From Candidatus Saccharimonadota bacterium (GTDB lineage: Bacteria; Patescibacteriota; Saccharimonadia; Saccharimonadales; UBA4665): a stretch of 32,000 nt of DNA. Each line of letters begins with the position of its first letter. Positions within the stretch are counted from its first letter, which is position 1. The translations under genes were made by a program, and so were the position numbers. The notes below the pieces were generated by a model that was not told the DNA's origin, searched no databases, and saw only the letters and a program-made list of their open reading frames with translations. The DNA is taken from positions 360,001 through 392,000 of the forward strand of contig CP025011.1 of the NCBI GenBank assembly GCA_002952755.1, given 5' to 3'. This document shows, one piece after another, positions 1-32,000 of the stretch.

Positions 1-17
1 AACCCCAACGTTTTACG

Positions 18-461
18 TTGTTATCTGTAGTGAACGGTTTAGAGAAGGCTGTCTTAGCAGATCGGTCCGTAGCTGAAGGGGCAAGAGTGGCTTTTGACCG
101 GGAGAGCTGGCTGCCTTCAGACGAAGCTGCAGCAGAGATTTTTGAGGCGCACCGACCTCATCGGCGCTATCTGCGCGGCATTGAGGGGTTGCGTACCTAT
201 TTAGCCGAAGTGCAGGCGCAGGAGACGGACAGCCCCGAGCCGCTCTATCCCCATCAAGAGCAGGGCCTAAGAGACATTATTGGAGATCTTGAATCTCATG
301 ATCCTTTTGCTGAGTCAACGCAAGGGGCATATTTTAATGTTGCCGGTGGGGGCGGTAAGAGCCGGATGATTGCGATGACCGCGGCAGGCTTTAAGCGATG
401 TGAGGATCCCAGGGATCCCAACCGGGTATTGATTATCGCCGGTGATAGAACAGGGGGTTAA
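18..461 (+). CDS. SF2 (DEAD/DEAH-like) helicase, N-terminal fragment carrying Walker A; probably the 5' part of a frameshifted gene
   Basis: Motif I-like NVAGGGGKSRM. The frame has no stop back to position 3, so the true start may lie outside the window (TTG at 18 is only the first listed start). It ends at TAA 459-461 after VLIIAGDRTGG, exactly where helicase motif Ia is expected. Confidence 0.5.
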   Translation: MLSVVNGLEKAVLADRSVAEGARVAFDRESWLPSDEAAAEIFEAHRPHRRYLRGIEGLRTYLAEVQAQETDSPEPLYPHQEQGLRDIIGDLESHDPFAESTQGAYFNVAGGGGKSRMIAMTAAGFKRCEDPRDPNRVLIIAGDRTGG

Positions 462-1773
462 AGAATTGCGGGGTGCGGATGGTGCAAGCGGCTTAGGCAA
501 GTATGCGCCCCATCTCAAACCGGGAATAGTCGACAAAGATCATAAGCAAGGCAACGAAGAGGTAGTGATTACTACTCCTCAATCAGTGCTTGCGATGCTC
601 AAAGCAGATCCAGAATCGTTAGAGGCCTACGACATTATCTTAAGTGACGAAACACAAGGGCTACTCGGGGAGGTTACTCAGGCTGCATTTAGCGGAGTTA
701 AGCGCCGCACGTACGGATTCACCGGTTCGCCTAGCCTAAGTCGTAAGAGGAGTGTATCCGACTTCCTACAATATGAAATCGGTACTCTTGAGAGGCGGGA
801 GCTTGTTGTGAGTGGCAACGGGTCGCCGGTGCAACATTGGATTTGCCGGACAGGCGAAACGGTATATCGCGACAGCTCTGAGGGTGATTTTACTCAGGCC
901 GAGCGAGCTCGTGTTGCAAACAGCAACATACGTCATCAGCTGGCTGCCGACATCGGTAGGGCATTTTTAAGGGATGGCCGGCGGGTTGCCTTCTCATGTA
1001 ACACCATCGATGAGGCTAATGCGTTCGCTGAGATGATGAGCGAACCTATTGATCTGCCCGACGGAAGTCAGCTCTCAGTCAAGACGGTATCTGTGCATGG
1101 TGGTAAGACAGATAATCACGAAACATTCCGTGCTTTGCAGGCAGGCGAGATCCAGGCCGTTACCTTCGTAGATATACATACTGGGTGGAACGTACCGGCC
1201 CTTTCCTGTATGGTCAACTTACGTGTAACAAATTCAGAAATGATAGCTGGCCAGCGTGCGGCTCGGACGTCGCGACGTACATACGACGAGCAGGGCAATC
1301 TGATTACCGCGCAGATTGTCGACTTAAGTGATACCGTCAAGGTCGGTCGCCGAGAAACAGGTAAAGCTCTGCGGTTTAGAAGGGGGCAGATCTTGTCTCC
1401 CGCCCTTTTTGGGGAAACCACTTATAGCGCCGGCAAAGTAATCGCCGATCCGCGTACTGATGGCATGCGTAGAGATTTTAGACTAGACCAGTTCCCCCCT
1501 CACATCCAAAAGCTAGTTATGGCTGTGAGTGGCGCTAGCCTCGTCAATATTCCTGTTTTTGAAGTGCACGCCAGTCGCAAAGAGGTGGCGCCCGAGGGCT
1601 TTGTAACTCGATTCGAGGCGGCCTATGGGATCGGAGTAACGGCGACGCAATTAGTGATTGGCCTGGAGGCTATAGGCAAGACGACTGCGAGGTATATAGA
1701 TGAGGAGACAATGGACGGACTTGAGAAACATTTCGAGGATAAAGGGCGCCGAGTCTTGCGCGGCCTGCCTTAG
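442..1773 (+). CDS. SF2 helicase, C-terminal portion (motifs Ia to VI) plus an unknown extension of about 130 aa
   Basis: IEQGVKEL (Ia-like), VVITTPQS (Ib), DIILSDETQ (motif II, DExx), FTGSPS (III), HTGWNVP (V), QRAARTSRR (VI). This frame opens only at 433, after TGA 430-432. The listed start is GTG 442. Confidence 0.6.
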   Translation: MIEQGVKELRGADGASGLGKYAPHLKPGIVDKDHKQGNEEVVITTPQSVLAMLKADPESLEAYDIILSDETQGLLGEVTQAAFSGVKRRTYGFTGSPSLSRKRSVSDFLQYEIGTLERRELVVSGNGSPVQHWICRTGETVYRDSSEGDFTQAERARVANSNIRHQLAADIGRAFLRDGRRVAFSCNTIDEANAFAEMMSEPIDLPDGSQLSVKTVSVHGGKTDNHETFRALQAGEIQAVTFVDIHTGWNVPALSCMVNLRVTNSEMIAGQRAARTSRRTYDEQGNLITAQIVDLSDTVKVGRRETGKALRFRRGQILSPALFGETTYSAGKVIADPRTDGMRRDFRLDQFPPHIQKLVMAVSGASLVNIPVFEVHASRKEVAPEGFVTRFEAAYGIGVTATQLVIGLEAIGKTTARYIDEETMDGLEKHFEDKGRRVLRGLP

Positions 1774-2384
1774 AGTAAGTGGTGTAGCCGGTCGCTGAAG
1801 CTGGCCGGTTTGTTGCCCTGGCAGGCGGCTGGGTCTTTGCCAACATCGTAGGTAGCGGCAGAGGTCGACACGTGGCCGTATTCCTTTTGCAAGGTACTGC
1901 TAGAGGTATTGCCGTAGTCAACGACCAAGCGGTCTTTATCGTGAATCACTTCGTTGCTGATGTCCTGAAAAGCGTGGCTGTTGATAAGGTATTGTACCTG
2001 GTGGGTGTCGTCGGCTAGATACATCGTCTCGGCAGTTTTGATAAAACCGTCGCCCACCGCCCAATGCAGATTCTGGAAGAATGCTCCCCAGGTAACGGCC
2101 CGGTCATGCACGTGCACTACGTCGCCGACGTTATCGTGCATGTGCACCCGCTCATTTGGGGTGAGGATGGTGGAGACATTGCAGCTGGCACCGCCTTTTT
2201 CCTCGTAGTACAACGGGCTGTGAAAGGTCTCGCGCTGGCCATTTATATATATCGCAAAATTGGCGTGGTAGTGCACGCGCTCAGGACTGTAGGTGGCAAA
2301 ACGAAGGCCCAGTAGCAATAAAACGCCAATGGCAAAGCCTACACTCATCTGCGTCAGTGCCTGTTTAGTGAAGAGGGTTTTCAT
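1770..2384 (-). CDS. Membrane-anchored extracytoplasmic His-rich protein, function unknown (possible metal-binding)
   Basis: Start taken at ATG 2384 (MKTLFTKQALTQMSVGFAIGVLLLLGL, an N-terminal anchor) with GAAAGG upstream. His clusters VHYHANF and VHMHDNVGDVVHVHD. The 32-codon upstream extension of the tracked ORF was dropped. Confidence 0.6.
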   Translation of the reverse strand: MKTLFTKQALTQMSVGFAIGVLLLLGLRFATYSPERVHYHANFAIYINGQRETFHSPLYYEEKGGASCNVSTILTPNERVHMHDNVGDVVHVHDRAVTWGAFFQNLHWAVGDGFIKTAETMYLADDTHQVQYLINSHAFQDISNEVIHDKDRLVVDYGNTSSSTLQKEYGHVSTSAATYDVGKDPAACQGNKPASFSDRLHHLL

Positions 2385-2535
2385 AGGTATGGCCTTTCTG
2401 TCTTTTAAGTATACCCTGGACGAGCAGACGAATGTAGAATGTGCGCTATAATCAATAGCGTATTCAGCTTGAGGCAACACTCAAAAAGCACAAACATTTG
2501 TAACTTTTAGGCTCGGTGCGCAGTATATAAGGTAT

Positions 2536-3360
2536 ATGCAAAACGAAAAACTCCCCACACAAACCATAGAGACAATTCTGGCCGATAATTATCAGGGCGA
2601 TACGGCTGCATTCCTGCGTGATCTGGATATGTACGTTCGGACCCGTAAGCCGATGCCTGTCCATAAGACTTCGGTGCCGACAGGCCCCGTGCTGATTGAC
2701 CTGAAAAACGTTACGCGCACATATAAACTCAACCGCAAAAATACGGTTACAGCAGTGAATAACGCCAGTCTAAGCGTGCACGAGGGCGAAATTGTAGCCC
2801 TCACCGGACCGAGCGGCAGTGGCAAAAGCACGCTTATGCACCTGATTGCCGGCTTAGACCGGCCAAGCGCCGGCGATGTGGTGGTAGATGGCCGGTCTAT
2901 CGGACACTTGCATGAAGGCGCGCTCGCTACCTATCGCAATCAGATGGTGGGTATCGTCTTTCAGTTTTTCTATCTACAGCCATTCTTAAAGGTGAATCGT
3001 AATATTGAGGTGCCGCTGATGTTTGCCCGTACCAAACGCAAGACTCGCCTACCCGCCATCCAGAAGGTGGTTGATGCGGTGAGCCTGGGCGACCGCGCAG
3101 CGTTCTTGCCAAAAGAACTCTCTGGCGGACAAATGCAGCGCGTGGCAATTGCCCGGGCGCTGGTGAACAAGCCGAAGATCTTGCTGGCAGATGAGCCGAC
3201 AGGCAATCTGGATTCCAAAAATAGTGACGCTATTATGAGCCTGCTCCAGGGCATCCGAGAGACTTTGGGCACCACCATGATTATTGTGACGCATGATCCG
3301 CGCGTGGCCGCCTGGGCTGATCGCGTTATTCGCTTAGAGGACGGGAAAGTAATAGCATGA
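2536..3360 (+). CDS. ABC transporter ATP-binding protein (MacB/LolD-like)
   Basis: Walker A GPSGSGKSTL, signature LSGGQMQRVAIARAL, Walker B ILLADEPTGNLD, H-loop VTHD. The roughly 50-aa N-terminal leader is unusual, so the start could be Met32 or Met40. Confidence 0.9.
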   Translation: MQNEKLPTQTIETILADNYQGDTAAFLRDLDMYVRTRKPMPVHKTSVPTGPVLIDLKNVTRTYKLNRKNTVTAVNNASLSVHEGEIVALTGPSGSGKSTLMHLIAGLDRPSAGDVVVDGRSIGHLHEGALATYRNQMVGIVFQFFYLQPFLKVNRNIEVPLMFARTKRKTRLPAIQKVVDAVSLGDRAAFLPKELSGGQMQRVAIARALVNKPKILLADEPTGNLDSKNSDAIMSLLQGIRETLGTTMIIVTHDPRVAAWADRVIRLEDGKVIA

Positions 3361-5159
3361 AGGTAATCGACGCTTACATTCTAGCCGCTACCAAGCGCAA
3401 GACTCGTCGTATCCGTACCGGCCTAGTGGTGGTAGTAAGTTCGCTCCTTTTTGCGATCCTCTTCTTTGGTGCATTTGTAGCCAAGGGTGTATTGGACGCC
3501 AGCTCGCAGGTAAAAGATGTAGGTTTTAACGGTCGCAATCTGGTTAGTATCTCGGCCACTGGCGGAGGGGCTAGCGAGGATTTTAAAGCGGAAACCGATA
3601 AGATTCATGCTGACATGGACGCCGAGTTGCGGGCGAAAGGCGTGAAAGTAACCGACGATACGCGTCAAGACGCCAGCTACACCAGTGAGTTTGCACGACG
3701 CATGCAAGCTCAAAGCGTTCAGCAAGCTTCTGCCGCCCAGCAGCAACTCACCGATAGCGTTACGCATCTAGGTAAACCAACGGCTATGTATCACTTCGCG
3801 CCGATGAGCTTAGCGGGCGACGCTGTGTATCAGCCAAGCCCACAGGCCGACCCATATGCCGATAAGCTCAAGCAAGAGCAAGAGGCCGGTGGGGTCGCGC
3901 CGCACACCGATCCCTCCGACCAGTTGGGCGGCTTTCAGTTTTATAACGTTGAACAGGCAATGCTGCGCACGCAATTACAACCGGGACAGAATGGAGCGTG
4001 GAAGCCGGGTGAACCATATCCGCTCTTTATCTCGTATGCCTACCTTGAGAAGTTGTCTGGCCGATCGTTTGCCAAAGTAGATGCAGCTGCCCACAACAAA
4101 GGCTACCGCGATCTGATGAAACAATATGCCGGCAAGACGCTTAATTATTGCTATCGCAACGCTGTGGCGCAACAGCAGCTGCAGCAGGTAGAGATCTATA
4201 ATTACAAAGCGGCGCACGATACCGACAAGGCGACCAATCCAGTGGATGTGCCGCTGTGCGGCGGCTTTGATCAAGCATTGCTCAAAAAGATCGGCGTGAT
4301 TAGCGATCCTGATCCAAACGCGCCAAAACCGCTCTTTGCAGCTCCGGCTTCGCCTGCGCCGCACACCCAGGAGATCGCCTTTAAAATAGTCGGGTATGTC
4401 CCAAGCCAATCGCAATATAGCGGAGGCGATATCGTCAGCCGTGTAGTGACCGATGTAAATCAGCTGCCGGGGAATAGCGAAATGGGTATTATCCCGAGTG
4501 AGGTGGTAGCGCAGGATTCGGTGCTCCAGCCAGAACCCGATTCGTTCTATGGGCAGTTCTATGCACTCTTCGCCGATTTTGCGACCCGTGCAGAGGAGAA
4601 GGCTTTTATCGCCCAAGGTTGTACTGGTAACGAGTGTGGCAGCCCCAAGAATACCAAGCCATATGTTATGCCGTTCGGCAGCATCAGCTTTGCCCTAGAA
4701 AAGATTTTTCACCGCGCCTCACAATTCCTGTTTATCGGTGTCGTTGGTATTATGGCCGTTGCCGCACTTTTGATCATGTTTACTATTAGCAAAGTCATTG
4801 CCGATAGCACCAAAGAGATTGCCGTGTTCCGCTCCCTGGGTGCCCGCCGTAGGGACATCGCCGAGATCTACTACCTCTATGGACTTATGCTAGCTATTGC
4901 CGGGCTCGTCCTCGCCTTAGTATTAGCAATCATTGGCGCAGAGGTGGTCACATCGATGTACGCTACCAGCATTAGCAATTCGTTCGTACAGACAGTTGGC
5001 GCTTACAACACTGGTATGCACGTACATCTGTTAGGCGTTCGTTGGCTTTGGATCGGCGGCGCAATAGCTGCACTGCTTATATCAGCTTTCATTGGCATAA
5101 CTATACCGATTATCGCCAGCTTACGCCGCAAGCTGATTACGATCTTGCGCGAAGAATAG
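3357..5159 (+). CDS. ABC transporter permease, FtsX/MacB type, with an oversized extracytoplasmic domain
   Basis: ATGA overlap with the ATPase gene. N-terminal TM (LVVVVSSLLFAILFFGAFVA), about 430 aa of hydrophilic sequence, then an FtsX-like 3-TM module (IAVFRSLGARRRDIAEIYYLYGLMLAIAGLVLALVLAIIG). Confidence 0.8.
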   Translation: MKVIDAYILAATKRKTRRIRTGLVVVVSSLLFAILFFGAFVAKGVLDASSQVKDVGFNGRNLVSISATGGGASEDFKAETDKIHADMDAELRAKGVKVTDDTRQDASYTSEFARRMQAQSVQQASAAQQQLTDSVTHLGKPTAMYHFAPMSLAGDAVYQPSPQADPYADKLKQEQEAGGVAPHTDPSDQLGGFQFYNVEQAMLRTQLQPGQNGAWKPGEPYPLFISYAYLEKLSGRSFAKVDAAAHNKGYRDLMKQYAGKTLNYCYRNAVAQQQLQQVEIYNYKAAHDTDKATNPVDVPLCGGFDQALLKKIGVISDPDPNAPKPLFAAPASPAPHTQEIAFKIVGYVPSQSQYSGGDIVSRVVTDVNQLPGNSEMGIIPSEVVAQDSVLQPEPDSFYGQFYALFADFATRAEEKAFIAQGCTGNECGSPKNTKPYVMPFGSISFALEKIFHRASQFLFIGVVGIMAVAALLIMFTISKVIADSTKEIAVFRSLGARRRDIAEIYYLYGLMLAIAGLVLALVLAIIGAEVVTSMYATSISNSFVQTVGAYNTGMHVHLLGVRWLWIGGAIAALLISAFIGITIPIIASLRRKLITILREE

Positions 5160-5164
5160 CGCAG

Positions 5165-6103
5165 TTATCTGCGATGCACATCAACGTAGGCGTCGGGTTC
5201 GACATGCACTTTCATGCCTTCGCCAGTGGCCTCAATTGCTTCTTTGATCTTCTCAACGGCCGTCTCTACTTGGTCGGTACTGAGCCTATCGCGTAAATGC
5301 ACATCGATATCCACCAGGAGTTTATCAGAACTGAGCACCATGGTTCGCAGTCCCAACACATGCTCAACCTCTGGTATGTCGCGTGCAGCATCGCGGATAC
5401 GGCGCTCTGTTTCTAGGGGGGCGCTTTGGCCGGTTACAAACGTACGTACGCTCATAGGGACGATGATAGCGAACAGCGCCAGCACCACACCCATCAACAT
5501 GGCGGCGACGCCCTCTACCTGTGAGACATCACCGGTCACTTTGTATAGTACGAGCCCAACGATACCAAACAAACCGGTGGTGACACCCATCACATCGAGC
5601 ACGACCGTGGTTTTGGCGGCGATCACCGGCGAGGTGACAAATGCCTTCCAGGCATGACGTACCGGCTGGCCATCGAGCAACCTGCTGAGGCTCTGTTGAA
5701 ACGAGTAGAGGTTGCCAACGAGCGCTACAACTAACACCGCAATCGCAGGCAGCACGTGATGAATGCTGCCTGGATTGATCAGCTGGCTATAGCCGCGTCC
5801 AATAGCAATAACGGCTACAGCGGCCACCAGTACGAAGACGGCGAATGTCAGCCAATAGTAGAGCTCCTTACCAAACCCAAATGGATGGAGCTTGGTTGGT
5901 CGCTTGTTGGCATATTTTCGCCCATACAGCAGCATGCTGGCAGAGCCGAGCTCGGCTAAGCTTTGAAAGGCAGCTACCAACATCACGGCACTGCCAGTGA
6001 GAATCGCGAACGCGGTACTCAATATCAGATTACCCAGATCAATATATAGCGAAGCCGCCAGTACCCGTTTGGTTTTGAGACTGCGCTGTCGTGTTTCTTC
6101 CAT
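5165..6103 (-). CDS. Cation diffusion facilitator (CDF) family transporter
   Basis: Six predicted TM helices followed by a C-terminal cytoplasmic domain. The HPFGFGKELYYW motif after TM2 is typical of CDF proteins. SD AAAGAGGG lies 7 nt upstream of the ATG. Confidence 0.75.
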   Translation of the reverse strand: MEETRQRSLKTKRVLAASLYIDLGNLILSTAFAILTGSAVMLVAAFQSLAELGSASMLLYGRKYANKRPTKLHPFGFGKELYYWLTFAVFVLVAAVAVIAIGRGYSQLINPGSIHHVLPAIAVLVVALVGNLYSFQQSLSRLLDGQPVRHAWKAFVTSPVIAAKTTVVLDVMGVTTGLFGIVGLVLYKVTGDVSQVEGVAAMLMGVVLALFAIIVPMSVRTFVTGQSAPLETERRIRDAARDIPEVEHVLGLRTMVLSSDKLLVDIDVHLRDRLSTDQVETAVEKIKEAIEATGEGMKVHVEPDAYVDVHRR

Positions 6104-6150
6104 AGTATAGCCCTCTTTATTTTGACTATAGCAAGGACGCTGCTAAAGCA

Positions 6151-6675
6151 CTAGGGGGTCGGGGAGTCTAAAGGTATGGGAACGGCCGGGATCTGCATGC
6201 TCCACTGCCCGTACGCTTCATGATTTTCAGGACTACTAAAATTATCTAAAACGTCGTCCGTTGCGGCTGCTATCCAATCCTCTGGTATTTCGCCCAGGTC
6301 AAGCGGATTCGAACCAACCACGAGTGAGGTGTTATCAGAGCTTGGATAAAAAGTGTAGATATCTCCCTCCTGAGAGCAGACATAGCCAGGGGATAGTTTG
6401 TCCGTTCTAAGAACCATTGGTTGAATGACCCAGCCCCGTCCTATCTCGGCATGCAGAATAGAGAGGCCTAGGTCAGTGTTATTCTCTTTGTATGTATGGG
6501 GGTTAGCAATAATAAGTGTAGATGGTAGTCCTTTTTCTATTGCGTCAGTTATGAATACGCGTAAAAGTGCTTCATTTACCGGCCGCACATCGTCTTCGTT
6601 TACGCTTACTCGTGTACCTTTTTCGAATGACATAGTTGATGTACTATCGCACTGCATTGACTCATAGTCAAGCAT
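6151..6675 (-). CDS. Hypothetical protein (about 174 aa; start uncertain, alternatives at 6657 and 6633)
   Basis: This is only the 3' part of the tracked 345-aa ORF. Upstream of 6675 that ORF runs antisense through two tRNA genes and a terminator. I recognised no motifs. Confidence 0.45.
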   Translation of the reverse strand: MLDYESMQCDSTSTMSFEKGTRVSVNEDDVRPVNEALLRVFITDAIEKGLPSTLIIANPHTYKENNTDLGLSILHAEIGRGWVIQPMVLRTDKLSPGYVCSQEGDIYTFYPSSDNTSLVVGSNPLDLGEIPEDWIAAATDDVLDNFSSPENHEAYGQWSMQIPAVPIPLDSPTP

Positions 6676-6690
6676 ATCGTCTATAACATC

Positions 6691-6719
6691 TAGGCAATGG
6701 AGGCTATTGACGCTATAAT
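6691..6719 (+). promoter_or_regulatory. Candidate sigma70-type promoter for the tRNA pair (TAGGCA, 17 nt spacer, TATAAT)
   Basis: Perfect -10 TATAAT at 6714-6719 and a 4/6 -35 at 6691-6696 with a 17-nt spacer, about 70 nt upstream of tRNA-Cys. Sequence pattern only. Confidence 0.25.
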
Positions 6720-6787
6720 TCGACGGTGTTCTAGTCTTCGATTGGCTTTGCAAATTTAGAAGCTTCCGGAGCGCTCCAGGAAAATAT

Positions 6788-6861
6788 GGCGCCTTGGCGG
6801 AGTGGTTACGCAGAGGTCTGCAAAACCTTTTACACCGGTTCAATTCCGGTAGGCGCCTCCA
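6788..6861 (+). tRNA. tRNA-Cys (anticodon GCA), CCA encoded
   Basis: Hand-folded cloverleaf: acceptor GGCGCCT/AGGCGCC, anticodon stem GAGGT/ACCTT with loop CTGCAAA, T arm ACCGG-TTCAATT-CCGGT, discriminator T followed by CCA. 74 nt. Confidence 0.9.
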
Positions 6862-6894
6862 ACAGACTATATGTCTGAGGTTGTATACGGCACG

Positions 6895-6980
6895 CGCGGG
6901 TGGTGGAATTGGTAGACACGAGGGACTTAAAATCCCTTGCCTAAACAGCGTGCGGGTTCGATTCCCGCCCCGCGCACCAA
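6895..6980 (+). tRNA. tRNA-Leu (anticodon TAA), type II with long variable arm, CCA encoded
   Basis: Acceptor GCGCGGG/CCCGCGC, anticodon stem AGGGA/TCCCT with loop CTTAAAA, long variable arm, T arm GCGGG-TTCGATT-CCCGC, discriminator A followed by CCA. 86 nt. Confidence 0.9.
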
Positions 6981-7017
6981 AAAAGAACAGCTGGCATTGT
7001 CCAGCTGTTCTTTTTTG
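6981..7017. terminator. Bidirectional rho-independent terminator
   Basis: Perfect 11-bp stem AGAACAGCTGG / CCAGCTGTTCT (6985-6995 / 7002-7012) with loop CATTGT. An A5 tract lies upstream and a T6 tract downstream. It sits between the tRNA pair (+) and the 3' end of the GH6 gene (-). Confidence 0.85.
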
Positions 7018-7205
7018 GAAGCCGGAGCGGGTGTCGGCCCGTGAGGGCGAAGACAGCCAATGGCCGTCTGAGGTTGTGGCTTCCCGGATTTTAAAGTGGC
7101 ACATTGAGCAATTTTTATAGGCTATTAAAATATCAGTCAAGGATTTGGCGCTGGCTAGTATCAATCTTGCACCAAAGACGCCGCACAAGCCAAGTATTTT
7201 TACCT

Positions 7206-8327
7206 TTAGGGTTTATTGTTGGGGGCAAGCGATAATACATACTGAGGCCACCATACTCCTGCTTGCGGGGGTGCGGTATTAAGTTGGTGCGGGCCACAGT
7301 TACCATCTGATATACCCGGGTTTTTAATCCACAAGTAGGCATCGGCAAGCTTTTCGTCAGTAGTAAGTGTTGGTTTCTGGCCAAAGGCTCGGCCAGAGGG
7401 GTTGCACCAAGCTTCAGCGCCTGTAGCCGGTCCATTGCCATTTCTACTGGTGTCAATTATGTAGTGTTTGTTAGCAATTTGTTTTGAGATTGCATTGCCG
7501 TAGCTTATGTTTTCGGCTGTTGTGTGAAAGTTGGATACGTTAAGGCTAAAGCCAGTTGCTTTATCGACTCCAGCGCTTTTTAAGCGGTCAGCAATAATGT
7601 TGGCTGGTTCCCAGCCGGGATGGCCGGCATCCAGATAGACAGCGGCTTTTGTCTGGCCCGTAAGGGCGTTCACGGCATAGGCAAGCAATTGCAGATGTCC
7701 AGCTTGCTGGCTTTTCGTATAGCAACTCAGCTGATCTATGGCGTCAGGCTCAATAACGACGATTGCTCGGCGTTTACCAATCCCCGTTGCAAAATTGGTA
7801 ATCCAATTTTTATAGTCGTCGCTATTTGCTGCGCCGCCGCGTGAGTAGCTACCGCAGTCCCTCCCTGGAATATTATAGGCTACCAAGACAGGGATCTGAT
7901 TCGCGGCAAGCGCGTTGGAAACGTATCCATTAGTTGCAGATTGTATATCACCGCTCCACGCTCCAAACCAGTGCGCCATAGGAGTCGCCGCCAGGCTATT
8001 CATCGTGGCGGCGTCTTTGGGGGACTGTGTAGCCCAGGCCAAAGCAGCATGAGTAAGTGATGCATTTGGATCGACATACAAAGAAGCGGACCTATTGATA
8101 GCGGGTGGCCCGCCACTCACCGTCTGGCGTACCGCAGCTGAAGTGTGAGTTACCGAATGAGAAGGAAAAGGCTGTGTTAAAAAGAGCGACCCTTCAACGA
8201 TTACTATTACGGTGATGAGTATTGCCCCAAAACTAACCAAATGGCTCGCGATGAATAGGCGAAAACGGGAGCGACGGCTATTGTTTTTGCGCACGTGCAC
8301 CTGCCATAGTTTTGACTGAAGTGTCAA
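7206..8327 (-). CDS. Glycoside hydrolase family 6 (endoglucanase/cellobiohydrolase-type), N-terminally membrane-anchored
   Basis: GH6 signature-like motifs VLVAYNIPGRDCG and IVVIEPDAI, plus YLDAGHPGW, IDTSRNG, WCNPSGRAFG and YLWIKNPGISDG. N-terminal TM FRLFIASHLVSFGAILITVIVIV. ATG 8327 overlaps the upstream gene by 50 nt; in-frame GTG codons 9 and 11 codons downstream are alternative starts. Confidence 0.85.
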   Translation of the reverse strand: MTLQSKLWQVHVRKNNSRRSRFRLFIASHLVSFGAILITVIVIVEGSLFLTQPFPSHSVTHTSAAVRQTVSGGPPAINRSASLYVDPNASLTHAALAWATQSPKDAATMNSLAATPMAHWFGAWSGDIQSATNGYVSNALAANQIPVLVAYNIPGRDCGSYSRGGAANSDDYKNWITNFATGIGKRRAIVVIEPDAIDQLSCYTKSQQAGHLQLLAYAVNALTGQTKAAVYLDAGHPGWEPANIIADRLKSAGVDKATGFSLNVSNFHTTAENISYGNAISKQIANKHYIIDTSRNGNGPATGAEAWCNPSGRAFGQKPTLTTDEKLADAYLWIKNPGISDGNCGPHQLNTAPPQAGVWWPQYVLSLAPNNKP

Positions 8328-11300
8328 GACGAATCGATTTAGCTGTGTAGAAGGTCACTTTCGAGGCGATACAGAGATAATAAATACCCGATATGAGTAT
8401 CGGGGCATAGGTTCGAGGACTAACGAAAATAAAGTAGTGGGCAGCTAGCGTTACCCAGAGTACTGCAGGACTAAAATTCAAAAAGAATTGCAGTACTCGA
8501 AACGTCGTGTAACGCCTATCTTTACGGACTTTTGTGCCGGTGGGCTGCCAAGACATGTGGTTATTAGATATCACATCGGCAATCGCAAATAAGTGCGCCC
8601 AGCCGTATACCGAGCGTACAGTCCAAGCTTCGACTCCATATATAGATTTATGCCACAATGGGTAGACGATCTGCGTAAATATAAATGCAGGGAATATAAG
8701 GAAGTAGTTAACAAGTGACAATTTGGCCGGAATAGCAATAAGTAAAATGAGCGGTATGATGGGGGTATAGAACGACATCAGGCCTGTCTGAATATAATAA
8801 AAGAAGCCAGACATATAGGATAAACGAGCTCTGAACGACAACTTGGTGTGCCAGAATTTTGCAGAAGAGAGCAGGCTCATAGACCCCATGCACCAGCGGT
8901 ATTGTTGCTTAAAGAAAGCCGGCATGGTCGCGGGGCAAAGACCTTTGGCGAGAACGATCGGTATATAGGTTAAGCTCCATCCCTTCATTCGCAAGTTGAA
9001 ACCAGTATGGACATCTTCCGAATGCTCAATGAGTGCGGTACCGCCGGTACTTTCGAGAGCCTTTCGGCGGTAGACGGCATTGCTACCTACGCAAATAGAG
9101 GCGTTATTGCTCTCTCGGGAGACTTGAGAAAACCGATAAAACAATTCCTGTACGGCTCCAGCACCACGCTCCAACCAGTTTTGATTCGGGGTCACACTAA
9201 AATACTGAGGAGTCTGCACAATGCCTGTCTTTGGGTTCGAAAAGTAGGGGAGCGTTTCGTTTAAGAAGTCGGCTCGCGGTACAAAATCTGCATCAAAAAT
9301 GACAATGAACTCAGAATTCGAGACCCGAAAACCATGCCGTAAGTTGCCGGCTTTTTTAAAGTAACCTCGATCAGGACGTACTTCGTATATAAAGTTATAC
9401 TGTTCGGCCAGAGTCTTTACTTCTGGGCGATCGGCGTCGTCAAGGCAGTAGATAGTGACGCGCCCTTTGTACGCATCAGCCATGGCTGTTATGCCGTCCC
9501 ATGTGTTTTCTAACACACGGAGGTCTTCGCCGGCGTTGGGCAAGAATATATCCACCGATGGGTATACGTCGGGTTTCCAGCTTGCAATCGACGTTTTGTG
9601 TGCCTGTATATCGAAAGCTCGCGTACCTGCATTTACAAAGAATGAAGTGGCATAATAAATAATGTTAAAAGCTAGCACGATAGCCAGACTCCATAGAACT
9701 GGGTGGTGATAGATAAAGAGTGTCATGCTAATTGTGACCCCCGTAAAGCTGATGAGAGAAACCACTAGGAGGAGGCTTAATTTTCGCTTTACATATATGT
9801 ACTTTTCTTTTTCATCTGGTGGTTTAGGTAGCGCTCCTTTATCTGCAGTACCAAACTCTAGTATGCGGTATTGGTTATTGAAAGATATAAATCGGGTGGT
9901 AATCCAGTCGCCAAATCGTGCCGAGATTCGCATGAGCGGAGGTGTGAGCGGGACAGCCAAAAGGCTCAAGCTACCGAGCAGCGCCCAGAATAGCATAAAG
10001 GGTGCAGTGCGATGTGTGAAGAAGCTCGAAACAAAGTCGGCAAGCGTAATGAAGGCGAGGGTAAGGTGAGGCAGGAATAGCTTAAAAGGGAGAGATTTAT
10101 CCTTTTTCGCCTTGGTGCCTTTAGGTGTCACTTTGTAAACGAGTTTTTTTCGCTTAAAAAGGCTCGCAAATGCCAAAAAGAATATCGGCCATGCAGCTAC
10201 GCCAATGTACATTCCTGACCACATAATGCCGCGCTCTTCTTTTGGCCGGATATTAAAGCGCTGCAGCCAGAAACTCATCAGCCCGATGATGACGCTTAGG
10301 GGAATAAAAAGAGCCAAGAAGCTGCCCAGATCCATCTTTGTTGCCTGTATTCCGAGACCAAAGTAGAGGGTGAGACAAATAACACTTAGCGCCATGGCAA
10401 GTCCGGTAAAGTAGTATTGTTGAATAACGAAGTAATACATGGAACGTCGGAGAGACATGGTTTTAAAAAGTTTAAAGCTGTGATTAAAGAGGATATGCAT
10501 ACAACCATATGCCCACCTTTTTTGTTGGTTAAAGTAGGATTTCCAATCTGTGGGGCCCTCGCCAATGGCTAACGCCTGGGGTACGTAGACACTTTCCCAG
10601 CCTTTGGCATGCAGCTTCATACCCGTTATAAGGTCCTCCGTAATATGCGCGCTGTAATGGTCAACACTTTGCAAAGCCTTAACACGAATGACGTGATTGG
10701 CACCAATAAGTAGTGTTGAATTCATCCCTGCCATACCTCGGAGTAAGGGGCCATAAAAACTATAGGTCTGCTGGGCGGCACCGCGCGCAATAATAGAATG
10801 CTTTATGTTGCCGTAAATCTGCGGCGTGCCCACAAATGCAATCTTGGGGTTGCGAAAGAAGCCTAACGTTACCTGTAGGAAGCCTGGGTGAGGAATGAAG
10901 TCGGTATCGATCTCGGCCACGATATCGTAATCGTTACCAACTACGTCGTACCAAGAGTTATGGTTGCCCCCCTTAGTTTTCCGGGCGTATTTGCCCTCGG
11001 GCATATTGTAGTGCTCTTTGCCGGCCCGGCTAAAATGCTTGACGCCGTACTGCTCACATACCTTGATAACTTCGGGGTCGTTACCCTCATCGAGCAACCA
11101 TGTGTCATGTGGATAGCGGGTCTTTACCATGGCAGGTAAGGTTTTATGCAGTAGAGAAATGGACTCTGAGGCAGGTACAAAAGTCGTAATAAACGCCACT
11201 TTGAGTCCTTCTTCAGGCTTATAGTACTTGATAGGTTTAATGTGTGATGCAATGGCCCACAGGAGGACCTTCATAACTATAGGCAGCCAAATGATAAAGC

Positions 11301-11457
11301 TCACAACGGCAAATAGTGCAAAATCACCCACATGCTCCCATCCGTGAAAATTATGCGCAACGTGGCTGAGCCGAAACCAATACACGGCAAATATGACGAC
11401 AGCTGTAAGCGCGCCGCTGGCAAACAATGTGTGTAAAAAGTGCTGACTCCTGTTCAT
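8278..11457 (-). CDS. Tandem (duplicated) cellulose-synthase-like processive glycosyltransferase, two GT2 modules in one 1059-aa polytopic protein
   Basis: Module 1: VAFITTFVP, LLDEGND, EIDTDFIP, ITEDLITG, QQKRWAYG. Module 2: VDIFLPNAGED, CLDDADR, VIFDADFVP, HSEDVHTG, QQYRWCMG. Each module is flanked by its own TM helices. Start set at ATG 11457 (MNRSQHF); the tracked 82-codon extension overlaps the divergent GH16 gene. Confidence 0.85.
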   Translation of the reverse strand: MNRSQHFLHTLFASGALTAVVIFAVYWFRLSHVAHNFHGWEHVGDFALFAVVSFIIWLPIVMKVLLWAIASHIKPIKYYKPEEGLKVAFITTFVPASESISLLHKTLPAMVKTRYPHDTWLLDEGNDPEVIKVCEQYGVKHFSRAGKEHYNMPEGKYARKTKGGNHNSWYDVVGNDYDIVAEIDTDFIPHPGFLQVTLGFFRNPKIAFVGTPQIYGNIKHSIIARGAAQQTYSFYGPLLRGMAGMNSTLLIGANHVIRVKALQSVDHYSAHITEDLITGMKLHAKGWESVYVPQALAIGEGPTDWKSYFNQQKRWAYGCMHILFNHSFKLFKTMSLRRSMYYFVIQQYYFTGLAMALSVICLTLYFGLGIQATKMDLGSFLALFIPLSVIIGLMSFWLQRFNIRPKEERGIMWSGMYIGVAAWPIFFLAFASLFKRKKLVYKVTPKGTKAKKDKSLPFKLFLPHLTLAFITLADFVSSFFTHRTAPFMLFWALLGSLSLLAVPLTPPLMRISARFGDWITTRFISFNNQYRILEFGTADKGALPKPPDEKEKYIYVKRKLSLLLVVSLISFTGVTISMTLFIYHHPVLWSLAIVLAFNIIYYATSFFVNAGTRAFDIQAHKTSIASWKPDVYPSVDIFLPNAGEDLRVLENTWDGITAMADAYKGRVTIYCLDDADRPEVKTLAEQYNFIYEVRPDRGYFKKAGNLRHGFRVSNSEFIVIFDADFVPRADFLNETLPYFSNPKTGIVQTPQYFSVTPNQNWLERGAGAVQELFYRFSQVSRESNNASICVGSNAVYRRKALESTGGTALIEHSEDVHTGFNLRMKGWSLTYIPIVLAKGLCPATMPAFFKQQYRWCMGSMSLLSSAKFWHTKLSFRARLSYMSGFFYYIQTGLMSFYTPIIPLILLIAIPAKLSLVNYFLIFPAFIFTQIVYPLWHKSIYGVEAWTVRSVYGWAHLFAIADVISNNHMSWQPTGTKVRKDRRYTTFRVLQFFLNFSPAVLWVTLAAHYFIFVSPRTYAPILISGIYYLCIASKVTFYTAKSIRLDTSVKTMAGARAQKQ

Positions 11458-11527
11458 CGGTGTGGTAATACAATATACTCGGGGGAGTTGCCTTCCAGAT
11501 TTGATAAAAATAACATGAAATCTTATT

Positions 11528-12406
11528 ATGGTAAAGAGGAATAAGCTTACACTAAGCATAATGCTGCTACTCATCGTAAGTACGGTAGTGGCTTTTTGCG
11601 TGTCGGGAAAGCACTCAACGAGCCCCAGGGCGACGGTTTCGAGCAATTCCCGTAAACTCCTGTTTGATGATGAATTTAGCGGTTCAGCCTTGAATACTGC
11701 CAAGTGGAATACTTGTTACGACTGGTACGATGCGCAGTATAATGGCTGTACTAATGCAGGCAACCACGAACTTGAGTGGTATGCCCCAAGCCAAGTAAGC
11801 ATTCGGGACGGCAATTTGCTTTTGACCGCTCAAAAGCAAACAGTAATCGGCCAGAACGCATCAAATGCTCGTAATGGGACCACGATAGAGTCGTATCCCT
11901 TTGCATCTGGTATGGTTTCGACGGGCAAACTCTCGTCAGTAGGATCACCTAAATGGAGCGGAAACTACGGGTACTACGAAATGCGTGCAGCGGTTCCTTC
12001 GGGCGCTGGTATATGGCCAGCGTTTTGGCTCCTTCCGGTAAATGATGAGTGGCCACCTGAGATAGACGTTATGGAGCTTCTGGGCGACAACCCAACCCAA
12101 ATATTAATGACTTATTTTTGGCCCAACGGCGGCTCCTCGCCCGCCAAAGATTCGACCACCTATAGTGGTACCAATTTTTCACAAGGGTGGCATACCTACG
12201 CAATCGATTGGGAACCCCGCGCAATCACGTGGTACATAGATGGGGTTGTCCGAAAGGCTGTACAAGGAGTACACGTGCCTGCCACCCAAATGCAAATTAT
12301 TGCTAATTTAGCTGTTGGTGGCACTTTGCCCGGCAATCCAGATAACGCGACTATATTTCCTCAAGCTATGAAGATTGACTACATCCGCGTATACAATTCC
12401 AAGTAA
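11528..12406 (+). CDS. Glycoside hydrolase family 16 (beta-glucanase; laminarinase/lichenase type), secreted or anchored
   Basis: Catalytic motif EIDVMELLG (matches E-x-D-x-x-E), WPAFWLLP, and an N-terminal hydrophobic segment LTLSIMLLLIVSTVVAFCV. The start is uncertain: ATG 11528 is embedded in a promoter-like hexamer. Confidence 0.85.
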   Translation: MVKRNKLTLSIMLLLIVSTVVAFCVSGKHSTSPRATVSSNSRKLLFDDEFSGSALNTAKWNTCYDWYDAQYNGCTNAGNHELEWYAPSQVSIRDGNLLLTAQKQTVIGQNASNARNGTTIESYPFASGMVSTGKLSSVGSPKWSGNYGYYEMRAAVPSGAGIWPAFWLLPVNDEWPPEIDVMELLGDNPTQILMTYFWPNGGSSPAKDSTTYSGTNFSQGWHTYAIDWEPRAITWYIDGVVRKAVQGVHVPATQMQIIANLAVGGTLPGNPDNATIFPQAMKIDYIRVYNSK

Positions 12407-12523
12407 TAAGTGATCCAGAGTACGGCGATGAACCATATGATATAGCAGAATTGCCTGAGAGTATACCCGCTTAGCGGTCGGTGTTAGTAGGCTTGTTCGC
12501 CTTTTCGGGAATAAGGAGTAATC

Positions 12524-12765
12524 ATGGAGTCTGAAGCAGTTGAACACTCAGAAGTGAACGACGACCCTTACTAATCCACAGGATGTAAAGGGATCCACAT
12601 CTCTCACCGAGTTGTATGACGATGCCGAGGAGAGAATATTGATCCGTGACTCCAAAAGTCCAGATGGGCCAAAGCTACTCGTTTCAAGCGTTTGGCGCTT
12701 TTATAGGCGCTATATGCGGTGGCAAATATGACCTGCCCTCGGGGAGTAGTCAGCCGGACGAATAG
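12524..12765 (+). pseudogene. DUF397-like small gene remnant, broken into three reading frames
   Basis: AAGGAG SD 5 nt before ATG 12524 gives MESEAVEHSEVNDDPY-stop. A second frame reads ...DVKGSTSLTELYDDAEERILIRDSKSPDGPKLLV. A third frame reads SFQAFGAFIGAICGGKYDLPSGSSQPDE-stop at 12763-12765. The middle and last pieces match the remembered DUF397 pattern (V-R-D-S-K-x-P-x-G-P-x-L ... W-x-A-F-x-x-x-x-K-x-G-E-F-D). Confidence 0.5.
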
Positions 12766-12819
12766 CCGATAGTTTGCTAGCTATCCGCGATGGTACACTA
12801 GTATGTAGTAGGTGGTTAT

Positions 12820-13341
12820 ATGAAAAAACAGAGCGCAGGCATTATGCTGTATCGACAAAATAAGGGCAGGTTGGAGGTGTTATTAGTGCACCCTGGCGGT
12901 CCCTTTTGGGCTAAAAAAGATGTTGGTTCATGGTCGATTCCTAAAGGTGAATTCGACGAAACTGAAGAATCATTGCCAGCTGCCAAACGGGAGTTTACTG
13001 AAGAAATAGGCACAGCACCACCGGAAGGCGACTATTTATATCTTGGTCAGGCGAAACAATCGAGCGGAAAGATAGTTCATGCTTTTGCCCTAGAGAGTGA
13101 TTTTGATCTTGAGCATTTCCAGAGTAATACGTTCACCATGGAATGGCCGCCCAAGTCTGGGCAGATGCAGGAGTTCCCTGAAAACGACAGAGCCGCCTGG
13201 ACACCTGTGGTAGTTGCCCGGCAAAAGATAGTCAAAGGCCAGGTAATCTTTATTGAATTACTTGCTAAGCAACTGGGAGTGGATTTTGAAACACCTCCGT
13301 CCGACTATGCTAGCCAAGGCCCGCAAACAGCGCTCTTCTAG
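12820..13341 (+). CDS. NUDIX hydrolase
   Basis: Nudix box GEFDETEESLPAAKREFTEEIG (G-x5-E-x7-R-E-x-x-E-E-x-G). SD AGGTGG lies 5 nt upstream of the ATG. Confidence 0.85.
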   Translation: MKKQSAGIMLYRQNKGRLEVLLVHPGGPFWAKKDVGSWSIPKGEFDETEESLPAAKREFTEEIGTAPPEGDYLYLGQAKQSSGKIVHAFALESDFDLEHFQSNTFTMEWPPKSGQMQEFPENDRAAWTPVVVARQKIVKGQVIFIELLAKQLGVDFETPPSDYASQGPQTALF

Positions 13342-13422
13342 TCAAAACTCATCTAACAGTATAAAAAGTGATATAGTGGTGACAAGATGATTCGCCTTGT
13401 TGTGACGATGTTTGGCCACACC

Positions 13423-13447
13423 ATGCCCCCGCGGGCATAATTTTCAC
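13423..13447 (+). terminator. Weak candidate intrinsic terminator after the NUDIX gene
   Basis: Stem ATGCCC/GGGCAT with loop CCGC, followed by AATTTTCAC (a short T tract). Confidence 0.3.
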
Positions 13448-13493
13448 ATAACTTTTATTTTTGTCGATTAATAAAAACAGGTAGACTACAACC

Positions 13494-14933
13494 ATGAAGT
13501 ATTTTATTACCACCTCTATCGCCTATGTGAACGCCGCCCCCCATATTGGGTACGCAATGGAGCTGCTTGAGGCGGATGTGCTGGCTCGTGCCGCACGCCA
13601 GCGCGGCGAGCAAGTTATTTTTAGCACCGGTACTGATGAGCACGGCAGCAAAGTGGCCCAAAAAGCAGTTGAAGCCGGCAAGACGCCCAAGGCGTTTGTT
13701 GATGAAGTAAGCGAGCACTTCCGCGACCTTACCAAGTTGCTGGGCATTAGCAACGACCGCTTTATACGCACTACTGATGCCGGGCACGAAAAGCGCGCCG
13801 CCATCATCTGGAAAGCGCTCGAAAAAGACATTTATAAGGCTAAATATATCGGCTGGTACGATGTCCGTCAGGAAGAATTCGTCCCTGAAGCGCAGGCTGA
13901 TCCGGCCCGTATGAAGCCCGATCACCCGCAAGCCTATCAGCGCCTGGAAGAGGAAAATTACTTCTTCCGCTTAAGCAAGTACAACAACGCTATCCGCGAG
14001 AAGATCGAGTCGGGTGAGCTCGAAATCATCCCCGAAACACGCCGGAACGAAATTCTGAGTGTGCTCAAAGAGGGCTTGGAAGACATCAGCATCTCCCGCC
14101 CGAAGGAAAAGCTCGATTGGGGCATTGCTGTGCCCGGCGATGGCCAACAAGTGATGTATGTATGGGTTGAAGCGCTCATGAACTACATTACCGTTCTTGG
14201 CTACCCGGAGCAGCAGGAATTCAAAGATTTTTGGCCAGCAAACGTACAGGTAGTAGGTAAGGACATTACACGCTTCCATGCGGCCATCTGGCCGGCGATG
14301 CTCATGAGTTTAGGGCTTCCGCTACTTAAGCAGCTGTATGTGCACAGTTTTATCACGGTAAGCGGCGAAAAAATGAGCAAGTCGATAGGTAACGTTGTCT
14401 CACCCCAGGAAGTGGTCAACAAATATGGCGTTGATGCTTTTCGCTATTTCTTTTTACGTCACATCCCCAGCTACAACGATGGTGACTTTAGCTGGGAGCT
14501 GTACGATCGGGCATATAATAACGAGCTGGCCAATGAGCTGGGAAACGCTGTGCAGCGCACCGCCGCCATGATTCAGAAATACGAGGATGGGGTTATTGGC
14601 ACAGTGCCGCAAGCTCAACACGACAGCAAACCGGTACAGGACGCCTTGGTACAATGCCGTTTCGACCGCGCGCTCGACGAAATTTGGGACCAGGTGCGCG
14701 GCCTCAACCAGTATATTGACGAAGAAAAGCCGTGGGAGATTGCCAAAACTGGCGACAAGGAGCACCTGCATGAAGTGCTCGTCGCTCAGGTAGCCGACCT
14801 GCTCCAGATTGCCGATTTGCTCACCCCATTCTTGCCTGGCGCTGCCGAGAAGATCAAAAATGTCTTTGCTAGCGGCGTGGTGCAACCCATCGAAGGTACC
14901 CTGTTCCCCAAGCTGGAAGACAAGACCAAGTAG
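13494..14933 (+). CDS. metG: Methionine--tRNA ligase (short form, no C-terminal tRNA-binding domain)
   Basis: Class I motifs: HIGH-type APHIGYA near the N-terminus and KMSKS (GEKMSKSIGN). The overall layout is typical of MetRS. Confidence 0.9.
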   Translation: MKYFITTSIAYVNAAPHIGYAMELLEADVLARAARQRGEQVIFSTGTDEHGSKVAQKAVEAGKTPKAFVDEVSEHFRDLTKLLGISNDRFIRTTDAGHEKRAAIIWKALEKDIYKAKYIGWYDVRQEEFVPEAQADPARMKPDHPQAYQRLEEENYFFRLSKYNNAIREKIESGELEIIPETRRNEILSVLKEGLEDISISRPKEKLDWGIAVPGDGQQVMYVWVEALMNYITVLGYPEQQEFKDFWPANVQVVGKDITRFHAAIWPAMLMSLGLPLLKQLYVHSFITVSGEKMSKSIGNVVSPQEVVNKYGVDAFRYFFLRHIPSYNDGDFSWELYDRAYNNELANELGNAVQRTAAMIQKYEDGVIGTVPQAQHDSKPVQDALVQCRFDRALDEIWDQVRGLNQYIDEEKPWEIAKTGDKEHLHEVLVAQVADLLQIADLLTPFLPGAAEKIKNVFASGVVQPIEGTLFPKLEDKTK

Positions 14934-14946
14934 AGGCTGTTCGCTG

Positions 14947-16026
14947 ATGAAGATAGCGGTTATTACCTGCTACGATCAAGTAAATTATGTGCGTGCTCAG
15001 ACGCTTCGGGCCGCGATTGCAGCTTGTCCGGGCGTGGAGATGATTACTGTCAGAAATACACGGCGGGGATATTTGCGCTACCTAGAGGTGCCGCTCAAGA
15101 TCATTGTCACCAGGATTTTGAAGCGGCCGGACGCCTATGTGATTATTTTTCGTGGCTACGAGATGCTGCCCTTGACGCTGCTGGTTAAAGGCCGAAAGCC
15201 GCTCATTTTTGACGAGTATGTGAACGCTGCTGAGTACCTAGAGGAACATGGCGTACTCAAGTTGGACAGTCGCTTCGGTCGTGTGTTTGCATGGTGGTAC
15301 GCTCTTTTGCTGAAACGGTGCCGCTTCATTTTGGCCGATACCGAGGCCCATGCGGCGTATTCGGCCCAGATTTGTAATCTTCCTTTGCAGCAATATCGAA
15401 GTGTGCCAGTGGGCACTGTCGAAGCGCTCTTCCGGCCCGATGCTGCCAAACATCTATCTGCCAAAAACAAGGTATTTCGCGTTTTTTATTATGGGCAGAT
15501 GATTCCATTGCAGGGCATGGCATATATTTTGGACGCGGCAGTCCAACTTGGCGCCACTCATCCTCATATCGAGTTCATCATTTCCGGCGGCAAGCAGAAG
15601 GGTGCTGAGGCAGTCGCGACTGCTCAAAAGCGAGGCGCACATATAACTTTTAGAGAGTGGACGCCCTTCGACAAAATCCCAGAGGCAGCGATAACTGCCG
15701 ACTTGACGCTGGGCGGCCCATTCGGCAACACCCGGCAGGGACAATTAGTGATCGCCACCAAAACGTTCCAGTTTCTAGCCTGTGCCGCTCCAGTAGTGAT
15801 TGGCCGTAATCGGGTTATGAGTGAGGGCTTTGTTGATAAGAAAAACTGCCTGGTTGTCCCCCAAGGCGATGCGATGGCGCTCGCCCACACGATCGCCTGG
15901 GCGAGCGAGCACCCAAGCGAATTACCGGCCATCGGCAAAGCCGGCCGCAAGTTGTACGAGGCGCACTTCTCGCAGGCAACTATTCAGCGTATTGTAGAAG
16001 CTATGGTGGAAGAGGTTCGAGTGTGA
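14947..16026 (+). CDS. Glycosyltransferase, GT-B fold (group 1/GT4-like)
   Basis: Start at ATG 14947 (MKIAVITCYD), 14 nt after the metG stop. The C-terminal half resembles the GT4 nucleotide-sugar binding domain (FQFLACAAPVVIGRN, GFVDKKNCLVVPQGD). Confidence 0.6.
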   Translation: MKIAVITCYDQVNYVRAQTLRAAIAACPGVEMITVRNTRRGYLRYLEVPLKIIVTRILKRPDAYVIIFRGYEMLPLTLLVKGRKPLIFDEYVNAAEYLEEHGVLKLDSRFGRVFAWWYALLLKRCRFILADTEAHAAYSAQICNLPLQQYRSVPVGTVEALFRPDAAKHLSAKNKVFRVFYYGQMIPLQGMAYILDAAVQLGATHPHIEFIISGGKQKGAEAVATAQKRGAHITFREWTPFDKIPEAAITADLTLGGPFGNTRQGQLVIATKTFQFLACAAPVVIGRNRVMSEGFVDKKNCLVVPQGDAMALAHTIAWASEHPSELPAIGKAGRKLYEAHFSQATIQRIVEAMVEEVRV

Positions 16027-16109
16027 ATGCAGGGGCAAACTCTCAAACGCAGGGGGCCAGCGATGCAGTTAAGCATAGTAAGAGGGTACCCCAGAAGAAG
16101 GTGGAAGTT

Positions 16110-17432
16110 ATGCCGCACACCGACCTTGAAACGCTGAAGAATCTTCACCGCATAGCTCAAAATGTCGCCAAGCAGCCTCTCGACCCCGATGCCTGGCACG
16201 GCGAATATGGCGACCGGCACGCTGCACTCACTCTAGATTTGTTCGGCCCTGATAGCACGCCCCGCCACAGATTTCTGCTTAACGCTTCGCTGCTGGATCG
16301 TATAGAAGTTGCCACGGCCAACAAGGGTGCAGCATTGTCTCAGGACGAACTGCTCGAAATTGCTATTGACGACGATGAAGGAGCGGTGACAAGCGGTTTT
16401 TCGTCAGACGCTATCAATGCGATTAACGCTACGTATTACGCCAGCAGTGTGGCCTTTAGTAAGGAATCGCAGATTGCCGATGTGTACGCTATGAACATCA
16501 CCTTGAACTACACGTTGGGTCGCTTGCTTTTGGATGTTACCGGCCCTAGGAAATCTTTTCGCGTTAAGGAGTTGGCTTGCGGCTGGTTCCCGGAGCATTG
16601 GCAATATATTGCTGAAGGTATGCGTCAGGGTGGCGCCAAACGTGTGCTACTGACGTTGACTGATTTCGTGCAGCCAACCCGTCCAAGAGTATTGCAGCGC
16701 AGCCGGAACATTAAACTCCGGACTGCACTATATAACGTATTCGACGATATGCCATCGCTCCCAGACAAAGAACGTCTGGATGCCATCCTCGCAACTTATA
16801 CTTTTGACAGCGTGTGGTTGCCCGAAGATGCACGCTTGACCCGTATCGACGGGCAGTGGTACCAGTCGGCATATCGTCTCAAGGTGGCGGACTGGAATCC
16901 CCGACGTGAGGAGCTGCTCGATGCGTTACGCGCGCGTACGCCGCTCAGGCGTGGTACGCCAGAGGACTATATGGGGATATTTGTCGAAGAATTGCGCCAG
17001 ACAGTTGACATCCAGGCGCATCCGTATGGCGACATCATCGCGCGGAGTAGTGCCGATATAGTAAACGTGCCGGGCGGGCTTATCCGTAGGGTTGTCAATG
17101 CCTTTGAGGCGCAGCTGGGCAGCGACGGAGTGTTCGTGTGCGGCGATGTCATGATGTTTGGACTTAAAACGCTCCAGGGCGAAGAGTGCTATATGAATGT
17201 CAGCGAGCTGACTGGCGTGGTTGCCCGGTACAAAGTAGAAGATTATGCGATTGCGCGTGACGTACTCCAGGAACAGCATGGGCTCCGCGTAGAATTCGTT
17301 GCATTTCCTGAACTCGCACGGCGCTATCTGCCGGAAGATTGGCAAGCACAGGTCCCGGCAGTAGAAAGGCGCGATATGCGAGGGCTGCACGGAAATACCA
17401 TTATGGTCGTACGCCGCGAGGGCGCAGCATGA
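16110..17432 (+). CDS. Hypothetical protein, possible class I SAM-methyltransferase fold (MidA/DUF185-like?)
   Basis: ATG 16110 is preceded by SD GAAGGTGGA; the tracked ORF starts at GTG 16023, overlapping the previous stop. Weak methyltransferase-like pattern: VKELACGWF (motif I-like), LLTLTD, ILATYTFDSVWLP followed by DGQWYQSAYRLKV. Confidence 0.5.
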   Translation: MPHTDLETLKNLHRIAQNVAKQPLDPDAWHGEYGDRHAALTLDLFGPDSTPRHRFLLNASLLDRIEVATANKGAALSQDELLEIAIDDDEGAVTSGFSSDAINAINATYYASSVAFSKESQIADVYAMNITLNYTLGRLLLDVTGPRKSFRVKELACGWFPEHWQYIAEGMRQGGAKRVLLTLTDFVQPTRPRVLQRSRNIKLRTALYNVFDDMPSLPDKERLDAILATYTFDSVWLPEDARLTRIDGQWYQSAYRLKVADWNPRREELLDALRARTPLRRGTPEDYMGIFVEELRQTVDIQAHPYGDIIARSSADIVNVPGGLIRRVVNAFEAQLGSDGVFVCGDVMMFGLKTLQGEECYMNVSELTGVVARYKVEDYAIARDVLQEQHGLRVEFVAFPELARRYLPEDWQAQVPAVERRDMRGLHGNTIMVVRREGAA

Positions 17433-18235
17433 TTTCTTTGACCGATACACATTGTCATATTCATGACATTCTGGGGACGGATGACGTTGCGAAAAAGTGG
17501 CATAAGTCGGGTGCTCACGATCCGGATATATTGGTACGCACCGCGAAAGATGCTGGCGTTGATCGCCTAATCTGTGTAGGATGCACACTTGCCGATAGCC
17601 GGCTGGCAGTCGACTTTGCCGCCAAACACGCAACCGTCTGGGCGAGTATCGGTATGCACCCCCACGAGGCAAAGGTATATGTTGATGATGTTAAGGCTCG
17701 GGATGATTTTGCGGCCCTAGCTAGGGCCGCAAAAGTAGTCGCCGTCGGTGAATGCGGCCTCGATTATTTCTACGCCCATTCGCCTAAAGAAGCTCAGGAA
17801 GCTATATTGCGCTTTCAGATAGAGCTGGCGCTTGAGCACAATCTGCCGCTCATCTTTCATGTGCGCGAGGCGTTTAATGATTTTTGGCCGATATTCGACT
17901 CGTACAAGGGTATCAGGGGCGTTATTCATAGTTTTAGTGCTACGCAGGCAGAGTTGGAGCAGATACTGTCCAGAGGGCTGTACGTGGGCCTGAACGGTAT
18001 CATGACATTTACTAAACACGTTAAGCAATTGGATGCTGCCAAAGCCGTACCTCTTGATAGGTTACTCCTTGAAACCGACGCGCCATTCTTGACTCCGCAA
18101 CCATTTCGTAGTAGTATCTGTGAGCCAAGACATGTGCGGGTGACGGCGGAATTTTTGGCCAACCTTCGCGCTGAATCGCTCGAAGCGTTAGCCGCTGCCT
18201 CCACTCAAAATGCACGTAACTTGTTCCATATTTAG
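17429..18235 (+). CDS. tatD: TatD family metal-dependent hydrolase/DNase
   Basis: ATGA overlap with the upstream gene. N-terminal DTHCHI, then GECGLDY, IFHVREA, GVIHSF and LLLETDAPFLTP. Confidence 0.9.
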   Translation: MISLTDTHCHIHDILGTDDVAKKWHKSGAHDPDILVRTAKDAGVDRLICVGCTLADSRLAVDFAAKHATVWASIGMHPHEAKVYVDDVKARDDFAALARAAKVVAVGECGLDYFYAHSPKEAQEAILRFQIELALEHNLPLIFHVREAFNDFWPIFDSYKGIRGVIHSFSATQAELEQILSRGLYVGLNGIMTFTKHVKQLDAAKAVPLDRLLLETDAPFLTPQPFRSSICEPRHVRVTAEFLANLRAESLEALAAASTQNARNLFHI

Positions 18236-18243
18236 GACATCTT

Positions 18244-18516
18244 ATGCGAAATCACCCATCTTTAGACCCCGAGTCCCGCACTCAGCACAGAACGCCTTCT
18301 GGCGCTGCTGGTGAGCGATTGGATGTATTGGAAGATGCAGTCAAACTAACTGTTCCCTCCTTAGAAGTACTAGAGGCTATCCATACCGGGCCGAATCCTG
18401 ATGGAATTGAGGCGAATCCCGTACCTGATGATGTACGCACTCTTTCCACCGATGGCGCAGTCGCAATAGTGCGCGCTGCTCAATACACACAGGATCAGTT
18501 AGATGTCGCTGCTTAA
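18244..18516 (+). CDS. Small acidic hypothetical protein (90 aa)
   Basis: ORF 8 nt after the tatD stop on the same strand. No recognisable motifs. Confidence 0.4.
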   Translation: MRNHPSLDPESRTQHRTPSGAAGERLDVLEDAVKLTVPSLEVLEAIHTGPNPDGIEANPVPDDVRTLSTDGAVAIVRAAQYTQDQLDVAA

Positions 18517-18874
18517 GATTTTAACCACCACTTCAGACCAGCGCCACGCCGAGAAACACGCTCGGGAATATCGTGACCTTATTCGGCGCGAAGCAAAGAT
18601 TGGTGGGCGTATTTTCGGGCCAGTCCCAAAAGGAGGCCGGCGCGAGTTTTTTTGCCTAGACAAGCGCACATGGGTATGGCACGAGGAATGGGTTGATGCC
18701 GCCGGCCAGCGCCACGCCGTCACGACGCGCTACGACGTTCGCTCTAACGGTGTTTTTAAAGCCCAAGACGGCCATCCATATCAGATATTGAGCCCTGACG
18801 AAGCGCGGCATCTCAAAAAAGCTGTGCTTATGTACAATGACTTGGTAAAAAGCGAAATCTACAGCCGCGTTTAG
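18503..18874 (+). CDS. Hypothetical protein (123 aa) with a Trp-rich motif
   Basis: Overlaps the previous ORF by 14 nt. Contains the motif REFFCLDKRTWVWHEEW. The family is not recognised. Confidence 0.5.
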   Translation: MSLLKILTTTSDQRHAEKHAREYRDLIRREAKIGGRIFGPVPKGGRREFFCLDKRTWVWHEEWVDAAGQRHAVTTRYDVRSNGVFKAQDGHPYQILSPDEARHLKKAVLMYNDLVKSEIYSRV

Positions 18875-18887
18875 TACACTACAAAGT

Positions 18888-20024
18888 ATGAAGCAGATCT
18901 ATCTCGACTATGCGGCGGCCACGCCGCTTGATCCGGCTGTATTGCAGGCCATGCAACCGTTTTTTGTCGAGCAATTTTTCAATCCGTCGGCAACGTATAG
19001 CGCTGCACAAAAAGTCCGAGCCGAGCTAGAGGCTGCTCGAGCAACAATTGCTCACTGGCTTGGCGCCCGGCCGAGCGAAGTCATTTTTACCGCGGGCGGC
19101 ACCGAGGCAAACAATATCGCCATCCGCGGCGTAATGGCACAGTATCCCGAAGGTAATGTGGTGATAAGCGCCATTGAGCACGAGTCGGTACTGGCTACCG
19201 CGCATGAGTTCGATTGCCGCGAAGCAAAGGTAACTGCCGACGGCGTCGTCGACGTTGATCAGCTCATGCGCCTTATTGACGATAAAACCGTGCTGGTGAG
19301 CGTTATGTACGCCAATAACGAGATGGGTGCTATTCAGCCACTGCGCAATATCACTCAAGCTATAGAGGGTATCCGGAAACAGCGGCGGGAGCAAGGCAAT
19401 AGCCTGCCTTTGTATGTGCACACCGATGCCGCCCAGGCTGCTGCCTACTTGGATCTGCATGTGGCGCGTTTGAGAGTTGATTTGTTGACGATTAATGGCG
19501 GCAAGATCTATGGACCAAAGCAATCTGGCGCGTTGTTTGTGGGTGCTCATGTCAGGCTCAAACCGCAGATTACCGGTGGTGGCCAGGAGGGGAACATCCG
19601 CAGCGGTACCGAAAATGTGGCTGGGTGCGTTGGCCTGGCCACGGCGCTGCAGCTCGTGCAGGAGCGGCGGCATGAGGAAGGCAAGCGGTTGCACCATCTC
19701 CAGCAATTATTTTTCGATGCCTTACACGCCGAAATTCCATCAGTGATCGTAAACGGCTCGCGCAAAAGCCGTCTGCCAAACAATGTGCACATTACCATTC
19801 CCGGCCAAGATAATGAGCGCCTGATTTTTGCCCTAGACGAGCAAGGTATTTTATGCGCAGCTGGTTCGGCCTGCAGCGCAAGCAACGAAGAGCCATCGCA
19901 TGTGCTGCAGGCAATGGGCATTAGTGTCGCCGACGCCCAGTCCTCTCTCCGCTTTACAATGGGTCGAGCTACGACTCAAGCTGCTATTCGGACGGCGGTC
20001 GTCGAATTAAAGAAGTTACTATAA
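18888..20024 (+). CDS. Cysteine desulfurase (class V aminotransferase, NifS/IscS-like)
   Basis: IYLDYAAATPLDP, TAGGTEANN, PLP-Lys region INGGKIYGPKQ, RSGTENV, and an active-site Cys loop AAGSACSASN. Confidence 0.85.
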   Translation: MKQIYLDYAAATPLDPAVLQAMQPFFVEQFFNPSATYSAAQKVRAELEAARATIAHWLGARPSEVIFTAGGTEANNIAIRGVMAQYPEGNVVISAIEHESVLATAHEFDCREAKVTADGVVDVDQLMRLIDDKTVLVSVMYANNEMGAIQPLRNITQAIEGIRKQRREQGNSLPLYVHTDAAQAAAYLDLHVARLRVDLLTINGGKIYGPKQSGALFVGAHVRLKPQITGGGQEGNIRSGTENVAGCVGLATALQLVQERRHEEGKRLHHLQQLFFDALHAEIPSVIVNGSRKSRLPNNVHITIPGQDNERLIFALDEQGILCAAGSACSASNEEPSHVLQAMGISVADAQSSLRFTMGRATTQAAIRTAVVELKKLL

Positions 20025-20143
20025 GGTCAGACCCCCAAGCTAGCACTCCATCTCGTTTTGACCTCTATCGCCGTTAATCTTCTTTTATCTTTTACATAAT
20101 TAAGTGCCTTTAAGGTGTGGAATTCGTTTTTTTTCTAAACAGG

Positions 20144-20192
20144 ATCTGTAGCAGATATACAGATGCTTCAAAATTGTGGAGTATCTGTATAT
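20144..20192. promoter_or_regulatory. Cluster of four CAGAT/ATCTG pentamers, including a 10-bp perfect inverted repeat (candidate operator or RNA switch)
   Basis: ATCTG 20144-20148, CAGAT 20152-20156, CAGAT 20160-20164, ATCTG 20183-20187. ATATACAGAT (20155-20164) is the exact reverse complement of ATCTGTATAT (20183-20192). The cluster lies 130-175 nt upstream of the first ATPase-cluster gene. Confidence 0.3.
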
Positions 20193-20319
20193 GGTCGTCG
20201 CCAGACGTCTATCCGTCAATTAAAAGAATCGGTACACGCATAACGCACCTGCGGTATGGCGGGGCCGTTTTGTCTACTCTAGCTACGTTTTTTCATAAAA
20301 CCGCTATACTGATAGAGAG

Positions 20320-21138
20320 ATGAAACATAAGCGGATCTTGCGTGGTGCAATCATAGGTATTGCATTGTTGACAATGGGCATCGGGGCTGGCGTATCCGCG
20401 CAGAATGTCACTCAAGGGTACAAGCCGAGCGGCGATTTGCAAAATGGTATGATTGTGCGCTTTAAGCCGGGTGAGCCGGGTACGGTTGAGGCGCTAGATC
20501 AGAAGAATGAGCTGAGCATGCTGGGCATTACGGTTGCTTCATCGGATTCACCCGTTTCGCTGTCCGATCCTAATCAGTCGCAGATTTTCGTCGCGACCTA
20601 TGGTGAGTACGACACATTGGTAAGTACCCAGAACGGGCCGATCAAAGCAGGCGATCGTATCTCTATCTCATCAGTCAACGGCGTAGGTATGAAGGCTGAC
20701 GATCAGCATCGGGTGATACTGGGTAAAGCAATACAGAACTTTGCCGATAGCTCCAATGCCGAAGAGCACATCAAGCTGGGGGGCGGCCAGACAGTGGCGG
20801 TTGGCCGTATTGTAGTGGACGTTGGCGTTGCCCGTAATCCTGCGTATATTGGCGACATCACTCCCGGAGTGCCGGTATTTTTGGCGAAAGCGGCGCGCGC
20901 AGTAAGCGGTAGGTCGGTTACTGCACTGAGGATATATGCTGGGCTTGGCGTACTTGTTTTGGCGTTGATTATTGCAGGTATCATTCTGTTTGGCGGCGCG
21001 CGCAGCGGCATGAATGCGGTGGGGCGTAACCCGTTGGCTAAAAAGTCGATCTTCCGGAGCATGGTTACGGTGGTGCTTATGGCTTTAATTGTTGTGGTGT
21101 TGGGTATATTTGCGTTATATTTATTACTGAAGATTTAA
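20320..21138 (+). CDS. Secreted-domain protein with a C-terminal two-helix hairpin resembling an ATP synthase c subunit but lacking the carboxylate
   Basis: Signal peptide MKHKRILRGAIIGIALLTMGIGAGVSA-QN, then about 170 aa of hydrophilic domain, then TM (AGLGVLVLALIIAGIILFGG), loop ARSGMNAVGRNPLAKK, and TM (SIFRSMVTVVLMALIVVVLGIFALYLLLKI). Neither helix contains Asp or Glu. Confidence 0.7.
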   Translation: MKHKRILRGAIIGIALLTMGIGAGVSAQNVTQGYKPSGDLQNGMIVRFKPGEPGTVEALDQKNELSMLGITVASSDSPVSLSDPNQSQIFVATYGEYDTLVSTQNGPIKAGDRISISSVNGVGMKADDQHRVILGKAIQNFADSSNAEEHIKLGGGQTVAVGRIVVDVGVARNPAYIGDITPGVPVFLAKAARAVSGRSVTALRIYAGLGVLVLALIIAGIILFGGARSGMNAVGRNPLAKKSIFRSMVTVVLMALIVVVLGIFALYLLLKI

Positions 21139-21157
21139 TGCTTATGCTTAGCACAGG

Positions 21158-21278
21158 AGGACCTACGTACTTGGCACATTTTGGCTCGCAAGCTGTGCTC
21201 CGCACTCGCCGTACCTTAAGTACGACTCCTTTGCGGTGCTCGCTTGCAAACCAAACTGCACTCAAGTACGTAGGTCCT
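21158..21278 (+). repeat. 121-nt imperfect palindrome / extended intercistronic RNA hairpin
   Basis: Perfect 16-bp outer stem AGGACCTACGTACTTG (21158-21173) / CAAGTACGTAGGTCCT (21263-21278). Inner helices: 21181-21193/21242-21254 (11 of 13 positions paired), 21197-21204/21232-21239 (7 of 8 paired), and 21210-21214/21220-21224 (CGTAC/GTACG, loop CTTAA). Confidence 0.7.
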
Positions 21279-21310
21279 GGCGCGTCCGAGATCATAGAGA
21301 GCGCAGAGAC

Positions 21311-21928
21311 ATGAGTATTTGGTGGTTGGCGCTGGTGATCGGGGCGATTGTGTCGATGGGGAGCGGCTTTATTTGGCTGGCGCTGCAGCTTGGAGGAGCC
21401 AAGCCGCGAAAAAAAGCTGCCGATTCGTTTGAAGATGCCGCCAAGGAAGACGTTGAGCATATCTTTAACGAAGAGTTTCGTGAGGAGTTGCGCAACCGTG
21501 GACGGTTGCATTTTGAGAAGATTTTGGGCGAAAACGCAATGTTTTTGCAGCAGGATTTACGCCTGACTACAGCTCAGCTCAACGACTACATGAAGGGCGA
21601 GATCAGCAAAGATTTGAAGGAAGCTTTCGCTAATTACCAGAACGCGATTACTGATGCCAAGCAGTTAGCGGTGGAATCTATCGAGAAAACCAAGACGGCC
21701 ATCGACGAAGAGCGGGCGGGATTGGTCGCCCTGCTGGAAAAAGAAGTCGGCGAAGAAAAAGAGCGCCGCATTCAACAGTTTGATACGCACTTGGCTCAGA
21801 TTGTGAACCATTACGTACTGGCGGCCATTGGCAATCAGATTGACTTGAATGATCAGCTGGAGTACATCCTGAACGAACTGGAGGCCAACAAAGCGGCTAT
21901 TATCAAGGATGTCCGCGGTGGAGCATAA
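21311..21928 (+). CDS. atpF: ATP synthase b-like peripheral stalk subunit (single N-terminal TM plus long charged helix)
   Basis: Start at ATG 21311 (MSIWWLALVIGAIVSMGSGFIWLALQL), followed by about 170 aa of E/K/A/Q-rich helical sequence. The assignment rests on architecture and position before the delta-like gene, not on strong motifs. Confidence 0.6.
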   Translation: MSIWWLALVIGAIVSMGSGFIWLALQLGGAKPRKKAADSFEDAAKEDVEHIFNEEFREELRNRGRLHFEKILGENAMFLQQDLRLTTAQLNDYMKGEISKDLKEAFANYQNAITDAKQLAVESIEKTKTAIDEERAGLVALLEKEVGEEKERRIQQFDTHLAQIVNHYVLAAIGNQIDLNDQLEYILNELEANKAAIIKDVRGGA

Positions 21929-22493
21929 ACAGGACGCTGCCATAAGTCGGCAATTCGTACTACCGACACTTATTTTTGGCTTGCCTGAAGTGCGACGCCT
22001 GAAGAGAGAGTTAGAATCGCTCGATGATTTTTTACGTCAGAGTACTATCCGTGACCCGGGCCGACAGCCTCAATTGCCGCGTTTGAGCCGGCTGTGCGAG
22101 GCATTGGCTGCCGAGAACGGTCTTAATTTACTACAGGAGGCAGACCGTCAGCAGCTCCAGGCTTTTTTAGGTTCTCTTGAGGGTCAAGCACCAACGTTGC
22201 ATATCAGTTTTGCGGCTGATCCATCATCGGCCTTTACGGCTAAGATCGTTACCTGGCTGCGGACGCAGATTCATCCCTACGCACTGCTGCAGGTAGGGCT
22301 GCAGCCTACTATCGCCGCAGGGTGTATTGTGCGGACAGCAAATAAAGAATTTGACTTAAGCTTGGGGCAGGAATTTATCAAGCATGAAAATCTGTTGCTG
22401 CAGGCTTTTGAAGCGGAGGCGGTTCTGCCGGTGGCTCAAGCAGCTGAAGCCGCTCCGCCGCAACCTACTATTCCTACGGCGGAGGTTGCTTAA
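21909..22493 (+). CDS. atpH: ATP synthase delta (OSCP)-like subunit, divergent
   Basis: The C-terminal part (LHISFAADPSSAFTAKIVTWLRTQIHPYALLQVGLQPTIAAGCIVRTANKEFDLSL) follows the OSCP C-terminal domain pattern. The N-terminus is not recognisable and there is a Pro/Ala-rich tail. Overlaps the b-like gene by 20 nt. Confidence 0.55.
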   Translation: MSAVEHKQDAAISRQFVLPTLIFGLPEVRRLKRELESLDDFLRQSTIRDPGRQPQLPRLSRLCEALAAENGLNLLQEADRQQLQAFLGSLEGQAPTLHISFAADPSSAFTAKIVTWLRTQIHPYALLQVGLQPTIAAGCIVRTANKEFDLSLGQEFIKHENLLLQAFEAEAVLPVAQAAEAAPPQPTIPTAEVA

Positions 22494-22494
22494 G

Positions 22495-24029
22495 ATGAGC
22501 GACAACAAGCATTTTGACCAACTCGTTGCCAGTGGTAAACCTGTTGGCGAAGTCGTGGCCATAGATCGTTTTATGATCAAGGTCAAAGGTATGCAGCCTT
22601 GTAATTTGCACGCTTTGATTATGTTCGAGGATGGCAGCAAAGGGTACGTGCACCACATATTCGACACTTACATGATTATTTTGCATCTCGGCACCAAGTC
22701 TGTGCGCGTGGGTTCTGCCTGCGTGCTGCAATATGAGCAGTTAGTGACTAAAGTGGGCATGGATTTTGTGGGCCGAGTTGTATCGGTAACTGGCGAACCC
22801 TTGGACGGCAAAGGACCGATCGCGGCCGATGGTGTCTTGCCAGTTTTTTCACCCGCACCGATGTTATACGAGCGAGAATTGCTCGATAAGCCGCTTGAGA
22901 CGGGGGTCACCGTTCTGGATACGCTTTTTGCCCTGATGCGCGGTCAGCGTATTGCTGTCCTGGGCGATGGGAAGTCGGGTAAGAGCACGCTGGCGACGCA
23001 GCTGGCGATCAACCAAAAAAATACCGATATTACCACCGTGTACGTGATGATTGCCAAACGCCGTACCGATATCGACACGCTTATTTCCCGGCTAGAAGCC
23101 AGTGATGCACTCAAGAAAACAATCGTGGTAGTCTCCACTATGTCTGATTCGCTGGTACAAAGCTATCTGGCGCCATATGTCGGCTGCGCGTTGGCCGAAT
23201 ATATCTGGCAACACAAAGATCAGGACGCGTTGATTATCTATGACGACCTCACTGCTCACGCCCACGCTTACCGCGAAATGGCCTTGCTCACAGGCAGCAG
23301 TCCTGGCCGCGACAGTTACCCTGGCGATATGTTTTACGTCCACTCCAGCCTACTGGAGCGTGCTGGCAAGTTAAACCGCAACCACAAAACGCTCACCAGC
23401 ATCCCGATGGTCTTTGCCGCTAGCGGCGACATTGCCGCGTACCTGCCCACCAACGTCATGTCGATTACCGATGGCCAGTGGATTCTAGACATGAAGATTT
23501 TCCGCGATACGATGCGCCCAGCCGTGAATGCCGGTTTGAGCGTCTCACGTGTCGGTGGCCGCGGCCAAACCAAGCGTCAGCAAGATCAAGCCGGGGCGTT
23601 GTTTAAGGCGATTACGGCGCACCATACGGCTCAGGAATTCGCTCGTTTTGGATCGGAGCTGGCAGTGAGTGCACAGACGGATCTGGTGCGCGGGGAGCTC
23701 CTCTACAAATTACTCAACCAGATTCCCGGTGAAAACTATAACTTTAAAGAGCAAACGCTGATGCTCGATATTGCTCTCAATATCTCTATTGACGAACAGA
23801 TTAACGTTGAAGGACTCAAGAAAAATGTTCGCGAGATGGCCGTTAAGCTCAAAGATGACGACAGCAATTTCGACCAACTCCGCGACGAACTTAAGAAGGC
23901 CAGTTTAATTAGCATTGCCGCCAAACCTGCGCCAACTCCAGCTGCTCCTGGCGAGCCCGCAAACACCGACAAAGAAAAAGAAAAGGACAAGAAGAAAGAC
24001 GACAAAAAAGACAAAGAAAAGGCCGCAGC

Positions 24030-24033
<4 letters not shown>
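22495..24033 (+). CDS. atpA: F-type ATPase alpha subunit with a K/D/E-rich C-terminal tail
   Basis: ATG 22495 lies 1 nt after the delta-like stop. GDGKSGKST P-loop, ALIIYDDLTAHAHAYREMALL, PGRDSYPGDMFYVHSSLLERAGKL, SITDGQWIL. Confidence 0.9.
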
Positions 24034-26514
<2,481 letters not shown>

Positions 26515-26551
26515 AACTGATCGTGGCGGGTTTACAAATCTTATAATCAAA

Positions 26552-27712
26552 CTACAATGTTTCGACATCAGGGTTTGAGTATTCGTTCGGGACGACCACG
26601 CAGGGACGAATGCCGCCTTTTGCCGTGACGGGATTCACACTGTGGTAAATCAAGGTACGATTACGGCTGGCAAACTGCATGGTGCGTATTTCGGTCCTGC
26701 CGGTGGTTTCATCACCAATCCTCACATCTTCATCGCCATATGTAATTGTGCCTTGATCGACAGCAATATCCCCTCGGTCCAGTCGCAATATTTGTAGGGC
26801 TAGGTATGCGCTCGTTGGCGGAGAGAATTGTCTTGCCAAAACTTCGGCTTTCGCATCCGCACCAGCAGTCGGAAGGTTTCTTAGAAGATCGAATGCTTGT
26901 CTTGCCTTGGCGCCAAAACGTCCGTCTGCACTTACGTCTGACAGAACGGGATATTCAGCACCGCTAATGACAGCCGCACCCCAACGTGGTCCTGTGTAAG
27001 GTTTCGCCGTATTTTCTTGTTCACCGTGCATACGGTCAATGCCGTCGGCGGTAGCCTTCCCGAAGGTGCCCTTAAAGAGCTTCCTCGATTGGTCAAAGCT
27101 TAGCCCCATAGGAACGTAGACGATCTCTGGCTCCCACCCATGTTTCTTCATAGCTTCATAGGTTTCTGTCAGCTGTGCAAGTGAGTCGCCAAAAGTCGTA
27201 AGTGGGGGCATACGGTGCACTTCTGGCAACACACCGTCTGCTATCTTACCTTCAATAATCTGGAACATGCTGAAAGCCCTAATAGCTTTTTCCCGGAGAT
27301 CTTCTTGTAAGTCTGGAAACACCTCAGGATCGGCAATAACATCCTCAGCGCTATTATATCTTTTAGGGATGGATAGAGGATCTATGACTTCTGCTTCCGT
27401 TAGTCTTTGTGACAGTCGATCTGCCTGCGCTCCCAATCCGTCTATGTCCTCAGATGTTTCGTCTCGCACATCACTCGTCTGGGTGAAATCCGGAAAAACA
27501 CCGACACGATCAATGCTTTGCCTGAACATCGCGTAAGCCTCCTGTTGAACGGCTCGTAAAGAGACGAGGTCTGCTGGCAACGTAGGATAGCGCATAGTGA
27601 GCTCCAGCATTTTACCGGCGGCCTCGGCATAATCGTACGCGTCATTTGCCGCATACGCTGCTGCCATACTCAATTCGCCTTCGTTCGGCAGTCCACTAAC
27701 TTCTGACATCAC
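26552..27712 (-). CDS. Hypothetical cytoplasmic-looking protein (386 aa), unknown family
   Basis: Long ORF with SD GAGGTG 5 nt upstream of the ATG. No signal peptide or TM segment, and no motifs recognised. Confidence 0.6.
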   Translation of the reverse strand: MMSEVSGLPNEGELSMAAAYAANDAYDYAEAAGKMLELTMRYPTLPADLVSLRAVQQEAYAMFRQSIDRVGVFPDFTQTSDVRDETSEDIDGLGAQADRLSQRLTEAEVIDPLSIPKRYNSAEDVIADPEVFPDLQEDLREKAIRAFSMFQIIEGKIADGVLPEVHRMPPLTTFGDSLAQLTETYEAMKKHGWEPEIVYVPMGLSFDQSRKLFKGTFGKATADGIDRMHGEQENTAKPYTGPRWGAAVISGAEYPVLSDVSADGRFGAKARQAFDLLRNLPTAGADAKAEVLARQFSPPTSAYLALQILRLDRGDIAVDQGTITYGDEDVRIGDETTGRTEIRTMQFASRNRTLIYHSVNPVTAKGGIRPCVVVPNEYSNPDVETL

Positions 27713-27844
27713 AGCACCTCAAGTTAAGTATTATATTATAGCATAGGGCGGTAGATATGTAAATAACTAAACTGTAGTGAATAGATGGTAAGTCGCTATG
27801 CCTTGATTGTATATAATAAGGTATTATGTTATAGTAATATATCT

Positions 27845-30565
27845 ATGTCAAATGGTGAAGTGGCTGGCGATAGCCTATCTGGAGCGGCTCCTTCTGAGGT
27901 GCTGCCTTTCGATGCACGCGAGGATATTCTTAAGTGGGATAGTCAGGAAAACGCGTTTAGCCTCTTTATGGGTGCAGGCTTAGGCGTGGGTGGTTTTTTT
28001 GAACAGCTTCTTGCGTCCGAATTGCCTTTGGCGGCAAGTATTAGTGGAGTGGCTGGGGTAGGTCTAGCGGCACTTGGCCTGCGTAAAGCTCTGCAGTCCA
28101 GGAGAGAAGGTCGTTATCTCCACCAGAGAGGGCAAGAACGGATTGGCGAGTCTTATGAAGTGCATAGCTTTAACGATGGCCTGATTGTTCGTTGGCTGAC
28201 CGAAGACCGACCAGGTGAGGATATTCTGCCAAGGCTCGAAGCACTCCTGGATGAAGCAACTTTTATAAAGATAGCTGTAGACTCTAGCATTATCGAGCGG
28301 CTCCTCCCAAAAGATGAAGAAATGCCGCCTGAATGTACCAAAAAGCTTTGGAGCCAACATGTGGCCGAAAAGAGAGGCTCAGGAGTGGAAGTTCGAGATC
28401 CCATAAGGGATGAGGTGATTCTCACTACTACAGGTACATTACGGGTTTTACTTGCTGAGCATAAACGGTACGCTAATGTCCGAACGCTTGATACGCTAAT
28501 GACAAAATTAGCAGAGCTCGACCACCACTCCCCGATCGTAAAAGCATATAAAGACTACGAGCGCAATCAGAGCCTGCAGCAGGAAAAGACATTGCGCATA
28601 GCGCTAGCCAAGATTGGCATGTATCTGGATAAAACGGAGAGCTTCCCTAATGAGGCTACGCAGCGTCAATCCAGCTATAGAGGAGTAGAAAACCGTAATG
28701 GGATGAGTCGCGCAATGGCAGGTGCCGTAACGGGCCGGCTTCTGACCGAGAATGGCGGAAAAGAAGTACTATGGACGGAGCCCAAAAGAGTATGGAAACA
28801 GGACGCCTACCAGGCGCTCGGGCTCCAGAGTGCTGCATACGCCCAGAGGCTTATCGATAACCCTACGCCATCTACCCGGCTTGGGCGTGAGGCGCGGCAA
28901 AAAGCATTAGAATTAGCTGCCTGCCAGTTACTTATAACCAATCCTCAGGAAGCACGACTTGTGCCGTCGCCTTCGGGGGATATGCTGCTTGAGCGTATAC
29001 CCTCCGACCCGCTTTCCGATCACAGCCCTAAAACCCCTCACCGCCCTATTGAGCAGAGTCTTACCTATAACACCCGGCGCAAGCGACAGGCGGCATTGGC
29101 GTTGGCATTCGCGGGAGGTTGCACGGCATTAGGTGGGCTGATTGCGTCGCTCCCTCGTCCTGATGATGACCCCCCGCGCGCCACGGTTCGGATCGGCGAG
29201 GTCTCTGCACACGAGCCAAATACTGCGGAGTGGCTCATACGTCCATCGAATAAGAATGCATTACGTCCGGACGGTTATTGGGTACAAGGAGTGGCATCAA
29301 AACTTATAAACGGAGAATGGGTCGTCGACTATGATAATACGGCCTCGATAGCATATCTGCCTACGACGCCAAAAAATAGCGCACCCAATATACAGGTTGT
29401 TGATCAGCAACGGTGGAAAAGCGCCACAGGCACATACATATTTAAGAATGGCATAGAGGTCAAGATCCCTGTGCTCGAAGGTACCGAACCGGTGGCGGCG
29501 GATGTGGGTGGAAGACCCGTGCAGTTACAGACAGACAGAGACAATACCTTTACACTACTTCTCCCCCCGAACGCATCGCAAAACGCAAAGCTTGAGTACT
29601 GGCTCGCATCGACCGACTCTGCTCATAGGGCAAAAGCGCTTCACCCGATTACCGTTAAGGGAGGACCGGCATTCGATCCGCAGCAAGTGGCCGCCGTCTG
29701 GAATGCTCATGTGCCACCCAGCGATCTTCCTATGCCGCTTCGGCGGGCAAATCTGGTGCGGGATACATTTCGGTACACACTCGACCCGTTGCATGGCAGA
29801 AGTATAAATAGCTATAAAAATTGGACAGAAATAACAGAGCACTACTTTAGAAACGGCGAAGCGGTATGTAATTTGGCTGCTACAGAGTTGGCTCTTGCAA
29901 ATCCGGCCGAACTTAACGTTGCACAGGGGTATTATCTACGTTCTGATGGGGACCAGTCGGCGCTTGCAAAGCATGCGGGTCACGACTGGAATGTCACAAA
30001 AGATGGGCAGAGAATAGATTCAACGCCCATTCGTAGCAACGGACAATATGACGATTACTTTGACGCAAAAGTGCTCCCCAATCCTGAGGCAAAGCCAGTG
30101 CCATCCATGCTGACGAAATTTGCACACTCAGCAGGTGGCTGGGCGCTTGGTTTGGTGGTTGCTGATGCCGCTGGATATGCGCTGTATAAAAGTCGTCGCC
30201 AACTCCGCAAGCCGGTAGATTTCTTAAGACGATCGCGTATTGCGGCTCTTGAGGATGATTTAGTGGCTATGGGGAGTGAGAACATTGGTCTTGCTTATGC
30301 GACGATCCAAAATACGCTATACGACAAATCAGGCGATCCATTAGCTTCTGCGCTTGGCGATGTTGTGCCACTGGCCGCAGATGATTTTCTCGCCAAACTT
30401 CCTATACAGCCCGCCCTTTTAGACAGAGAAACAACCGCTAAGCTACGCGACCGGCGAAAGGCTACGTCGGATGTAGGCGAGCAACAGCAAATCAGGCTTG
30501 CCGAGAACCTGATCCGGGTAGTGCTCAAGCTTGAAAAACGTAAGCATCAATCCAGCGCGATGTAA
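27845..30565 (+). CDS. Polytopic membrane protein with a transglutaminase-like cysteine protease core domain
   Basis: FRYTLDP ... GEAVCNLAATELA ... AQGYY ... HAGHDWNV ... RIDSTP gives the Cys-His-Asp transglutaminase-core pattern, flanked by TM segments (ALALAFAGGCTALGGLIASL; GGWALGLVVADAAGYALY). Start chosen at ATG 27845 because 27720-27844 is AT-rich and promoter-like; the tracked start is 27785. Confidence 0.6.
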   Translation: MSNGEVAGDSLSGAAPSEVLPFDAREDILKWDSQENAFSLFMGAGLGVGGFFEQLLASELPLAASISGVAGVGLAALGLRKALQSRREGRYLHQRGQERIGESYEVHSFNDGLIVRWLTEDRPGEDILPRLEALLDEATFIKIAVDSSIIERLLPKDEEMPPECTKKLWSQHVAEKRGSGVEVRDPIRDEVILTTTGTLRVLLAEHKRYANVRTLDTLMTKLAELDHHSPIVKAYKDYERNQSLQQEKTLRIALAKIGMYLDKTESFPNEATQRQSSYRGVENRNGMSRAMAGAVTGRLLTENGGKEVLWTEPKRVWKQDAYQALGLQSAAYAQRLIDNPTPSTRLGREARQKALELAACQLLITNPQEARLVPSPSGDMLLERIPSDPLSDHSPKTPHRPIEQSLTYNTRRKRQAALALAFAGGCTALGGLIASLPRPDDDPPRATVRIGEVSAHEPNTAEWLIRPSNKNALRPDGYWVQGVASKLINGEWVVDYDNTASIAYLPTTPKNSAPNIQVVDQQRWKSATGTYIFKNGIEVKIPVLEGTEPVAADVGGRPVQLQTDRDNTFTLLLPPNASQNAKLEYWLASTDSAHRAKALHPITVKGGPAFDPQQVAAVWNAHVPPSDLPMPLRRANLVRDTFRYTLDPLHGRSINSYKNWTEITEHYFRNGEAVCNLAATELALANPAELNVAQGYYLRSDGDQSALAKHAGHDWNVTKDGQRIDSTPIRSNGQYDDYFDAKVLPNPEAKPVPSMLTKFAHSAGGWALGLVVADAAGYALYKSRRQLRKPVDFLRRSRIAALEDDLVAMGSENIGLAYATIQNTLYDKSGDPLASALGDVVPLAADDFLAKLPIQPALLDRETTAKLRDRRKATSDVGEQQQIRLAENLIRVVLKLEKRKHQSSAM

Positions 30566-31560
30566 TCGAAGCCGAAGGTCTGTACTGCCGGTGCGGCGTT
30601 ACCGCTGCAAATGTCAAAGCCAGACGTCGTACGCGTAACGTAGTATTGCAGGTCTGCCGCATAAGAGCCGACCGGGGTAATGACTATGTGCGGCGTGCTG
30701 CTGAATTTTTGGCTGAATACGACACTGGCAAAACATCCAGCTGGCGGCGAGCTGCCGGTGTTAATCGTGATTGACCCCGAAGTATCCGACCCGCTGAGCG
30801 ACACCGTGCCGCCGCCGCCCACGGCCGTCCCTTTGCTGATAGATGGAATAGTACCACCGGCGGTAATATGGTGGGTGAGGTTCAGGTCGCCGTTGAGTTG
30901 CAGCGAGCCGGTATTCACGGCAGAGGCCGTTAGAGTGCCGCTAAAGCTAGTGCTTCCCACTACGCTCAGTCCATTTTTGATATTCAAGCCGCCAGTAAGA
31001 TTGAGCGTGCCGGCCACGCTCAGGTTGTTGACCTGCGTGTCGCCGAGCTGTGTTATGCCTGACACGCTCAGGTCGCTGAGTGATAGACTGCCTCCCACAC
31101 GTAATGATCCGGCCACCTCCAGATTACTGCGAACAAGTACGCCTCCCGAAAAAACAGCATTAGCCTGCACGGTAAGAATCTGCTTAGGATTGCCCACAGT
31201 AACGTCAGTAGTGGCAAGTTGCTTGAGATCGTCCTGTGATAATCCTTGCGAGGTGAGTGTGTGCTGTGCGGTCTGTTTGCTTTTGGCGATGCTTATGATC
31301 AAAACGCCTACGGCTATCACGATGACCAATATAAAAAGCAGTAAGTAAATATTGAATTTACGCCAGAATTTCTTAATAAACGATTGTTTAGGTTCCTCGG
31401 GGGCGGTGCTTGGTTGCTGACCGCCAGTGGTATCGGTTAGATTCGGGTCGGTGCTGCTGCCGTTCTGCGGACCCGGGGTGGCTTTGGTGTCGCCCTCGGT
31501 TTGTTGTTCCAGCGAGTGCACGTCATTACCAGATTCGGATTGTACTTGGGATGGGTCCAT
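30547..31560 (-). CDS. Surface protein: disordered N-terminus, one TM, beta-solenoid repeats and a possible H-type-lectin-like C-terminal domain
   Basis: TM FNIYLLLFILVIVIAVGVLIISIA. Repeats such as LEVAGSLRVGGSLSLSDLSVSGITQLGDTQVNNLSVAGTLNLTGGLNIKNGLSVVG. C-terminus VVFSQKFSSTPHIVITPV...YYVTRTTSGFDIC...FDYIAL. Confidence 0.6.
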   Translation of the reverse strand: MDPSQVQSESGNDVHSLEQQTEGDTKATPGPQNGSSTDPNLTDTTGGQQPSTAPEEPKQSFIKKFWRKFNIYLLLFILVIVIAVGVLIISIAKSKQTAQHTLTSQGLSQDDLKQLATTDVTVGNPKQILTVQANAVFSGGVLVRSNLEVAGSLRVGGSLSLSDLSVSGITQLGDTQVNNLSVAGTLNLTGGLNIKNGLSVVGSTSFSGTLTASAVNTGSLQLNGDLNLTHHITAGGTIPSISKGTAVGGGGTVSLSGSDTSGSITINTGSSPPAGCFASVVFSQKFSSTPHIVITPVGSYAADLQYYVTRTTSGFDICSGNAAPAVQTFGFDYIALD

Positions 31561-31621
31561 AGCCTCTACTCTTTATATCTAATGATACTAGAGCCGCTCA
31601 AAAACCGTAAGAGGAATAGCG

Positions 31622-31993
31622 TTATTCTTCGTGGACTGCATGCTCGCCATGTCCTGGAATAGCTGTGCCCAAGCTCCATAGCATTTCAAAAAAATGACGC
31701 TGGGCGTTAGCAATTTCCTGGTTGTATACCTCAATGCCAAAGATTTCGCCGTTTTGCCAGTTGTAGTAAGCGACGACATCATCGTACGTGATGGTAGAGT
31801 GGGTTATATGAAAGGTGGTGCCGGGTAAAAGGCGACCTTCCCAAAAGCGGAGCTTCTCGTTATCGTGGTCCGCGTACCAATCCCGTTGGGTGGCTAGGAA
31901 GTGTTCGCCAACGAGGCTGCGAAAGCGCAGTTCGTTCTGGTTGCAGCGTGCCACCCACCGTTCAAAAAATGCCAGGTTGGTCTTATTTTGCAT
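31622..31993 (-). CDS. Hypothetical protein (123 aa)
   Basis: Complete ORF with ATG at 31993. No recognised motifs. Confidence 0.4.
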   Translation of the reverse strand: MQNKTNLAFFERWVARCNQNELRFRSLVGEHFLATQRDWYADHDNEKLRFWEGRLLPGTTFHITHSTITYDDVVAYYNWQNGEIFGIEVYNQEIANAQRHFFEMLWSLGTAIPGHGEHAVHEE

Positions 31994-32000
31994 ATTTTCG

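Follow-up and report, generated by a model that had tools for sequence, protein, structure and literature searches.

In the genome of Ca. Teamsevenus rhizospherense (CP025011), a second F1-type ATPase operon is headed by a gene for an altered c-subunit-like protein, here called c', and operons of this type are widespread in ultra-small (CPR) bacteria. On balance, c' appears to descend from the F-type c subunit and to be the membrane subunit of a paralogous F1-like ATPase whose output is directed to the cell surface. A c derivative bearing a surface domain would be the first recognisable membrane partner for non-respiratory F1-like ATPases, and no published description of the c' subunit was found in the literature.

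The c' gene lies at 20320..21138 (+ strand) of the window, i.e., the whole stretch of 32,000 nt that was analysed, and encodes 272 aa. Homologues form at least 509 clusters (90% identity) in Saccharibacteria, every one annotated as hypothetical; the hairpin profile, in an exhaustive HMM search, gave 755 representatives at 50% identity, and relatives occur in 312 GTDB species. As the protein is conserved on this scale, the ORF is not a chance reading frame. Short family members (89–210 aa) were considered as domain-less intermediates and rejected, as they are fragments.

Four parts follow one another on the + strand: a signal peptide (residues 1–27; 20320..20400), an extracytoplasmic, beta-rich domain of about 160 aa (residues 28–185; 20401..20874), a short amphipathic helix before the first membrane helix (residues 186–196; 20875..20907), delimited by the structural model and the hairpin alignment, and a C-terminal two-helix membrane hairpin (residues 199–272; 20914..21135). 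The AlphaFold2 model (mean pLDDT 87.7) places helices at residues 3–21 (signal), 186–196, 202–236 and 238–271, and the beta-rich domain at 33–172. The signal peptide ends in GAGVSA-QNVTQGY, with cleavage predicted at VSA-Q, and the junction A-x-A-Q-N-V-T-Q-G-Y is nearly invariant in the family alignments; the signal peptide is probably removed at this point. The short helix carries a conserved G-V-P-x-F-L motif and probably sits on the outer membrane surface.

The conserved cytoplasmic loop of the hairpin reads G-R-N-P-L-A-K. Its residues G235-R236-N237-P238 are invariant in both the 64-sequence full-length and the 57-sequence hairpin alignments, and this loop, of the type that binds gamma and epsilon, is the most conserved part of c'. 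R-N-P aligns on the R-Q-P of c subunits. The loop has a charge of +5 which, together with the signal peptide, suggests that both termini of the hairpin are outside and the loop is cytoplasmic. In the window protein neither helix contains a single Asp or Glu. The column aligned with the c-subunit carboxylate holds L/I/V/M in 266/266 sequences (L145/I54/V24/M13), with D/E in 0/266, and a distant branch of the family likewise lacks D/E there; to judge from these alignments, the carboxylate has been lost. The GxGxGxG motif of helix 1 is also absent, leaving only A-G...G...G at irregular spacing (alignment columns 19–20, 26 and 30).

Most of this had been put forward in a sequence-only reading of the same DNA: the 272 aa ORF, the Sec-type signal peptide with its VSA-Q site, the hydrophilic domain and hairpin with a short basic loop, the N-out, loop-in, C-out topology, the likeness of the loop to that of c subunits, the acid-free helices with Leu at the carboxylate position and the vestigial glycine motif. 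The ORF is upheld by the 509 clusters and the other features by the model and the alignments, the orientation being deduced from signal peptide and loop charge.

The window protein itself shows a weak similarity to F-type c subunits, which is consistent across tests and is made convincing by the distant branch. The window protein matched nothing in Pfam, including the PF00137 profile suggested earlier as a check, while 5/57 of the hairpins did match PF00137 (best E 8.4e-4). With NCBIfam, the window protein alone gave E 0.003 (17.5 bits against a cutoff of 122); the c-subunit model NF005521 was the top family and was matched by 28/57 hairpins. Scores of the hairpins with NCBIfam c-subunit models were 17–22 bits against cutoffs of 44–128, below every threshold, and these models were the sole families matched repeatedly and in register. 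Hairpins that had been reversed or shuffled scored about 5 bits below the real ones against the c-subunit HMM. When PDB sequences were searched with the hairpin profile, the sole match was the A. woodii c2 subunit (4bem_A). All 150 matches listed from the exhaustive HMM search belong to the c' family, a range within which the rank of c subunits is not visible.

Since the first hhalign comparison (57-sequence hairpin alignment) gave a probability of 8.5% over 20 loop columns, permutation, reversal and shuffle controls, as well as remoter family members, were added. Early runs of the main family gave 6–9%, the confident part being the loop only. An alignment of 266 hairpins scored 17.8 against ten validated c subunits, compared with 9.6 ± 1.7 for column-permuted controls, of which 0–1 of 200 reached the real score; 153 diverse hairpins scored 21.6 (E 9e-4), a value reached by 0/150 permuted controls. 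Overall, the main family gave probabilities of 6–23% (E 0.006–0.0009, z about 5–7 over permutations). Members of the distant branch are full-length homologues of c' (28.5% identity in 235 aa; pairwise E 5e-18). By itself this branch gave a probability of 71.8% (E 3.5e-5) in an end-to-end alignment of 74 columns, and one of its members had independently been named 'F0F1-type ATP synthase membrane subunit c' by JGI. At the level of sequence profiles, the evidence is for c' being a descendant of c, and not for its being a member of the functional family. A Foldseek search of the PDB with the hairpin found dozens of F-type c subunits (TM-score ≤0.88, rmsd 1.3–2.2 Å, 19–26% identity); helical hairpins match c subunits rather unspecifically in fold searches, and type IV secretion pilins do so in published structure-based annotation.

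Six genes lie directly downstream of c' on the same strand, with overlapping stop/start codons. The first, b' (21311..21928, +; 205 aa), resembles the b subunit of the peripheral stalk in having an N-terminal membrane helix followed by a long helix; its match to NCBIfam F0F1 subunit B (E 4.4e-4) is far under the cutoff, and its profile did not find b subunits in the PDB. The delta' gene (21909..22493, +; 194 aa) is delta/OSCP-like: the single sequence has no Pfam match, while OSCP/delta C-terminal domains make up 10/12 of the PDB matches of its profile with E up to 0.13 (E 0.006–0.13). The alpha' gene (22495..24033, +; 512 aa; PF00006, E 1.4e-65), the start codon of which was taken from the published annotation (382495), specifies a Lys/Glu/Asp-rich C-terminal tail and scores 385–407 bits with NCBIfam atpA models, the cutoffs of which are 484–554 (TIGR00962: 385 vs 484). 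It is followed by gamma' (24030..24887, +; 285 aa; PF00231, E 3e-29; 98 bits with TIGR01146, cutoff 194), beta' (24884..26191, +; 435 aa; PF00006, E 5e-63; 421 bits with TIGR01039, cutoff 463), which has a short C-terminus, and epsilon' (26188..26514, +; 108 aa), which consists of the beta-sandwich only (PF02823 on residues 29–106), lacks the C-terminal helical domain and scores 46 bits against an equivalog cutoff of 67. The four F1 subunits alpha', beta', gamma' and epsilon' are thus all under their equivalog cutoffs. The P-loop and catalytic motifs of beta', read directly from the sequence (GGAGVGKT and GERIREG), are intact.

The order c'-b'-delta'-alpha'-gamma'-beta'-epsilon' is found in 80/80 of the Saccharibacteria loci with enough flanking sequence, down to 40% identity. 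The genes are arranged identically in Levybacteria and on other contigs, where the surrounding genes are quite different; linkage of c' to F1 genes is strict in two deep CPR lineages. The Levybacteria-type branch comprises at least 1,885 clusters (90% identity). A survey of co-occurrence had been proposed in the sequence-only reading, and the outcome named there as contrary, a family usually found away from ATPase genes, applies only to a small divergent subgroup (ii), which adjoins rplU and a giant fibre-like protein and has no ATPase genes nearby. No ORF for an a subunit (atpB) is present in the window or within ±10 kb of 80 related loci, and a polytopic a-like gene was not found in any c' cluster, Levybacteria-type included. 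Without an a subunit, the complex would be unable to move ions or make ATP. A conserved protein of 312 aa, encoded upstream of the operon in Levybacteria, was considered as a hidden a subunit and rejected, since it has no membrane helix.

The T. rhizospherense genome, whose gene coordinates differ from those of the window by 360,000, also carries a canonical atpBEFHAGDC operon at 1,008,673–1,015,327, about 630 kb from the c' cluster, consisting of atpB (264 aa), atpE (72 aa), atpF, atpH, atpA, atpG, atpD and atpC, all rated 'reliable'. In the KO table published for the genome, bit scores of the canonical copies are roughly double those of the c'-cluster copies (775, 875 and 318 vs 442, 521 and 96). 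With a complete canonical operon elsewhere, the c' cluster represents a second, paralogous F1-like ATPase and not a crippled ATP synthase. The earlier description of c' as occupying the atpB/atpE slot therefore applies to the second operon only, the organism's real atpB and atpE being elsewhere, and the idea that the cluster is its own ATP synthase with the a and c positions filled by c' has to be given up. A canonical atpE elsewhere had also been counted in advance against a c' ring driven by the adjacent F1; such a gene exists, but it does not refute a ring of this kind. Three other complete Saccharimonadales genomes likewise have two alpha/beta/gamma sets and single a, b and c genes. In the supplement for T. 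rhizospherense, KOs for alpha, beta, gamma and epsilon are listed three times each, possibly reflecting a third F1 set. [quoted passage not shown]

In its likeness to F-type c (AtpE; PF00137, COG0636), c' shares the two-helix hairpin with both ends outside, the short basic cytoplasmic loop R-(Q/N)-P-x-x-K (R-N-P being the mitochondrial form), a gene position directly upstream of homologues of atpF-atpH-atpA-atpG-atpD-atpC, and a profile similarity that is weak, in register and far under family cutoffs. It differs in lacking the helix-2 carboxylate (0/266), in having GxGxGxG reduced to scattered Gly, in the added outer domain of about 160 aa behind a predicted cleaved signal peptide, and in having no partner a subunit.

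Close parallels are the non-respiratory F1-like X0 ATPases of Mycoplasma, Types 2 and 3, of which Type 2 powers the gliding of Mycoplasma mobile (Beven et al. 2012, PMC3369863). Like the c' cluster, these are extra alpha/beta/gamma/epsilon sets beside a genuine F1Fo operon, with no a, no ordinary c and fast-evolving F1 subunits, and a protein layout matching that of c' is described there (PMC3369863). The Mycoplasma clusters lack b and delta, both of which are present in the c' cluster, and include a 12-helix membrane protein that has no counterpart in the c' operon (PMC3369863). No match to the NCBIfam MSC_06xx models was found for c', b' or delta', and scores with the MSC_0618/0619/0622 and MMOB1660/1670 models were all under cutoff (score/cutoff: beta' 368/570, alpha' 250/520 and 331/600, gamma' 13/95); for alpha' and beta' the canonical atpA/atpD models score above the Mycoplasma models. 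The c' ATPase could be a natural intermediate form, standing between genuine F1Fo enzymes and the F1-like X0 machines of Mycoplasma. The N-ATPases (atpDCQRBEFAG) differ in gene order, and the c' cluster lacks their a and carboxylate-bearing c; the alt_F1F0 models are again under cutoff (alpha' 315 vs 750, beta' 387 vs 752, gamma' 24 vs 282). F1-like ATPases have also been noted in Omnitrophota; their beta subunits share a clade with those of Saccharimonadia, and the available part of that 2023 paper (PMC10066038) proposes a role in attachment or motility; this part covers alpha/beta phylogeny and gene neighbourhood, and a mention of a c-like subunit was not found in it.

Foldseek comparison of the c' outer domain with BFVD returned phage preneck-appendage and tail proteins, an Mtd N-terminal domain protein and a DUF2190 protein, with E down to 2e-8 and rmsd about 3 Å over about 150 columns. 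The PDB matches were capsid decoration proteins (best E 1.3e-3). Pfam and PHROG searches with whole c' and with the outer domain gave no usable family. Residues ~30–175 are thus predicted to share the fold of the N-terminal domains of phage tail fibres and preneck appendages and of DUF2190/gpD-type decoration proteins; c' differs from these in having no detectable sequence similarity to them and in the fusion of the domain to the membrane hairpin of a cellular ATPase. Such tail-fibre, appendage and capsid decoration proteins are typically homotrimers, so that a ring of c' would fit only if its number of subunits were a multiple of three. In several lineages, members of the c' family adjoin giant fibre-like proteins that carry phage tailspike maturation domains. 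At one locus (L090) the neighbourhood includes a prepilin peptidase and a giant Laminin_G_3 ORF; giant ORFs of this kind are described for Omnitrophota in PMC10066038. Type IV pilus genes were not seen beside the Saccharimonadales c' operon in the loci examined.

The mechanism favoured by these data is that c' has kept both the hairpin of two helices and its cytoplasmic R-N-P loop, by which real c-rings hold the foot of gamma and epsilon, and has acquired a signal peptide together with a beta domain that faces outward and is of the phage tail-fibre, appendage or decoration kind. The alpha'3beta'3 head would hydrolyse ATP and turn, or exert torque on, a gamma'epsilon' stalk seated on a c' oligomer, probably a ring, while a stalk of b' and delta' would hold the catalytic head; the work would then pass through the outer domains of c' to the cell surface and not into an ion gradient. 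In this sense c' may be regarded as a natural experiment, in which a c-type hairpin and its gamma/epsilon interface can be followed after the removal of ion translocation. Ring formation, rotation, contact of c' with gamma' and epsilon', and a surface target of the outer domain are all predictions of this scheme. They are open to experiment: Saccharibacteria are available in culture, Ca. Mycosynbacter amalyticus being a cultivated strain with two alpha/beta/gamma sets, and genetic methods have been developed for the phylum (PMC10633639).

A minor but real possibility is that the c' oligomer is a static anchor, tethering a non-turning F1-like ATPase that acts on a cytoplasmic or exported substrate, with the outer domain fixed to the wall or surface layer. 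With neither an a subunit nor a carboxylate, nothing in the membrane needs a rotor; the FliI/SctN ATPases, which belong to the same superfamily, score well against alpha' and beta'; and the cluster at L090 lacks b and delta, meaning that a fixed stator is not universal. Against a static role, the gamma/epsilon-binding loop is the part of c' that has changed least, and the equipment of a rotary enzyme has been kept, with a full central stalk (gamma' and epsilon') and, mostly, the peripheral stalk.

The surface-directed ATPase may be taken a step further, to a new type of motor or assembly engine at the surface of CPR cells, made up of the F1-like ATPase and its c' oligomer, in which the outer domains of c' dock the giant trimeric fibre- or tailspike-like proteins. 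Hydrolysis of ATP inside the cell would then turn, pull or install an appendage used to engage host cells. We consider this distinctly unlikely; if true, it would provide an F-type ATPase with an output of mechanical work outside the cell instead of an ion gradient.

It is improbable that c' forms trimers, with three hairpins under each outer-domain trimer, as a base for surface fibres that is only loosely coupled to the ATPase. The trimeric habit of the outer-domain relatives, the giant fibre-like neighbours with tailspike maturation domains and the existence of subgroup (ii) without ATPase genes all point this way, but the c-subunit-like hairpin and its R-N-P loop are conserved and operon linkage is strict in two large branches. 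The two views would be compatible if trimers were placed on a ring with 9, 12 or 15 subunits.

Very improbable is the other option offered by the sequence-only reading, that c' is an unrelated two-helix anchor which is merely co-transcribed, its likeness to c being convergent or compositional. No family threshold is reached, the hhalign probability of the main family is 6–23%, and fold comparisons readily pair hairpins with c subunits. Against this, permuted controls reach the real score never or once, reversed or shuffled hairpins lose about 5 bits, c-subunit models alone are matched repeatedly and in register, a probability of 72% (E 3.5e-5) is obtained with the distant branch in an end-to-end alignment, and the gene stands at the exact atpE position in two deep lineages, next to F1 genes in the main family and the distant branch alike. 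The carboxylate-less c derivative, the first option of that reading, is the better account of the in-register matches, the 71.8% of the distant branch and the operon linkage.

Barely tenable is an alternative ion-coupled ATPase, in which c' carries ions through another site together with the canonical a: a position near the start of helix 2 that is polar (Gln in roughly half, Glu/Asp in 14/266), conserved Arg residues in the hairpin alignment (266 sequences) and, in subgroup (ii), a conserved helix-1 Glu/Asp at the column aligned with E. coli cA24, a position to which the carboxylate of E. coli c can be moved with retention of function, speak for it, but the main family lacks an acidic residue at either site, the helix-1 acid occurs in the very subgroup that lacks linkage to ATPase genes, the canonical operon has its own c, and no cluster includes an a-like gene.

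The spacer between c' and b' (21139–21310) is strongly structured as a whole (MFE −70 kcal/mol, z −4.1) and contains a hairpin element of about 120 nt (21158..21279, +), identified by its fold and a perfect 15-nt inverted repeat (21159–21173 and 21263–21277). An Rfam search with the hairpin gave no match, and scans for promoters and terminators scored no higher than those of shuffled sequence. A 58-aa ORF (21138–21314), present as a gene call in one assembly, was rejected, as it is not conserved and overlaps the hairpin. The hairpin itself is kept in the closest relatives, with compensatory changes in its stem.

The 272-aa protein c′ (20320-21138, + strand) heads a run of seven genes on the same strand, and is followed by a b-like gene (b′, 21311-21928), a delta-like gene (delta′, 21909-22493), alpha′ (22495-24033), gamma′ (24030-24887), beta′ (24884-26191) and epsilon′ (26188-26514). 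The stop and start codons of neighbours overlap at the b′/delta′ junction and at the junctions from alpha′ to epsilon′, while a single base lies between the delta′ stop and the alpha′ start. Since the gene 3′ of epsilon′ converges on the cluster, 26514 marks the end of the unit. Neither atpB nor an ordinary atpE was found in the window or in the cluster.

[quoted passage not shown] The P-loops read as intact, as do the catalytic GER(I/T)REG of beta′ and, in alpha′, the arginine-finger region R-P-A-V-N, and for this reason the F1-like part (F1′) looks like an active ATPase. Delta′ is a true delta/OSCP relative, with OSCP/delta C-terminal domains making up 10 of its 12 best PDB matches; b′ has the shape expected for subunit b and a weak match to it, and gave no match in a PDB search. 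At its C-terminus alpha′ has a strongly charged tail of Lys, Glu and Asp (23950-24030) not found on canonical alpha subunits, and its length is highly variable among relatives (ORFs of ~1.4 to 2.2 kb). Beta′ is short, at 435 aa compared with 465 in the canonical copy of the same genome. Epsilon′ consists of the beta-sandwich only (108 aa, against 143 in the canonical copy), with a 27-aa N-terminal extension and no regulatory C-terminal helices.

An AlphaFold2 model of c′, built from 64 homologues, is confident (mean pLDDT 87.7) and shows a signal helix (residues 3-21), a beta-rich domain (33-172), a short helix (186-196) and two long helices (202-236 and 238-271). The A-x-A|Q-N-V-T-Q-G-Y junction hardly varies in the family, consistent with signal peptidase cleavage, and the G-R-N-P-L-A-K loop between the long helices is the most conserved stretch of the entire protein. 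These results confirm the sequence-only reading of this ORF as a signal-peptide protein with a carboxylate-less, c-like hairpin. The N-out, loop-in, C-out topology of that reading is likewise supported: given an external outer domain and a loop carrying five positive charges, the predicted topology is that of a c subunit.

The outer domain matched no sequence family. Its fold resembles phage capsid decoration proteins (Foldseek against PDB, best E 1.3e-3) and, with a far stronger match, predicted viral proteins from BFVD (best E 2e-8, rmsd about 3 Å across about 150 columns). Among the BFVD matches are a DUF2190 protein, proteins annotated as preneck appendage protein or tail protein, and one with a ‘Major tropism determinant N-terminal domain’. 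Such phage modules are trimeric attachment or cement domains, and by analogy the outer domain of c′ may be employed in the same way.

Taken by itself, the window protein gives thin evidence for a c subunit: it has no Pfam match and a single NCBIfam match to a c-subunit model (E 0.003). When 57 diverse c′ hairpins were searched singly, the c-subunit model NF005521 matched 28, the next family 10 and PF00137 five. A hairpin profile retrieved exactly one PDB sequence at E up to 10, the Acetobacterium woodii c2 subunit, aligned loop on loop. By Foldseek the hairpin matched dozens of F-type c subunits in the PDB (TM-score up to 0.88, rmsd 1.3-2.2 Å, 19-26% identity), although these fold matches are rather unspecific, as type IV secretion pilins are placed in the same ECOD group by a published structure-based annotation. 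An alignment of 266 hairpins was compared by hhalign with a reference of ten well-known c subunits, validated against the PDB (F-type c subunits retrieved, E down to 1e-32). The score was 17.8 (E 0.006, probability 6%), compared with 9.6 ± 1.7 for column-permuted controls of the same alignment, which attained the real score 0-1 times per 200; with a c-subunit HMM, reversed and shuffled hairpins scored about 5 bits below the real ones.

The decisive step is provided by a distant, Levybacteria-type branch of the family (the ~257-aa branch), whose proteins are built like c′ and are full-length homologues of it (28.5% identity across 235 aa; pairwise E 5e-18). Its loop reads G-x-E-A-x-G-R-N-P-L-A, and its hairpins align end to end with c subunits (hhalign probability 71.8%, E 3.5e-5). 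Seven of nine members match at least one NCBIfam c-subunit model in register, and one is named ‘F0F1-type ATP synthase membrane subunit c’ by JGI. Descent of c′ from subunit c is thus very probable, and this part of the earlier proposal, a c-subunit derivative, is supported. As judged from its residues, c′ is nevertheless outside the functional c-subunit family because the defining carboxylate is absent. In every alignment made, the carboxylate falls on the Leu of M-A-L-I-V, as had been noticed from the window sequence, and the column is L, I, V or M in all 266 sequences. The helix-1 glycine motif, previously described as vestigial, is largely lost.

Relatives of c′ were found in 312 species in a scan of one genome per GTDB species. 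Long contigs with homologues of 50-58% identity carry the same seven genes. Among the best 80 of the 312, examined with 10 kb flanks, titles are of Saccharibacteria save for a few other or unclassified names with the same gene order, and the order c′-b′-delta′-alpha′-gamma′-beta′-epsilon′ is kept in every locus with enough flank, down to 40% c′ identity; no second alpha/beta pair or a subunit was found within 10 kb of these loci. The ~257-aa branch comprises at least 1,885 clusters at 90% identity, with named members from Candidatus Levybacteria, and heads the same seven-gene layout amid quite different surroundings; one locus (L090) has a shorter c-alpha-gamma-beta-epsilon form without the stalk. 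In two Levybacteria loci (L094, 11684-13196; L095, 6565-8077), genes with 23S_rRNA_IVP (four-helix-bundle) matches interrupt the operon between its b-like, delta-like and alpha genes.

The sequence-only reading had allowed that c′ might be an unrelated anchor that is merely co-transcribed. The sole exception to linkage is a small divergent subgroup (about 22 close clusters, 48 matches including distant ones; L087 10001-10843, L088 128-928, L089 4848-5681), which has rplU and a giant fibre-like, membrane-anchored protein as neighbours and no ATPase genes in the vicinity. Its helix 1 has a conserved Glu/Asp (I-E-G motif) in the column aligning with E. coli cA24, and its C-terminus is Y-L-I-L-W. 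Linkage in two deep lineages whose neighbours are unrelated speaks for c′ as a subunit of the complex rather than a passenger.

A complete canonical operon in the same genome refutes the view of the cluster as the cell's own ATP synthase carrying a dead rotor. For Ca. Teamsevenus rhizospherense (CP025011.1, 1.45 Mb), the published gene table (PMC6031116) lists, in genome coordinates, the window genes alpha (382495-384033), gamma (384030-384887), beta (384884-386191) and epsilon (386188-386514), each offset by exactly 360,000 from its window position, and also the canonical operon at 1,008,673-1,015,327: atpB (264 aa), atpE (72), atpF (178), atpH (132), atpA (517), an unannotated 111-aa ORF, atpG (290), atpD (465) and atpC (143), with an unannotated 90-aa ORF adjoining atpB. 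Every canonical assignment is rated ‘reliable’, and the KO scores are roughly double those of the window copies (PMC6031116). A canonical atpE elsewhere, which had been named as counting against a c-type role, is therefore present, but c′ as the membrane partner of the adjacent F1 is left intact and sharpened; overall, the earlier interpretation is supported in part.

The same table gives KOs for alpha, beta, gamma and epsilon three times each, and for c, b and delta once (PMC6031116); a third F1-like set may exist in the genome. In three further complete genomes of Saccharimonadales, a, b and c occur once each but alpha, beta and gamma twice, and in TM7x and Southlakia only one set, the canonical one, is present. 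In the order CAILAD01, several bins carry alpha/beta/gamma/epsilon without a, b or c, the signature that would be expected if the variant operon were the only one. In papers on Saccharibacteria of soil and sludge these genes are counted simply as F-type ATPase, and the finding has real consequences for the reading of ATPase genes in CPR bacteria.

No description of a c′ subunit was found in the literature searched. The closest known kind is the mycoplasma ‘F1-like X0’ ATPase, in which an additional, rapidly evolving alpha/beta/gamma/epsilon set is accompanied by unrelated membrane partners; one of these combines a signal peptide, a large region and a two-helix hairpin at the C-terminus (PMC3369863). 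In another study, Saccharimonadia beta subunits share a clade with the F1-like ones of Omnitrophota (PMC10066038). The system of the window is distinct in two respects: it retains b and delta, and subunit c can be recognised as the origin of its membrane partner.

With no a subunit and no carboxylate, the complex, as predicted from its genes, is unable to pump ions or to be driven by them. The remaining parts would still make up a complete rotary ATPase, with alpha3beta3, a central and usually also a peripheral stalk, and a c-type membrane piece in which the gamma/epsilon-binding loop of real c-rings is the best-conserved feature. In the simplest mechanism, ATP would drive turning of, or torque on, a c′ oligomer, and the outward domains would bring the output to the cell surface. 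On this testable mechanical hypothesis, c′ would form a ring (9, 12 or 15 subunits would be compatible with trimeric outer domains) that turns and acts on a putative target. One lead on the target is that giant fibre-like proteins adjoin c′ family members in several lineages. Those beside the ATPase-linked ~257-aa branch carry the phage tailspike maturation domains Peptidase_G2, Peptidase_S74 and PTL_trimer, and the outer domain of c′ shares its fold with N-terminal domains of phage fibre and appendage proteins. In the Levybacteria-type loci the giant genes (− strand; L091 1-8309, L095 1-2949, L094 1-4361, L090 1-9885) are divergent from the c-like/F1-like operon; their products also have Laminin_G_3 domains and N-terminal MerR/HTH_17-type matches, and L090 has a prepilin peptidase nearby.

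The c′-b′ spacer (21139-21310) is 172 nt, compared with about 32 nt in most relatives, and contains a long hairpin (21158-21279; spacer fold −70 kcal/mol, z −4.1) with a perfect 15-nt inverted repeat as its outer stem. The element had no match in Rfam and recurs in the closest relatives (L007, L011, L013, L016 and L018) with compensatory stem changes. It could set the c′:b′ expression ratio, or be a small mobile insertion.

Just 3′ of the operon region are a 926-aa membrane protein (27785-30565, +; no Pfam match) and a 337-aa protein (30547-31560, −; a weak DUF6480 match only, E 0.007) with an N-terminal membrane helix and a repetitive, fibre-like G-x-L-x-V-x-G sequence; neither is conserved beside the operon in relatives or has an informative Pfam family. 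Elsewhere the window carries tRNA-Cys and tRNA-Leu genes (6788-6979) and a polysaccharide cluster (7206-12406), comprising two − strand genes, for a GH6 cellulase-family protein (7206-8327) and for a 1141-aa protein that carries two GT2/cellulose-synthase-like modules (8278-11703), and one + strand gene for a GH16 glucanase (11528-12406).
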